This document shows, piece after piece, positions 1-64,000 of a stretch of 64,000 nucleotides of DNA. A program made the translations under genes and the position numbers. Below the pieces are notes generated by a model. The model searched no databases, was not told the origin of the DNA, and saw nothing but the letters and a program-made list of their open reading frames with translations. Origin of the DNA: an uncultured Acetatifactor sp. (lineage in GTDB: Bacteria; Bacillota; Clostridia; Lachnospirales; Lachnospiraceae); assembly GCA_949840935.1 (NCBI GenBank), contig CATKXX010000007.1:28070-92069 (forward strand). The letters run 5' to 3'. How positions within the stretch are numbered: position 1 is the stretch's first letter; each line of letters starts with the position of its first letter.

Positions 1-76
1 GCATGTCCGCCGCCTTCCGGCACAGATCCTGATAGGAATGCTTTTCCCCCACCTTTACTTGGTTTAACCGTAACAT
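1..76 (-). CDS. N-terminus of a probable FAD-dependent oxidoreductase (runs off window)
   Basis: ATG at 76 with upstream AGGAGG; reads MLRLNQVKVGEKHSYQDLCRKAADM, resembling the start of the FAD-dependent dehydrogenase that usually follows HI0933-family genes in Clostridia. Confidence 0.55.
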   Translation of the reverse strand, partial: MLRLNQVKVGEKHSYQDLCRKAADM

Positions 77-191
77 TTTCCCTGTCTCCCTCCTGTGGGC
101 GCCTTCCCGCCCGTACTGTCCGGCCCTTGGGCTTCAGCGCACCACTTCGCAGGTGTTCCTTCAGCGGCACAGCCCCGCCGGTCTGTCGGCC

Positions 192-1433
192 TCAACGCAC
201 CTTTCCCCGGGAGCCCGCCGCCGTCCCCGCCAGAAAACCACTGCACCACGCCCACTGCAGATTATACCCTCCGCACTTCCCGTCCACATCCAAAATCTCC
301 CCGGCGAAAAAAACTCCCGGCGTCCTGACAGATTCCAGCTCCTCCGTCACCTGATCCAGAGGCACGCCCCCGGCGCACACCTGCGCATTATCATAGGAAT
401 TATGCCCGATGACATGAAGCCGCCACTCCCGGCACAGCTCATAAACTCTCTTAATCTCTGCTTCGCCGGCTTCCTCCACATTTCCTCCCGGCTTTAACCC
501 CGCTAGTTTTATAAACTGCAGCATCAGCTTCTTGTGAAGCATCCCGGTGAAAAATTCCTCCACCGTCCGGCCGCACTGAAGCAGCTTTCTGCCTGCCTGC
601 AAAGCCTCATACTCCCCCTGGCCATAGTCAGGCAGAAAATCCACCGTTACCTCCACTTCTTCCTGTTCGAGTAATATGTAATTCACCTGTCTGCTGAGCT
701 GAAACACAGGAATGCCTGAAATCCCGTAATCCGTCAGCTGCAGCTCGCCCCGCTCCTTTGCAATGCACTCCCCGTCCTTCCAGACACGGATCATGGCATC
801 CGCCCTTACTCCGGAAACAGCCTTAAAATACGGTTCCCGGCATTTTAACTGCACCAGGGCCGGAACCGAAGGCAGCAGACTATGGCCCGCCTGCGCTGCC
901 AGACGAAAGCCGCTTCCGTCCGATCCCGTCCTGGGTGCCGCCTTTCCGCCACAGGCGAGCACCACACTGTCAAAGCTGAAGCTCTGCCCTTTCGCATCCT
1001 TCACCACAATCCGGCCGCCCTTTTTCCCGGGCAGAAGCCTCTCCGCCTTACATCCACAGGCCACATGAATCCCCAGTGCCGCAAGCTCATATCGGAAAAC
1101 ATCCAGAACCGCCGATGCCTGCTCGCACGCCGGATACAGATAACCGTTCTTCTCCTTCACCAGGAGTCCGATTCCCTGAAAGAAAGCAGCCGTTTCCTCT
1201 GTTCCAAACTGCTCCAGGAACCCCTTCAGACGCTGGGGCTGTTCTGTATAATACTGCTCCAAGGCCAGCCTCCGGTTCCCCAGATTACACTTCCCGTTCC
1301 CGGTAACCAGGAGCTTCCTGCCCACACGGTCATTCCCTTCCAGCACAGTCACTTCCGCGCCCTGCCTGGCCGCCGCAATCGCCGCCGTCATTCCCGCTGC
1401 GCCGCCGCCTATAATCCCCACCTTCTTATTCAT
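192..1433 (-). CDS. HI0933/BaiN-family NAD(P)/FAD-dependent flavoprotein
   Basis: GGGAAG Rossmann motif, GRKLLVTGNGKCNL, GEILDVDGKCGGYNLQWAW; start set at MNKKV behind GGGAGG. Confidence 0.92.
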   Translation of the reverse strand: MNKKVGIIGGGAAGMTAAIAAARQGAEVTVLEGNDRVGRKLLVTGNGKCNLGNRRLALEQYYTEQPQRLKGFLEQFGTEETAAFFQGIGLLVKEKNGYLYPACEQASAVLDVFRYELAALGIHVACGCKAERLLPGKKGGRIVVKDAKGQSFSFDSVVLACGGKAAPRTGSDGSGFRLAAQAGHSLLPSVPALVQLKCREPYFKAVSGVRADAMIRVWKDGECIAKERGELQLTDYGISGIPVFQLSRQVNYILLEQEEVEVTVDFLPDYGQGEYEALQAGRKLLQCGRTVEEFFTGMLHKKLMLQFIKLAGLKPGGNVEEAGEAEIKRVYELCREWRLHVIGHNSYDNAQVCAGGVPLDQVTEELESVRTPGVFFAGEILDVDGKCGGYNLQWAWCSGFLAGTAAGSRGKVR

Positions 1434-1511
1434 AAACCCTCCCAATCCAAAATCCTGAACAGGAACACGCTGTCACACATTCCCGCCCCTTCTTTGCACG
1501 GCATAATAGTG

Positions 1512-2237
1512 CTAACTGGAATAACTCTCCAAAAAATGATACAGGCTCTCCTCGTCCGGCATCCACATCATCTGGATGATTTCCTGCTGCACCTCCTCCG
1601 GCAGGGAATCCAGGGAAATCTCTGTATTGATATAGACCGTCTTCTTATCCTCCAGATAGACCACAACCTCATTATCGTAGACCGCCAGATAAAAGCTGGC
1701 GCTGGGCTGCACATACCGGTAATTCATCTGCACCACCACCCGTTCCCTGGAAAAGGACAGGACTTCCAGCCCCACAAACCCCCTCTCCATCTCCGCCAGA
1801 GGCGGATGGGCTTCATACAATGCCATAGCTTCCAGGAACTGCTTCCGGTTCATGCCCATATACTGGGAGGGCAGTCTCCATACGGTCTGTACAACGGACT
1901 GATCCAGAATATTTGTCTCCTCCAGTACATATTCCGTGTCCGCAGAAAGGGTTTCAGAGGCTGACGCTGCCTCAGTCAGCATTTCTTCCTCCGCGGGGAA
2001 AATATCCTCCCCTTCCTGCCGGCTCTCCGCCACTCCATAATCCAGCCTGGTATCCGGTACCTCGACCGGCTCCCCCGGTTCAGACTCAGGGGCGGGGACA
2101 TCATATATTTCCCTGCTCTCCGGTACCTGCTCTCCCGGATAAAAAAAGTGGCTGGATACCACGCCACCGTAAAATCCGATACACAGCATTGCCATAGGAT
2201 ATATAAAATATAAGCTGATACCTTTTACGAATTTCAT
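1512..2237 (-). CDS. BofC C-terminal-domain sporulation protein (N-terminal TM anchor)
   Basis: N-terminal hydrophobic helix; C-terminus TEISLDSLPEEVQQEI...LYHFLESYSS typical of BofC_C; forespore-type promoter upstream. Confidence 0.7.
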   Translation of the reverse strand: MKFVKGISLYFIYPMAMLCIGFYGGVVSSHFFYPGEQVPESREIYDVPAPESEPGEPVEVPDTRLDYGVAESRQEGEDIFPAEEEMLTEAASASETLSADTEYVLEETNILDQSVVQTVWRLPSQYMGMNRKQFLEAMALYEAHPPLAEMERGFVGLEVLSFSRERVVVQMNYRYVQPSASFYLAVYDNEVVVYLEDKKTVYINTEISLDSLPEEVQQEIIQMMWMPDEESLYHFLESYSS

Positions 2238-2301
2238 GATTACACTCCATGTGTGCTCTGACGCGCCCGCCCCGGCGGACACACAATTCTATCTTTGTAA
2301 T

Positions 2302-2331
2302 CAGTATCAGCTTTTTCCCATTATTTTATAC
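2302..2331 (-). promoter_or_regulatory. Putative sigmaF/sigmaG (forespore) promoter for BofC-like gene
   Basis: Minus strand GTATA-N15-GCTGATACTG, close to the sigmaF consensus GTATA-N15-GGnnAnAnTR. Confidence 0.5.
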
Positions 2332-2350
2332 AATGATATCTGCGGCCCGC

Positions 2351-3955
2351 CTATAAAAGATGAAGCAGCTGGCCAAGGGATATGATCAGCCCGCCCCCGG
2401 GGATATTTTCCAGCTCCTGTTCACTGAAATTCCTGGACAACAGCAGAAGCCCCCAGTAAGCTGCCAGTGAAAGCGCCCCACAGAGGATCAGCGTGACGGC
2501 ATCTCCCAGGTGGGGGGCTGCCACCTTACGGATCAGCATACACAAAAGCCCTGTGACACAGGCCGCCCCGGCCGGAACCACAAAAGTCTGCAGCCACAGA
2601 TTACCGACCCTGAACTGTTGATATGTGACAATCCCCAGCAGAACACAGCAGACTGCACTGCCCATGATCCCCGCATAAGCCAGGGCAAGAATCCCTGCCT
2701 TCCCCACATTCAGAAACAGGGTCATGCTCAGCACATACACAATATCGGAAATCGCCAGCGCCCCCAGCACCAGAAGGCTCTTCCCCGTCAGCATCAGGAA
2801 ACGGATAAAGTAAAACGCCAGCGCCGCAAAAGGGAGCATCAGAGCCCCTCCCCGGAACAGTTTTCCCACCAGTGTACTGTTTCCGGCATCAAGAAGCCTC
2901 GCCGCCTGTTCCGACATGACCGCCAGGAACGCAGCCAGAAACAGAGAATTGATCACCGTGATATGGATGCCGCTCTGAAAGATCACTCTTGCGAACCGCT
3001 GTTCCCCCTTCCGCAGGTTGATCACAGTCTTGCTGCATATTCTGATAAAAGTACCTTCCACCAGTAAGAGCAGGATCAGGCTGACCGCCAAATATTGTCC
3101 AAAATAAGCCCCGTAATCCAGCATCCCCGCCTCCCAGTCCACAACGCTCTTCCCGAAAAAGAGCAGGCCCAGAATGACAGGCAGCAGCAGAAACAGCTGC
3201 GTCATAGAGTAAGGCGCCCTGTTGATGGAAAAGCTCTGTACCGCCCCTGGGAAAGAATCCACAGAGCGCGTCCCCTCGGGCTGCTCGTTCCGCCGGGAAC
3301 GTCCGCCTGCCTTCCTGACCACCAGCATAAAGAGTATCACAAATATCTCACTTATATCAATCGCTATGACAAACCCTGCGCCGGCATACATGGAAGCAAA
3401 GTCAGCCTGCACCAGCAGCCGGCCGACCTTTACACCATAATTCCCCAATGCCCGGCACAGAACCAGGCTCAGTAACAAAACGGAAACCTGCCGCAGGATG
3501 CTTGCCACTGCCGTAGGGAGCTCCGACCCCTCCCCCTGGCAGAATCCCATGAGAACAGCGGATATCCCCCGCAGGAAAAGTGCCGGTGCCAGGAATGTCA
3601 TCAGGAATGCACTGTACCGGACATGAAACACTTTTTCCGCAACAGCACCCGCCCCGAAAAACAGTACCAGCATCCCTGCCAGGCCCACTGCCGTCTGAAA
3701 TATGAAAATGTTCCGGCTCATCATGGCCGCGCCCCTGTATTGCCCCTTGGCGTTGCGAACCCTCAGAAGCCTTCCCAGGGTATCCGCCGTATACCCGCCG
3801 CAAAGCGCCCACAAAAAGGCAAACGCCAGCGCTGCTGCTGCAATATATGTGACGCCATTGTCCCCTGCCATCCTGCCGATCATCAGAAGGTTGACAATGG
3901 ATAGGATATTGGCAGCTCCCTGTATCTTCCGTCTCTTTATTTCATTTGAATTCAT
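2351..3955 (-). CDS. SpoVB/MurJ-like polysaccharide biosynthesis flippase (MOP superfamily)
   Basis: 534 aa, many TM segments, GFCQG..PTAVASIL motif and C-terminal EQELENIPGG typical of SpoVB-like proteins. Confidence 0.75.
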   Translation of the reverse strand: MNSNEIKRRKIQGAANILSIVNLLMIGRMAGDNGVTYIAAAALAFAFLWALCGGYTADTLGRLLRVRNAKGQYRGAAMMSRNIFIFQTAVGLAGMLVLFFGAGAVAEKVFHVRYSAFLMTFLAPALFLRGISAVLMGFCQGEGSELPTAVASILRQVSVLLLSLVLCRALGNYGVKVGRLLVQADFASMYAGAGFVIAIDISEIFVILFMLVVRKAGGRSRRNEQPEGTRSVDSFPGAVQSFSINRAPYSMTQLFLLLPVILGLLFFGKSVVDWEAGMLDYGAYFGQYLAVSLILLLLVEGTFIRICSKTVINLRKGEQRFARVIFQSGIHITVINSLFLAAFLAVMSEQAARLLDAGNSTLVGKLFRGGALMLPFAALAFYFIRFLMLTGKSLLVLGALAISDIVYVLSMTLFLNVGKAGILALAYAGIMGSAVCCVLLGIVTYQQFRVGNLWLQTFVVPAGAACVTGLLCMLIRKVAAPHLGDAVTLILCGALSLAAYWGLLLLSRNFSEQELENIPGGGLIISLGQLLHLL

Positions 3956-3971
3956 CTGATGTCCCTCAAGC

Positions 3972-4472
3972 TCAGTCCCTGGTTATCCCCAGCCCCGTCA
4001 GAAGCTCCTCCTGTTTCTGTTCCATGATCCCTGCCTCCCCGGGCTCCATATGATCATAGCCGCACAGGTGCAGCATACTGTGCGCCGTCAGAAAGGCAAA
4101 TTCCCTTTTCAGGCTGTGTCCGTAGCTTTCAGACTGTTCCCGTACCTTATCCACAGAGATCATGATATCACCCAGCATCAATTCCCCCGTATCGGGATCA
4201 AAGCAGTCCGCTTCCGCCTCCCCGGGGATCTCGAATACACCCTCCCTCTCAAAGTCCAGGTTGGGGAATGAGAGTACGTCCGTTTCCCTGTCAATCCCGC
4301 GGCATTCCCTGTTTAATTCCCTGATTCCTTCATTATCCGTGAGAACCATGTTTACCTGTGCCTCATAGGGACAGCCCTCCGATACAAGAACCGCTTCGCA
4401 CACAAGCCTCCCAACAGCCTCCACATCAAAGGGAAGCTTTTCCCGGGTCTCATTTTCAACGTAAAAAGTCAT
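3972..4472 (-). CDS. ybeY: rRNA maturation endoribonuclease YbeY
   Basis: DRETDVLSFP and AHSMLHLCGYDH motifs; start at MTFYVEN behind GGAGGAG. Confidence 0.95.
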   Translation of the reverse strand: MTFYVENETREKLPFDVEAVGRLVCEAVLVSEGCPYEAQVNMVLTDNEGIRELNRECRGIDRETDVLSFPNLDFEREGVFEIPGEAEADCFDPDTGELMLGDIMISVDKVREQSESYGHSLKREFAFLTAHSMLHLCGYDHMEPGEAGIMEQKQEELLTGLGITRD

Positions 4473-5631
4473 AATAAAGCTTCTCCTCCCTGAAAATCTG
4501 GCGCATACAGCTGTACTCCTGCATGGTGATATCACACTGCCAGAAATAGCCTTCTTTCAGCAGCCTGTCAAATATCCCGTCAATAAGTACACCATAATCC
4601 ACGGGCTTGTCCCCGTTTTCCCTCAGCGCCTTCGTGATGGAGGACACCACCATATCCGAACATGCAAGGACAGCCGTCTCTTTATTCTTAGGCGGCTTTT
4701 TCGCTGTATATTCCGTCAGTATCTCACGCAGCTTCGGGGGAAAATGCTTTTTCACCATAAGCTCAGGAAGCTCCTTCCCTATCCGGTGATAATACGCCGC
4801 ACACTTAAGCATGTTGGCGTCCGTCCCCAGGCTCTTGCATATGACATCACAGAAATGGGCCGTATGAATGCATATCATATAATCGTCCCTGGCTTCCTCC
4901 CTGAATTTCACCAGTACAGGATTTTCCGTATCATTGATCTCCAGATAATTTACGCGGTACCGATATATGACCAGGGAAAAAAACAATTTAAGCCCGCCTA
5001 CCAGCATAATACAGTTGACAATGATATTTGCCGCAGGAATCAGGAACATTTCCGCATCCGGCCTGGCATTCGCGAGCAGTACCACATTGGCAGTCTCACA
5101 GACAAGCAGGCAGAGCGCAGATAAAATAAGGGGCATTCCAATCCCGGAATCGCATTCCAGGTGTTGGAACAGCACGACAGCAAAGCATCCGCTGATAAAA
5201 TACAGTATAAAAAAATTCACTGCCGCCGTTCCCAGCAGCACGGGGATCATCAGCAGTACAGAGGATGCCAGAATCCCCGTGCTCATGTTACTGAACAGCG
5301 CCAGCATCACAAAGATCGTCAGAAAAGGCCATCCAGCCTCGGGAAGGAACACACAGGCAAAAGCGATTGCCAGCCCGATGCATACGCACAGCCAGAACCG
5401 GAAGGGATATTTCTGGTTATTATAATCCAGCTCTCCCCTGATATATTCCTGTCGCATATGAAAGCCTATCACGGCAAGCCCTGCCACGGTCATGACCAGA
5501 TTGGAAAGAAGCCTGTCCGGCTCTGTCTGCTGATACCACCCCACCAGCAGGACGCCTCCGCCGCCCAGCGCCATGATTCCCAATTCCGTCAGTATTAACA
5601 AAACTAATTTTTTCCGTTTACCTTTTTCCAT
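4456..5631 (-). CDS. 7TM-HD (PgpH/YqfF-like) membrane protein with degenerate HD motif
   Basis: Multi-TM N-terminus; AAYYHRIGK and PKNKETAVLACSD align with PgpH-type YYHDIGK and PQTKEAAI..AD; lies in phoH-X-ybeY synteny. Confidence 0.7.
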   Translation of the reverse strand: MEKGKRKKLVLLILTELGIMALGGGGVLLVGWYQQTEPDRLLSNLVMTVAGLAVIGFHMRQEYIRGELDYNNQKYPFRFWLCVCIGLAIAFACVFLPEAGWPFLTIFVMLALFSNMSTGILASSVLLMIPVLLGTAAVNFFILYFISGCFAVVLFQHLECDSGIGMPLILSALCLLVCETANVVLLANARPDAEMFLIPAANIIVNCIMLVGGLKLFFSLVIYRYRVNYLEINDTENPVLVKFREEARDDYMICIHTAHFCDVICKSLGTDANMLKCAAYYHRIGKELPELMVKKHFPPKLREILTEYTAKKPPKNKETAVLACSDMVVSSITKALRENGDKPVDYGVLIDGIFDRLLKEGYFWQCDITMQEYSCMRQIFREEKLYYDFLR

Positions 5632-6619
5632 ACTTTTCTCTGCTTCTGCTTCTGTTTTTCTCTTTTATCTCGTAATCATCATAAGCCTTTACAATCTTCT
5701 GTACCAGGGGATGGCGCACCACATCCCTGCTGGTCAGCCGACAGAAGGCGATATCGTCAATCTTTGCCAGTACCCTGGCAGCCACATCCAGGCCGGACTT
5801 CGCCCCTACGGGGAGATCCTTCTGGGAAGCATCCCCGGTAACTATGACCTTGGAACCGAACCCGATCCTGGTCAGAAACATTTTCATCTGCGCCGGCGTA
5901 GTATTCTGCGCCTCATCGAGAATGATAAAGGCATTGTCAAGCGTCCGTCCCCTCATGTAGGCCAGGGGAGCCACCTCGATCAGCCCCTTCTCCATATTTT
6001 TCGCAAAGTTTTCCGCCCCCATCAGTTGGTACAGCGCATCGTACAGGGGCCTGAGATAAGGATCCACCTTACTCTGCAGGTCGCCGGGCAGAAAGCCCAG
6101 CTTCTCGCCCGCTTCTATGGCAGGCCTGGTCAAGATGATCCGGCTGACCTCCTCGTTTTTAAAGGCAGTGACTGCCATAGCCATGGCAAGATAGGTCTTA
6201 CCCGTTCCCGCCGGGCCCAGGCCAAACACAATCATGTTATTCCGGATGGCATCCACATACTGCTTCTGTCCCATGGTCTTGGGCTTGACAGGCTTGCCGT
6301 TTACTGTGTGACAGATACAGTCGCTGTCTATCTCTGTAATTACATTTTCCTGTTCTTCCATACCCATTGTAATCGCGTAGTCCACACTCTGCTCCTCTAT
6401 TTCGTTTCCTCTGTCTGAGAGGATGGATAGCTGCCCCAAAACCGCTGCGGCTTTCCTTGCCATTGCCTCCGGCCCTGTGACCATAACGCTGCCGTTCCGG
6501 TTTACAATATCCACGCCAAAATCCCGCTCGAGCTTTTTGACATGGGCATCCTGCATACCGAATACCTTCCGCATCTGTTCAGAGGACATTTCCATCCCTA
6601 TCGTAAATAAATCTTCCAT
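5618..6619 (-). CDS. phoH: PhoH-family ATPase
   Basis: GPAGTGKT, GEKLGFLPGDL, AYMRGRTL, DEAQN, VVRHPLV motifs. Confidence 0.95.
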   Translation of the reverse strand: MEDLFTIGMEMSSEQMRKVFGMQDAHVKKLERDFGVDIVNRNGSVMVTGPEAMARKAAAVLGQLSILSDRGNEIEEQSVDYAITMGMEEQENVITEIDSDCICHTVNGKPVKPKTMGQKQYVDAIRNNMIVFGLGPAGTGKTYLAMAMAVTAFKNEEVSRIILTRPAIEAGEKLGFLPGDLQSKVDPYLRPLYDALYQLMGAENFAKNMEKGLIEVAPLAYMRGRTLDNAFIILDEAQNTTPAQMKMFLTRIGFGSKVIVTGDASQKDLPVGAKSGLDVAARVLAKIDDIAFCRLTSRDVVRHPLVQKIVKAYDDYEIKEKNRSRSREKYGKR

Positions 6620-6705
6620 GTTCCCCTATCCCGGGCCACTGCCCGTCCGTTCCTGCTTTCCGGATCTCAATTCATTCCGGCTGTTCCTGCTCCCCGGGCC
6701 TCCGT

Positions 6706-7962
6706 TCATTCCGGCTGTTCACCTGTTTGCGGCTGCTCTGTCTCTTCCGCCTCCGGCACAGCCGGCCCTGCCCGGTCAATCTCCACGCGGGTCCCTGCAG
6801 GCTCACGCACCAGGAATTCCCCATTAACCACCCAGGAATCACCATTCGTTTCTATTTTAACATCTTTTTCAATAATTTGTACCCCTTTTTCCTCTAAACT
6901 TTCAATATATTCGGAAATTTTTTCGTTTAACAATTCTTTCGCCTCGTCCAGCGTATATTCGTATTCGACATTCTGATACTCCCTGTGAGTATAGCTGCCC
7001 AGATAAAATGGGATGGAAAGCTTCTGGAACAGAAGGGTACGGCTCTCCCTGATCACACTGTCATAGACCAGAAAAGGCCTTTCCTCCGGCATACGCCACT
7101 CCTTCTCGCCCAGCCTGAGATAGTATCTCTTTTCTTCCCTGCCGGTATACTCCTTTTTTATGTAATCAAAGGGAAGCGAATCCGTGTAACTCAGCGTATG
7201 CTCCAGTATCACGTCCGCATCCGCATCCACATAGATGTATTCCCGGACAGTGCTGTCGTCATTATAGACCGGCACCCTGCCCTCCACCAGGATTGTCCCG
7301 GCCTCCACCATTTCTCCCGCCTCCACCACCGGGACACCCCTGCGTACCATGACGGACACCACCGTCCCCTCATACTGCGACACCAGATCGGCTCCCGCCG
7401 GCCTCTCATTTGTATCGGTGATGATGGGAGCGTCATTCTCCTTGATGGAAATCCGCAGCCTCGTCCCGTCCAGCCTTGCGGATGCCCAGGTCACCTGAGG
7501 GAACTGCCGCCGAATCTCCTTTTCCAGCGCTTCAATGTCCAGCTGCTCCTTCCGCATTCCCTCCGACACCTGGTTTTCCTGCAGGAAATCGTTAAATACA
7601 TCCTGGGTGATCTGAAAATTTCCTTCCAATTCAATATCCCAGATATGGGTGGAGGACCAGAGCCAGAAACCCACCGTGAGGATCAGCCCCGCCAGGAACA
7701 CTTTCCGCTTCAGAAGCCTGGGCAGAAAAAAAGGCAGTCCATATCGCTGTAATATGGCTACCCTTGTCCCCGTCTTTCTGACGATCGGACGAAGCTTAAA
7801 GAATCCTTTCAGGGTGATGTTCATGTAATAGACTTCCCCGTCCCGCACAATATCCCATAAAAGGATACCCTTATTGCTGCATAGATTCATAAAACGCTCC
7901 GGCGAAAATCCCCATACTCGTATTCTAAGATATCCCCGGATATACTTCAACAGCTCTATCAT
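6706..7962 (-). CDS. yqfD: Sporulation protein YqfD
   Basis: GFSPERFMNLC, GLPFFL, TM segment, downstream of yqfC and upstream of phoH as in Bacillus. Confidence 0.9.
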   Translation of the reverse strand: MIELLKYIRGYLRIRVWGFSPERFMNLCSNKGILLWDIVRDGEVYYMNITLKGFFKLRPIVRKTGTRVAILQRYGLPFFLPRLLKRKVFLAGLILTVGFWLWSSTHIWDIELEGNFQITQDVFNDFLQENQVSEGMRKEQLDIEALEKEIRRQFPQVTWASARLDGTRLRISIKENDAPIITDTNERPAGADLVSQYEGTVVSVMVRRGVPVVEAGEMVEAGTILVEGRVPVYNDDSTVREYIYVDADADVILEHTLSYTDSLPFDYIKKEYTGREEKRYYLRLGEKEWRMPEERPFLVYDSVIRESRTLLFQKLSIPFYLGSYTHREYQNVEYEYTLDEAKELLNEKISEYIESLEEKGVQIIEKDVKIETNGDSWVVNGEFLVREPAGTRVEIDRAGPAVPEAEETEQPQTGEQPE

Positions 7963-7998
7963 GGCATTCCCCCATTTCCCAATATACCTTCCTGTCCT

Positions 7999-8289
7999 TT
8001 AAAGATAGCGCACGCAGCAGATGCAGCCGCTGATCTTCATGTCCTCATTGGTATAATAGTCGATGGAAAGCCCCGTCCCCTCGAAGCAGACCTGGCAGGT
8101 CTTTCCCTGCAACAGTATCATCTGCTCCGTATACTCCAGGATGCCGCGGTAATTTTCAATCCATGCTTCCCTGTTCCCTGTCATGGTGACACGGATGGCG
8201 CCCATGCAGATATCCTTGGGCAGCTTCAGGGAATCCAGGATCATTTCTTTCTTCGGTTGAATGCTTTTTGTTTTGCTATTGTTTTTCAT
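7999..8289 (-). CDS. yqfC: YabP/YqfC-family sporulation protein
   Basis: LKLPKDI..G, IENYRGILEYT motif; synteny with yqfD. Confidence 0.88.
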   Translation of the reverse strand: MKNNSKTKSIQPKKEMILDSLKLPKDICMGAIRVTMTGNREAWIENYRGILEYTEQMILLQGKTCQVCFEGTGLSIDYYTNEDMKISGCICCVRYL

Positions 8290-8324
8290 GTTCCCATTAT
8301 ATTATGGAAACCCGAAAACTATAC

Positions 8325-8344
8325 TTAGAGCGTGTTTGAAAAAT
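8325..8344 (+). repeat. 20-bp dispersed repeat (MITE/IS-end-like), copy 1
   Basis: TTAGAGCGTGTTTGAAAAAT; exact reverse complement at 46168-46187. Confidence 0.7.
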
Positions 8345-9654
8345 CATTGCCTCCCAATGATCTCCCTGATAAAGGGCGCCCGGGCAGGCTCCGCTGATGT
8401 GATGGCACAGGCGTTGAGATACCGCTTCTCCACCTCCGCAAGCTTACTCTCATGATCAGCATGGATCACCGCAAGGGTGTCTCCTCTCTTCACATAGGCC
8501 CCCACTTTTTTACACAGTACGATGCCCACGGACAGATCAATTGTGCTGTCCTTTGTCTCCCTGCCGCCTCCCAGGAGCAGGGAACAGATGCCCACCTCGT
8601 CGCAGGCGATATGGCTGATATAGCCCTCTGCAGGCGACTTCACCTCATGAATGACGGGAGCCTTCGGCAGCAGCCCCGGATCGTAGACAGCCCCCGGATC
8701 CCCTCCCTGCGCTTCCACGAATTCAGCAAGCTTCCGCAGGGCGCTGCCGTCGCGGATCACCGCCTGCAGCTTCCCTGTAGCTTCCTCTGTGTCCGCCGCC
8801 TTTCCTCCGGCGATCAGCATCTGGCTTCCCAGGGCCATACACAATTCCACAAGATCCTCCGGGCCGTTCCCCTTTAAGGTCTCGATGGCCTCCTTTACCT
8901 CCAGCGCATTCCCCACCGCGTACCCGAGAGGCTGATCCATATCCGAGATCACGGCAACAGTGGTGCGTCCCGCGTCATTCCCCAGCCTTACCATCTCCTC
9001 CGCCAGGGCCCTCGCATCCGCCTCCTCCTTCATAAAGGCGCCGCTCCCCGTCTTCACGTCCAGCACTATGGCATCCGCCCCTGCCGCCAGCTTCTTACTC
9101 ATGATGGAGCTGGCGATCAGGGACAGATTATCCACCGTGGCTGTCACATCCCGGAGGGCGTAAAGCTTCTTATCCGCAGGCGCCAGATCCGCCGTCTGCC
9201 CCATTATGGCAATGCCAATGCGGTTCACATTGCGAATAAACTGTTCTGTAGTCAGATCCGTGGAAAAGCCGGGAAAGCTTTCCAGCTTATCGATCGTACC
9301 CCCGGTATGCCCCAGCCCCCGGCCGCTCATCTTCGCTACGGGAATGCCGCAGGCCGCCGCCATGGGGGTCAATACCAGAGAAGTCTTATCCCCCACCCCG
9401 CCGGTGCTGTGCTTATCCACCTTGATACCGTCAATCCCGGAAAGATCCAGCATATCCCCGCTGTGAGCCATGGCCATGGTCAGGGCCAGCGTCTCCCTTT
9501 CCGTCATCTTCCGGAAATAAACCGCCATCATCAGCGCGGATACCTGGTAATCGGGGATTTCGCCCTTCGTGTAGCCATCGACAAAGAAACCGATTTCCTC
9601 CCCGGTAAGCTCCCCGCCGTTTCTCTTTTTCATAATAATGTCATACATCCTCAT
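8344..9654 (-). CDS. pdp: Pyrimidine-nucleoside phosphorylase
   Basis: MRMYDII start, DKHSTGGVGDKT, KMSGRGLGHTGGTIDKLES, LYALRDVTATV. Confidence 0.96.
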   Translation of the reverse strand: MRMYDIIMKKRNGGELTGEEIGFFVDGYTKGEIPDYQVSALMMAVYFRKMTERETLALTMAMAHSGDMLDLSGIDGIKVDKHSTGGVGDKTSLVLTPMAAACGIPVAKMSGRGLGHTGGTIDKLESFPGFSTDLTTEQFIRNVNRIGIAIMGQTADLAPADKKLYALRDVTATVDNLSLIASSIMSKKLAAGADAIVLDVKTGSGAFMKEEADARALAEEMVRLGNDAGRTTVAVISDMDQPLGYAVGNALEVKEAIETLKGNGPEDLVELCMALGSQMLIAGGKAADTEEATGKLQAVIRDGSALRKLAEFVEAQGGDPGAVYDPGLLPKAPVIHEVKSPAEGYISHIACDEVGICSLLLGGGRETKDSTIDLSVGIVLCKKVGAYVKRGDTLAVIHADHESKLAEVEKRYLNACAITSAEPARAPFIREIIGRQ

Positions 9655-9686
9655 GTCTGGCGCCCCTCCAATACCCTTTTTCTTTT

Positions 9687-10556
9687 TCAGAACACATCCC
9701 ACCGGCAGTTCTCACATATATGCTCCATAAGCTTTCCCTCGTCCTGTTCCTTTTCAATGCAGTAACATTCATACCAGAAATCGATGCTCTCCTCACGAAG
9801 CTCCGGATACTCTTTCATCAGCTGGAAGAAATACGTGCCCTCCAATCTCCGGGTGGCTTCCTCACCGTCCACATTTTCCCCGGGCGCTATCCGTTCATCC
9901 GCAAGGCGTTCCAGCCGGTGGACAACGTCAAGGCCCCAGAATCTCCAGCGCACAAACCTCTGTGTCCGCCAGCCATCCTGCCCTTTTTCCGCCGTCATCT
10001 TCGCCGCCCGTTCCGCCGCTTTCCTTCTCAGCTCGTCCCGTCTCTCATAAAGGGCATAATTGCCGATGTAATCCTCCGAATGATCCCCCCAGACGCTCAG
10101 GGCCCCGAAATATCCCAGATAAATGACTTTCCCGTCCCTCACCAGGCATTGAAGGCCCTCATCCTCCCACCAGTCACAGCTCCCGGACAGATTGAGAACC
10201 TCTGTTTCAGCAGGATCCGCCGCATCCGCCGGGGGCTTGTCTATATATAACGTCCCAAAGCGGAAATAACGGAGCATCCCCTTCAGGTCATCATGTGGAA
10301 AGGGCTCCCCCTCGCCGTAATACAATTCTCCCACAGAAGTATTCTCCAGCGTATCCCTGAGAAAATATTCCGCGTATCTGCAGATCTGCAGGATCAGGGA
10401 TTCGTCCACTTTCTCCAGATATCCCAGGCATTTTTCCGCATATTCAGGGGATACCCCCTGCCTGCAGATCACATTGATCTCACTGCCAAAATACGGAAAA
10501 AGAGCTGTCCCCTCGATTTGGCCAAATTCATTCTTATAAGGATTCCTTAACCGCAT
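9687..10556 (-). CDS. Hypothetical protein (DUF6985/DUF2004-like N-terminal domain)
   Basis: RBS GGAGG before MRLRNPY; LSGSCDWWEDEGLQCLVRDGKVIYLG resembles the CDWE.EHG...V.YVG motif of that family. Confidence 0.55.
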   Translation of the reverse strand: MRLRNPYKNEFGQIEGTALFPYFGSEINVICRQGVSPEYAEKCLGYLEKVDESLILQICRYAEYFLRDTLENTSVGELYYGEGEPFPHDDLKGMLRYFRFGTLYIDKPPADAADPAETEVLNLSGSCDWWEDEGLQCLVRDGKVIYLGYFGALSVWGDHSEDYIGNYALYERRDELRRKAAERAAKMTAEKGQDGWRTQRFVRWRFWGLDVVHRLERLADERIAPGENVDGEEATRRLEGTYFFQLMKEYPELREESIDFWYECYCIEKEQDEGKLMEHICENCRWDVF

Positions 10557-10626
10557 ACTTCCTCCAGATACCTTTGGCCTGCCGTCCCTGCGGCAGGCGG
10601 CAGCGCCGCACGGCAAATCTGCCACG

Positions 10627-11637
10627 CTATTTTTGCCAGGGAATATCCAGCACCTCTTCCTTCCTGTCCCGGAGCATCAGCTCCTTCACCGCCTGGGCAG
10701 CGCTCTTTCCCTCAAACAGCACCCTGTTCACCTGCTCGATGATGGGCATCTGTATCTGATATTTTTCCGCCAGCTCCATGGCGGCCCGGGCGGAATACAC
10801 GCCCTCCACCACCATCTGCACCTCCGCCATGGCATCCTCGTAGGATCTGCCCTGGCCGATGAGGATACCCGCCCGGCGGTTCCGGGAATGCATGCTGGCG
10901 CAGGTCACGATCAGGTCGCCGATCCCGGTCAGCCCGCAGAAAGTCTCAAACTTGCCGCCCATGGCGATCCCCAGCCTGGCGATCTCCGTAATGCCCCTGG
11001 TGATCAGCGCCGCCTTGGTGTTATCCCCGTAGCCCAGGCCGTCCGCAATCCCTGCTGCCAGCGCCACCACATTCTTCAGGGAGCCGCCCAGCTCCATTCC
11101 CAGCACATCGGGGCTGATATAGACGCGGAACACCTCGTTCATAAACAGGTTCTGGATATACTCCGCCGTAGCCCTGGACTTTGCACCCACCACGATCGTC
11201 GTGGGGATGCCCCGCCCTACCTCCTCCGCATGGGAGGGGCCGGACATGACGGCCACATCCGCCTGGGGGATTTCCTGCTCAATGATCTCCGACAGAGTCA
11301 TCAGGGTATGTTCCTCGATTCCCTTTGCCACATTCAATATCTTCTGCTGCTCTGACACAAGGCTGCTGATACGCTTTGCCGTCTCCCTGGTATAGGCGCT
11401 CGCTACCGCCATCACAAGCAGATCCCTGCCCTCCACAGCTTCCCTCTCATCCGCAGTGAACGTCATATCTTCGGGCAGGAAGACACCGGGCAGCATCTTA
11501 TGCTCGTGCTTCTCCTTAAGCATCTCCACTTCCGCCTCCAGGGCCGACCAGACCGTGATCTCATGCCCGTTCTTATGCAATAATACTGCGATGGCAATTC
11601 CCCAGCTTCCGCCACCAAGAATGGATATTTTCGCCAT
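10627..11637 (-). CDS. gpsA: NAD(P)H-dependent glycerol-3-phosphate dehydrogenase
   Basis: GGGSWG, SGPSHAEEV, KNVVALAAG, GDLIVTCASMHSRN. Confidence 0.96.
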   Translation of the reverse strand: MAKISILGGGSWGIAIAVLLHKNGHEITVWSALEAEVEMLKEKHEHKMLPGVFLPEDMTFTADEREAVEGRDLLVMAVASAYTRETAKRISSLVSEQQKILNVAKGIEEHTLMTLSEIIEQEIPQADVAVMSGPSHAEEVGRGIPTTIVVGAKSRATAEYIQNLFMNEVFRVYISPDVLGMELGGSLKNVVALAAGIADGLGYGDNTKAALITRGITEIARLGIAMGGKFETFCGLTGIGDLIVTCASMHSRNRRAGILIGQGRSYEDAMAEVQMVVEGVYSARAAMELAEKYQIQMPIIEQVNRVLFEGKSAAQAVKELMLRDRKEEVLDIPWQK

Positions 11638-11678
11638 ATTCCCTCTTTTCCGCGCCTGCGCGCTGTTTGATCTCTTTT

Positions 11679-12368
11679 CTATTTTGTCGGAGAATCCTTA
11701 TGTCCGTCTTCCACATCCACCTTATTCTTCTTTGTCAGGTAAGTCTTCCTCTCGTTCCCGTGGAGCAGCCGCACGATATTTTCCCGGTGCTTCCAGTATG
11801 CCATCACCGCCAGCACAAGGGTCAGGGCATACAGCTCATACAGCTGGGCCTGGGACATTCCTGTGAACAGCCCCGACTGTCCGCAGATCACCATCTCGAT
11901 GATCAGCCCGGCATACACCAGAAGGGATCCCAGGGACACATAGTGGGTGGTAAAAAAGATGCCGAAAAAGATCACCACACCCATGACGATAAAATAAGGA
12001 TGGAAAGCCAGGATCAGCCCCGCCGTGGCGGCAATCCCCTTTCCTCCCTTAAATCCAAGATAAAAGGGATAATTATGTCCCAGAATGGCACCCGCCGCAG
12101 CATAAAGCTTCAACAGATAAATGATCTCCGGATGGGAGGCTCCAAACAGGAATTTCACCACCCAGATTGCCGCCATACATTTCAGGCAGTCGCCTGCCAG
12201 CACGATCAGTCCCGCCTTCGTGCCAAGGACGCGCAGCGTATTCGTTGTTCCCGCATTGCCGCTCCCGTGCTGGCGGATGTCGATCCCATGCATCTTCCCA
12301 TAAAAATACGCTGTCTGAAACAATCCAAAGGCATAGCCGATCAACAGACAAATGATTCTTTCCATCAC
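11679..12368 (-). CDS. plsY: Glycerol-3-phosphate acyltransferase PlsY
   Basis: [35 protein letters not shown]. Confidence 0.95.
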
Positions 12369-13705
12369 TGCTCCTTCTCCTTTCGTTCCCTGATGATAAA
12401 CCGGAGAGGCGTTCCCCTGAAACCGAAGGTTTCCCTGATCTGGTTTTCAATATATCTCGTATAGGAAAAGTGCATCAGCTCCCTGTCATTCACGAAAATA
12501 ACAAAAGTAGGCGGCTTTACGGACACCTGTGTAATGTAATACAGGCGCAGGCGCTTTCCCTTGTCGGAGGGAGGCTGCTGCATCATCACCGCCTCCGCCA
12601 TGATCTCATTCAGCACCCCCGTTGCCACGCGCATGGCATGGTTCTCGCTCACCATGTCAATGGTCTCGAAGAGCTTCTTAAGACGCTGTCCCGTCAGCGC
12701 CGACACAAAGAGGATCTCCGCATAAGGCATATAGGAAAGGACAGTCCTCACCTTCTCGGTAAAGCGGTAGATCGTCTTGTCGTCTTTTTCCACCGCATCC
12801 CATTTATTTACGGCAATGATGACGGCCTTTCCCCTGTCATGGGCAATCCCTGCAATCTTGGCATCCTGCTCCGTGACGCCCTCCAACGCGTCGATTACCA
12901 GCACCACCACCTCCGCACGCTCCACAGCGCTGACGGTACGGATGATCATATACCGCTCCAATTCCTCTTTTACCTTATTCTTGCGGCGCAGGCCCGCGGT
13001 GTCAATGAACACATATTCCTTTCCGTTCCAGGTAATCTCCGTGTCCACCGCATCCCTGGTAGTTCCCGCAATGTCCGAGACGATCAGGCGGTTTTCCCCC
13101 AGAAGCTTGTTGATCAGGGAAGATTTGCCTACATTGGGCTTTCCCACGATGGCTACCCTGGGGCGGTCATCCTCCTCATCGCCGGCCTCTGCATCCCCGA
13201 AATAGGTGATCACCTCATCCAGCATATCCCCCAGCCCCATTCGGTTCACTGCGGAGATGGGATGCGGCTCTCCTATCCCCAGGTTATAGAATTCATAGAC
13301 ATCCGCCATATATTTGTCAAAGCTGTCCACCTTGTTGACTGCCAGCACCACAGGCTTACGGGAACGGCGCAGCATGTCCGCCACCTTGGAATCCGCGTCC
13401 ACCAGCCCCTGCTTCACGTCCACCAGGAAAATGATGACATCTGCCGTCTCCATGGCAATCTCCGCCTGCTCCCTCATCTGGGACAGGATAACATCCTTGC
13501 TGTCCGGCTCAATGCCCCCTGTGTCGATCAGGGTGAAATCCCTGTCCAGCCAGGACACATCCGCGTAAATGCGATCCCTGGTGATGCCGGGTGTATCCTT
13601 TACAATGGAGATCCTCTCTCCCGCCAGCGCATTGAACAGAGTGGACTTCCCCACATTGGGCCTTCCCACCACTGCTACAATGGGCTTATTTTTCTTTTCA
13701 GCCAT
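12365..13705 (-). CDS. der: Ribosome biogenesis GTPase Der (EngA)
   Basis: Two GTPase domains ([24 protein letters not shown]), C-terminal KH-like domain. Confidence 0.97.
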
Positions 13706-15080
13706 TCCTTCCTCCTGTCTGTTCCTTTTCCTGCTGATTGTGCGGACGACGTCCTAATATCGCGTCCACAAAGTCATATCCGCTTGATTTTACAATATTA
13801 ACCGGTACTTGTAAAGCATTTTCCACGTCCCCCACATGAAGGTCGTCCAGGAATACATCCTCCCCGCTGCGCAGGATATTCTCCGGCAGAAGCAGCCTGC
13901 TGCCCAGCTGTTTCCCTTTTAACTGGGCTACGAGATCCCGGCCGGTGATCAATCCCGATACCGTGATCCTCTCCCCGAAAAAATGATTGACGACCGGATA
14001 CACATGCACCCTGATATTGGGGTAAGCCAATCTCATCTCCTCCGCCATCCTCTTTATATATGGATACGCAAGCAGCCCTGTAGCCAGGGACATTTCCCCC
14101 CGGGGGCCAGGGTTGGGAAAGCCTTCTTCCACCCTTCTGCGCTCCATGGCATCCGTAAATTCATTTATCAGGAGCCGGAGCATCCCCACACCGTTTTCCA
14201 GCTGCAGGTATCCGTCGTACCTTTCCTCCTCCGGCATCTCCATACCCGCCAGAATGTACCATTCATCGCTTGCATGGACAAAGTGTATCCCGTATTTATC
14301 ATAGCACTCCCTCTGATATCTTTCAATCAGCGCGATGACTTCTTCCGCGTCCTCCCTCTCGAAGGGCTTAAGAGGGTATAACCCCTCCCGGTATTTTGAA
14401 AGCCCCACCGGCACCACGGACACGCTCTCCAGGTTCGGGATATATTTCATCAGCTCCGTGATGCTGTACTCCAGCTCCTTTCCGTCGTTCAGCCCCCTGC
14501 AGAGGACGATCTGGCCGTTCATGCGGATTCCCGCTTCCATCAGCCTGTCCACCTTTTTCAGCGCCTCACCCGCGAACCGATTGTTCAGCATCTTACAGCG
14601 GAGCTCGGGATTCATGGTATGAAATGATATATTGATAGGCGAAAGATGATACCGGCATATCCTGTCAATGTCATGCTCTGACATATTGGTGAGCGTCACA
14701 TAATTCCCCTGCAGGAAGGACAGCCTGGAATCATCATCCTTAAAATACAGCGTATCCCTCATGCCCGGCGGCATCTGGTCTATAAAGCAGAATACACACT
14801 TGTTACGGCAGTGGCGGTACTCGTCCATAAGGCCGTTCTCAAACTCGATCCCGATGTCCTCGTCAGCCTCCTTGTCCACCTCCAGGAGCCACTGTTCCCC
14901 GTCCGGCTTCCTCACAAGCATCTCAATATAGGAGTCCTGTACCAGGAACTGATAATCAAAGATATCCTCTATCTCCGTATCGTTGATGGCGATCAGCCTG
15001 TCCCCCGGCTCCATTCTCATCTCTTCCGCAATACTGCCGGGGAAGACTGACTTAATAACATGCTCCTTCTGCATAACCAC
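13698..15080 (-). CDS. PDZ/DUF512 radical-SAM-like Fe-S protein
   Basis: [33 protein letters not shown]; conserved upstream of der. Confidence 0.9.
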
Positions 15081-15138
15081 ACTCCATTCCGAATACCTTT
15101 TATATTCTTACCTATATTTTAATTTAACCATAAATTTC

Positions 15139-15167
15139 TTGACGTGTCACTAGCATAATGTTATAAA
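15139..15167 (+). promoter_or_regulatory. Putative sigmaA promoter for prs
   Basis: TTGACG-N17-TATAAA with TG extension. Confidence 0.6.
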
Positions 15168-15209
15168 ATAAATGTAGTCAAACGCATTCCATTACATCTG
15201 GAGGTTACT

Positions 15210-16400
15210 ATGCCTAATTTACGCGAATTGGAAAACGCCATGCCTGTGGCCCCGTTAAAGATCGTAGTCCTGCCCTCAGCGGCAAATATGGGGCGCCGGG
15301 TCAACAGATACATGGTGGAATTCCGCAAGAACGTCCACAATGATAAAGTAAAGAGCGACCCGGCTTTCCACGGGTACATCGAAGATGATTATCTGGTAAA
15401 CATTTCCACCCCCCGCTTCGGGACAGGGGAGGCGAAGGCTGTCCTGGGGGAATCCATACGAGGCAAAGACCTGTTCCTGCTGGTGGATGTCTGCAATCAC
15501 AGTATTACCTATGAGCTCAACGGCTATATCAACCATATGTCCCCTGACGACCATTACCAGGATTTAAAGCGCGTCATTTCCGCATGTAACGGCAAGGCCC
15601 ACCGCATCAATGTGATCATGCCCTTTTTATACGAGGGGAGGCAGCACAAGAGGAACGGCAGGGAATCCCTGGACTGCGCTTATGCGCTGGAGGAACTGCG
15701 GGATATGGGAATCAGCAATTTTATAACCTTTGACGCCCATGACCCCAGGGTACAGAATGCCGTCCCCCTGAACGGCTTTGATAATTTTACCCCTCCCTAC
15801 CAATTCATCAAGTCGCTCCTCAACAGCGAGGACGACCTGATTGTGGACAAGGAGCATCTCCTTGTGATCAGCCCCGATGAGGGCGCGCTGGACCGGGCAA
15901 TCTACTTTGCCACAGTCCTGGGTGTTGACACCGGGATGTTCTATAAACGCCGCGACTATTCCACCATGGTAAACGGGAAGAACCCCATTGTGGCGCATGA
16001 ATTTCTGGGGGACAATATCGACGGCAAGGATATCATCATCATTGACGATATGATCTCCTCCGGGGGAAGTATGCTGGACACAGCCAGGCAGCTGAAGGAA
16101 ATGAACGCGCGCAGGGTGTTCATCTGCTGTACCTTCGGGCTCTTTACCGACGGGCTGGGAGCCTTTGACGCGGCGTACGAGCAGGGGTATTTTGATAAGG
16201 TCGTCACCACCGACCTGACTTATCTCCCCCCGGAATTATACAGCAGGCCGTACTTCATCGAGGCTGATATGAGCAAATTCATTGCCTCCCTGATCGACTT
16301 CATGAATCACGACGTATCGCTCAACAATGCGCTGGCTACCACGGAAAAGATTCAGGATATCGTAGAGGCATACAATAACAGGATAATGCTGCCGCTCTGA
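15210..16400 (+). CDS. prs: Ribose-phosphate pyrophosphokinase
   Basis: RFGTGE, MPFLYEGRQH, ISPDEGA, IIIDDMISSGGS PRPP-binding loop. Confidence 0.93.
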   Translation: MPNLRELENAMPVAPLKIVVLPSAANMGRRVNRYMVEFRKNVHNDKVKSDPAFHGYIEDDYLVNISTPRFGTGEAKAVLGESIRGKDLFLLVDVCNHSITYELNGYINHMSPDDHYQDLKRVISACNGKAHRINVIMPFLYEGRQHKRNGRESLDCAYALEELRDMGISNFITFDAHDPRVQNAVPLNGFDNFTPPYQFIKSLLNSEDDLIVDKEHLLVISPDEGALDRAIYFATVLGVDTGMFYKRRDYSTMVNGKNPIVAHEFLGDNIDGKDIIIIDDMISSGGSMLDTARQLKEMNARRVFICCTFGLFTDGLGAFDAAYEQGYFDKVVTTDLTYLPPELYSRPYFIEADMSKFIASLIDFMNHDVSLNNALATTEKIQDIVEAYNNRIMLPL

Positions 16401-16416
16401 CAGGGGCAGAATAATG

Positions 16417-16445
16417 AAAAGGCCCCGCGCTCACACGCGGGGCCT
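16417..16445 (-). terminator. Intrinsic terminator between convergent prs and histidine kinase
   Basis: 10-bp stem AGGCCCCGCG/CGCGGGGCCT, 6-nt loop, T-tract on minus strand. Confidence 0.75.
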
Positions 16446-16456
16446 GCATTTCGGGA

Positions 16457-19213
16457 TCAGCCTGTCTCCGTACTCTCCGGGTCTGCCGGACCGTCTTCTT
16501 CCTCCACATACTCCGGGAATTCCAGCACTACCTTAAACAGATCCCCGTCCAGGAATATCTGGAAGCTCCCTCCCTGTACCTGCACCAGGCTCTGGGCGAT
16601 GGAAAGCCCCAGCCCGCTGCCCTCCGTGGATCTGGCAGAATCTCCCCGAATAAAGCGTTCCGTCAATTCCTCCGGGCGGATGTTCATCTGCTGCTTGGAA
16701 ATATTCTTGACCGAAACCTCTATCCGTCCGTCCTCCACCCTGAGATCCACATATACCCTGGTTCCCTCCAGAGCATATTTACAGATATTGTTAAACAGAT
16801 TCTCCACTACCCGCCACATCCTGCGGCTGTCCGCATAGATATAAGCGGGGGCGCTGTCATTCTCAAATATCACCTGCAGCTTCTGTTCCTCCAGCTTCTC
16901 GGAAAATTCGCCGAGGCTCTGGTTGATCAGCTCTGTCAGATTCAGCTTCTCCCTGTTCAGCACAATATTGCCGGAGGATATCTTGGACGCCTCCACCAGG
17001 TCATCCGTCAGCTGTTTCAGCCGCTGGGCCTTGTTGTCCAGGATACCGATATAACTCTTTGCAGGCTCCTGCTCTATCTTCAGCCGTTTCAGCAGGTCTA
17101 CATAATTGATGATGGAAGTCAGCGGCGTCTTGATATCATGAGAGACATTGGTGATCAGATCCGTCTTCATCTGCTCGTCCTTCATGCTTGTCTTCACCGC
17201 TTTCCGGATGCCCTCGCCAATATTGTTCACGGCATCCGCCATCTCCCTGCTGGCGCCATGCAGGTTATCCGTGGTCAGCTTAAAGTCCACCTCGCCGTCG
17301 CGGATCCGTCTGATCCCCTCCTCGATCTCCACCTGCTCCGCGCTGCGCTTGAACATCACCACTCCCACAATGCCGTCAAACAGGATGATGCCTGCCAGAA
17401 TCAGCCCTGCCGCCACCCGGTCAGTGCGGAAACTGTAAACGGAAATCACTCCGATCAGGTTGGCAAACAGAAAGAGGTTATAAGGGATCAGGGTGCTGAT
17501 CACAGAATTTCTGTGACGGAAAACGAATATTGTCGTATTGCGGATTCCCACGCACAGGCGATGCAGCAGGCTGTCCGTCCACAGGTTCCCGTATCTTAAC
17601 CTCCTGACCAGGCTGTGCCAGATCAGGCTGAAGGCCGCGCTGACATAGAACCCGTACACCGCAAACACTCCGTAGCGGTACAGCCTGGTCAGCTGTATCC
17701 CCCACATTTCCGAGGGAATCACTCCCTCCGTCCCGCTCATCCCCTTGAGTGTCCGGTATCCCAGCCAGCCGCAGAAGGCCAGCCCTGACGCCAGCAGGAG
17801 GCTCACTTCCGTCCACAGCCGGTCAAACCGGTTCAATGTCTGAATCCTCTCGCCCTCCCCGTTTACAGAGACGCCGTCCGTAACCGTCAGATAAAGGCCA
17901 AGGCACAGCCAGACCGCTGCCAGCACAATGATGCCTGCGATGACCCTGCCCACATTGGGCACCACTCTGTTATAGACCGCTCCCGCATTGTAGAAGGCGT
18001 CCCCGCTCACACCATAGCCGGTATCGATGCCCAGCCAGATATGGGTGGTATCAGGATAAGCGTAATCATAGACACTGATATACTCATCGATCTCCTCCTC
18101 GCTGAGGATCGTATTTCCCATAAATACGAGGTCGTCAGGATAATAAATCAGATACCGCCTGTACTCGGAGAAGAATTCCGTTACCGTATTGTCCTCCATT
18201 TCCGCAAGCTCTGACACATTGGTGTAAGTACACATGCCCTCGTCCGTCATCATGCGAATCATGTATTTTATATTGCTGTTCCCTTCCTTATAGGCGGCAT
18301 TGCATACCTGATAGCGCTGATAATTCAGTGTAAGCTGCTGTACGGACGCCACCACATTGTCCTGGAGCTTCAGATAGTCCACCCAGTTATCCGCACAGGA
18401 CAGAAGCAGCTTTTCCCCGTCCGTGGTTTCATATCGGCAGTTTAAGAGGCTTAAGGAGATGGACTGTTTCCCATCGTCCTCCCTGGACGTCCGGATCCCG
18501 TCGATATCCTGGGCCACGATATAAGCGAATACCATATCCTCCAGCTCGGCCTCCGAATACCGGTCGAACTCCATCTGGAGCTGTTCCTGCTCCGCACTGC
18601 TTTCGGGGCCAATGTCCGTCCTCTCCCCGTCCGTCCCGCCTGCTCCGTTCTCCGCAGCAGTTCCTTCCTCCCCCGCCGCGTCCTCCTCGTTCTCTTTCAC
18701 CACCTTGTGAAAGCCCTCAAAGCGGAGCTGCCCGAACTGGTCGAGCCCGAAATTTTCCACAAAGATCACATTGCCGAAATAATTGACGAATTCCGTCATC
18801 CCCATGATACGGTCGCTGTATTCCACACCGTATTTTCCCCATTTGATCAGATCGTCCAGCTCATAGACGGCTGTAAGCGGGCATCCGTTGTCCTCGCCCA
18901 CCTGTGCCGCGTATGCGGTCACGTCCACCTTCTTGGAGGGATCAAAGAAGCCCTCCGTCTCCAGCTGTCCCTTGATCATCACCAGCTGGGTAATGTCCGA
19001 CACCGCGCTGCGGAACAGATCGTGGAAGACCTCCGACTCCTCGAACTCCTGATCTGACTCAAAAGGGAAAATCTTATATATCCGGGTTCCGTTGATGGAT
19101 TCTACTTCCACATAGGAATTCAGCAGGATGCCTGCCACCGCTGTCAGGATGACAGCCGCCAGGAAATGCTGCAGCAGGCTGATGCAGCATCTCTTTAATG
19201 TGGTCTTCTTCAT
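16457..19213 (-). CDS. Membrane sensor histidine kinase with large extracytoplasmic domain
   Basis: H-box NVSHDIKTPLT, N-box ENLFNNICKY, G2 GSGLGLSI; multiple TM helices. Confidence 0.93.
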   Translation of the reverse strand: MKKTTLKRCCISLLQHFLAAVILTAVAGILLNSYVEVESINGTRIYKIFPFESDQEFEESEVFHDLFRSAVSDITQLVMIKGQLETEGFFDPSKKVDVTAYAAQVGEDNGCPLTAVYELDDLIKWGKYGVEYSDRIMGMTEFVNYFGNVIFVENFGLDQFGQLRFEGFHKVVKENEEDAAGEEGTAAENGAGGTDGERTDIGPESSAEQEQLQMEFDRYSEAELEDMVFAYIVAQDIDGIRTSREDDGKQSISLSLLNCRYETTDGEKLLLSCADNWVDYLKLQDNVVASVQQLTLNYQRYQVCNAAYKEGNSNIKYMIRMMTDEGMCTYTNVSELAEMEDNTVTEFFSEYRRYLIYYPDDLVFMGNTILSEEEIDEYISVYDYAYPDTTHIWLGIDTGYGVSGDAFYNAGAVYNRVVPNVGRVIAGIIVLAAVWLCLGLYLTVTDGVSVNGEGERIQTLNRFDRLWTEVSLLLASGLAFCGWLGYRTLKGMSGTEGVIPSEMWGIQLTRLYRYGVFAVYGFYVSAAFSLIWHSLVRRLRYGNLWTDSLLHRLCVGIRNTTIFVFRHRNSVISTLIPYNLFLFANLIGVISVYSFRTDRVAAGLILAGIILFDGIVGVVMFKRSAEQVEIEEGIRRIRDGEVDFKLTTDNLHGASREMADAVNNIGEGIRKAVKTSMKDEQMKTDLITNVSHDIKTPLTSIINYVDLLKRLKIEQEPAKSYIGILDNKAQRLKQLTDDLVEASKISSGNIVLNREKLNLTELINQSLGEFSEKLEEQKLQVIFENDSAPAYIYADSRRMWRVVENLFNNICKYALEGTRVYVDLRVEDGRIEVSVKNISKQQMNIRPEELTERFIRGDSARSTEGSGLGLSIAQSLVQVQGGSFQIFLDGDLFKVVLEFPEYVEEEDGPADPESTETG

Positions 19214-19226
19214 ATTCCTCCGATTT

Positions 19227-19919
19227 CTACTGCTTGTCTATCTTATATCCCACTCCCCAGACCACCTTTAAGTATCGGGGCTCCTTGGGGTTGATCTCTA
19301 TCTTCTCCCTGATATGCCTGATATGGACGGCCACCGTATTGTCCGCGCCTATGGCATTTTCGTTCCAGATGCTCTCATAAATCTGGTCGATGGAAAACAC
19401 CCTTCCCTGGTTCTTGACCAGCAGTAACAGGATATTGTACTCGATGGGCGTCATCTTTACCGGCTCGTCATCCACCGTCACCTGCTTCGTCTCGTCATTG
19501 ATCACAAGCCCCCCCACCTGATAGACAGCCTTATTATCCATGTTAAGACTGCCCAGGGAGGTATAGCGGCGCAGGTTGGATTTCACCCTGGCTGCCAGCT
19601 CCAGAGGATTAAAGGGCTTTGTGATATAATCATCCGCACCGATGTTCAGCCCCAGTATCTTGTCCGTATCCTCGGATTTCGCCGACAGGATGATAATGGG
19701 GATGCTGCTGTATTCCCTTATCTTCAGGGTGGCGCGTATGCCGTCCAGCTTCGGCATCATGATGTCCATGATCAGAAGCTGGATATCCTCCTTCTTCATC
19801 AGCTCTATGGCCTGCTCTCCGTCGTATGCCTTAAAAATCCGATATCCGTCCTGGCTCAGATATATTTCAATGGCATCCACTATTTCCTTATCATCATCAC
19901 AAACCAGAATATTTGCCAT
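19227..19919 (-). CDS. OmpR-family response regulator
   Basis: VCDDD, MDIMMP, GADDYITKPF, TVAVHIRHIREKIE, VWGVGY. Confidence 0.95.
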   Translation of the reverse strand: MANILVCDDDKEIVDAIEIYLSQDGYRIFKAYDGEQAIELMKKEDIQLLIMDIMMPKLDGIRATLKIREYSSIPIIILSAKSEDTDKILGLNIGADDYITKPFNPLELAARVKSNLRRYTSLGSLNMDNKAVYQVGGLVINDETKQVTVDDEPVKMTPIEYNILLLLVKNQGRVFSIDQIYESIWNENAIGADNTVAVHIRHIREKIEINPKEPRYLKVVWGVGYKIDKQ

Positions 19920-20026
19920 AACTGTTTTCCCATCTCCTGTCTGCATTTACTCTGACCGGCCCCAGCCACAGATACATTAAATCAAAACTTTTTTAATAGT
20001 TCAAGGGGATTTTTATGAATATTTCC

Positions 20027-20905
20027 TTAAACTGCTTTCAGCATAAGGAATACCCCCAGATTTCCCCTGCGCCCGCCGCTGCCCCTGTGGGAAAACAGAT
20101 AGGCGCTGTTATGGCAGGTACAGACGTCCGTGACAGATATATTTCCCGCCGGAATCCCCGCTTCCTCCAGGATCCGCCGGTTGGCAAGCCACAGATCCAG
20201 CTGATATTTCCCCTCAGCCTTCCCCTGCGTCACAATCCCGCCGCATCGTTCCCTTCCGCCGAATCCCTGCCAGAACTGTTCCGCCACCTCAAGGCCAACC
20301 TCATAGCAGTCCCGGCAGATAGAAGGGCCTATGGCAGCGATCATTTCCGGGGGCCTGCTGCCAAACGCATCCGCCATAGCCTCCATCATACGTTCCCCCA
20401 TACGGTTTACCGTGCCCCTCCAGCCGGAATGGGCAAGCCCGATGGCCCTATGTACCGGATCCAGAAAGAGCAGGGGCACACAGTCCGCGTAGAATGTCAC
20501 CAGCGCGATCCCACTTTCGTCGGTCATCAGCCCGTCAATATCCTCATAATTCCGCGGCAGCACTACGCCCTTTCCCCGGTCTGCCGCCGTGACACGGCGG
20601 ATATTTACCGTATGCGTCTGATGGGACGCCGCCATGTCCTCCGGCCCGCAGCCCAGCACCCTTCCGATCCGGCGGAAATTTTCCAATACATTTTCTTCCC
20701 TGTCACCCCGCGTAAAGCTGAGATTCATGGAGGCCAGCTCCCCCTCGCTGACACCTCCCAGGCGGGTGGTGATCAAATGCTCCACCAGGCCGCTCGCCTC
20801 AAAGGAAGGAAAGGTGAGATATTCCAGCTCCTGCCCGCTTTCCCCCAGAGTGACACAGTGCTGCCTTACCACCCTGCTTTTCCCCGTGCGTACGATCTGA
20901 TACAT
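20027..20905 (-). CDS. pgeF: Peptidoglycan editing factor / purine nucleoside phosphorylase PgeF (YlmD/YfiH)
   Basis: TTRLGGVS, QTH, ADCVP, HSGWRG, IGPSIC, FSHR; start at MYQIVRT behind AAGGGAG. Confidence 0.9.
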   Translation of the reverse strand: MYQIVRTGKSRVVRQHCVTLGESGQELEYLTFPSFEASGLVEHLITTRLGGVSEGELASMNLSFTRGDREENVLENFRRIGRVLGCGPEDMAASHQTHTVNIRRVTAADRGKGVVLPRNYEDIDGLMTDESGIALVTFYADCVPLLFLDPVHRAIGLAHSGWRGTVNRMGERMMEAMADAFGSRPPEMIAAIGPSICRDCYEVGLEVAEQFWQGFGGRERCGGIVTQGKAEGKYQLDLWLANRRILEEAGIPAGNISVTDVCTCHNSAYLFSHRGSGGRRGNLGVFLMLKAV

Positions 20906-20933
20906 ACATTGTCTCCCTTCGTCCAAACCCGCA

Positions 20934-21290
20934 TCAGGAATAGATATGCTGAAACGCATTTTGTATCCAGCAAAGCTCTGTCCCCTGTACTGCCACCACA
21001 TCATAGCGCACAGGGCAGTCATCCCCCAGGCGGTGCAAATATCTGTAATAATCCGCAACCCTGCAGATCCTGTGCTGTTTCCGGAAATCCACCGCCTCCG
21101 GCGCGCTGCCGGATTCCGCCGTGCGGCGGTATTTTACCTCCGTAAACACCAGATAGCCTTCATGATACCCGATAATGTCGATCTCACCCTGCCTGCACCG
21201 GAAATTGCGCTCCCGAATGTTCATTCCCCGGGATGCGAGATATTCCGCCGCCAGCGTCTCCCTGTCCGCTCCTGTCTCTCTGTTATTCAA
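20934..21290 (-). CDS. yraN: YraN-family (UPF0102) endonuclease-like protein
   Basis: RNFRCRQGEIDII, FTEVKYR, RYDVV. Confidence 0.92.
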   Translation of the reverse strand: MNNRETGADRETLAAEYLASRGMNIRERNFRCRQGEIDIIGYHEGYLVFTEVKYRRTAESGSAPEAVDFRKQHRICRVADYYRYLHRLGDDCPVRYDVVAVQGTELCWIQNAFQHIYS

Positions 21291-21294
21291 TGAA

Positions 21295-21594
21295 TTACCT
21301 CTGTACCTTGCTGATCTTGCTCTTTAATTTATCCATGGAATCCACAAATATAAGGATTTCCGCCACCACCTCATAGAGCTCCGGGGGAATCATATCACCG
21401 ATATCCAGCCTGGAGAGGGTGTCTGCCAGCTTGTCATCCCTGTGGATGGGAACATCGCTCTCCTGCGCCTTTTCAATGATACGCTCCGCCAGCACACCGC
21501 GGCCGCTGGCTATGACCCTGGGCGCATCCTCCTCCGGGTTGTACTCCAGAGCTATGGCCTGCTTTAATTTCTGTTTTTCATCCTTCTGCGACAT
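21295..21594 (-). CDS. FlhB/EscU cytoplasmic-domain-like protein (YlqH-like)
   Basis: AIALEY...APRVIASGRG.LAERII, IPPELYEVVAEIL. Confidence 0.9.
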   Translation of the reverse strand: MSQKDEKQKLKQAIALEYNPEEDAPRVIASGRGVLAERIIEKAQESDVPIHRDDKLADTLSRLDIGDMIPPELYEVVAEILIFVDSMDKLKSKISKVQR

Positions 21595-21605
21595 TCCAAT
21601 CCCCC

Positions 21606-23447
21606 TTACGTCCTGACATCAAAGGCATACTGCGCCAGCGCCACGCCCTTTTCCCTGCCCAGGATCGGCTCCAGGCCGCCCCTGGAAGATACATTCTCCC
21701 CTTCCCCGCGTACCTCCATGGACAGGCTGCAGTCATAACCCCGCTTCTGCAGCCTGTCTGTGAGGATGTCCATATGAGCTTCCAGGAAATCCAGCATTTC
21801 GTCATCCACCACATAAAATTTCGTGCTGACCCTGTTGTTCTGCATGGCCACATATACATCCACCGGGCCCAGCTGTTCCATATCCAGATGAAGCAGCGCA
21901 CTGACGGAACCGTCCCTTCCGGCAAGATTTTTCTTATTGGTGTAGACATAGAGGTCACCGTGGGCGTTCCCCTGCTGCAGACGGAGCGGAAGCTGCACAT
22001 AAGTATACATCTGGTTCAGCTGCTGCAGAAAATCGATATTCTGTGACAGATTGGACGCCGCCTTATATGCCTCGGAGCCGCTCTGCCCCACAGTCTCCAG
22101 GGTCTGCGTCAGGCCCCTGAGCTGACGGTCCAGCCTCCTGTACATTTCCTCCACCTTATCCGGCTCAGCTACCTCCTGAGGCCGGAGCGTCCAGGAATTC
22201 TTCAGGGTATCCGCAAGCAGCGTCCTGACCCCCTTCTGCGACGCCAGAAGCTGCAGCGCCTCCCTTCCCTCCGCCCCGGCGCCGCGGGCCCTTTCCAACA
22301 TCTGTCCCAGCGTATGGAACAATTCTCCCGCATCCGAGGCGCCTTTTGCAAATTGTTCGATCTGTCCTGCCAGCTGCGCACCTTCCTGGGGAGTCAGGCC
22401 AAGCCGGGAAAGTACCTGCCCAAGCTCCCGGGAAACCGCCGCCCGCACCTCCAAAGGAATCTCCCCGGGCTGCGCGCCGCCGTCCTTCTGTATCTGTGTA
22501 CCCTTACCGGCCAGCTCCATCCCGTCGGCATCCGCCGCCAGCTTCACTGCCGCTTCCAGGGCCTGCTGCGCTTTTGCTGCCTCCGGCCCCCGGCCCGCCT
22601 GCACCGCCGCTTCCTCCTGTGTGCCACTGCTGCCGGGTATACCGCCCTCCGCAGCTCCCTCCACTGCCTCCCGGAGGATTTCTCCTGCCAGGGTATTTCC
22701 CCCCGGGATATCTTCTCCCGGGATATTTTCCGCAGGAGCACCCCCCGCGGAAGCATTCTCCTGAACCATATGCAGCAGCTCCTGGTACAGGCGCACCGCA
22801 CCGGCCATATTTCTCTCCGTGACAAGCTCCTCCACCACATTTGGAAGGGCGTCCAGGACTGTCTCCATCCCCTGCAGCAGCTGATGGTTCAGATTGCGGT
22901 AAGATGCCATCTGGTTTATATTCTCCTCATTCACCGGCAGCCCCAGCTTATGGAGGCTTACAATATCGGATATCTCCGCATTGGGAAACGCATTGACCTC
23001 CCGGTACAGCTGCTGGACGGAATTCCTGTCAATGGGAAGCCCCGCTTCCATCATCTGCTCCGTCATGGCCACGGAGGTCTGATTCACCGAAATCCCTGCC
23101 ATATCCAGCGCCTTCAGTACATTAATATCCGTGGACAGATTTGCGAACAATGGAGTCAGGGTAAGGGCGCTGCCATTGCTCTTCACCTCAAAGGTCATGC
23201 TGCTCCCCACTTCCATATTCATACTCTGATCCACCCTTGCATTCAACAGCAGGTCGTCTGCGGTCCGGATCTGAACCTCCCCGCCATTCCTGGATACAAT
23301 CTCCCCCTGGATGGTCTGCCCGGGCACCATGGATCTGATCTGCCGGTTTACGGCCGCCATATTCGGAGAAACAGGTGCAGCCGGCTTTTGCAGTCTGCCG
23401 ATATCCTCATTCTTTGTCCTTCCAGCAAAAATATCCGTCAGTTTCAT
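21606..23447 (-). CDS. Flagellar hook-length control FliK-domain protein (YlqG-like)
   Basis: C-terminal YVQLPL...ALLHLDMEQLGPVDV...FDVRT; rnhB-ylqG-ylqH synteny. Confidence 0.8.
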   Translation of the reverse strand: MKLTDIFAGRTKNEDIGRLQKPAAPVSPNMAAVNRQIRSMVPGQTIQGEIVSRNGGEVQIRTADDLLLNARVDQSMNMEVGSSMTFEVKSNGSALTLTPLFANLSTDINVLKALDMAGISVNQTSVAMTEQMMEAGLPIDRNSVQQLYREVNAFPNAEISDIVSLHKLGLPVNEENINQMASYRNLNHQLLQGMETVLDALPNVVEELVTERNMAGAVRLYQELLHMVQENASAGGAPAENIPGEDIPGGNTLAGEILREAVEGAAEGGIPGSSGTQEEAAVQAGRGPEAAKAQQALEAAVKLAADADGMELAGKGTQIQKDGGAQPGEIPLEVRAAVSRELGQVLSRLGLTPQEGAQLAGQIEQFAKGASDAGELFHTLGQMLERARGAGAEGREALQLLASQKGVRTLLADTLKNSWTLRPQEVAEPDKVEEMYRRLDRQLRGLTQTLETVGQSGSEAYKAASNLSQNIDFLQQLNQMYTYVQLPLRLQQGNAHGDLYVYTNKKNLAGRDGSVSALLHLDMEQLGPVDVYVAMQNNRVSTKFYVVDDEMLDFLEAHMDILTDRLQKRGYDCSLSMEVRGEGENVSSRGGLEPILGREKGVALAQYAFDVRT

Positions 23448-24217
23448 GTCGATTCCTTTACATTCTCAAAATTTTTAAGAAAGCTTTTACGATGTATCGG
23501 CGTAGGGCCGTATTTTTTCAGCGCCGTAATATGCGCTGCGCTGCCATAGCCCTTGTTTCCCCTGAAATCATATTCCGGGTAGATCCTGTCATATTCCAGC
23601 ATAAGCCTGTCCCTTGTAACCTTTGCAAGGATACTGGCGGCGCCGATGGTAATGCTCTTGGCATCTCCCTTGATAATGGGAACCTGCCGTATGACAATCC
23701 CCGGAATCCTCACGGCGTCGTTCAGCAGGATATCCGGCTGGGGCTTCAGCTTACCCACAGCCTCCCTCATGGCCTCATAGGTCGCCTGCAGGATATTGAT
23801 CTGGTCGATCCGCTCCGGGGTAGCATATCCCACCGCACAGGAAACCGCCTGCTCCATTATGATCTCGTACAGCTCCTCTCTCTTTTTTTCGGAGAGTTTC
23901 TTGGAATCATTTATATATAAAATCCTGCAGTCCCTGGGAAGGATCACGGCACCCGCAACAACCGGCCCCGCCAGAGGCCCTCTCCCTGCCTCGTCAATCC
24001 CGCAGATCAGCCCGCACTCACCGTACTGTTCCTCGTAAACCCGCAGCCGCTCGATGCGCTGCTTCTCCTTCTCCAAAAGGCCCATGCGCTTTCTGGCAGC
24101 TTCCACCAGCTTCTGTACGCCGGCCCGTCCGTCGTTCTCATATGTCTGTACAAATTCAGGCAGCCCATCCATAGAAGCTGCCTGTAACTCTGCCTTTATC
24201 TCACCTGTATTCTTCAT
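23444..24217 (-). CDS. rnhB: Ribonuclease HII
   Basis: GIDEAGRGPLAGPV, DSKKLS, KGD..SITIGAASILAKV, NKGYG. Confidence 0.96.
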   Translation of the reverse strand: MKNTGEIKAELQAASMDGLPEFVQTYENDGRAGVQKLVEAARKRMGLLEKEKQRIERLRVYEEQYGECGLICGIDEAGRGPLAGPVVAGAVILPRDCRILYINDSKKLSEKKREELYEIIMEQAVSCAVGYATPERIDQINILQATYEAMREAVGKLKPQPDILLNDAVRIPGIVIRQVPIIKGDAKSITIGAASILAKVTRDRLMLEYDRIYPEYDFRGNKGYGSAAHITALKKYGPTPIHRKSFLKNFENVKEST

Positions 24218-24246
24218 GCCAATCCTCCATAACAGAAGCCCCGCTC

Positions 24247-24864
24247 CTACTGATGCTTCAAGATGCCTATCTCAGAAAGCGGCCAAATGCGCATCCAGGC
24301 CCTCCCTATTATGTCATCCCGGTGAATATTACCCACAGCCTCCGTCCTGCTGTCGCTGCTGTTATTCCGATTGTCACCCATGACAAAGTACTCATCCTCG
24401 CCCAGTACCACCGGCTTGATGGCAAGGCCTATATTCTCCGGCCTGATGATCTCCCTGCCATAGCTTTCCTCCAGCGCCTCGCCATCGATATAGATGGTTC
24501 CGTCCAGATCGATCTGCACTGTTTCCCCCGGCAGGCCGATGATCCTCTTTATAAAATACGTTTCCTCCTCATGCTGGAAGGGAAATACAATGATATCAAA
24601 TCTCTGGGGATCCCGAAAACGGTATGTAACCTTATCCACGATCAGATTATCCCCGTGGCTGAGGGTTGCTTCCATGGAAGCTCCCTGCACCTCCGTCCTC
24701 TGCCCCACATAATGGATCACAACATATGTGATGCACAGCACGATCAGCAGGTACAGCAGAGTACTGATCATCTCCCTCAGCACCCTGTTCAGGGGCCTTC
24801 CCTTTCCTCTGGCAGCTCCTTTGTCAATCCCTTTCTTCATACTTTCATTCATGCCCTTCACCAT
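24247..24864 (-). CDS. lepB: Signal peptidase I
   Basis: GASMEATL (Ser), FIKRIIGLPGE (Lys), GDNRNNSSDSR. Confidence 0.93.
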   Translation of the reverse strand: MVKGMNESMKKGIDKGAARGKGRPLNRVLREMISTLLYLLIVLCITYVVIHYVGQRTEVQGASMEATLSHGDNLIVDKVTYRFRDPQRFDIIVFPFQHEEETYFIKRIIGLPGETVQIDLDGTIYIDGEALEESYGREIIRPENIGLAIKPVVLGEDEYFVMGDNRNNSSDSRTEAVGNIHRDDIIGRAWMRIWPLSEIGILKHQ

Positions 24865-24870
24865 AATATT

Positions 24871-25725
24871 TCAACCTCTCTCCGACATCGGGTATTCTAT
24901 TGTAATTCTTCCCAGCTTTCCGCTTCTGAAGTCCTCCAACAGGATTGAGGCGGCCTTTTTCAGATCAGGGGTCTCTCCCTTCCGGATACATCCCCTTGCC
25001 CTCGCAATGTCTTCCAGCATTTCTGCCGGTGAGCTTTTCCTTTCCACACCATAACGCCCCGGCACCGCCTCCGGATACAGCCCCGCCAGGCAGCCCAGCA
25101 GATCGCACGCAAGCTCCTCCAGGATAATGACCTCATCATTCATGGAACCGATAAAGGCAAGATGCATCCCCGCCTGCTGATCCTCAAATTTAGGCCACAG
25201 GATACCCGGCGTATCCAGCAGCTCCAGATTTTTGTCCAGACGTATCCATTGTTTTCCCTTCGTGACCCCGGGCTTATTTCCCGTTTTGGTGCAGGCCCTT
25301 CCGGCGTAGGAATTGATGAAAGTGGATTTGCCCACATTGGGGATTCCCACTACCATGGCCCTGACGGGCCTGTTTACAATGCCCCTTTTCCTGTCCCTCT
25401 CCAGCTTTTCCCGGCAGGCCTCCTGTACCAGGCCCTGAATGCCCTTCAGTCCCGCGCCCGATCTGGAATTGACCTCCAGCACATAAGCGCCCTGCTCCCT
25501 GAAATATGTGACCCACTGCCTGTTATAGACAGGATCGGCCAGATCCGATTTGTTTAAGAGCACTATTCTCGACCTGTTCCCGGCCAGACTGTCAATATCA
25601 GGATTACGGCTGCTCTGTGGAATCCTCGCGTCCACCAGCTCTATGAGCAGATCTATGAGCTTAATATTTTCCTGCATCATACGCATTGCCTTTGTCATAT
25701 GGCCAGGATACCATTGATAATTCAT
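24871..25725 (-). CDS. ylqF: Ribosome biogenesis GTPase RbgA/YlqF
   Basis: QWYPGHM, DARIP, NKSDL, GIPNVGKS, DTPGILWPK. Confidence 0.96.
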   Translation of the reverse strand: MNYQWYPGHMTKAMRMMQENIKLIDLLIELVDARIPQSSRNPDIDSLAGNRSRIVLLNKSDLADPVYNRQWVTYFREQGAYVLEVNSRSGAGLKGIQGLVQEACREKLERDRKRGIVNRPVRAMVVGIPNVGKSTFINSYAGRACTKTGNKPGVTKGKQWIRLDKNLELLDTPGILWPKFEDQQAGMHLAFIGSMNDEVIILEELACDLLGCLAGLYPEAVPGRYGVERKSSPAEMLEDIARARGCIRKGETPDLKKAASILLEDFRSGKLGRITIEYPMSERG

Positions 25726-25762
25726 ATTGTCTCCATTTCATTCAGGGGAAATATTTCCCCTC

Positions 25763-26341
25763 TCACTTCACAAATCCCATTCCCTGTTCCGCGCAGCTCC
25801 CTCTGAACCATACCTTGCCCACTATATCCGTCTCCTTCACCGGGCCGATGTTGGCAGAACGGCTGTCCTCGCTGTTCCCCGGATTGTCCCCGATACAGAA
25901 GTACTCGCCGTTCTCCAGCGTGTACTCGTTTTCCGCTATACCGGCCTCCAGCAGCTTTTCTGTGACCCAGGGACTCTCCAGCCCGTTGACATACAGTACC
26001 CCTCCTTTTACCACCAGTCGGTCGCCGGGCACCGCAACCACCCTTTTCACATAATAGTGGGCGTTTTCATTGCCGTTCGGAAGAAACACCACCACGTCTC
26101 CCGCCTGGGGAGAGGACAGAATATAGAGGAACCGGTTCACATATACTTTCTGCCCGTTATACAGGGTCGGCTCCATGGATACCCCCACCACGTTCGTAGC
26201 CATACCCAAAAAATAGACCAGCACCGCAGCAATAAATACGGCAGCAACAATCCCGAATATCCAGCTGAATATTTCCCTGATCATGGCGGAGCTTATGGTT
26301 TTCTTTTTCTTATAAAAACTGAGGCCCTTGTTTTTCGCCAT
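25763..26341 (-). CDS. lepB: Signal peptidase I (second paralog)
   Basis: GVSMEPTL, YVKRVVAVPGD, GDNPGNSEDSR. Confidence 0.92.
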   Translation of the reverse strand: MAKNKGLSFYKKKKTISSAMIREIFSWIFGIVAAVFIAAVLVYFLGMATNVVGVSMEPTLYNGQKVYVNRFLYILSSPQAGDVVVFLPNGNENAHYYVKRVVAVPGDRLVVKGGVLYVNGLESPWVTEKLLEAGIAENEYTLENGEYFCIGDNPGNSEDSRSANIGPVKETDIVGKVWFRGSCAEQGMGFVK

Positions 26342-26404
26342 CTTCTGCTCCTGAATTTACTGATTGCACATTTAAAGACAGTATAACACATATCCGGCAA
26401 ATAG

Positions 26405-26433
26405 AAAAGGACAACTACACAAGTAATTGTCCC
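26405..26433 (-). terminator. Putative intrinsic terminator after rplS
   Basis: GGACAA(T/C)TAC inverted repeat with 4-nt loop followed by TTTT on minus strand. Confidence 0.6.
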
Positions 26434-26445
26434 TGTCTCTGCAGA

Positions 26446-26793
26446 TTATCTCACAAGCTCTTTTACCTTGGCCTTCTTGCCCACACGGCCTCTCAGATAA
26501 TTCAGCTTTGCACGTCTGACCTTACCCCTTCTGACTACCTCAATCTTCTCCACATTGGGGGAGTGCAGAGGCCATGTCTTCTCAACGCCGATGCCGTTAG
26601 AGGTTTTCCTCACAGTGAAAGTCTCCCTGTTGCTTCCTCCCTGTCTCTTCAGGACAACACCCTCAAAAACCTGGATTCTCTCGCGGTTTCCCTCTTTAAT
26701 CTTACCGTATACCTTAACGGTATCCCCGACGTTAAAATCATCTACGGTCTCTTTTAACTGTTCTGCTTCGATTTCCCTGATAATGTCACTCAT
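26446..26793 (-). CDS. rplS: 50S ribosomal protein L19
   Basis: [33 protein letters not shown]. Confidence 0.98.
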
Positions 26794-26815
26794 ATTGAGC
26801 CTCCTTCATATAATA

Positions 26816-26850
26816 GATGTTCTTAATGCCTTCCGCAGCAGAGGACCATC
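26816..26850 (-). ncRNA. Ribosomal protein L19 leader (cis-regulatory RNA)
   Basis: Minus strand GATGGTCCTCTGCTGCGGAAGGCATTAAGAACATC just upstream of rplS RBS; GATG.TCC.CTG...AAGA.CATC pattern of the Firmicute L19 leader. Confidence 0.7.
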
Positions 26851-26870
26851 CCATTTTTCGCAACAGTCAG

Positions 26871-26899
26871 ATTTTAGCATATATTTTGTGTGAATGCAA
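26871..26899 (-). promoter_or_regulatory. sigmaA promoter for rplS
   Basis: TTGCAT-N17-TAAAAT with TG extension. Confidence 0.65.
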
Positions 26900-26921
26900 G
26901 CCTTTTTCCGCTGCGCGCAGT

Positions 26922-27149
26922 TTATACGATTTCCACATCCACCCTTCTGTTTTCTTTAGAGGATGCCGCCTTAACAACAGAACGGATTGCTTTTGCAATT
27001 CTTCCCTGTTTGCCGATAACCTTACCCATGTCAGATGCAGCTACATGAAGTTCGATGACTGTATTCCTACCCTCATTTTTCTCAGTTACAACAACTTCAT
27101 CCGGATTATCAACAAGTGCTTTTGCAACTACTTCCACTAGTTCCTTCAT
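26922..27149 (-). CDS. khpA: KH-domain RNA-binding protein KhpA (YlqC)
   Basis: ALVDNPD, DMGKVIGKQGRIAKAIR. Confidence 0.95.
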   Translation of the reverse strand: MKELVEVVAKALVDNPDEVVVTEKNEGRNTVIELHVAASDMGKVIGKQGRIAKAIRSVVKAASSKENRRVDVEIV

Positions 27150-27168
27150 AAGCCACCTCCTGAACTGC

Positions 27169-27411
27169 TTATTTCCCGATGCCGGCTACCTTAAAGAGCT
27201 TGCTGACCTGCTCTGTGGGCTGTGCACCGTTTGCCAGCCACTTCTTTGCCAGCTCTTCGTTGATCTTAAAGGTGCTGGGATCCGTGCTGGGATCATAGGT
27301 GCCAATCTCCTCGATAAATCTGCCGTCTCTGGGAGAACGGGAATCAGCTACGACAATTCTATAAAAAGGAGCCTTCTTCTGTCCCATTCTTTTCAATCTG
27401 ATCTTAACCAT
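27169..27411 (-). CDS. rpsP: 30S ribosomal protein S16
   Basis: [39 protein letters not shown]. Confidence 0.98.
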
Positions 27412-27557
27412 TTTCTTACCTCTTTCTGCCGCTCTGCGGCTTTCTGTTCTTTGTTTTATCTATGAAAAGGATGCTGCTTTTCCCACATCCGTTTCCATCA
27501 TAAGTCCTTCACGCCGGCACCTGTCAGGCCCCGCAGGCTGCCTCCGCCCGCAGCCGC

Positions 27558-28925
27558 TTAAAAGGGGAACCTGCCGCCCATTCCGGGGAAGCCTCCCATC
27601 AGGCCCCTGCCGCGCTTTCCTCCTCCTCCAAACTGCTTCATCAGCTTCTGGCTCTGCTCGAATTGCTTGATAAATCGGTTGACCACTGCGATGTCCACTC
27701 CCGCGCCCCTGGCGATACGATGTTTTCTCTGAGGGTTCAGGAGCTTGGGGTTACGCCGCTCCTCCTTCGTCATGGAGAGAACGATGGCCTCCATATGCTT
27801 CAGCTGCTTCTCGTCCACCATGGATTCCAGATCGGCCCCCTTGATGCCCATGCCGGGCAGCATGCTCAGGATACTGGACAGGCCGCCCATGTTACGCATC
27901 TGCTTCATACTCTCGAGGTAGTCCTCAAAATCGAACTTGCCTTTCTTCATACGGCCCGCCATCTCGCGGCCCTTATCCTCATCTATATCAATGCTCTCCT
28001 GGGCCTTTTCGATCAGTGAGAGCACATCGCCCATGCCCAGGATACGGTTAGCCATACGGTCGGGATAAAACTGTTCCATATCGGAAAGCTTCTCTCCCAT
28101 GCCCACATACAGGATAGGCTTCCCGGTCACGGCCTTGATGGAAAGCGCCGCACCGCCCCGGGTATCGCCGTCCAGCTTGGTGAGTACCACCCCGTCGATG
28201 CCGACCCTGTCGTCAAATTCCTTCGCCACATTGACCGCATCCTGGCCGGTCATGGCATCCACTACAAGCAGCGTCTGGTGCACCGTCAGTTCATCCTTGA
28301 TCTCCTGAAGCTCCGCCATCATGTCCTGGTCAATATGAAGACGGCCTGCCGTATCCAGTATGACGACATTGTGGCCGTTCTTTTCCGCAAAAGCCACAGC
28401 CTCTCTTGCGATTTCCACAGGCCTGTGTTCCGTGCCCATGGAGAACACGTCCACCTCCTGCTTCTTCCCGTTGATCTGCAGCTGCTCCACGGCTGCAGGA
28501 CGATAAATATCACAGGCCACAAGAAGGGACTTCTTTCCCTTCTGCTTCAGCCGTCCGGCTATCTTGGCCGTAGCAGTTGTCTTACCTGCACCCTGAAGCC
28601 CTGCCATCATAATGACAGTGACGGCCTTGCCGGGCTGGAAGGCGATTTCCGTCGTCTCACTGCCCATAAGGGAGATCATCTCCTCGTTTACGATCTTGAT
28701 GACCATCTGCCCGGGATTTAAGCCGTTCATCACATCCTGGCCGATGGCTCTTTCCTCCACGGTCTTAATGAACTGCTTTACCACCCTGAAATTGACATCC
28801 GCCTCCAGGAGCGCCATCTTTACCTCTTTTAATGCGGTTTTGACGTCCTCCTCGGTAAGCCGGCCCTTGCTCCTGAGATTTTTAAATACATTCTGTAGTT
28901 TGTCTGTTAAACTCTCAAACGCCAC
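27558..28925 (-). CDS. ffh: Signal recognition particle protein Ffh
   Basis: GTG start (MAFESL), ALLEADV, GLQGAGKTT, DTAGR, TKLDGD, M domain. Confidence 0.97.
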   Translation of the reverse strand: MAFESLTDKLQNVFKNLRSKGRLTEEDVKTALKEVKMALLEADVNFRVVKQFIKTVEERAIGQDVMNGLNPGQMVIKIVNEEMISLMGSETTEIAFQPGKAVTVIMMAGLQGAGKTTATAKIAGRLKQKGKKSLLVACDIYRPAAVEQLQINGKKQEVDVFSMGTEHRPVEIAREAVAFAEKNGHNVVILDTAGRLHIDQDMMAELQEIKDELTVHQTLLVVDAMTGQDAVNVAKEFDDRVGIDGVVLTKLDGDTRGGAALSIKAVTGKPILYVGMGEKLSDMEQFYPDRMANRILGMGDVLSLIEKAQESIDIDEDKGREMAGRMKKGKFDFEDYLESMKQMRNMGGLSSILSMLPGMGIKGADLESMVDEKQLKHMEAIVLSMTKEERRNPKLLNPQRKHRIARGAGVDIAVVNRFIKQFEQSQKLMKQFGGGGKRGRGLMGGFPGMGGRFPF

Positions 28926-29003
28926 CTGCGACTCCTTACGATTCCTGTTTTCTGATTGCTCTGATTCCATACACCCCTGCCGGAGAATCCGCTGTATAAG
29001 GCT

Positions 29004-29354
29004 TTACAGCTCCTCAAGGAGCGACCGGGACAGCTCCCTGATGCGGATCAGGTTTTCACCCACCCGGGGGCTCTCCGCCTCGCTGTCCATTGTCAGCTGT
29101 TCGATCTGCCTGACCGTTTCCCTGGCCCGGACAAACCGCTCCACAAGATGGAGCCTGTCTTCATAGCCCTGGAGGATCCTGTCACACCTTTTGACCAGAT
29201 CGTGGACGCCCTGCCTGCTGATTCCCTGTTCCCCGGCAATCTCGGCCAGCGACAGATCGTTGTACACTACATCCTCATAAATCCTGCGCTGGTGCTCCGT
29301 CAACAGCTCCCCATAAAAGTCAAACAGCATTGTCTGTTCATATATCTTATCCAT
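29004..29354 (-). CDS. ylxM: YlxM-family DNA-binding protein / SRP regulator
   Basis: LFDFYGELLT, DLSLAEIA, ISRQGVHD; directly upstream of ffh. Confidence 0.93.
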   Translation of the reverse strand: MDKIYEQTMLFDFYGELLTEHQRRIYEDVVYNDLSLAEIAGEQGISRQGVHDLVKRCDRILQGYEDRLHLVERFVRARETVRQIEQLTMDSEAESPRVGENLIRIRELSRSLLEEL

Positions 29355-29393
29355 TTTCACCGAAACCACCTGCACGCTTTCCCGACTTTGTGT

Positions 29394-29422
29394 ATTTTAC
29401 TACAGTTGCATGGGGGTGTCAA
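29394..29422 (-). promoter_or_regulatory. sigmaA promoter for ylxM-ffh
   Basis: TTGACA-N17-TAAAAT. Confidence 0.75.
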
Positions 29423-29507
29423 GTATTTTTTCTTTACGAACCTATGTTTGTGTTGCTCGGAGGATATTTCCACCATAACCACATACAATAACCATGAAAG
29501 ACCACAC

Positions 29508-31268
29508 TCAGCAGCCAAACCTTTCCAGCGCCGCCTGGGCTTTTTTGTTTCCCTGGGCAGCCGCCTTTTCATACCATTCCACAGCCAGATCGGTATCCGG
29601 GGCAACGCCTCTGCCGGATTCATAGCAGATTCCCAGATTCACCTGGGCGGAATCGGATCCCTGCATGGCGGATTTTGTAAACCACATGACTGCCCTGGCA
29701 TCATCCTGCTTCACGCCTTTTCCCGTAATATAACAGAAACCCACGTTCAGCTGAGCGGACATATGTCCCTGTTCGGCCGCCTTCTTATACCATTGAAAGG
29801 ACTTCTTGATGTCCTGTTCCACTCCCTCACCATTCTTGTAGAAATAACCCAGGCCGTTCTGGGCCTCCATATGTCCCTGTTTGGCCGCCTTTTTATACCA
29901 CTTCACGGCTTTCTCGCTGTCCTGCTCCACTCCTACGCCGTTCTTGTACATATATCCAATATCATACTGGGCATCGGCATATCCCTGCCTGGCTGCCTTC
30001 TCATACCATTGAGCAGCTTTCTCCTCATCCTGTTCCACGCCCTTCCCCTGTTCATAGTATATGGCAAGATTATACTGCGCCTGGACAGCCCCCTGCTCCG
30101 CGGCTTTCCGGCATAATTCCACAGCGGCGGCGAGATCCTTTTCCACTCCCATACCTTTTTCGTAACACCAGCCCAGATCTGTACAGGCATCCACACAGCC
30201 CTGTTCCGCCGCCCTCCGATACCATTCCACAGCCTTTTCGTAATCCTGGCTCACACCGTCTCCGTCCTTATAACAGCAGGCAAGGCTGTACTGGGCGTCC
30301 GCATGGCCCCGGGAAGCCGCCTTCTCATACCATTCCACAGCCTTCTCATAATCCTGCCCCACACCCAGGCCTTCTTCACAGCAGAGCCCCAGCTGGTACC
30401 AGGCGTCCACATCACCCTGTCTGGCCGCCTTTTCATACCATTCCACAGCCTTCCTGTAATCCTGTGACACACCGGTTCCATAGAAATAACATCCGGCCAG
30501 ATTGTACTGGCCAGTCCTGTGGCCTCCCTCCGCTGCTTTCCGATACCACTGAAAAGCCGCGCCGCAGTCCTGCTCTACGCCGCAGCCCTCCTCATAACAT
30601 ACGCCAAGCTGGCTGAAAGCGCTTAGATCATCCTGGGCAGCCGCCTTTTCATACCATTCCACGGCCTTCTTATAATCCTGTGGAATACCCCTTCCATTAA
30701 AATAGCAATTCCCCAGATTAAACTGGGCATCCGGGAAGCCCTGCTGCGCTGACTTTGTGTACCATTTCACGGCCTCCTCCTGATCCGGATCCACCGCATA
30801 GCCGCGTTCGCAGAAGACGCCCAGATTATACTGGGCCCATTCATGCCCCTGCTCCGCCGCTCTCCTGTACCATTTCAACGCCTCGCTCTTATCCTCCGCC
30901 ACACCCTTGCCATAATCATAACAGGTTCCCAGATTATGTTGTGCGTCCGCATCTCCGCCTTCTGCGCCCTTCCGGTACCAGTACACGGCTTTTTCCCCGC
31001 TCTGCTCCACACCATAACCGTTCTGGTAACACCATCCCAGGCTCCGCTGTGCCGCGGCGTGCCCCTGGGCGGCTGCCTTCCCGTACCATGCTGCGGCAGC
31101 CTCATAGTCTCTCTGCACCTTCCAGCCATACTGGCAGCAGTCCCCCAGCAGATCCTGGGCGTCGGCATTCCCCTGCTCTGCTGCCTCCCGGCACTTTTCC
31201 AAACTAAACTCCTTCTCCAGTACGCTTTCCCTGGTATAACGTCCCCTGTCTTTTTCTTCCATTTCCAT
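29508..31268 (-). CDS. Sel1-like repeat (SLR) protein, 15 tandem 36-aa repeats
   Basis: Repeated AQY.LG.CY..G.GV.QD...AV.WY.KAA.QG; start at MEMEEK behind GGAGGA. Confidence 0.92.
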   Translation of the reverse strand: MEMEEKDRGRYTRESVLEKEFSLEKCREAAEQGNADAQDLLGDCCQYGWKVQRDYEAAAAWYGKAAAQGHAAAQRSLGWCYQNGYGVEQSGEKAVYWYRKGAEGGDADAQHNLGTCYDYGKGVAEDKSEALKWYRRAAEQGHEWAQYNLGVFCERGYAVDPDQEEAVKWYTKSAQQGFPDAQFNLGNCYFNGRGIPQDYKKAVEWYEKAAAQDDLSAFSQLGVCYEEGCGVEQDCGAAFQWYRKAAEGGHRTGQYNLAGCYFYGTGVSQDYRKAVEWYEKAARQGDVDAWYQLGLCCEEGLGVGQDYEKAVEWYEKAASRGHADAQYSLACCYKDGDGVSQDYEKAVEWYRRAAEQGCVDACTDLGWCYEKGMGVEKDLAAAVELCRKAAEQGAVQAQYNLAIYYEQGKGVEQDEEKAAQWYEKAARQGYADAQYDIGYMYKNGVGVEQDSEKAVKWYKKAAKQGHMEAQNGLGYFYKNGEGVEQDIKKSFQWYKKAAEQGHMSAQLNVGFCYITGKGVKQDDARAVMWFTKSAMQGSDSAQVNLGICYESGRGVAPDTDLAVEWYEKAAAQGNKKAQAALERFGC

Positions 31269-31342
31269 TGCGCTATCCTCCACATATTTACCAATCCCTG
31301 CCCACAGGCAAAGGCTAAGGTCTCCCCCTGCGCGGTTTTGTA

Positions 31343-32140
31343 TCATCGGAGCATTCCATACTCTCCCAGCTCCTGAAACCCGATCCTGTTATATATCCTG
31401 CCCGCTACAGGATTGTCATAGAACAGGCAGAGATACTTCTTTCCCCGTCCGAAACAGTCCCGGCACAGCGCTGAAACCACCGCGGAAGCATAGCCCTTAC
31501 CCCGGAAATCCTTATCCGTAGCCACACCTACGATCATAGCGCTCTCCGAATTTTCCGCGCTGGTGGAGGCGGTGGACACCATGCGCCCCTTCAGGAATCC
31601 GCCCACAGCCGCCTTGCTGCCCAGAGCCATTTCCTCCTCCATCCGCCGGATCTGCTCCTCCCGCTCCGTCTTTTTATATGTCTTGCTGAACTCCTCGATA
31701 TCGGACAACAGATCGACGGCCTCCGCCACATCCTGCTTTTCCAGCCTGCGGATTTCCAATCCTTCCGGCAGAGGCGCATCGTCCCCCTGGCTATTACAGC
31801 GGCTCATATAAGTAGAGTCCAGTTTCCATTGGGGGAAAGCCGGAGCAAGCTTCTCTAAGAGCACTGTCTTCCCGCTGATACAGTCCGGTGCCTGCCCCTT
31901 CAGGAACCGGACGGCCTCCTCCACGTTGTAATCCTCATACTGGCTGTACAGTATGAAAAACTGATGGAACCTCAGGATCAGGAAATCCCATCTGTCACGC
32001 TCCTCGTGGAGATAGAAATTTACCGTCTCATTATTCACGCCGAAATTCTCCAGATCCCCGATCAGGAACAGATTCATTTCCGGCTCCCTTTTCACATAAC
32101 AGAGAATCTCCTCCCTGTCCTCCTCCTGTAAAATACGCAT
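31343..32140 (-). CDS. GNAT-family N-acetyltransferase
   Basis: VGVATDKDFRGKGYAS acetyl-CoA motif, LFYDNPVAGRIYNRIGF. Confidence 0.9.
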   Translation of the reverse strand: MRILQEEDREEILCYVKREPEMNLFLIGDLENFGVNNETVNFYLHEERDRWDFLILRFHQFFILYSQYEDYNVEEAVRFLKGQAPDCISGKTVLLEKLAPAFPQWKLDSTYMSRCNSQGDDAPLPEGLEIRRLEKQDVAEAVDLLSDIEEFSKTYKKTEREEQIRRMEEEMALGSKAAVGGFLKGRMVSTASTSAENSESAMIVGVATDKDFRGKGYASAVVSALCRDCFGRGKKYLCLFYDNPVAGRIYNRIGFQELGEYGMLR

Positions 32141-32210
32141 ACTCTCCTCCTCTTTCCTGATAGATTAAGCTTCATTATACACACCTGCATCGGGAATTAC
32201 AATCAAAAAC

Positions 32211-32256
32211 CTTACATCATCTGTAAGTGTTTTTCCAACGCCTGCTGTGCTATGAT
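32211..32256 (+). promoter_or_regulatory. BceR-type operator plus extended -10 for ABC transporter operon
   Basis: Inverted repeat CTTACA-N5-TGTAAG (32211-32227) and TGcTATGAT (32248-32256), no good -35. Confidence 0.6.
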
Positions 32257-32282
32257 AGACCCATAGATAAGGAGGTAATCAA

Positions 32283-33056
32283 ATGGAACCTGTTCTTGAA
32301 ATCGAATCCCTGAAAAAATATTACGGTAAATCCGGCTCCCGGACGAAGGCGTTGGACGGCATCACATTCCAGGTGATGCCGGGGGAATTCCTGGGGATCA
32401 TGGGCAGCAGCGGCTCCGGGAAATCCACGCTGTTAAACTGTATCGCCACCGTGATCCGCCCCGGCAGCGGCAGCATTAAAATAAACGGCAGGCCGGTGCA
32501 GTCCCTGAAAGGAGCCGAGCTGGCCGGATATCGCGGAAAGAAGATCGGATACCTGTTCCAAAGCTTCGAGCTGCTGGACAATCTCACCGGATATGAAAAT
32601 ATCCTGCTTCCCCTCTCCCTCCACAATGTACCCGAGAAGGAAAGCAGGGAACGGCTGGAACAGCTGGCCGGTTATCTGGAAATCCAGGATGTCCTGCACA
32701 AATTCCCCGTCCAGATGTCAGGCGGCCAGAAACAGCGGGTTGCGGCGGCCAGGGCCCTGATCCTGAACCCGGAGATCATTCTCGCCGACGAACCCACCGG
32801 GGCGCTGGATTCCAGAAACGCAAAGACCCTGATGAACAAGCTCTCGGGGCTGAACGCAGACTCCGGCGCCACCATCCTTATGGTGACCCATGACTGCAAT
32901 GCGGCCAGCTACTGCCGGCGCATCCTGTTCATTCAGGACGGTACCCTCTTCCATGAGCTCAGGCGGAATTTCCCCGAAGAATCCAGGCAGGATTTTTACG
33001 GGCGGATTCTCAGGATCATGGCGCAGACAGGAGGTGGCAGTGCAAATGTTCTTTAA
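32283..33056 (+). CDS. ABC transporter ATP-binding protein (BceA-like)
   Basis: GSSGSGKST, MSGGQKQR, ADEPTGALD, VTHD. Confidence 0.93.
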   Translation: MEPVLEIESLKKYYGKSGSRTKALDGITFQVMPGEFLGIMGSSGSGKSTLLNCIATVIRPGSGSIKINGRPVQSLKGAELAGYRGKKIGYLFQSFELLDNLTGYENILLPLSLHNVPEKESRERLEQLAGYLEIQDVLHKFPVQMSGGQKQRVAAARALILNPEIILADEPTGALDSRNAKTLMNKLSGLNADSGATILMVTHDCNAASYCRRILFIQDGTLFHELRRNFPEESRQDFYGRILRIMAQTGGGSANVL

Positions 33057-35109
33057 ATTGATTTCCCGAAACAGCAGGCGCAGCCGGAAGGAAAACGGCC
33101 TCCTGTTCAGCTCCCTGCTGATCTCTATCATAGCCTTTTATATCATTTTGGCGCTGCCCTGCCAGGATGTCATGATCTTTTTGAAAAAGATGGAAAGCGA
33201 TGCCATAAACCGGCTGATGGACATTATCTCTGTCTTTTACGCCCTGGCCTTGTTTATACTGTTTTTTCTGATCTATTACGCCAGCCGGTTCCAGCTGGAG
33301 CGGCGGGGGCATGAATTCGGCGTCTATCTGATGATGGGAATGCGCCGTGTTAAGCTGTTCGCCCTGCTGTTGGCAGAGGACTTTGGAAACAGCGTCCTTT
33401 CTCTGGCCGTAGGGCTTCCTGTAGCGGTGCTGCTGTCCGAGCTGGTCAGCCTGGTCACCGCCCGGCTGGTGGGCATTGGCATTGTGGGACATCAGGTGTC
33501 CTTCTCTCTCCACGCCGTCCTTTGGACGGCGGCAGGCTTCCTTCTCATCAAGCTTGCGGCGTTCCTGCTCTTAAGCAGCCGGATCAGCCAGCAGGAAATC
33601 GGCTCCCTGCTGGCGGAAACACCGGAGGGCACAAAAAGGCAGCTTCCCTCTCTCTGCTACAGAGCCGCCTCCCTGGCCGGCATCCTCTGCCTGGCCCTGG
33701 CCTACAGCCTGGCTATCCGGGGGGATGCGTGGTGGGACATCCGGGTCATGGCCCTGGCCGTCCTGCTGGGGCTTTTCGGAACCTTTTCCCTCTTTTGGGG
33801 GCTGGGCTTTTTGATCGGGCTGGCGGCCCGGCGGGGAAAAAGGGACCGCCGTCTCCATGTATTTAATTTCCGCCAGATACAGGAGACTGTGACCCGCCGT
33901 TCCAACACTCTGGCCCTGTGCTCCCTGCTGATTCTGGCCGCCCTGTGCTGCTTCGGGGCAGGCACTGCCATCTTCCGGTCCTACGGCGATCCCGGGCAGC
34001 ATGTCCTGGACTATACCTTCCCGGTCTCCGAATCGGCCGACGGCCCGGATGTCATACGCCGCACTCTCTCCGATCACGGCCTGGACACCTGCTTTTCCCA
34101 TCTGTTTGAGATGAAAACAGGGCATGTCCAGACCACAGACGGTACCCGGGATGTCTTTCAGATGGAGCTTGTGATGGACACCCTGGAGAAAATGGAGCCG
34201 TCAGAGGACAGGGATGTGCTCCTGAACAACCTGCAATACGCAACCTGCCCATATGTAATCTCCCTGGGCAGCTATAACCAGCTGCTGGCCGCCGCGGGCC
34301 TGCCCGGTCTGGAGCTGAGCAGCGGGGAGGCCGCCGTCTATATGGATATGGACTTTTCCACACCGGGAAGGATCGACCTGATGAACGAAATTTTAAACAC
34401 CTGTCCGGAGGCTGTGCTGGACGGCAATCCCCTTTCCCTCACCGGGGCCGTGCAGACCACAAACCTGGTCACAGACCGTTCCATCACCCTCTCCTTCGCC
34501 CTCATCCTGCCGGACGAAGCGTTTGAACATTATACCCGGGGAAATTACAGCGTCTACCTCGACGCGGTGCTGACGGGGGAGGCTGCCGGGGACGCGGGCC
34601 TGATGTCCGCCATTTCGGAGATGAACCGGAAGCTGAATGAAACCGGCCTGTCCTACGAAAGTTATCTGCAGAATATGGGGCGGCAGCTTTTCTATCAGGT
34701 GGCCGCCGGCTACATCACCATTTACCTTGCCATCATTTTTCTGATCATTGCCAACACGGTTATCGGCGTACAGTTCCTCATGGGACAGCAGAAATCCGGA
34801 CGGCGCTACCGAATCTTAAGCCGCCTGGGAGCATCTTACAAAACACTGTGCCACTCCGCTCGGAAACAGATCAGCTGGTATTTCGGCATTCCCATCGGGG
34901 TGGCCTCCTTCAGCAGCCTGTTTGGGATCCGCTCGCTGCTCACCGGGATTTTATCCGCCCGGGCAAAGGGCGACCTTCCCGAGATGATGATGGTTTCCGC
35001 CGCTATGATTTTCGTGCTCTGTGTGATAGAATGTATTTATGTCGAGGCGGTAAAACGCTCCAGTGACCGCTGTCTTCTGTCGCTGATGCCGCCGCAGCGG
35101 GAAGAATGA
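33046..35109 (+). CDS. FtsX-like ABC transporter permease (BceB-like)
   Basis: MFFKLISRN start overlapping ATPase stop; RGHEFGVYLMMGM; about 10 TM helices with one large extracellular loop. Confidence 0.88.
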   Translation: MFFKLISRNSRRSRKENGLLFSSLLISIIAFYIILALPCQDVMIFLKKMESDAINRLMDIISVFYALALFILFFLIYYASRFQLERRGHEFGVYLMMGMRRVKLFALLLAEDFGNSVLSLAVGLPVAVLLSELVSLVTARLVGIGIVGHQVSFSLHAVLWTAAGFLLIKLAAFLLLSSRISQQEIGSLLAETPEGTKRQLPSLCYRAASLAGILCLALAYSLAIRGDAWWDIRVMALAVLLGLFGTFSLFWGLGFLIGLAARRGKRDRRLHVFNFRQIQETVTRRSNTLALCSLLILAALCCFGAGTAIFRSYGDPGQHVLDYTFPVSESADGPDVIRRTLSDHGLDTCFSHLFEMKTGHVQTTDGTRDVFQMELVMDTLEKMEPSEDRDVLLNNLQYATCPYVISLGSYNQLLAAAGLPGLELSSGEAAVYMDMDFSTPGRIDLMNEILNTCPEAVLDGNPLSLTGAVQTTNLVTDRSITLSFALILPDEAFEHYTRGNYSVYLDAVLTGEAAGDAGLMSAISEMNRKLNETGLSYESYLQNMGRQLFYQVAAGYITIYLAIIFLIIANTVIGVQFLMGQQKSGRRYRILSRLGASYKTLCHSARKQISWYFGIPIGVASFSSLFGIRSLLTGILSARAKGDLPEMMMVSAAMIFVLCVIECIYVEAVKRSSDRCLLSLMPPQREE

Positions 35110-35121
35110 AATGAAAGAGAT

Positions 35122-35210
35122 CAGATAATTGCGAAAGTCCGATTCACAGTGACGACTTTGTACAATCCGCACAAAGTCTGTTTGCCGGATGGAAGTTTCG
35201 CAATTGTCTG
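35122..35210. repeat. 89-bp palindromic MITE/REP-like element
   Basis: Terminal IR CAGATAATTGCGAAA / TTTCGCAATTGTCTG (14/15) enclosing inner IR GACTTTGT / ACAAAGTC. Confidence 0.6.
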
Positions 35211-35241
35211 TAAAAGAGAGAAACGAGAGGAACGATAATTA

Positions 35242-35934
35242 TTGAAAAAGCTTGCAGTTGTGGAAGATGAAGATTTTATGCGGGAGGAGTTGTCGGATCT
35301 CCTGCGCAGGGCGGGTTATGAGGTCAGCGAAATCCGTGATTTTGAAAATGCGGCGGAAGCGCTTCTTGACCTCTCCCCCGATCTGATCCTGCTGGATTTA
35401 AACCTGCCGGGTGCCGGAGGGTTCCATATTTGCAGGGAAATCAAGCAGAAAAGCTCCATTCCCGTACTTGTGCTCACCTCCCGGGATCAGCTGCGGGACG
35501 AACTGCACGCGCTGGATCTGGGGGCGGATGAATTTCTCACAAAGCCCTGCAGGAAGGAACGGCTGCTTGCAAGGATTTCCAATGTACTAAAGCGGTACGA
35601 GGGACGCTCCAACCTGCTGGAGGGGCCGGGGTATCTGCTGGATCGGATCAGCTACACGCTGTATATCCATGATACCTCCGTCATCCTGCCAAAGAACCAG
35701 GGGAAGCTTCTGGAGACTTTCCTCCTTCATGGGAAGGAAGTCGTCCCAAAGGAGGAGCTCTGCCTTGCCCTCTGGGGAACCACGGAATTTGTAGACGAAA
35801 ACGCCCTCCAGGTGAACCTGACCCGGCTGAAAAAAACCATGGCGGAACTGTCCATGTGCCAGCAGCTTATGCCCGTGCGCGGGACAGGCTACCGGCTTGT
35901 GGCCTGCGGAGAAATGTCTACAAAACGTATTTGA
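35242..35934 (+). CDS. OmpR-family response regulator (BceR-like)
   Basis: TTG start; VVEDE, LDLNLP, GADEFLTKP, NALQVNLTRL, RGTGY. Confidence 0.92.
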   Translation: MKKLAVVEDEDFMREELSDLLRRAGYEVSEIRDFENAAEALLDLSPDLILLDLNLPGAGGFHICREIKQKSSIPVLVLTSRDQLRDELHALDLGADEFLTKPCRKERLLARISNVLKRYEGRSNLLEGPGYLLDRISYTLYIHDTSVILPKNQGKLLETFLLHGKEVVPKEELCLALWGTTEFVDENALQVNLTRLKKTMAELSMCQQLMPVRGTGYRLVACGEMSTKRI

Positions 35935-35949
35935 AAGTAGAGGATCCTT

Positions 35950-36954
35950 ATGAAATATCTTTTACGGCACGCCCCATGGCTCCTGCTCCTCTTAGCAGTG
36001 GACGCTTTTGCGGCGCTGCTCTTATGGCTTGCAGACGTACGGGCCTTTTCTTCCATGATAACCGTAATCCTGCTTTTTACGGTTCTCCTGTTCGGCGCCG
36101 TCTGCTGTGTGCTGGCCCGGTCAGAACGGAAAAAGGAGGAGGCCTTTCTGGATTTTCTGTATCATGCGGACGAATATCACGAAGAAATGCTGTTGAAGGC
36201 CGCCGGCCCCTTCCGGAAAGAATCTGTGCTCTCCCTGGCTGCCAGCCTGCGCGGGAAACAGGCCGCTTACACCGGGCTTAAAGAACAGTGGGAGGACTAT
36301 GAAGAATACGTGGAGACATGGGCCCACGAGACAAAAATCCCTCTCTCCCTGCTGACCCTCCTCTTAGACAACCACCGGGAGGAGCTGCCCGCCGCCCTGG
36401 TCGTAAAGCTGGACTATGTACGAAACCGCACCTGGGAGTCCATCGATCAGATGTTGTTCTACGCCCGGTTGAAAAGCCCGGTAAAGGACTATCTGTTCGA
36501 GTATGTGAATCTCCGCTCCTGCATCGGGGAGCTGCTGGAGGACTATGGGCCCCTGCTGGAGGAAAAGGATTTCCGGATCCGGCTCAGCCTGTCCGGGGAC
36601 ATGGTCTACTCCGACAGAAGGGGCCTGCGCTTCCTTCTGGGACAGCTGATCAGCAACGCCGTAAAATACTGCGGCCGGGAGCCCGAACTGTGTTTCCTTT
36701 CCTCCTGGGACGAGGGCCGCTGTCTTCTGCATGTCAGGGACAACGGCATGGGAGTGCGCAGCTGCGACCTTCCCTATATTTTTGAAAAAGGATTTACCGG
36801 GGATTCTGGGGAAAACAAGAAAAAAGCAACTGGCATGGGACTGTATCTTGCGAAAGAAATGGCGAAGGATCTGAACCTGACCCTGCACGCCAGCTCCCGT
36901 TGGGGCGAGGGCTTTGAAATGCAGATCGCATTCCCGGTGGTGGAGGAAAGATGA
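35950..36954 (+). CDS. Intramembrane-sensing histidine kinase (BceS-like)
   Basis: Two close TM helices, WAHETKIPLS, QLISNAVKY, FEKGFTG, ATGMGLYL. Confidence 0.92.
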   Translation: MKYLLRHAPWLLLLLAVDAFAALLLWLADVRAFSSMITVILLFTVLLFGAVCCVLARSERKKEEAFLDFLYHADEYHEEMLLKAAGPFRKESVLSLAASLRGKQAAYTGLKEQWEDYEEYVETWAHETKIPLSLLTLLLDNHREELPAALVVKLDYVRNRTWESIDQMLFYARLKSPVKDYLFEYVNLRSCIGELLEDYGPLLEEKDFRIRLSLSGDMVYSDRRGLRFLLGQLISNAVKYCGREPELCFLSSWDEGRCLLHVRDNGMGVRSCDLPYIFEKGFTGDSGENKKKATGMGLYLAKEMAKDLNLTLHASSRWGEGFEMQIAFPVVEER

Positions 36955-36967
36955 AGCGGCGCACCGA

Positions 36968-37873
36968 TTACAGCTTCTCGCTGAAAATGCTCTTATAGCC
37001 CTCCCCAAAGATTTCCGTGGCGCTGGTGACGATCAGGAAGGCCAGGGGATCCTCCTCCTTCACAATCTCCTCCGCCTTGGGCGAGAGGGGCTTCTTCATC
37101 ACGCACATGATCACGTTTTTCTCCCTGCCGCTGTAGGCCCCCTGCCCGGAAATATAAGTCACCCCGATGTCCATCTCCTCCAGGATGCGCTTTGTGATCG
37201 CCTCGTGGCGGTCACTGATAATAAAGATCAGCTTCGCACCGTCACGTCCATAGAGCACCACGTCCAGAAGTACGGAATTGATCACCACCACAATCCCCGC
37301 GTACATGGCCACCTCTATGTCCTGAAAAGCAAAGGCCGAGAGGAGCACCACCGCTGCGTCCGTAATCAAAAACAGGGAGCCGGTCTTCATGTGAGGGAAT
37401 CTCAGCCTCAGCAGCTTGATGACAATATCCATCCCCCCGGTAGTAGCCCCCGCCTTGAATACCAGTCCCAGGGACAGTGCCATCAGTGCGCCGCCCGCCA
37501 CGGACGCCAGGAACAGATCCTCCGTAACGGCCCCGATCCGATTTAACAGGTTTGTAAAAGAAGAAATGGCAAAGGTAGCATAGGCGGTGGACAGGATGAA
37601 ACGGATTCCGAATTTCCACATGCCGATTGCCAGAATAGGGACATTGATCAGGAAAATCCAGGTACCGGTGGCTACATTTGTAACCCGGTTCAGAATCACC
37701 GCAATACCGGTCACTCCTCCCGGCGCCAGCGAATTGGGATCCAGCAGCAGGCTCACCGCCGCCGCGTAGAGAAATGATGCAGCCGTGATGACCGCGTAAT
37801 CCCACAAAATCCTCTTTCCTTTCTTTCTCTTTTCATACAGGATTTCCTTCTCCTGTTCCTTACTCATCGTCAT
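36968..37873 (-). CDS. YitT-family membrane protein
   Basis: LAPGGVTGIA, GATTGGMDI, GVTYISGQGAYSG, DPLAFLIV, EIFGEGY. Confidence 0.92.
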   Translation of the reverse strand: MTMSKEQEKEILYEKRKKGKRILWDYAVITAASFLYAAAVSLLLDPNSLAPGGVTGIAVILNRVTNVATGTWIFLINVPILAIGMWKFGIRFILSTAYATFAISSFTNLLNRIGAVTEDLFLASVAGGALMALSLGLVFKAGATTGGMDIVIKLLRLRFPHMKTGSLFLITDAAVVLLSAFAFQDIEVAMYAGIVVVINSVLLDVVLYGRDGAKLIFIISDRHEAITKRILEEMDIGVTYISGQGAYSGREKNVIMCVMKKPLSPKAEEIVKEEDPLAFLIVTSATEIFGEGYKSIFSEKL

Positions 37874-38088
37874 ATCAGTCCACTCCTCCTGGGGCATACA
37901 ATCGGGCGCATCATCGATCGGGCAGAAAAGGTTTTCCTCTGCTCGCCGCGCGGCCCGCATGCCGTGAAACAGCAAACTTCCATATGCGGGCCTGCGCATA
38001 GAATAAATCCGCATAAAAACCACATCGAACCAGTGCTCTAGTCAATGTAATATAATATATGCGGATTTAAACCGGAAAACACATATTA

Positions 38089-39312
38089 CTAAATATTTGT
38101 CCTCACCTGCTTGGGCTTGTAGCCTTCTTTTTCCAGAGCTTCCATAATCTGTTTCTTGTGCTCCGTACCGTAGGCCTCCAGCGTAATGCGGAGCTCCACG
38201 GCAGCGTTCCTGTTGATGGATACAAACTGGTTATGCTCCAGCTTGATCACGTTCCCGTTCACCTCTGCAATAATACCGGACACCCGGCACAGCTCCCCCG
38301 GCTTGTCGGGAAGCAGCACGGATACGGTAAAGATCCTGTCCCTCATGATCAGGCCCTGCTGCACCACAGAGGACATGGTGATCACGTCCATATTGCCGCC
38401 GCTTAAGATGGAAACGATCTTTTTGTCCCTCACATTCAGGTGTTTCAGCGCCGCCACTGTCAAAAGGCCGGAATTTTCCACCACCATCTTATGATTTTCC
38501 ACCATATCCAGGAACGCCACTACCAGCTCCTCGTCCTCCACCGTAATGATATCGTCCAGGTTCTGTTGAATATAGGGAAAAAGTTTTTCCCCGGGAGTCT
38601 TTACCGCGGTGCCATCGGCAATGGTGCTCACCCTGGGCAGCGTAGTCACCTTTCCTTCTTTTAAGGATGCCTGCATACAGCTTGCCCCTGCGGGCTCCAC
38701 GCCAATCACCTTAATCTTGGGGTTCAGAAGCTTGGCCAGGGTGGACACGCCGGTGGCCAGCCCGCCTCCGCCGATGGGAACCAGGATATAATCCACCAGC
38801 GGCAGCTCCTTGACAATCTCCATGGCGATGGTACCCTGCCCTGTGGCAACCGCCAGATCGTCAAAGGGATGGATAAAGGTATAGCCGTGCTCCTGGGCCA
38901 GCTCATACGCCCTGGCGCAGGCCTCGTCGTAGACATCTCCGTGAAGCACCACCTCCGCGCCATAGCCCTTGGTACGGTTTACCTTGATCAGGGGCGTGGT
39001 GGTAGGCATCACAATGGTTGCCTTCGCGCCGTAGCGCTGTGCCGCGTATGCGACGCCCTGGGCATGATTCCCGGCGGAAGCGGTGATCAATCCTTTTGCC
39101 CTCTCCTCCTCCGTCAGGGTGCTCATCTTGTAATATGCTCCCCTGAGCTTGTAGGCCCCGGTAAACTGCATGTTTTCCGGCTTCAGGAATACCCTGTTCC
39201 CGGTCTGGGCGCTGAGGAAATCGCTGTAGATCAGCTTGGTCTCCAGAGTCACCTTCTTTACGACCTCGGAGGCCTCCTCAAATTTCTCCAGTGTCAGCAT
39301 TTGTTCTTCCAT
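38089..39312 (-). CDS. ilvA: Threonine ammonia-lyase with C-terminal ACT domain
   Basis: KPENMQFTGAYKLRGA PLP lysine, ASAGNHAQG, PIGGGGL, SGGNMD, ACT LPDKPGEL. Confidence 0.93.
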   Translation of the reverse strand: MEEQMLTLEKFEEASEVVKKVTLETKLIYSDFLSAQTGNRVFLKPENMQFTGAYKLRGAYYKMSTLTEEERAKGLITASAGNHAQGVAYAAQRYGAKATIVMPTTTPLIKVNRTKGYGAEVVLHGDVYDEACARAYELAQEHGYTFIHPFDDLAVATGQGTIAMEIVKELPLVDYILVPIGGGGLATGVSTLAKLLNPKIKVIGVEPAGASCMQASLKEGKVTTLPRVSTIADGTAVKTPGEKLFPYIQQNLDDIITVEDEELVVAFLDMVENHKMVVENSGLLTVAALKHLNVRDKKIVSILSGGNMDVITMSSVVQQGLIMRDRIFTVSVLLPDKPGELCRVSGIIAEVNGNVIKLEHNQFVSINRNAAVELRITLEAYGTEHKKQIMEALEKEGYKPKQVRTNI

Positions 39313-39459
39313 AGCTTCCATCCTTCTTTCTATCATCCTTCACTGTTTATCCTTTTGCCTTATCTGATTTCATTGTCCAGAATTCCCTATTTTATTTCAT
39401 CCCACAGATTCACGGATCCTTTACGCTGTATGGCGGCGTTTTCCCTTCAAGGCCAACGC

Positions 39460-40419
39460 TCAGCTTTCCTTCCCATCCTCCAGAGCCTCGGGCTTTACAT
39501 CAAACAACGCGTTTACAAATTCATCAGAGTCAAACTTTTGCAAATCCTCAATGGTCTCACCCACACCGATATACTTCACGGGCACCTTCAGCTCCGACTG
39601 GATGGCCACTGCGATACCTCCCTTGGCCGTGCCGTCCATCTTGGTCAGCACTATGCCCGTAAGTTCCGCTACCTGGCCGAATTCCCTGGCCTGCACCATG
39701 GCGTTCTGTCCTGTGGTACCGTCCAGCACGATCAGGTTCTCCCGGTGGGCATTGGGGTATTCCTTATCGATAATGCGGTTCATCTTGCGCAGTTCTTCCA
39801 TCAGGTTCTTCTTATTATGGAGCCGCCCCGCCGTGTCGATCAGAAGGACATCCACCCCTCTGGCCTTTGCAGCGTTTACCGCGTCAAAGACCACGCTGGC
39901 AGGATCCGCTCCCTCCCTGCCTCCGATCATTGGCACGTCGGCTCTCCTTGCCCACTCCGCAAGCTGTTCTCCCGCCGCCGCGCGGAAGGTATCCGCCGCC
40001 GCGATCAGCACCCTCCTGCCCTGTGCCTTCAGCTTCCCGGCGAGTTTCCCCACTGTGGTGGTCTTGCCCACCCCGTTGACGCCGATCACCATGATGATGG
40101 ACTGCTCCTGCTCGAAGGAATATGCCGTCTCATCCACCCGCATCTGTTCCTTGATGCTCTCGATCAGCAGGTGCTTACATTCCGAAGGTTCCTTGATGCG
40201 CTGCTCCCTCACCTGCTCTTTCAGCCGCTCCACAATAGCGTTTGTGGCATTGACCCCGATATCCCCCATCAGCAGGACTTCTTCCAATTCCTCATAGAAA
40301 TCACCGTCTATGGCGGAGAATCCGCTGAACAGCGAATCAATCCCCCGGACAATGTTATTCCTCGTCTTGGTAAGGCCAGCCTTCAATCTGGCGAAAAATC
40401 CTTTCTTTTCCTCGCTCAT
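39460..40419 (-). CDS. ftsY: SRP receptor FtsY
   Basis: GVNGVGKTTT, DTFRAAA, DTAGR, TKMDGTAKGG. Confidence 0.97.
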   Translation of the reverse strand: MSEEKKGFFARLKAGLTKTRNNIVRGIDSLFSGFSAIDGDFYEELEEVLLMGDIGVNATNAIVERLKEQVREQRIKEPSECKHLLIESIKEQMRVDETAYSFEQEQSIIMVIGVNGVGKTTTVGKLAGKLKAQGRRVLIAAADTFRAAAGEQLAEWARRADVPMIGGREGADPASVVFDAVNAAKARGVDVLLIDTAGRLHNKKNLMEELRKMNRIIDKEYPNAHRENLIVLDGTTGQNAMVQAREFGQVAELTGIVLTKMDGTAKGGIAVAIQSELKVPVKYIGVGETIEDLQKFDSDEFVNALFDVKPEALEDGKES

Positions 40420-40440
40420 ACTAACCCTCATTTCTTTGTG

Positions 40441-43400
40441 CTAATCTTCCAACTCCTTGTCGATCAGATTGACACTGACAAGCGTGGACACGCCTTTCTC
40501 CTGCATGGTAATGCCATACAGCCTGTCCACCTGTTCCATAGTCCCTCTCCTGTGCGTGATAACAATAAACTGAGTGTTCTTTGTCAGCTTATGTAAATAT
40601 TTCGCAAAGCGGCCTACATTGGAATCATCCAAAGCCGCCTCAATCTCATCCAGCAGACAGAAGGGCGAAGGCTTCAGATTCTGGATGGCAAAAAGCAGGG
40701 AAATCGCCGTCAACGCCTTCTCTCCGCCCGAAAGCTGCATCATATTCTGCAGTTTCTTCCCGGGTGGCTGCGCAATGATGCGTATACCTGCCTCCAGAAG
40801 ATCCTCGTCCTCCATCAATTCCAGCGTACCTTTCCCGCCGCCGAAAAGCTCCTTGAACACCTTGTCGAATTCTCTGGTGATCTCCGCAAATTTTTCCGCA
40901 AACTGCTTTCTCATAGCGGTATCCAGCTCCTCGATGATGCCCTCCAATGTCTTCTCGGCCTCCACCAGATCGTCATGCTGCGTCTTCATAAAGGTAAAGC
41001 GATCCATCAGGTTTTTGTAATCTTCGATAGCATTTACATTTACATCACCCAGACGTTTGATCTGTTCCTTCAGGGAAGATATATCCTTCTTCATGACTGC
41101 CAGGTCTGTCAGGCACTCATCACGGATAGCCGCCGCATCGCTTAAGGTGATCTCATACTCATCCCACATATAGTTGATATGGGATTCCAGATTCTCCTCC
41201 AGCTTCTCCTTCTGGCTGCCCAGGCGGTATACCTCCTTGTCCAGGCCCGTCATTTGTTCCGACAGCTCCTCCCGTCTCTGAAAGAAATTCTTCTGTTTAG
41301 CAGACAGCTCCTCCTTTCGGGCAATCTGTTCCTTTAATTTCTTCTCGGATTCGTTCTGTGCATCATAGGAGGCGGAAATAGTCTTCTCAATCTCCAGGAT
41401 GTTCTGTTCCTTCTGCTCAACCTGACGCCCGTTTTCCTCCAAAGCCTCAAGGATCTCATCAAGCTCCGACTGGGAACGCCTGATCTCGCCGTTAATGCGA
41501 TCCACATTGGCCTGCTTGAAGCCCTGGGTCTGGCGCATCTTTTCCACCTTAAGATCCCACTCTGAAACCTGCGCTGCCGCCTCTGTTTCCAGTAGGCGCT
41601 GCTCCTCCAGCTCCTTCTGGAACTGCAGTATCTGCTCCTGTGTATTTTTTTCCAGTGTCTCACTGTCAGCCAGCTCCTTCTGGATGGATTCTTTATCATT
41701 CCGGATTCCGAAAATCCTGCTTTCGATTTCCTTTTCCTCCAGCTTCAGGGAGGTAACTCCCTCCTCCTCCTCCTCCATCCGTTCTCTTGCCTGGCTGATA
41801 TTTAATCTGGCGGTATTCTGCTCGATGGACTTTCGCTGGATGGCCGTCTTTACGGTTTCCACGTCCATACGCAGCTTATTGCGCCTGGACTTTGTGTCAT
41901 CAATCTCCCGGTTGATCTTATCCACTGAGGCAAGCAGCTGCTTCACATGTTTCTCCAGCTCATCGATTTCCCGGCGCCTTCCCAGGAGATTACTGCTGTT
42001 CTTGAATGCGCCCCCGCTGATGGCCCCGCCGGGAACCAGCAGCTCTCCCTCCAATGTGACCATACGGACACTGTAGCCGAATTTCCGTGCTATTTTTACC
42101 GCATTGTCCACATTGTCCACCACCACAATACGGCCCAACAGGGATTTCGCCACATTCCTGTACTTCCCCTCAATCTGTACCAGCTCATCGGCCATGCCGA
42201 TAATGCCGTTTTCGGACAACGCCTCCTGATTTTTGAATTCCTGCGGCCTGGTAATGCTTGTGAGAGGCAGAAAGGTTGCACGGCCCAGCTTATTATCCTT
42301 CAGGTAGCGGATCATCTTTTTCGCCGTGTCCTCATTGTCTGTGACAATATTCTGGATATTGCCGCCCAACGCCGTCTCGATAGCCGTCTCATACTTCTTC
42401 TCTACCTTAATGATATCCGCTACGACGCCGATAATACCCTTCGTCTTTTCCTTCTGCTCCATAACTTTCTTGACGCTGCCGCCATAGCCCTCATAGCGCT
42501 CCGTCAGATTTGTGAGGGCTTCCAGCTTGGACTTCTCCATATGATATGCCGCCTGGGTATCCCTGAGCCTTGCATCCGTACTGGCCAGCAGCTCACGCAT
42601 GTCCCCCAGCTCCAGCTCCATGGAGGCCTCCTGCTCATTCATCACGCGGATTTCCTCTGTGATGGCTGCGAATTCATCCTCCAGCTTTTTCATATTTTCC
42701 TCTCTCGCCGCCTCGTCAGTCTTGGCGCGGAGCAGCCTGGAATTCAATTCGGCCCTTCGGATATTTATCTGTTCCAGCATGGTGTCAAAACGGCCTATCT
42801 TGGACTTGATGGTAGCACGCTGGTTCAATTCGCCAATAATCGTATTTTTCCCATTTTCAATCTGACTGTTTAATTCTGTGATCCTGTCCTGAATCTGTGA
42901 CAGCTTCTCCTTCAGCTCATTGGCTGTCTCCGTAATCCGGCAGACTTCCTCATCGGTCTCACCCTTTTCCCGGAGAATGCTCTCCTTGTCCTTCTCCCTG
43001 GCAGCAATCTCCTCCTGCAGGGTATTGCGCCGGCTGGTGAGATGGGCTTCATTTCCCCTTGCAGAGTTAATCTGCTCCTTCAGGACATTCAGCTCACCCT
43101 CCAGCTTTCCCCTCATCAGCCCTGTGTCGGTCAGCGTACCCCTGGCCTGTTCAATAGCCTCGTCCAGGCCTTCTATTTCCTCCTGAATCCGCTCGTATTC
43201 TTCCCTGATGCCCTCATACTTTTCGCTGACTTCCGAAAGGTCTGCGCTGGCTATGCCGAATTTTTCTTCGACCGCCTCGAGCTGTTCCTTCAAATTAGCA
43301 TTTTCCAGCAGAAAAGCATTGATATCCAGCTTTTTTAATTCTTCCTTCTTCTTCAGATATATCCTTGCCTTCTCCGACTGTCTTTCCAAGGGCTCAATCT

Positions 43401-44001
43401 GCTTCTCCAATTCTGACAAAATATCATTGACACGGACAAGATTCTGCTTTTCATTTTCCAGCTTGGTCTGTGCTGATGCCTTACGGCGCTTGAATTTCAC
43501 AATCCCTGCCGCTTCATCAAAAAGCTCCCGGCGCTCCTCCGGCTTACCGCTCAGTATCTTGTCAATCTGCCCCTGCCCGATAATGGAATATCCCTCTTTA
43601 CCAATACCGGTATCATAAAAGAGCTCATTTACATCCTTCAATCTGCAGGGACTGCCGTTGATCAGATATTCACTTTCTCCGGAACGGTAAATCCGACGCG
43701 CTACCGTCACCTCGTCAAAATCTATGGCAAGCTGATGATCCGCATTGTCCAGTGTGATAGCCACATAGGCATAACTCAGGGGCTTCCTGTTCTCTGTTCC
43801 CGAGAAAATGACATCCTGCATGCTGGCTCCGCGCAGCTGCTTTACACGCTGCTCGCCAAGCACCCATCGGACCGCATCGGCAACATTACTTTTTCCGCTG
43901 CCGTTGGGGCCCACAATTCCTGTGATACCATTATGAAACTGAAACGTTATCTTGTTCGCAAAGGACTTAAATCCAAGTACTTCAATGCTTTTTAAATACA
44001 T
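40441..44001 (-). CDS. smc: Chromosome segregation protein SMC
   Basis: GPNGSGKSN Walker A, coiled coils, hinge GRATFLPL, LSGGEK, LDEIEAALD. Confidence 0.98.
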   Translation of the reverse strand: MYLKSIEVLGFKSFANKITFQFHNGITGIVGPNGSGKSNVADAVRWVLGEQRVKQLRGASMQDVIFSGTENRKPLSYAYVAITLDNADHQLAIDFDEVTVARRIYRSGESEYLINGSPCRLKDVNELFYDTGIGKEGYSIIGQGQIDKILSGKPEERRELFDEAAGIVKFKRRKASAQTKLENEKQNLVRVNDILSELEKQIEPLERQSEKARIYLKKKEELKKLDINAFLLENANLKEQLEAVEEKFGIASADLSEVSEKYEGIREEYERIQEEIEGLDEAIEQARGTLTDTGLMRGKLEGELNVLKEQINSARGNEAHLTSRRNTLQEEIAAREKDKESILREKGETDEEVCRITETANELKEKLSQIQDRITELNSQIENGKNTIIGELNQRATIKSKIGRFDTMLEQINIRRAELNSRLLRAKTDEAAREENMKKLEDEFAAITEEIRVMNEQEASMELELGDMRELLASTDARLRDTQAAYHMEKSKLEALTNLTERYEGYGGSVKKVMEQKEKTKGIIGVVADIIKVEKKYETAIETALGGNIQNIVTDNEDTAKKMIRYLKDNKLGRATFLPLTSITRPQEFKNQEALSENGIIGMADELVQIEGKYRNVAKSLLGRIVVVDNVDNAVKIARKFGYSVRMVTLEGELLVPGGAISGGAFKNSSNLLGRRREIDELEKHVKQLLASVDKINREIDDTKSRRNKLRMDVETVKTAIQRKSIEQNTARLNISQARERMEEEEEGVTSLKLEEKEIESRIFGIRNDKESIQKELADSETLEKNTQEQILQFQKELEEQRLLETEAAAQVSEWDLKVEKMRQTQGFKQANVDRINGEIRRSQSELDEILEALEENGRQVEQKEQNILEIEKTISASYDAQNESEKKLKEQIARKEELSAKQKNFFQRREELSEQMTGLDKEVYRLGSQKEKLEENLESHINYMWDEYEITLSDAAAIRDECLTDLAVMKKDISSLKEQIKRLGDVNVNAIEDYKNLMDRFTFMKTQHDDLVEAEKTLEGIIEELDTAMRKQFAEKFAEITREFDKVFKELFGGGKGTLELMEDEDLLEAGIRIIAQPPGKKLQNMMQLSGGEKALTAISLLFAIQNLKPSPFCLLDEIEAALDDSNVGRFAKYLHKLTKNTQFIVITHRRGTMEQVDRLYGITMQEKGVSTLVSVNLIDKELED

Positions 44002-44696
44002 ATTCCTCTATCCCTCAGCAGCAGCAGCGTCTCATAAGATGCCTGCTGCTCTGCCGCTTTCTTTGATCTTCCTGTTCCTTCTCCCAGAATCTCATCCTCC
44101 ATGCGCACGCGCACGCGGAAGCATTTATTGTGCTCCGGCCCGCTCTCCTCCAGCAATTCATAGCAGAATTCTTTTCTCAGCCTGCCCTGCATCAGCTCCT
44201 GCAGGGTACTTTTGCTGTCATAGAACAGCTGCTTGTCCTCCAAGTCCGCCATAATGTATTTCTCAATGAAGGCCTTGGCCTGTTCCATTCCTCCGTCCAG
44301 GTATATTGCCCCTATCAGCGCCTCCATCACATCGGCAGCTATGCTATCACGCCCCCTGCCCCCGGTGTACCGCTCGCCCTTTCCCAGCCTGATATATGGC
44401 ACCAGATGCAGATCCCTGGCACAGAAAGCAAGGGATGGCTCACAGACCATAGCTGCCCTCAGCTTCGTCAGCTCCCCCTCTGACATGTCGGGATTCTGCC
44501 TGAAAAGGCTCTCGCTGGACACAAGCTCCAGCACTGCATCCCCCAAAAATTCCAGCCTTTCATAGCTGGCAATCTTGTTGATCTTCCGTTCATTTGCATA
44601 GGAAGTGTGGGTCAATGCCTGCTGCAGCAGCTTCTTATCCCCAAAGCAATATCCTATCTGTTCTTCCAGCTTTTCCAGGGTAAATTCCTTCTGCAC
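43992..44696 (-). CDS. rnc: Ribonuclease III
   Basis: ERLEFLGDAVL signature, dsRBD; likely GTG start at 44696 behind GGAGG (ORF track start 44711). Confidence 0.96.
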   Translation of the reverse strand: MQKEFTLEKLEEQIGYCFGDKKLLQQALTHTSYANERKINKIASYERLEFLGDAVLELVSSESLFRQNPDMSEGELTKLRAAMVCEPSLAFCARDLHLVPYIRLGKGERYTGGRGRDSIAADVMEALIGAIYLDGGMEQAKAFIEKYIMADLEDKQLFYDSKSTLQELMQGRLRKEFCYELLEESGPEHNKCFRVRVRMEDEILGEGTGRSKKAAEQQASYETLLLLRDRGICI

Positions 44697-44710
44697 TTCT
44701 TCTACCTCCA

Positions 44711-44770
44711 TTCAAAGGAAAGGAGCAGTACGCACGGCGGACTCACGCATAGCGGACTGCTCTTATTGAA
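44711..44770 (-). promoter_or_regulatory. Long imperfect stem-loop in acpP-rnc spacer, candidate RNase III autoregulatory site
   Basis: AAGAGCAGTCCGC / GCGTACTGCTCCT arms plus outer TTCAA/TTGAA, immediately 5' of the rnc RBS. Confidence 0.5.
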
Positions 44771-44803
44771 AGCAACGATTGTAATGATAAGCCTGACGCA
44801 GCT

Positions 44804-45034
44804 TTAGTTCAGAGCTCCCTTGATCAGCTCCACTGCTTCCTCCACAGTAGTAATCTTTTCTGCTTTTTCTGCGGGGATTTCAATATCAAACACTTCCTCA
44901 ATCCCCATGATGATCTGGAATACATCCAGAGAATCAGCTCCAAGGTCATCCATGAAAGTAGTTTCCATTGTAATCTCCTCAGGATCCACATTCAGTACCT
45001 CTGCAATTACCTTTTTCAGCTTTTCAAATTCCAT
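44804..45034 (-). CDS. acpP: Acyl carrier protein
   Basis: DLGADSLD phosphopantetheine site. Confidence 0.97.
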
Positions 45035-45058
45035 AACAACTCCTTCTTTCTTTCCTTT

Positions 45059-46069
45059 TTAGTCTTCCAGAACTATTTTTTCTTTAATTTTTTCATTTAT
45101 ATTCTGTTCCTTAAACGCTATGCATTGAAGGATAGAATTTTTAATTTCAATGGCCTTGCTGCTCCCGTGGGTCTTGACCACCAGGCCGTTGAGCCCCAGC
45201 AGCGGGGCGCCCCCATATTCTTCGGTGCTGAACCCTTTTAAGGTCTTCTTCAGCGCAGGCTTTACCAGCAGGCCGCCAATCTTACTCCTGGCAGAATCCA
45301 TCATACCCTCTTTGATCTTGTCCACCAGGGCCGCGCTGACGCCCTCCAGCATCTTTAATACCACATTTCCCACAAAGGCTTCACAGACCAGCACATCCGC
45401 CACGCCAAAGGCAATGTCCCTGGCCTCCACATTGCCGATAAAGTTAATTTCCGGGCAATTCTGCAGCAGAGGGTAGGTTTCCTTGGTCAGGGCATTTCCC
45501 TTTTCCTCCTCCACACCGATATTCACCAGGCCGATTCTGGGGTTTTTGACACCGATAACGCTTTCCATATAGACGCTTCCCATCTTGGCAAACTGTACAA
45601 GCTGTGAAGGCCTGGCATCCACATTGGCGCCGCAGTCCAACAGCAGGCTGACACCCTTTATATTAGGTATGATGGGGGCCAGGGGCGGCCTCTCCACTCC
45701 CCTGATTCGTCCCACAATGACCTGTCCGCCTACCAGGACGGCTCCCGTGCTTCCCGCAGAAACGAGAGCATCGCACTCCCCGTCCTTCACCAGGTTCATG
45801 CATTTCACAATGGAAGAATCCTTTTTCTTCCGGATTGCCATGACCGGCGGCTCTGCAGTCTCAATCACTTCCTCCGCATGGATAAGCTCTATCCGGGAAG
45901 CATCATAAGTATATTTCTTCAGCTCCTCCCGGATGACAGGCTCCCTGCCTGTGAGAAATACCCGGATACGCTTGTCCTCATTGACAGCCTCCACCGCGCC
46001 TTTGACAAGCTCTCCGGGGGCATTGTCCCCACCCATGGCATCCACTGCCACATTCACTATCTCAGCCAT
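45059..46069 (-). CDS. plsX: Phosphate acyltransferase PlsX
   Basis: AVDAMGGDNAP, SAGSTGA, LDCGAN, NIGVEEEKGN, KTHGSS. Confidence 0.97.
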   Translation of the reverse strand: MAEIVNVAVDAMGGDNAPGELVKGAVEAVNEDKRIRVFLTGREPVIREELKKYTYDASRIELIHAEEVIETAEPPVMAIRKKKDSSIVKCMNLVKDGECDALVSAGSTGAVLVGGQVIVGRIRGVERPPLAPIIPNIKGVSLLLDCGANVDARPSQLVQFAKMGSVYMESVIGVKNPRIGLVNIGVEEEKGNALTKETYPLLQNCPEINFIGNVEARDIAFGVADVLVCEAFVGNVVLKMLEGVSAALVDKIKEGMMDSARSKIGGLLVKPALKKTLKGFSTEEYGGAPLLGLNGLVVKTHGSSKAIEIKNSILQCIAFKEQNINEKIKEKIVLED

Positions 46070-46167
46070 TTATTTTGTCCTTTCCGCAATACTACATTAA
46101 CTATACTAAACACCTTGGTAAAAATCAAGATATTTCTTTCAGGCGGAATTCCGATGCGCGCTAAAGC

Positions 46168-46187
46168 ATTTTTCAAACACGCTCTAA
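46168..46187 (-). repeat. 20-bp dispersed repeat (MITE/IS-end-like), copy 2
   Basis: ATTTTTCAAACACGCTCTAA, exact reverse complement of 8325-8344. Confidence 0.7.
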
Positions 46188-46204
46188 AGGCTGCAGCAGT
46201 ATAG

Positions 46205-47941
46205 TTACACTCTCCTGTACCGGTTCAGACAGGAGTAGATTTCCTGGGGCCTGGGCATGGCATAGCCGCCGGGAATATAGCTGCCTTCCGCAAAAAATTC
46301 CAGTCCCTTCTTCTCCAGCTGGCCGATGATGTATCCGGCAATCTCCGGCAGGGTGCGCTTTCCGTCAATCAGTTTCTCCACGGCATATTTTAGCACCAGG
46401 CCCAGGGAAGCAGTCTGTTCGCTGTCCGTGATCTGCTCGATGTAACGCAGATCCACATTCTGCCTGCCCAGGGTAAATCCGTCCCGGCCCATAACCTTTA
46501 CCTTCAGACGCTCCTGCCCGTCCTGCCGTACTTCTCCGGTTCTGTAGTCCCTCCGCTTCGGCGCACCTTCCGCGTCCTTTGTCATGATCCGGCGGCTTTG
46601 AGGCATTTTGAACGCCGATACGGCCTCCGTGTCATGAAGGGGAAAACTCTCGCAGAGCGATTTTGCCTTTTCCGTTATGTCCAGAGGACGGTAATTGTCC
46701 ATCTGGATGACCGTGTCCGCGATGTGGAAAAAGGCGCCGGAGCTTCCTGCCACCAGGATAGTTGAGATTCCTGCTTTCTCGTACAGATCCCTTGCCCTGG
46801 ACAGGAATGGTGTGATTGGCTCCTTGTCAGGACTGACCACACTCTGCATAAAGGCGTCCCGCACCATAAAGTTAGTAGCTGAGGTATCCTCGTCCAGCAG
46901 GAAAGTACGGCTGCCTGCCTCCATGCCCTCCACAATCCCTGCTGCCTGGGAAGTGCTCCCGCTGGCATCCACAGTGGAAAAACTACGGGTGTCCTTTTTA
47001 TTCGGCAGGTCATTTATAAACAGGGATATATCCACATCCTTAATAAAACGTCCGTCCTCGGACCGCAGCTTCAAAGCACTTTCCTCCGTGATCACATATT
47101 CCCTTCCGTCGCCGGCGATATGATCATATACGCCAAGCTCCAGGGCGTTGAGCAGTGTGGATTTCCCGTGGTAACCTCCGCCAACGATGAGCGTAATACC
47201 CTCCGGGATCCCCATCCCGGTAATGGTTCCCCTGTGAGGCAGCTCCATGCTCACCCGCAGGGAATCCGGCGATGTAAACTTCACGGAATCCTTCATGGGC
47301 CGCGAGGAAATACCACTCTCTCTGGGAAGTACTGCCTGGTCTGCCACAAAGGCAGCCAGCCTCCGCTCACGGAGCTGTCCCCGGATATAAGCCTGATCCT
47401 CCGCCAGCTCAATAACAGCCTTTACGGCGCGGGCGTCCAGATTTTTGTAATAAAGAGCCTTCTCCACACATACCGGAAGGTATTCAAACAGAATCTTCTC
47501 CAGCTCTCCTGCATTAATAGTTCTGCCGTTGGCGGGAAAGCCCACGGAAAAACGCGCTGTGACCCCGTTTCCGCTGACCTCGCAGGCAGTGCGGCGAAGG
47601 ACCTCCTGTCCACAGTGTGTCACAGAGATCAGGCCGCTCTTTCCGGAGCCTTTCGCCTTAAAGGTAAAATGGTTCACCTGTGCGCCAAACTGCCGGGTAA
47701 GATGATCCGCCAGAGCATTTTTCGTCAGGCTGTCTTTCAGACAGAAATCCGGGAAAGCCGCTGCCTTCATGGGTACAATTACACTGACATGGGAGGGCGC
47801 CGCAAAAGGGTCTCCCTGCACATGGTCAATATTGAGCTGATAACCGTTGAACTGATAGCTCCCCCGCAGCGCCTTGTATGCAGGATAGCTCTTGTGGTCG
47901 ATGCTCCTGAGCTGGTTCTGTAAATCTCTCGATGATTGCAT
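46205..47941 (-). CDS. Soluble ABC-class ATPase (ABC_ATPase family)
   Basis: DHVQGDPFAAPS, GGGYHGKST Walker A, ASGSTSQAA, LLDEDTSATNFM; no TM segments. Confidence 0.88.
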   Translation of the reverse strand: MQSSRDLQNQLRSIDHKSYPAYKALRGSYQFNGYQLNIDHVQGDPFAAPSHVSVIVPMKAAAFPDFCLKDSLTKNALADHLTRQFGAQVNHFTFKAKGSGKSGLISVTHCGQEVLRRTACEVSGNGVTARFSVGFPANGRTINAGELEKILFEYLPVCVEKALYYKNLDARAVKAVIELAEDQAYIRGQLRERRLAAFVADQAVLPRESGISSRPMKDSVKFTSPDSLRVSMELPHRGTITGMGIPEGITLIVGGGYHGKSTLLNALELGVYDHIAGDGREYVITEESALKLRSEDGRFIKDVDISLFINDLPNKKDTRSFSTVDASGSTSQAAGIVEGMEAGSRTFLLDEDTSATNFMVRDAFMQSVVSPDKEPITPFLSRARDLYEKAGISTILVAGSSGAFFHIADTVIQMDNYRPLDITEKAKSLCESFPLHDTEAVSAFKMPQSRRIMTKDAEGAPKRRDYRTGEVRQDGQERLKVKVMGRDGFTLGRQNVDLRYIEQITDSEQTASLGLVLKYAVEKLIDGKRTLPEIAGYIIGQLEKKGLEFFAEGSYIPGGYAMPRPQEIYSCLNRYRRV

Positions 47942-47965
47942 ATCTTTTACCTCCGCTTTTTCCTT

Positions 47966-50900
47966 TTACTGGTTTCTCTGATCTTTCTTTTTCAACAGCG
48001 CAGAAGTGTCCAGGGCCTGGGGCTCCTGTTTCCTGCCTGCCTTTTTTGATTTCCCCGGCTTCCTTTCTCCGCCGGGCGGCTCCATTCCCGCTCTGCCGGT
48101 GGGCGTCCCTCCGACGGGCGGCTCCGTTCCTTCCCCTTCAAGAGCGCCTTTCCTTCCGTCGGATGCATTCATTCCCTTAACGATCGCTGTACCGGCACCT
48201 GAAACTATACTGGCATCCCCCCGCCTGCGTTGTAACAGGCGACGCCGGACCAAACGGTACAGTCCCGTTTCCCAAGGCAGGAAATGGAACCTGCGGAATG
48301 CGATGTCCAGCACAAACCATACTACTGCCAACAGGATCAGCCATTTCGTCAGCTCATACCGCTCCTTTGACTGACTCCTTCTCTGCTGCCAGAAATTGTC
48401 CCCAGGAGCAAGCAGCCTTCCATAGTGCTCCACAAAGCCGATAAAGGCCTCGCTGCCCACATCAAATTTATATTCATCCGAGTATTGTACCGCTGTAGCA
48501 GTGGTCACAGTATTTGCAATGCTTCCGTCCTCCAGACGCCTCACACTCAAACTGTAGAGCCCTGATAAATCCGTATCGAGCTTTGCCTCATAACGACCCG
48601 GCGCGGTGGCATGCAGGGGCGCTGTCTGTGTATTTCCCTCAGGATCAGTGTATACCGCTTCCACCTTGGTCTGTTCACTGAAGTCCAGGGCGTTGTAAAC
48701 GATGCTCGTCACCCCTCCCGCGGTCAGTACATCCATGGTGTCTTCGCCGATGGCAGTATTGCCCACGCTGAAATCAATGATACGCCTCCAGAGCTGCACA
48801 TAGTCATTCTCGCCCGCATAAGCCGCCGTCCACTGATTCGTCACATCCGTATTCCAGGCAGCCGTATGCCCCAGGCCGTACTGCATGACGGTGAGCACCG
48901 GATCATCTTTCTCGGAAGCGATCAGCACGCTGGACGCATTCTTTGGTGTAGCGCTTACGTATCCGTAGATACTTGGCCACCCGCCCTCAAACAGCTCCCT
49001 TGTGATTTCATGACTGCTGTTTACCGCAAGACTGAATTCCCCGTTCTGCAGATAAGTATCTCCACTCAGAAACACCTCCTGGGCAAAGATTTTGGGTATC
49101 TCAGAAGCTATATCCGAATAATAATAGCGTCCTCCGCAATTATCCGCAAGCCTCTGCAGAAGCCTCATGTCCGATCCGTCTCCCACCGCCACTGTGGATA
49201 ATGTTACATTTCCGCCTGTATATGCCTCTATTACATCATTGTAATTACGGCTCTCCCCCTGGCCGTCCGTCAGGAGAATTACATGCCGTATGCCCGCATC
49301 ACAGCCCGCCGCACCCTCAAGTGCAGCCAACAGGGCGGGTTGTATGGTGGTTCCTCCCCCTTCCGCTATGGTCTCAATCTGTGCTTTGATGGTCTCCTTG
49401 TCGGAAGCCTGCACCGGCTCCACTACCCAGCTGTAAGTATCATCAAAGGTGAGCACACCGACATAATCCGTACTGCGCATCTGATCCACAGCCGTCTCCG
49501 CTGCGGTGATGGCCAGATCCAGGCTGGTAGCTCCTGTGCCTGTTGCCGCCCCCATACTTCCTGAATGGTCGATGACCATGATCATTGCCGTGGAAGGGAT
49601 TTCATCCACTCCCCTGAGCAGCATATCCACAGGAAGCACCGTCTCCAGCACACTCTCTCGGTAACCGCCCAGCGCAAAGCTGTCCTCTCCGCCCATGCAG
49701 ACCAGCCCACAGCCATAATCCTTCACATAAGTCTCTATATTATCCAGAAATCCCTCCGGAAGATCCGGCAGATACACATTCTCCAGCAAAATACTCTTAT
49801 ACGCCAAAAGGCCTTCCAGGGTTTCCGGCGCATTGATTGCGGAAACCACGCTGTAATTACTGCCTGCGCTGCGGAGTACCTCCTCATACTGGCGGCTGTC
49901 CTCCTCCATGCCGGAGATCAGAAGCACCTTGGGCACTGAGTCAACCACAGAGTAAGCGTGATAGCTGTCGTTCTCCCCGCAGGTGTCTCCCGGAGCCGCT
50001 ACCCTTACCTCGAAGCTTTCCACGCTCTCCCCTGTCACCTGCTGCCGGAGCCGGAACTGGTTCGTCCCCCTGTTAAGGTGTACATCATAGCTTTCCGTCT
50101 GCATTGTCCCCATCCAAATCTGAAGCTGTGCATCGGTTTCATAATTACTTTCCACCGTCACGGTCATGGAATACATATCTCCCTGATACAGATATCCCGG
50201 AAGCACTACCTGCTCCACATAGGCATCCTGCCCCTGTACTGTCTCGTAGACCATCGCAAGAAGCTCCACCTGTCTGGCCGCCAGCGCAGACGCCGTTCCC
50301 GCCAGATCCCCTCTGGTCTCCCGGCCGTCGGTCAGAATTACAATCCGCCCGGCCCCCTCTGACGGAAGCATGGCCAGTGCCCGGGACACTGCCTCTTCAA
50401 AGCTTGTCGCCGTCTTGTCAGGCAGCGACATGATCCGGGAAAAGTGATCTTCCTGTGTCAGGAACTGCTCCACTAGGGAATCCTTTCCAAAGGTGACAAT
50501 CCCATACTGGTTATTCCCCGGCATAATACTGAGAGCATCGTCCAGATACCGCTCCATCTCCGGAAGATTCTGTTCGTTGCTGTTCGAGATATCCACCAGA
50601 AAGACTGTGGTATTTACCCCGCTCCGTTTATTTATGGAAACCCCCAGCAAAGCCAGAAGGATCAAGAGTGCACTCACCCCTCTGACCACAAGATAGAAAC
50701 GCCCCCTGTAACGCGTCTGCCTGACATACAGAACCCATTCCAGCGCCAGCAGAAGCAGGGCTGCCGCCAACAGGACATTGCGAAGACGCTTTTTAACAAG
50801 CCGGCCTCCTTCAATGTCCGGGCCGGGAACCCCCTCCGACACGATTCTCCCGTCCGATTCGCCTGCTGTGGCAAAGCGCACTACATAGGCTTCCGTGATA

Positions 50901-52501
50901 TCGCCGGCTGTAGCATAATATAATCCTGCCTTCCCCGTCTCCGCTGTCAGCGCGGCGGTTTCAAATTCCGGCCGGGGATGAAAAACTGCTGCCTCACCCG
51001 CCTCATAAATGTGGCTCGCCAGAAGTGATGTATCACCCAGATATCCAATCGTGTTAGCCATGAAAACAGGGAATTCCGCTTTCAGGGGGAAATCAGACTC
51101 CCGAATATCAAAGCCCACCACCACTGTCTTAATCCCGTCATGTTCACCGTAATAGCCTGCACACTGCTCTCCCGCCCACAAAAATCCCGTACCCCAGGAG
51201 GGCACCTCATACACCTTTGTCTCGTTGACGCCGATCAGGAAGGAGGGCAGCCCCGCCGTCAGGTCACAGCCGGCCGCCGTGAGCATTACCCTCTCCGCCG
51301 TGCCGGCCGTGTTCCTGGCGTCCTCAAATATCAGGCCGCCTGCATCCTCCGGCAGGTTTTCCGCCATACCGGCATCGTAAATACGGATTACCGGGGTATC
51401 CTCCGACAGGGCACCATCATCCGCAACCCTTGCAAGGCTGGTTCCTGCCACCGCCTGATAGGCCTTTTCTATATAAGTGTTTCCGTCTCCTACAAGGATT
51501 GCGTCCATCGGGCCTGTCCGGGGCAGAACGGCATAAGCCGTATTGTCCCCGGGAAGCGAGTCCTCCTCCCCGCTTCCCCCAAATTTCACGGAACCGATCT
51601 CACTGCGGAGAGGCTCTCCGCCCCATTCAAAAGGAGCAAAATAGCATAATGACGTCTCCCCGGCATCCATGTTAAGCTGCCGGATTTCCAGCAGCCTGTC
51701 GCCTTCATACAGGCTTACCTCCATGGAAGCCGGAGAGTCACTGTAATTGGTAATACTGGATGCACAGGTAACATCAGACATTTCCTCCTGCTGCACATAG
51801 GAGAGAAAATTATTAGACACATTGCTCACTGCACTCCCCATCACCATAATACGGGCATCAAAATACTGTGACAGGCTCATGGCGTCCCTGGCACCGCTGC
51901 CATCCGTGAACACAATCACCTCCGCTGCAGAAATGCCGTCTTCAGACTCCGCACCTGCACCCCGAAGTGTCTCCACCACACTCTCCACATCTTCCAGCTT
52001 TCCTCCCCCGTCACAGCACTCCACCTGCTTCAGGGCTTCGTAAAGGATGCTCTTGTCCCTTACGCCGGCCGCCAGCAATTCTGTCCCCATGCAGTCATTT
52101 GTGACAATGGAAAAGGCTGTCTCCTCTGAGGAAGCGATCAGGTTACGCACCTGTGCCATAGCCTCATCCATACGGCTTCTTCCATTTCCCGCGTCATGCT
52201 GCATACTCCCGCTGGTGTCCAGCACAAGGATCACATTCCCCCTGCCCCTGCCTTCACCGTGAAAATAAGGAGACATCAGCCCAAACACAAGCAGCAGCAG
52301 TATTAATATCTGGAGATACATCAGGATATTATGAATAAACTTCTCCAGAAATGTCTTCGACTGATGGTTCCTGAATAGTCTCTCCCACAACAGGTTGGAA
52401 GAAATCCTGTAGTCCTTCCCCTTTGGCTTTAACAAATATAAAATAATCACAACCGGCACCGACAGAAGCAGCGCCAGCGGCCACAAGCTCTCAAATATCA
52501 T
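47966..52501 (-). CDS. Large membrane-anchored BatA/VWA protein with three VWA-like domains and a GATase-like region
   Basis: N-terminal BatA-type IILYLLKPK..SSNLLW; MIDAS-like DTSGSM, DISNSN, DHSGSM; GLVCMGGEDSFALGGY; internal and C-terminal TM helices. Confidence 0.85.
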   Translation of the reverse strand: MIFESLWPLALLLSVPVVIILYLLKPKGKDYRISSNLLWERLFRNHQSKTFLEKFIHNILMYLQILILLLLVFGLMSPYFHGEGRGRGNVILVLDTSGSMQHDAGNGRSRMDEAMAQVRNLIASSEETAFSIVTNDCMGTELLAAGVRDKSILYEALKQVECCDGGGKLEDVESVVETLRGAGAESEDGISAAEVIVFTDGSGARDAMSLSQYFDARIMVMGSAVSNVSNNFLSYVQQEEMSDVTCASSITNYSDSPASMEVSLYEGDRLLEIRQLNMDAGETSLCYFAPFEWGGEPLRSEIGSVKFGGSGEEDSLPGDNTAYAVLPRTGPMDAILVGDGNTYIEKAYQAVAGTSLARVADDGALSEDTPVIRIYDAGMAENLPEDAGGLIFEDARNTAGTAERVMLTAAGCDLTAGLPSFLIGVNETKVYEVPSWGTGFLWAGEQCAGYYGEHDGIKTVVVGFDIRESDFPLKAEFPVFMANTIGYLGDTSLLASHIYEAGEAAVFHPRPEFETAALTAETGKAGLYYATAGDITEAYVVRFATAGESDGRIVSEGVPGPDIEGGRLVKKRLRNVLLAAALLLLALEWVLYVRQTRYRGRFYLVVRGVSALLILLALLGVSINKRSGVNTTVFLVDISNSNEQNLPEMERYLDDALSIMPGNNQYGIVTFGKDSLVEQFLTQEDHFSRIMSLPDKTATSFEEAVSRALAMLPSEGAGRIVILTDGRETRGDLAGTASALAARQVELLAMVYETVQGQDAYVEQVVLPGYLYQGDMYSMTVTVESNYETDAQLQIWMGTMQTESYDVHLNRGTNQFRLRQQVTGESVESFEVRVAAPGDTCGENDSYHAYSVVDSVPKVLLISGMEEDSRQYEEVLRSAGSNYSVVSAINAPETLEGLLAYKSILLENVYLPDLPEGFLDNIETYVKDYGCGLVCMGGEDSFALGGYRESVLETVLPVDMLLRGVDEIPSTAMIMVIDHSGSMGAATGTGATSLDLAITAAETAVDQMRSTDYVGVLTFDDTYSWVVEPVQASDKETIKAQIETIAEGGGTTIQPALLAALEGAAGCDAGIRHVILLTDGQGESRNYNDVIEAYTGGNVTLSTVAVGDGSDMRLLQRLADNCGGRYYYSDIASEIPKIFAQEVFLSGDTYLQNGEFSLAVNSSHEITRELFEGGWPSIYGYVSATPKNASSVLIASEKDDPVLTVMQYGLGHTAAWNTDVTNQWTAAYAGENDYVQLWRRIIDFSVGNTAIGEDTMDVLTAGGVTSIVYNALDFSEQTKVEAVYTDPEGNTQTAPLHATAPGRYEAKLDTDLSGLYSLSVRRLEDGSIANTVTTATAVQYSDEYKFDVGSEAFIGFVEHYGRLLAPGDNFWQQRRSQSKERYELTKWLILLAVVWFVLDIAFRRFHFLPWETGLYRLVRRRLLQRRRGDASIVSGAGTAIVKGMNASDGRKGALEGEGTEPPVGGTPTGRAGMEPPGGERKPGKSKKAGRKQEPQALDTSALLKKKDQRNQ

Positions 52502-53361
52502 AAATCACCCTTAAATCCTGAAATATCAGCTGTCTTCTGTCCCTGCCCGTATCGCAGAGCACGTAAGCTCCCCTGCCCCCGGCGCAGCCCTTTCTCATCC
52601 GCTCCTTAAGATGCCCCAATTCCTCCTCATAAAGGCCTATCGTCCTGGCATCCATCGTCAGCCTCAGCTTTTCCTCCGTCTCGGAATCGATCAGCCGGTA
52701 CGCTCCTGTCAGGGTAACGTGAAGCTCCTCCGAGGCCAGCGTATGCAGAATGACTGGACGCTGCTTACAATAGTCCAGGTACTGAAGCAGCTTTTCATAA
52801 CTGCTCTTACCCTTCTCCAACATTTCAGGATGCAGGAAGTCACTGATCAGCACTGTCACCCCCGGCCCTCTGCGCTGTATCTTCTTTACCGAGGATAGCA
52901 TATCCGCCTGCCCGGAAAAAGATAGCTTATCCAGCCAGTGCAGAACCCTTGGAAAGGCATTTCTTCCGCCGCTCACGGAAAGTCCCCTTCCCATATCCTT
53001 CATATCATAAAGCAGAAGCCTGTCCATATTATTCAACGCCAGAAAGCTCACTGACGACGCCAGATCCTTTGCAAGCTCCGCCTTGCTTACGGCGCCATAG
53101 TCCATAGACGCACTGGTGTCTATGAGGACGGAGACTATTGCTTCCTTCTCCTCCATATATTCGCGGACATACAGCTTATCCAGCCTGGCGTAAACGTTCC
53201 AGTCCATCCGGCGCAGGTCATCCCCCGGCATATATTCCCGAAAGTCGGAAAACTCCGCCGAGTTGCCCTTCTGAATCGACTTACGGTTGCCGGACATATT
53301 CAGGCTGCTCTTATGGGACATGCGTAGCTGCAGTCTGGACAGGGTGTCATAAAATGTAGAA

Positions 53362-53369
<8 letters not shown>
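52491..53369 (-). CDS. DUF58 domain protein
   Basis: EFSDFREYMPGDDLRRMDWNVYAR, DTSASM, ISDFL. Confidence 0.93.
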
Positions 53370-54318
<949 letters not shown>

Positions 54319-54328
54319 TACACCCTCC

Positions 54329-55828
54329 TTATCTTCGCATGTCATTCAAAACATAGTATGTGCCTCTGGACGCTCCCTTTTTACAGATAAGGCTGTCACA
54401 GACAAGCTTATTGAGGATCACCTGCGCCCTTCTTTTCCCCACATCCAGCAGTGTCACTAATTGCCCTGACGTAATCCTGCCATTCTCCACAATATACTTT
54501 ACCACAGCTGCTTCCTGTGTGCTCATTTCGTCTTTGAGCGCATTTTGAGCGCATTTTGAGCGCATTCCGCCGCCATTGAAAAAGCAGAACACTTCCTCCT
54601 GCACTCTTCCGGTACACTCTGGAATATCCTCCAGGTTCCAGGCCATTGTATCTTCTGCCCGGTACAGATTTATCCTCAACGCGATTTCCATATCTACAAA
54701 CTCCGGCTCTGGTAATCCATACTCTTTCATCTCGCGCATCAGCTTCGGGATGCCCGTTCCCCATCCTTCCACCAGATTCATATAAGAAAACGCATGAGCC
54801 AGCGCATGATTCCTGATCTGAGAGTATCCCTCCTTCATCCGCCCTATGGTCACTCCCGGCATCAGCCCGCCCGGGGAAGTAATCTCCAGACGATTGTCGT
54901 AGACAGCCACCTGGATATGGGACGGCTGCAGGAAGCTGCAGTTCATCACTGCGTTGATGATCAGCTCACGGATACTGTCCGGGGGCAATTCATAGATATC
55001 CTGCCGGTATATTCCCTCAATCCTGGCGCCAAGGCGTATATTGCGGAGCACAAACTGAAAGGCTTCCTCCACCTGGCTCCACAGCGGCCCCTCATAATCT
55101 CTTTTATCTACAAAAATGCCTCTCGTCCTTCCCTTAAACATACCGCACTGAATCTTTGATAAAAAGACATCCTGTCCTGTGAGAAATACATAAGCGTTTG
55201 TAGGATGAATGACTCCATCCTCATCCTCAGCAAGAATCCCCCAATTCAACAGAATATTCTTTGTCACATTTTTGACGGCCTGCCTCTGTGCCTCATTCCT
55301 GCAATTTGCAAGCGCAATTTCCTTCATGTCCGTACAGAGCTGTGAGATCTCTTCATCGGAAATGCCCAGATCCCTGCGGATGACTGTATCGTAAGACCGG
55401 CCCTCCGATCCATAGTACATCTCCTGTGTCATCGAACGGTCAGCCTTTCTGGTGGTTCCGGACACCCTTATATAGACACCATTCGTAATCCCATCCGACC
55501 TGATGTAATACGGTTTCTGCTTCCCGGCGCTGATCTCCACAATGATTATGGTCCTGCCCTCTACCGTCTGCAGGTATACATCCGGGACAATCACAGGCTC
55601 ACAGCTGTCCGATATTGCATTTGTGATAGCATCCATCTCATGAAAAACAAGCTCCTCCGGTATGCCGGTTACGGCTCCCGTTTCGTCATCAATCCCAAAA
55701 ATGATCCGGCCGCCCTTTCCATTTGCAAAGGCAACAACCGACTTCATATATTTAATACTTTTGTCCGGACGCCTTACTTTAAATTCCACGTTCTTTGATT
55801 CACCATTGAGAAATTCTGCTATGGCCAT
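54329..55828 (-). CDS. AlbA_2 (Schlafen-like) / RecG-C-like HATPase / wHTH protein
   Basis: GESKNVEFK, VAFANGKGG.IIFGIDD, RELIINAV, LEITSPGGL, EGWGTGI, C-terminal winged HTH (KGASRGTYY). Confidence 0.88.
   Translation of the reverse strand: MAIAEFLNGESKNVEFKVRRPDKSIKYMKSVVAFANGKGGRIIFGIDDETGAVTGIPEELVFHEMDAITNAISDSCEPVIVPDVYLQTVEGRTIIIVEISAGKQKPYYIRSDGITNGVYIRVSGTTRKADRSMTQEMYYGSEGRSYDTVIRRDLGISDEEISQLCTDMKEIALANCRNEAQRQAVKNVTKNILLNWGILAEDEDGVIHPTNAYVFLTGQDVFLSKIQCGMFKGRTRGIFVDKRDYEGPLWSQVEEAFQFVLRNIRLGARIEGIYRQDIYELPPDSIRELIINAVMNCSFLQPSHIQVAVYDNRLEITSPGGLMPGVTIGRMKEGYSQIRNHALAHAFSYMNLVEGWGTGIPKLMREMKEYGLPEPEFVDMEIALRINLYRAEDTMAWNLEDIPECTGRVQEEVFCFFNGGGMRSKCAQNALKDEMSTQEAAVVKYIVENGRITSGQLVTLLDVGKRRAQVILNKLVCDSLICKKGASRGTYYVLNDMRR
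54533..54565 (+). repeat. Perfect 3 x 11-bp tandem repeat inside AlbA_2 gene
   Basis: (TTTGAGCGCAT)3 in the linker before the wHTH domain. Confidence 0.9.
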
Positions 55829-55979
55829 AATATTACCTCCGGATACTCTCCTCAAAGCTTATGCAATATTATCATGTAAAGTTTTCCCATCTTTTCCGCA
55901 AGCCAAGTATACCACATACATTTATTTTTGTAAATGAACGCATACCTGTATTTATAATCGTAAACGGTTATGCGGCACG

Positions 55980-57341
55980 CTACGCACAGCCTTTCAGGAA
56001 CTTATCAAACTCTGCCTTCATGTGCAGGAAATTTCTTTTCTGCCCCGGAATCAGCTTTCCCCGCTTTTCAAAAACAGTCAGCCATTCCTTTAATAAAAGC
56101 TCCTTTTCCTCCTTTACAGCATAGCTCACCAGTGCAACGAAGGAAGGTCTGTTCTCATCCGACAGGATCCTGGAGTCAATATCTTCGACCGCTTCCGACG
56201 CATCGTTCGCCATAAGCTCATACAACTCCATGTCCTCATCATCGACTTTCCCGTCTACATATTCCTCGATGATCGCCTTTGCAGTAACAGGCTTCACAAA
56301 CTCCTCCAGCAGTCCCTGAAGCATATTCAGCTTGTCTGTGATGACCTGTCTGTCCTTCGTGCTCATTTCCCTGCCAATCTCATCAAACAGCTGGCCTTTT
56401 TCATTTCTCCTGGTACTGCGGAGCGTCTTATGGAATATCCGGAGGAATTCCGCAAACTTCCTGTCATCCGCTTTTTCATCGGTTCCCATTCTGGTAAACC
56501 TGTCAAAAAGCGTCAGGAAGAGAAAGGAATCCTTCTTATTAAATATGTCCCTGATATCAGTTGTTATAACCTTCTCCAGCCTGCATATATTTTCAGCAAA
56601 CCTGTCAAATTCCTCCTCTGACGCATGATCATTAAGATATTTGCAGGCCGCCCTGGGCTGTGTCTTCCAGCTTTCAAAGTGGTTCATGCACATTATAGTC
56701 TCAACAACCATTCTCTCAGCGGCCCCCCTGGTCTTATCCTTTTCGGAATAACCGGTGCATTCCACAAAAAACCTGCTGTTCAGTATCCTTCTGATCCGGC
56801 TCGCAAATCTGTCAATATAAGTAAACGCCCTCTGATCCGTATTCATGGCAACATGGTTATTGTAACGCTTGATATACCTTGAAATCCTGGCACTGTCACA
56901 GCGCTCATGTATGACTGTCTCAATCTGATATTCATCAAATTTTTCCTTTAATTCCTCGGGGAGTTTTTCATATGTCTTATTCTTAATATTAAATACGGCA
57001 TCTTCATATGTGATATTGCCGTCCTTATCCGTCACCCTTTTCTTATAAGGAATCAAAGGGTTCTCAACGGAAGACGTAATCTTATAATTCATGTCCCTGA
57101 ATTTTCTCAGGGCCGCCGTCCTGCAGCCGCCGTCAACAATATGCAGCCTGGTATTTTCCTCCTCCCCGAGAATAACGGGAGGAATATAGTCATCTGTCAG
57201 GACGGTGACGATCAATTCGTTGATCTGCTCATTATTCCAGGCAAAATTCCTCTGTACGTCGGCATTATTATCAATATCGCCCTTCCTGTTCTTATTCAGA
57301 TACATATCTAAAGTATAAGTCTGTTTCCGTGGTCTTGCCAT
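55980..57341 (-). CDS. DUF262 (ParB/Srx-fold, GmrSD N-terminal-like) protein
   Basis: VQRNFAW, IPPVIL, HIVDGGCRT (variant DGQQR), YIKRYN; no C-terminal HNH recognisable. Confidence 0.8.
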   Translation of the reverse strand: MARPRKQTYTLDMYLNKNRKGDIDNNADVQRNFAWNNEQINELIVTVLTDDYIPPVILGEEENTRLHIVDGGCRTAALRKFRDMNYKITSSVENPLIPYKKRVTDKDGNITYEDAVFNIKNKTYEKLPEELKEKFDEYQIETVIHERCDSARISRYIKRYNNHVAMNTDQRAFTYIDRFASRIRRILNSRFFVECTGYSEKDKTRGAAERMVVETIMCMNHFESWKTQPRAACKYLNDHASEEEFDRFAENICRLEKVITTDIRDIFNKKDSFLFLTLFDRFTRMGTDEKADDRKFAEFLRIFHKTLRSTRRNEKGQLFDEIGREMSTKDRQVITDKLNMLQGLLEEFVKPVTAKAIIEEYVDGKVDDEDMELYELMANDASEAVEDIDSRILSDENRPSFVALVSYAVKEEKELLLKEWLTVFEKRGKLIPGQKRNFLHMKAEFDKFLKGCA

Positions 57342-57371
57342 TATATACCCCTCCATTGAATCTCTTTATGC

Positions 57372-57926
57372 TTACAGTACTGAAACATTTCTGTAGGAAT
57401 GAATCGCTTCACAGCACTCGGCGTATTGCTTTCCGCTTATATGTAATTCCGCCCTTATCTCCTTTGGGAGATAACCGTCAGAAAGCATCCACAGCACCTT
57501 TCTCTGAAGCCCTGAAAGCCGGTTAAGATACGAACGCATCCTTCTGCTGAAGCCCTCCTCCCGGTTCTCAAACAGCTCCCTCTCAATCGTAAAGGTGTCT
57601 GCAATCGTTTCTCCCAGAGTAACATCCTCCCCGTCGCCCACAGGTATGTCGATGGATACGGATATTCTGTCCGCCCTGCGCTTCTCCCTGTTCCTTCTCG
57701 TCATTTCCGTCTTGATCCTTTTCGACAGGCAGGAATACAAAAAAGCTTCAAAAGGCTGTGAGCTGTCATATCGACTGATTACGTCTGTAAACACCTCATT
57801 TGCAAGCGAGTAGAAATCCTCAATATCCTTATCCGGAATACCTCCAAATTTCTGTATAAGCTTATCCACAAGCCCGCGGAGCTTTCTTGCATTGTCCGCA
57901 TAATACATCTCCAGTATCTGTTCCAT
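57372..57926 (-). CDS. Sigma-70-family (sigma2+sigma4 only) RNA polymerase sigma factor
   Basis: Region 2 DIEDFYSLANEVF...YD...FEAFLYSCL..RI, VSIDIPVG, region 4 LSGLQRKVL..LSDGY...EI...LHIS; ATG 57926 behind AAGGAG. Confidence 0.85.
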   Translation of the reverse strand: MEQILEMYYADNARKLRGLVDKLIQKFGGIPDKDIEDFYSLANEVFTDVISRYDSSQPFEAFLYSCLSKRIKTEMTRRNREKRRADRISVSIDIPVGDGEDVTLGETIADTFTIERELFENREEGFSRRMRSYLNRLSGLQRKVLWMLSDGYLPKEIRAELHISGKQYAECCEAIHSYRNVSVL

Positions 57927-57998
57927 ATCGCCGTTCTCCTTCTGATCGTTCTGTTCTGTAAACAGGCTTTTTGTATTTAATTGTCGTTGATAATTATT

Positions 57999-58027
57999 AG
58001 TATAGAATGTATGTTCTTGTTTGTCAA
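57999..58027 (-). promoter_or_regulatory. Consensus sigmaA promoter for the sigma-DUF262 operon
   Basis: TTGACA (58027-58022)-N17-TATACT (58004-57999). Confidence 0.85.
58004..58017. promoter_or_regulatory. LexA (SOS/Cheo) box 1, inside promoter spacer
   Basis: AGAACATACATTCT on minus strand; one mismatch to GAAC-N4-GTTC. Confidence 0.7.
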
Positions 58028-58036
58028 TAGTTTTTG

Positions 58037-58050
58037 CGAACAAGCGTTCG
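58037..58050. promoter_or_regulatory. LexA (SOS/Cheo) box 2, just upstream of -35
   Basis: CGAACAAGCGTTCG, full match to Firmicute consensus CGAACRNRYGTTCG. Confidence 0.85.
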
Positions 58051-58269
58051 TTATTTTATTTTCTGTAAGTTCTACAGGCCTTTTGAACCATTCAAAAAGT
58101 ATAAAAGGTTTTAAGTCCTATTTTCCGTACTTGTAATGCCTTTCAGAAATGAAATCATCCCATGCATTACAAATTTGCCCGTTTCCGTCATTCAAATGCA
58201 GAAGTATATAGTACAGGGAGCAGTCAGGAGCCCCTCTTGCAAAGAATCTGAAAAGAAAGGAAGATACCG

Positions 58270-58572
58270 ATGACAGAAACATTTTACAGAACGGGAGCCT
58301 TCAGAAGGGATTTCTCCACATTCGGAGGTAGGATCTGTGCCTCCGACTTCAACAGAAAAACCACATTATCCGAGGCTGCCGCAAGAATCATGGCGGACAT
58401 GCGATTTGACAGGCAATGCAGGAAGAACAGCCCGGACAACGAAGCAGCGTCAGATGAACACGGCAGCAAAACAACGTTAGATGAACACGGCAGCAAAACA
58501 ACGTTAGATGAACACGGCAGCGAAGCAGCACCAGATGAGACCGGCAGCGAACCTGAAAAGGGAATTATCTGA
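58270..58572 (+). CDS. Small hypothetical protein with repetitive C-terminal tail
   Basis: RBS AAAGGAAG, 100 aa, ends 20 nt before the RNAP start; 9-aa DEHGSKTTL repeats. Confidence 0.7.
   Translation: MTETFYRTGAFRRDFSTFGGRICASDFNRKTTLSEAAARIMADMRFDRQCRKNSPDNEAASDEHGSKTTLDEHGSKTTLDEHGSEAAPDETGSEPEKGII
58452..58559 (+). repeat. 27-bp coding tandem repeat, 4 copies (2 identical, 2 degenerate)
   Basis: AGATGAACACGGCAGCAAAACAACGTT x2, then AGATGAACACGGCAGCGAAGCAGCACC and AGATGAGACCGGCAGCGAACCTGAAAA. Confidence 0.9.
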
Positions 58573-58592
58573 ACTGAAAGGAGGCAGCGCAA

Positions 58593-61211
58593 TTGCCCAA
58601 CATTCAATATCATCTCTATTCCGTTGATACCGGACATTTTTACAGCAGCCGCGAGAAATATTTCTTTGACATGTACTGCAAATACCGCAGAGAATGCAAG
58701 GCAATGCAGGATACGTTTACCGGGCAGGAGTTAAAGCGGCTGTACGCCCATAAAAGAGGGAAAGCCAGGCAGGCAAGACAGCGTCTGGCCACGCTGCTTT
58801 CCAATAAGACCAGGCAGAATGAAATATCAGAAGGCAGGGATCATATCCGTACTCTCAGGGAGGAGCGTATACACGATACCAATATCATATCTGCATTTTC
58901 ATCCTCGCTGAGCAGGGCAATCGGCATAAAGCAGGACGAGCTGACAGGCGACCTGATCATAGTACAGATTTATCATTTTGAAATTTTTAAGGATATATCC
59001 TTTTACGGCTTTACCTTCCGAAAGGAGCAGTACAGGTATTTTACATCCTCGGCCGGGCAAATCCGCCACAAGAAAGCCGTCTTCCTGAAAGAGACTGTAT
59101 GGAACAGGCTCATGAAGACCATCCTGTGCGGCCTCACCGTGGACAAGATCAATGCCAGGGGCGGGAATAATGTGAACAAGCATCTGGCCTACATGGCCCT
59201 CACATGCACCGCAACAGAAGAATGGGATGGATTCGACATAGACCGGGCTATCGTCATAAATGACTTTGAGACAGATGTGTACGGTACCTTCGACTATGTG
59301 GATGAGACAGACTATACGGTCACAAGGAAGACAGGGTTTGTCCCTGTTCCCCACACAGACGGCGCAGGCATGATCCTGCCCTCCGTATCCGCCAAAAACT
59401 TTATGTTCCGCGCCCCCTGGATCAAGGGGCTGCTGGGAGTCTTTGATTTTCGGAAATTCGTGGAAGCAAACGGCTGCTCCCCGGTTATCACAGACATATA
59501 CGGAAAGGAGCATGACATCATCCGGGAAGACATCCAGATCATCTTCACCAAAAGCCAGTTTAAAATGCACAAATATTATGATTCCTGGGAGGAATACAGG
59601 GAGTGTTTCAAAAAATATCACTGCAGGGCCGGCAGGTGCAATATGGAGGAGGACAGAATCAAAAATGCCAGGTTGAATTACCAGATGCTGCAGACGCTCA
59701 CGGACATATCCGACGACGAGCTCGACCTGCTTACCCACAGATCCTCAGAGCGGATCCGAAAGCTCTGTTCTTCCAAAGACACCATGCTGGAAGCTCTCGG
59801 GATCACAGCCTATAACAGCGATATGAATCCCTTCCAGAAGGCTGTCAAAATATATCCCGCCCTGCTGAAGGATTCCTTCACCAAAGATCTGCTCCGCGAC
59901 ATCAAGAACAGCCTGGTCAGAAAATACCGCAGCGGGAAGCTGGAAGTGACCGGGAAATACACCTTCCTGCTCCCGGATTTTTACGCCGCCTGCGAATACT
60001 GGTTCGGCCATATTGAAAATCCCACGGGATTACTGAAGGATCAGGAGGTATACTGCCGGCTGTACCGGCAGTACGACAGGCTTGACTGCCTGAGAAGCCC
60101 CCATCTGTACAGGGAACATGCCATCCGGATAAATACTGCTGGCCCCGCCTGCAGCAGACGGGCCGATGAGATCGGTAAATGGTTTCCCACCAATGCCCTG
60201 TACACAAGCCCCCATGACCTGATCAGCAAGCTCCTCCAATTCGATGTGGACGGGGATAAATCCCTTGTGGTTGCGGATCCGGATTTTATCAGGCTGGCAG
60301 AGCGCAATATGAAAGATATCGTTCCCCTCTACTATAACATGCGCAAGGCTGAACCGACCCAGCTGAATGCCAGAACCATCCATGCCGGGCTGAAGCAGGC
60401 CTTCGCCTGTGGGAATATCGGGAAATACAGCAACGATATCTCCAAAATATGGAACCATGACTGCTTCATTAACGGTTCCGAACAGGAGAAAAAAGAAGCT
60501 GTGGATGTCATCAAGCTGCTGTGCATGGAAAATAATTTCTGCATCGATGCCGCCAAGACCCTGTATATGCCCAGACGCCCGGAATGGTTCCGGACGCTGG
60601 TATCAAAATACACCCGCTGCAGGCTCCCGGCTTTCTTTGAACACGCAAAGGATAAGGAAGCGTCACAGCTTGCAGAGCGTAACCAGAGCACAGTGAACCG
60701 GATATACAGCAGGATCCCCAACACGCCCGTCAGCACCCGCGGGACAGACCTGGAAAGCATCGATTACCGCAAAATGATGCGGGACAGCACCATAATATGC
60801 AGCCGGGAGACAGCCCGCCTGTACGACAGCCTGAACCGGCAATACCGCTATTCCATGAACATAAGGGAGGAATATACGGATAACCTCCATTATATCGCCT
60901 GTAAACTCCGCGCAGAATTTGCCCGTACCGGATACCCGGAACCGGTCATCACAGACATGCTGGTAGAATACTTATACGGCCGGAACAAGAGATACAAGCA
61001 GCTACTTTGGCTCTGTTACGGGCAGTACATCGTAAACAATCTGGAAAGAAATGTGGGGCTGCCCGGGACGAAATGCATTCAATGCCGGGACTGCGGGGAA
61101 TGGATTGAAATCAGCAGGACGGACAGGCGCACCTGCAGATGCGGCAGCTGCAGGGAACTCTACCGCAGGGAATACGAAAAAAATAAAAAGCGGCAGCAGA
61201 GGAACAAATGA
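58593..61211 (+). CDS. YonO-like single-subunit two-barrel RNA polymerase (cellular RdRP-like fold) with C-terminal zinc ribbon
   Basis: TTG start behind AAGGAGG; TDGAGMI, FRAPWIKG, LRSPHLY, catalytic QFDVDGDK (60243-60257); C-terminal CRDC...CRCGSC. Confidence 0.88.
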   Translation: MPNIQYHLYSVDTGHFYSSREKYFFDMYCKYRRECKAMQDTFTGQELKRLYAHKRGKARQARQRLATLLSNKTRQNEISEGRDHIRTLREERIHDTNIISAFSSSLSRAIGIKQDELTGDLIIVQIYHFEIFKDISFYGFTFRKEQYRYFTSSAGQIRHKKAVFLKETVWNRLMKTILCGLTVDKINARGGNNVNKHLAYMALTCTATEEWDGFDIDRAIVINDFETDVYGTFDYVDETDYTVTRKTGFVPVPHTDGAGMILPSVSAKNFMFRAPWIKGLLGVFDFRKFVEANGCSPVITDIYGKEHDIIREDIQIIFTKSQFKMHKYYDSWEEYRECFKKYHCRAGRCNMEEDRIKNARLNYQMLQTLTDISDDELDLLTHRSSERIRKLCSSKDTMLEALGITAYNSDMNPFQKAVKIYPALLKDSFTKDLLRDIKNSLVRKYRSGKLEVTGKYTFLLPDFYAACEYWFGHIENPTGLLKDQEVYCRLYRQYDRLDCLRSPHLYREHAIRINTAGPACSRRADEIGKWFPTNALYTSPHDLISKLLQFDVDGDKSLVVADPDFIRLAERNMKDIVPLYYNMRKAEPTQLNARTIHAGLKQAFACGNIGKYSNDISKIWNHDCFINGSEQEKKEAVDVIKLLCMENNFCIDAAKTLYMPRRPEWFRTLVSKYTRCRLPAFFEHAKDKEASQLAERNQSTVNRIYSRIPNTPVSTRGTDLESIDYRKMMRDSTIICSRETARLYDSLNRQYRYSMNIREEYTDNLHYIACKLRAEFARTGYPEPVITDMLVEYLYGRNKRYKQLLWLCYGQYIVNNLERNVGLPGTKCIQCRDCGEWIEISRTDRRTCRCGSCRELYRREYEKNKKRQQRNK

Positions 61212-61337
61212 CTGTCCCCATTTTACACAGTGGAAATTCAGCCGTTATCTGCGGGCGGAATATTCCCGCCCGGAGGGAAATGGCCGTAAATAACGGAAAA
61301 TGCTTTGTGCATATAGGGGAAGGAACGGAGGCGGGAA

Positions 61338-61646
61338 ATGAACATCACACAGGATATACTGATAAAGCAGATCGCGGACAGGGAAGACATCAATACCGCG
61401 ACAGTCCAGAGACTGTTTGCGGCGGCGGAAGACATTATCTTCGACTACTTATCTTCCACCGCCGCAGCCGAGGAAGTCACCATCAAACTCTTTAACGGCA
61501 TCCGGATCCGGCGCAGCTACATAAAGGAAAAGAAATACACCAAAGGAATGTTCCAGGATCTGGACTGCCCGGAACACGTCAACACAAAAGCTTCCCTGTC
61601 CAAACACTACAACGGGCAGGTAAACCGGAGGCTGTTCGGGCGGTAA
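61338..61646 (+). CDS. HU/IHF-like DNA-binding protein (YonN-like)
   Basis: 102 aa; ITQDILIKQIA helix, IIFDYL, TIKLFNGIRI beta arm; follows the RNAP as yonN follows yonO. Confidence 0.7.
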   Translation: MNITQDILIKQIADREDINTATVQRLFAAAEDIIFDYLSSTAAAEEVTIKLFNGIRIRRSYIKEKKYTKGMFQDLDCPEHVNTKASLSKHYNGQVNRRLFGR

Positions 61647-61673
61647 CGCCCTGCGATTCCGGAAAGCCAACCA

Positions 61674-61760
61674 GTCAACACCCCCTCTGCAAGCAACAGG
61701 GGTGTTGACCCTCGCGGCATTCGTCAAGATCCTTCGGACTTTGACTCATTGCCCGCGGGA
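61674..61760. repeat. Double-hairpin palindromic element (IS200/IS605-end or REP-like)
   Basis: 11-bp stem GTCAACACCCC/GGGGTGTTGAC around TGCAAGCA, then CGCGG..GTCAA..TCC-TTC-GGA..TTGAC..CCGCG. Confidence 0.6.
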
Positions 61761-61783
61761 ATCAACAGACAGGAGGAAAACAA

Positions 61784-62353
61784 ATGGACAACACAGTTTT
61801 TACAGATTCAAACGGGCATATTGTGAGAAATTCGCCCATGAAAGATGAACACCAGCTTATCAAGATCGCCGGGAAGGCTCCTGTGTTAAAAGACATAGGC
61901 AGGATTGTCTCCGGCGACACCAATTCAAACATCCTGACCTTTGAGATCAACCGCTACTACGACGGCGTGGATCTGTATACCAAGCTGATCAAGATCATCG
62001 TCAGCAATGAGCTCGGCATATTTACGGAGAACGCGGTGAACCTGCAGTACAACAGCGAGCTCCTGCGGTTCTCCTGGATCCTGTCCGATTCCGTCACCTG
62101 TAAGAGCGGCAATGTCACAGCCGCCATCGCATTCATCGGCGCGGAGGATGGATACAAGTACGCCCTGAAGACCCTGCCCTTCACCATAAGGGTCGAAGCC
62201 TCCCTGGACATGGACTTCGACCTGCCCGACGAGGAACCCGAACCTCCCTATAAGAACTGGTTCGTGGACGTGGAAAGCAGGCTGTTTGCGCTGGAGCAGA
62301 CCTTTATAGACTTCGAGGCCGCGCCCATCGACTTTTCAGAAGGGTGGATCTGA
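61784..62353 (+). CDS. BppU-like (baseplate upper protein N-terminal domain) phage protein
   Basis: RBS AGGAGG; GDTNSNILTFEINRYYDGVDL, FSWILSDSVT..SGNV, LKTLPFTIRV pattern of Firmicute BppU-type domains. Confidence 0.7.
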   Translation: MDNTVFTDSNGHIVRNSPMKDEHQLIKIAGKAPVLKDIGRIVSGDTNSNILTFEINRYYDGVDLYTKLIKIIVSNELGIFTENAVNLQYNSELLRFSWILSDSVTCKSGNVTAAIAFIGAEDGYKYALKTLPFTIRVEASLDMDFDLPDEEPEPPYKNWFVDVESRLFALEQTFIDFEAAPIDFSEGWI

Positions 62354-62387
62354 ACACATTTCATCATTGAGAAACGGAGGAAATCAC

Positions 62388-63728
62388 ATGGCAGACCGAC
62401 AGAAACCAATCGACAGAAAATATCTCATCTCTTCCTTAAAGGGATTTGACAGAAACGTGTTAAGCAAAAAATACCTGACCCCTACCCAGACCTTCTCACA
62501 GGCCGACACAAGGTCAAACATTGCAAGCGGGGAGACCGCATCCGTGATCTTCGGCAAGATCGGCAAATGGTTTTCCGACCTGAAGGCGGTGGCCTTCAGC
62601 GGGAAATTTACAGATCTGATCATCGAGGATTCCGGCAGAGGAGCCTGGAACCGGCTGGGACTCACAAAGCTCTACGGCTATGCGGATCCTCACGCTGTGG
62701 ACGGGGCCATGACCAACGCCCTGGCCACCTCCTTCTTCGACGCCTGCCTGAAACGGGACGCCGACAACACCCCCGCCGACGACGCCCTCTACTCCCTGGG
62801 TACACCCTCCATGCGCTGGAACCGTATCTGCGCCAGACGGGCTGAAGCCGATGAAATCTCCGGCGCCGACCACTCCGGCACACAGCTCCGGCTGGGAACC
62901 TCCGGGGATTTCGCTGAAGCAGGCGGCACCAACGTAGCACTCTACTTCAAGGACAATACCTTCGGCGCAGGCATCGGCAGAAGCCTCGAGGGGTATGACG
63001 GCCCGGACAGCCGCCGGATCACCAACCAGGTAGTGACCGGACATTACAACTCCTCCTGCGTCGGCGGCGACCCCGCAGGAGGGACCAACGGCGTGGCCTT
63101 CCTCATAGGAAACGGCACCGGGGAAAGACGTTCCAACGCCATGTATGTGGACTACGGCGGCAATTCCCACCTTGCCGGCGCTCAGTACGTAAACGGCGCG
63201 GATTACGCCGAATACCTGGAATGGAAGGACAGGAACACGGAACAGGAGGATCGTGTGGGCAGATTCGTCACACTCATCGGGGACAAAATCGCCATTGCCA
63301 GGAAAGGCGACTTCATCATCGGTATCGTCAGCGGTAACCCCTCCGTCATCGGCAACGATGACTTCCACACCTGGGCCGGAAGATACCTCCGGGACGACTT
63401 CGGACGGCTGATCCTGGGAGACGTCACCACATTGGAGCCCGGTACCGGCTCCGAAATCCGCCTCCATAACCAGCCCCAGAGCAACCCCCTGTACGACGAA
63501 AGCCTCACCTATCTCCCCAGAAGCAGAAGGCCCGAATGGGACGCCGTGGGGCTTGTGGGTGTAATGCGGGTATACGACGACGGCACCTGCAGGGAGGACG
63601 GCTTCTGCAAGGCAGCGGACTACGGCGCCGCCACCGCCGCCCTGCCCGGGGAAGGCTCCTTCCTGGCCCCCGTCTACAAGGTGATGAAACGGGTCTCAGA
63701 CAACATCATAGAAATCTTCTATAAATAA
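62388..63728 (+). CDS. Phage tail spike/fibre protein with C-terminal Peptidase_G2 intramolecular chaperone domain
   Basis: Fibre-type TRSNIASGE..IFGKIGKWFSDLKAVAFSG and SLGTPSMRW; C-terminal GADYAEYLEW, GIVSGNPSVIGN, RPEWDAVGLVG..RVYDDGTC. Confidence 0.85.
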   Translation: MADRQKPIDRKYLISSLKGFDRNVLSKKYLTPTQTFSQADTRSNIASGETASVIFGKIGKWFSDLKAVAFSGKFTDLIIEDSGRGAWNRLGLTKLYGYADPHAVDGAMTNALATSFFDACLKRDADNTPADDALYSLGTPSMRWNRICARRAEADEISGADHSGTQLRLGTSGDFAEAGGTNVALYFKDNTFGAGIGRSLEGYDGPDSRRITNQVVTGHYNSSCVGGDPAGGTNGVAFLIGNGTGERRSNAMYVDYGGNSHLAGAQYVNGADYAEYLEWKDRNTEQEDRVGRFVTLIGDKIAIARKGDFIIGIVSGNPSVIGNDDFHTWAGRYLRDDFGRLILGDVTTLEPGTGSEIRLHNQPQSNPLYDESLTYLPRSRRPEWDAVGLVGVMRVYDDGTCREDGFCKAADYGAATAALPGEGSFLAPVYKVMKRVSDNIIEIFYK

Positions 63729-63742
63729 CCGGAGGGAAAATA

Positions 63743-64000
63743 ATGAGCGCATATAACCGCGAAGTGATTCTTTCAAGAACGGTGACGGGCGACGAAACGG
63801 GATTGCTTGCCGCAATCCCCTTCCCCGTTTTTTACAAATATTCCGATCCCGTGAAAGGAACCATCGACCTGGAAACGGAACTCTTTAACCCCTCGGAGGG
63901 CGTCGGTGCGACGTTTCATTTCGGGCTGATCGATAAGACCTTCCTGCTGCTGGACGCCGCCGGCAATGTCCTGGGCCATGATGCGGATTTCCCGGTCATC
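63743..64000 (+). CDS. Hypothetical protein, N-terminal fragment (runs off window)
   Basis: GGAGG RBS, ATG 63743, 86 codons without stop (MSAYNREVILSRTVTGDETG...). Confidence 0.7.
   Translation, partial: MSAYNREVILSRTVTGDETGLLAAIPFPVFYKYSDPVKGTIDLETELFNPSEGVGATFHFGLIDKTFLLLDAAGNVLGHDADFPVI

Follow-up and report, generated by a model that had tools for sequence, protein, structure and literature searches.

A stretch of 64,000 nucleotides from an uncultured Acetatifactor sp. (here the window; genome G000) places a YonO-type RNA polymerase (RNAP), a sigma factor behind LexA-type boxes and tail-fibre genes side by side, and raises the question of whether such a locus belongs to an ordinary prophage or, as an earlier note on this DNA had proposed, to a domesticated cascade that makes a tailocin-like particle, an adhesive appendage or a phage decoy. 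The features of the locus and of its continuation are collected in Table 1.

All open reading frames described in the earlier note were found to be present and unbroken, each with a ribosome-binding site, and the leftward σA-type promoter and the two LexA boxes that it had read ahead of the sigma factor and DUF262 genes were borne out. The same LexA box lies 5′ of recA and lexA in G000, and a perfect box was detected within 400 nt of the sigma gene at 30 of 37 cassette loci. Both genes of the sigma-DUF262 pair are present, but the mechanically called sigma ORF of 223 aa was too long; since the promoter falls within that ORF, the start was set to 57926. Profile matches of the sigma factor to SigH/sigma-70 were weak and under the cut-off, and in several relatives the DUF262 protein is joined to it as one fusion. 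Where non-phage genes had been said to resume about 150 bp past DUF262, a gene was indeed found 125–150 bp beyond, but this AlbA_2/RecG-like gene gave no match at the loci of 27 relatives and is missing where relatives have an empty site, which implies that it is a passenger and that the ancestral host operon restarts at MoxR.

On the rightward arm, the RNAP matched phrog_8308 (E 4e-245) and shared 42.5% identity with SPbeta YonO across 97% of its length; the catalytic DxDGD is intact at residue 551. A PDB sequence search with this query returned no match. From full-length homology and the catalytic aspartate triad, we conclude that the enzyme is the intact two-barrel RNAP of YonO type that had been claimed. 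With mitomycin C as inducer, SPbeta YonO carries out DNA-dependent transcription of the operon for structural and lysis genes (PMC5467207), and by analogy the cassette RNAP may transcribe the late operon. The motif 5′ of the RNAP operon reached a log-likelihood of 102 over 21 loci, compared with 37–45 in eight shuffles. A k-mer search 5′ of phage RNAP genes revealed no clear motif. The core of the candidate late promoter 3′ of the RNAP stop recurred in cassettes at 16 of 29 loci and in phages at 12 of 29, versus 5% of shuffles, and a similar copy of the paired-box motif precedes the tape measure (TMP) genes on contig C30. Among the genes read further to the right, the Peptidase_G2 spike stood, whereas the HU-like gene, whose family is present in 77 loci, matched Pfam only under the cut-off, and the BppU-like assignment came from position and phage homology. 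The impression of host-like codon usage was confirmed by GC3 values of 0.66 for the RNAP and 0.61 for host genes, compared with 0.23–0.25 for the corresponding phage enzymes of G071 and G074.

Table 1. Features of the locus and of its continuation; positions without a contig label are those of the window.
Feature	Position	Strand	Remark
AlbA_2 + HATPase_c_4 (RecG-like) gene	54329..55855	-	Pfam; left-edge passenger
DUF262/GmrSD_N (ParB-like) protein, 458 aa	55980..57356	-	GmrSD_N, E 1e-10
SigH-like alternative sigma factor, 184 aa	57372..57926	-	start corrected from 58043
σA-type promoter TTGACA-17-TATACT for sigma-DUF262	58027..57999	-	11/12 consensus positions; kept in relatives
LexA-type box, one mismatch	58004..58017	none	overlaps spacer and -10
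LexA-type box, perfect GAAC-N4-GTTC	58037..58050	none	
Conserved motif 5′ of RNAP operon; candidate sigma-factor promoter element	58193..58206	+	EM
Small conserved ORF, family F19	58270..58572	+	found 5′ of YonO in phages too
YonO-type single-chain two-barrel RNAP, 872 aa	58593..61211	+	DxDGD at 60243
Paired boxes + TTTGTG-NN-TATA-containing motif 3′ of RNAP stop; candidate YonO late promoter	61241..61321	+	
HU-like protein	61338..61646	+	Pfam E 0.011, below cut-off
BppU-like baseplate-upper protein	61784..62353	+	position and phage G074 homology only; no Pfam match
Spike/fibre with Peptidase_G2 autocleaving chaperone	62388..63728	+	Peptidase_G2 E 1e-33
590-aa protein with glycosyltransferase family 2 domain, 5′ part	63743..64000	+	runs on to G000:C7:93584
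YomW/terminator-like	C7:93607-94107		
YomV-like	C7:94097-94816		
NifS-like, lysin, holin, 171-aa protein	C7:94955-98363		
Tail tube, then IS end	C7:98518-99294		
Element continuation on contig C30	G000:C30:35765-18100	-	gene order in text
Predicted group I intron in TMP	C30:30380-28856	-	U as last exon base, G as last intron base

The element as a whole measures about 33 kb, with its left half in the window, its right half on C30 and one IS (10-bp target duplication) between them. It is placed inside a host MoxR operon, and its right end is flush with a host gene. The order on C30 is a small Zn ORF, an IetAS insert, the intron-split TMP, proteins of 106 aa and 403 aa, Dit, hub, small tip proteins and a Gly-rich RBP. 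In run X2, little read cover was seen across the IetAS insert, a mere hint of a strain-specific insert. Other phage genes in G000 (contractile-tail genes on C37, and those on C9, C26 and C41) were excluded as parts of the element by tblastn and position.

The AF2 model of the tail tube (pLDDT 90.8) gave 8XKN/8YGM, the SPR tube, as best Foldseek match (E 2e-14, TM 0.74); as modelled, the tube is that of a siphophage, SPR-like in fold and non-contractile. No sheath family was found among the element ORFs scanned against Pfam/PHROGs, which were all but two small ones on C30. The 5′ part of the TMP matched PF10145 and TIGR01760 (E 1e-20). The 309-aa Dit model, of moderate quality (pLDDT 65), retrieved nothing with Foldseek at E ≤ 0.001, and only a wider structure search placed it, with Z 10.1 to 80alpha (rmsd 2.8, 102 aligned) and Z 9.8 to monocin tip chains. 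For the 581-aa hub, the assignment came from homology with phrog_1887, a phage tail protein, and with DUF5048. A holin-endolysin cassette is present, and the fibre genes comprise Phage_tail_C, the Gly-rich RBP and the Peptidase_G2 spike. While the baseplate is conserved (59–79% identity), the terminal RBP is variable, with short matches only, at 40–51%.

The TMP gene is predicted to be split by a group I intron, so that a full-length product would need splicing. In G000, both exons are in frame and a P7 pair was found; in a related intron class (five sequences), all 36 of the pairs assigned by hand were retained, and compensatory changes were seen in P3, in P7 and in one hairpin. A terminal G before the conserved 3′ exon was evident at 7 of 12 other loci, the motif giving no resolution in the remaining five. 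Rfam Intron_gpI yielded no gathering-level match, with none for G000 at E up to 10 and 12 bits (E 2.3) for G009. A reading of the split TMP as two genes was rejected because no start codon precedes the conserved 3′ part in phage G071 and G033. Group I introns occur in TMP genes of Bacillus cereus group prophages, and the introns resemble each other in in-frame insertion, an early stop codon and different introns at one site, but those in Bacillus carry a homing endonuclease where antisense small genes are found here (PMC2504315). These antisense genes encode Zn-ribbon or membrane proteins and are often duplicated; their co-variation with the TMP N-terminus is not clean. In G278, about 12 paralogous genes lie ahead of the TMP.

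To the right of the window, only tail, lysis and accessory genes were found before the host gene, in line with the absence of a head, packaging, integrase and att set suspected in the earlier note. Across all genes of both halves, the element holds no terminase, portal, capsid, integrase or replication gene, and no terminase, portal or capsid match was obtained in G000, which is 64% complete. Comparison with related phages revealed the head block to be missing at its canonical place; the gap between the contig halves is the IS and leaves no space for head genes. The outer junctions showed no att-like repeat, the longest common word being ≤11 nt. Profiles for SPbeta-type terminase and capsid matched in a single one of the 37 genomes that carry the sigma/DUF262 arm versus 8 of 10 and 7 of 10 phage-type genomes, the exception being G158, an arm-bearing genome with both matches on small separate contigs; the portal search covered G000 and the locus maps. 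Nine elements are bounded on both sides by host genes, and every one of them is headless. The element is not an intact SPbeta-like prophage, lacking head, packaging, integrase, att and replication functions, nor is it a gene transfer agent or PBSX-type particle, for which a capsid and packaging motor are missing.

A headless element could also serve against phages: when DNA is damaged or an SPbeta-like phage infects, tails made in excess or of the wrong type, or early lysis, would spoil phage assembly or provide decoys, and the sigma factor and YonO could also work in trans on the DNA of a co-resident phage. The cassettes have genes and promoter motifs in common with phages of the same host family, the DUF262 protein matched the PADLOC NsnA model (E 1e-14), an IetAS pair is inserted, and a precedent for a trans-acting regulator is monocin MpaR (PMC6872733). 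We consider such a device rather unlikely, given that variable receptor-binding fibres and chaperoned spikes, superfluous for a purely intracellular jammer, are retained and that a cognate headed prophage is almost never present in cassette genomes.

The headless plan was found at 40 of 55 genome loci bearing a YonO relative, in dozens of related species. Presence is patchy, with a close YonO in four of the 36 relatives from the genus and eight of the 400 genomes from the family; about 30 distinct left-flank neighbourhoods were counted among the 40 loci (loci L275-L276, on a wrong contig, were left out of the counts), while one locus is common to up to seven species. At this position, the site is empty in the three relatives that the flank gene places closest. 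Cassette trees match the host-flank tree only in part, and a single origin of the cassette RNAPs was rejected, as cassette genes are polyphyletic among phage genes (the RNAP phylogeny quoted is a quick tree, not a full IQ-TREE analysis). This polyphyly, together with related phages of 130–170 kb that carry the same modules and heads, implies that the reduction was repeated or repeatedly refreshed. Many cassettes are without YomW, two are without a tube gene within the stretch seen, and several loci hold two stacked tail sets.

Median dN/dS values were 0.08–0.13 for eight cassette families and 0.01–0.10 for five host flank families. RNAP GC3 tracks host GC (r 0.8 over 27 loci, kin not being independent). 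Judged from these substitution and codon patterns, purifying selection acts on the cassette genes, whose codon usage has moved to that of the host. With the expectation of a shared locus, dN/dS below 1 and a congruent tree, the locus common to up to seven species and its dN/dS agree, but the many sites, the patchiness and the trees incongruent with one origin do not.

Patchy distribution would also suit ordinary prophage remnants in decay, each caught mid-deletion and functionless, and so would the many sites, the polyphyly and L028, a young intermediate that has additional early genes and whose RNAP is phage-like; loss of head and integrase is reported as a general trend in domesticated proviruses (PMC13626063). 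Decay is nevertheless very unlikely: frames stayed intact while GC3 moved from ~0.25 to 0.66–0.75, dN/dS is ~0.1 at dS 0.35–0.86 across species with a common locus, DxDGD is kept in 33 of 33 full-length cassette RNAPs, and the same regulatory and tail modules, with conserved LexA boxes, remain every time.

A role as helper-dependent mobile element, moved by a full phage, or as donor of free tails to tail-less capsid-forming elements appears similarly improbable. The tail-donor idea derives from work on capsid-forming PICIs. Many insertion sites, insertion within an operon, short cassette branches between species suggestive of recent exchange, and a tyrosine recombinase at the end of two of nine complete elements (G061, G278) are compatible with mobility; yet an integrase and any common word above 11 nt at the outer junctions are lacking, the recombinase also lies 3′ of the fibre genes in phage G071 and may be simply inherited, and the amelioration implies long residence.

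Selection might instead act on SOS-triggered altruistic lysis (eDNA, vesicles) or on a surface-binding fibre, with tails as by-products or as a means of adhering to mucus or to other cells. The genes that vary least in presence include holin, lysin and the 171-aa gene, glycosyltransferase and carbohydrate-binding domains are present, and at locus G070, where YonO is kept along with numerous fibres and an amidase, no tube or TMP gene was recognised. Against this, which we regard as quite unlikely, tube and YomV-like genes are constrained like the lysin (dN/dS 0.09–0.10), and long TMPs and baseplates are kept in complete elements.

Among known systems, Listeria monocin resembles the element in its Gram-positive host, its regulatory, tail and holin-lysin modules, its lack of capsid, excision and replication genes, its terminator, tube, TMP, Dit, hub and fibres, and in the Dit fold. 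Monocin is SOS-induced, as the LexA boxes would predict for the element. It differs in a TP901-1-like origin, a CI-like repressor with MpaR and vertical descent across Listeria, in contrast to the SPbeta-like origin, LexA box-sigma-YonO control, size of ~18–42 kb, much longer and intron-split TMP, and multiple sites and origins found here (PMC11830787, PMC6872733). The efagin of Enterococcus faecalis likewise comes from a tail cluster in the chromosome that lacks a head and whose targeting domain is variable, and it kills related enterococci, but the cluster spans 14.6 kb, is core to one species at one site, and the portion of the report at hand mentions no RNAP (bioRxiv 10.64898/2025.12.13.693970). 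The SPbeta late module and the Lachnospiraceae phages G071-G075 share YonO, the HU-like gene, YomW/YomV-like genes, an SPR-like tube fold and the late gene order, and in four of five of these phage records sigma-DUF262 is divergent from yonO; the phages differ in their 130–170 kb, their terminase, portal, capsid and integrase, and the 30–46 kb between sigma and yonO, all deleted here. The LexA promoter-sigma-DUF262 unit is an inheritance from phages, not a new recruitment. A further non-contractile tailocin is the F-pyocin of Pseudomonas aeruginosa. F-pyocin is of lambda-like origin, from a Gram-negative host, and uses host RNAP with PrtR/PrtN control. Its terminator cap has been reported as dispensable for killing, which the loss of YomW in many cassettes would fit (bioRxiv 10.64898/2026.02.24.707460).

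With its tail- and lysis-only right half, constrained genes and ameliorated codons, the element supports a domesticated tail-making cassette over an ordinary prophage. We consider it fairly probable that an SPbeta-like Lachnospiraceae siphophage, deprived of its head, gave rise to this chromosomal element, which would work as an F-type (flexible) tailocin locus driven by its own RNAP. With the tube-TMP-baseplate-fibre-lysis set complete, a released tail particle is a better reading than an adhesive appendage, and by gene content tail particles that kill close relatives are the likely product. Upon DNA damage, LexA would be cleaved and sigma and DUF262 transcribed; the sigma factor with host core RNAP would then transcribe the divergent yonO operon, and YonO would read the tail and lysis genes, starting at the motif 3′ of its own gene and at the second copy before the TMP genes. 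Upon splicing of the intron, a TMP of ~1845 aa would be made, headless tails would assemble and be released by holin and lysin, fibres would bind related strains and the TMP would depolarise the membranes of these strains. In the weakest step, the antisense small genes in the intron may confer immunity.

Several observations weigh against this tailocin reading. Monocin and efagin are species-wide at one site, unlike the patchy cassettes with their many neighbourhoods, the empty site in the three closest relatives and the cassette trees partly off the host-flank tree. To these are added the missing YomW and tube genes, G066 and G278 without a DUF262 match, the sigma/DUF262 arm of G009 on another contig, the IS and IetAS pair interrupting the late region of G000, the terminase and capsid matches of G158 and the unclean co-variation of antisense genes and TMP; G000 is incomplete.

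More tentatively, and rather doubtfully at this stage, Lachnospiraceae may have repeatedly and independently turned large SPbeta-like phages into tail weapons that keep the same minimal circuit (LexA promoter, sigma-DUF262, YonO, late operon), kill kin via the TMP and carry immunity genes antisense in or beside its self-splicing intron. A literature search returned no description of an F-type tailocin family driven by its own RNAP. If these conversions are real, they would amount to the first tailocin class equipped with an RNA polymerase of its own and would explain many 'orphan' chromosomal YonO genes. Chromosomal YonO-like genes of firmicutes have been called enigmatic (PMC2919709), with transcription of stress genes as a speculated role and the switching of YonO and the promoter it reads left open (PMC5467207). 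Many such genes would gain a concrete context, and the cassette would offer a natural minimal system for the switching and promoter question, with the sigma factor, upstream motif and late motif as direct predictions. The damage-inducible, self-contained pair of RNAP and promoter may be of use as an expression tool, and the repeated reduction to one plan, with L028 as intermediate, would make a tractable case of prophage domestication. For a dominant gut family, the cassettes would represent a candidate family of narrow-spectrum antibacterials.

Contig C7 of the source genome (G000) ran on for 7.5 kb past the right end of the window. To the right of position 64000, where the earlier note had proposed looking for a head, packaging, integrase and att set, tail and lysis genes were found instead, and comparison of the outer junctions of the element revealed no repeat longer than 11 nt. 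A region of contig C30 matched by relatives' tail proteins encodes the tape measure protein (TMP), Dit, hub and tip/fibre genes. The termini of C7 and C30 carry the same 21-bp inverted repeat, each beside an identical 10-bp word, and one IS with target duplication separates the tube gene from the next RBS, bridging the two contigs. The 478-aa gene on the outer flank of C30 directly adjoins MoxR in 24 of 27 relatives' loci (about 1.2 kb away in one, two being uninformative). Since the contigs share the IS end and 10-bp duplication, and, independently of this, their outer flanks are halves of one operon, the parts on C7 and C30 form one element of approximately 33 kb plus the IS; near-identical contigs from a sequencing run of a second study (X2) cover both halves. 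The earlier note had seen no integrase, replication or head genes, and with the right half read on C7 and C30 this held, the element lacking genes for terminase, portal, capsid, integrase and replication. The genome is only 64% complete, but the canonical place of the head block is contiguous and the block is absent from it.

Coordinates of the element, its parts and related loci (C, contigs; other G and L numbers, relatives' genomes and extracted loci)
Feature	Location	Remarks
Window	G000:C7:28070-92069	
Sigma gene start	window 57926	corrected
Motif before yonO	window 58193	log-likelihood 102 vs 37-45 in shuffles
Short tandem repeats	window 58453-58540	3' half of small ORF before RNAP
Late-operon motif	window 61304	core in 16/29 cassette and 12/29 phage loci vs 5% of shuffles
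Genes beyond window	C7, right of window	glycosyltransferase-domain protein, YomW-like, YomV-like, NifS-like, lysin, holin, 171-aa protein, tube
NifS/IscS-like cysteine desulfurase (phrog_12787)	G000:C7:94955-96094 (L001:11456-12595)	inside late operon; likewise in many cassettes
Tail region	C30:18100-31741	
TMP insert	G000:C30:30380-28856 (L178:12966-14490)	1525 nt
TMP gaps at predicted intron site	L016, L017, L018, L019, L022, L070, L158, L162, L182, L186	
IetA/IetS pair, low GC	G000:C30:31936-35434 (L178:16214-19544)	between 93-bp direct repeats overlapping a late-promoter-like region
Other prophage fragments	G000:C37:1-8000, C9, C26, C41	C37 includes contractile-tail baseplate genes
Stacked tube/TMP/baseplate sets	L016-L017, L018-L019, L167-L169	two per locus, differing in phage type
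Different reduction	L173-L174 (G070, Paenibacillus record)	MrpR-like and DndB-like genes on left, then YonO, HU, a Dit-like gene, numerous fibre/SPRY genes and amidase; none recognised as head, tube or TMP
Insert in yonO	L053, L060	360 nt at RNAP residue 326/327, same site in both
Second, distant YonO-like class	G061:C2:50049-51815; L243-L257	25-36% identity; Lachnospiraceae genomes
Antisense array	G278 (L264:17700-L265:8300)	tandem, ~12 small genes, two paralogous families, just before TMP

A YonO relative was present at 55 genome loci, mostly from Lachnospiraceae. Of these, 40 had tail/lysis genes or the divergent sigma/DUF262 arm beside the RNAP, without phage early or head genes; two further loci looked headless, and 13 were phage-like or uninformative. 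Nine elements (G000, G009, G061, G063, G066, G067, G069, G278 and G405), spanning approximately 18–42 kb, were readable to host genes at both ends, and none of the nine contained head genes. A tyrosine recombinase terminates two of them. A mobile element or tail donor is a very improbable reading of the cassette. Terminase and capsid profiles, of four phage sequences each, were searched over 56 whole genomes, mostly draft assemblies. Of the 37 that have the sigma/DUF262 arm, one (G158) gave strong matches, located on separate small contigs; in phage-type genomes the terminase profile was strong in 8/10 and the capsid profile in 7/10. When 400 family genomes of at least 90% completeness were drawn evenly, a YonO match of any kind was present in 26 and a full-length match at ≥47% in eight, six of which were mapped, all being cassettes (two repeating loci already counted), with the other two at contig ends. 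At the genus level, 4 of 36 genomes were positive. The largest left-flank neighbourhood was common to seven species, but the 40 loci were scattered over 30 neighbourhoods by a strict criterion.

The uninterrupted ORFs, RBSs, sigma promoter and LexA-type boxes described from the window were all confirmed in its sequence; the sigma factor gene was present as well, but its start was corrected because the promoter falls inside the longer mechanical ORF. The GAAC-N4-GTTC box, which we take to be a LexA site through the Bacillus consensus, occurs in perfect form 24 times in the G000 genome, eight times outside genes or at gene edges, and its presence before recA and lexA among these eight identifies it as the host SOS box. 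The attribution leans also on Table 1 of PMC8270828. Of 37 cassette loci (the set after dropping seven phage rows and one duplicate), 30 had a perfect box no more than 400 nt from sigma, and 35 had one with a single mismatch or none; the perfect-box rate in shuffled sequence was 0.03 or less. DUF262 was constantly retained and often fused to sigma, which suggests that it acts together with sigma.

An intact YonO-type RNAP was borne out by 42.5% identity to SPbeta YonO across 97% of its length and by the kept DxDGD, found in 33/33 full-length cassette RNAPs. The RNAP ORF was split in three loci, in two of them by a 360-nt insert at one site, possibly another intron. According to PMC5467207, mitomycin C treatment of SPbeta is followed by YonO transcription of 37 genes for structure and lysis, from a promoter that is undefined.

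The tube model (pLDDT 90.8) matched 8XKN, the corresponding structure from SPR, an SPbeta-like phage, at E 2e-14 and TM 0.74. A 309-aa protein was modelled (pLDDT 65) with an FN3 domain and a Dit fold (Z 10.1 for 80alpha, 9.8 for the monocin tip and 9.2 for p2); the Dit fold alone leaves the tail type undecided because contractile-system tube-initiator chains score alike. That the cassette as a whole serves as a lysis/adhesion module is quite unlikely.

The TMP gene is broken at a conserved site. The G000 insert begins after U and ends in G, with both exons in frame (joined, a predicted 1845 aa), a P7 pairing and a folding z of −3.5. In a second insert class (five loci), 36/36 hand-assigned pairs were kept with three compensatory changes, these sequences being few and related. 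An Rfam search of the inserts did not confirm a group I intron match; they are predicted to be group I introns of several classes at one site, and such introns are already known in prophage TMP genes (PMC2504315). In place of a homing endonuclease, the inserts bear antisense small genes as cargo, of which a Zn-ribbon type recurs in nine cassettes, often duplicated; the antisense array of G278 looks like an orphan-immunity array.

In three Lachnospiraceae phage records related to SPbeta (G071, G073 and G074), the late genes follow the same order, and a terminase-portal-capsid-neck block separates HU/BppU from YomW. Phage sigma homologues, with DUF262 adjoining, are divergent from yonO and 30–46 kb away in four of five records, and a LexA-type box lies 1.0–1.3 kb upstream in 6/11 phage loci; the SOS gate was therefore inherited from phage. 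Among the five records whose sigma is closest, YonO matches were missing from four and only distant in the fifth, so that not all of these phages have the pairing. In a quick RNAP tree (35 rows), cassette and phage sequences were interleaved, with seven label changes, at least six forced by well-supported branches; DUF262 required at least six and sigma at least three. Cassette RNAP monophyly was rejected (p-AU 2e-62; 16 vs 12 rows, picked after the first tree was seen). Locus L028 retains extra early genes, and its RNAP falls beside that of phage G074. For the clade that shares a locus, agreement between the cassette trees and the tree of the host flanks was partial. There are two readings: the reduction happened more than once, or a long-standing cassette repeatedly exchanges modules with live phages. 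Both imply selection for this exact gene subset. An anti-phage device is an unlikely explanation.

In a nine-genome clade (pairs kept at 0.05<dS<1.5 and ≥60 codons), median pairwise dN/dS was 0.084–0.134 in eight cassette families, below 1, the threshold set in the earlier note, and 0.008–0.098 in five host flank families. RNAP GC3 was 0.66 in G000 versus 0.17–0.29 for the same clade's phage RNAPs; across 27 cassettes it follows flank GC (r 0.8; kin not independent). The cassette is a genuine feature under selection, and an inert remnant is very improbable.

In the literature searched, mainly non-subscription, no description of a YonO-driven headless tail locus was found; supplementary tables of provirus or tailocin surveys could list such loci. 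By every available sequence test, the locus resembles an F-type tailocin locus, and the cassette is probably a tailocin locus. Beyond the observed parts, losses, motifs and selection, we infer a regulatory cascade in which release of LexA would allow sigma expression, sigma would direct yonO transcription through its upstream motif and YonO would transcribe the late operon through the second motif, whereupon TMP splicing, tail assembly and lysis may lead to the killing of kin.
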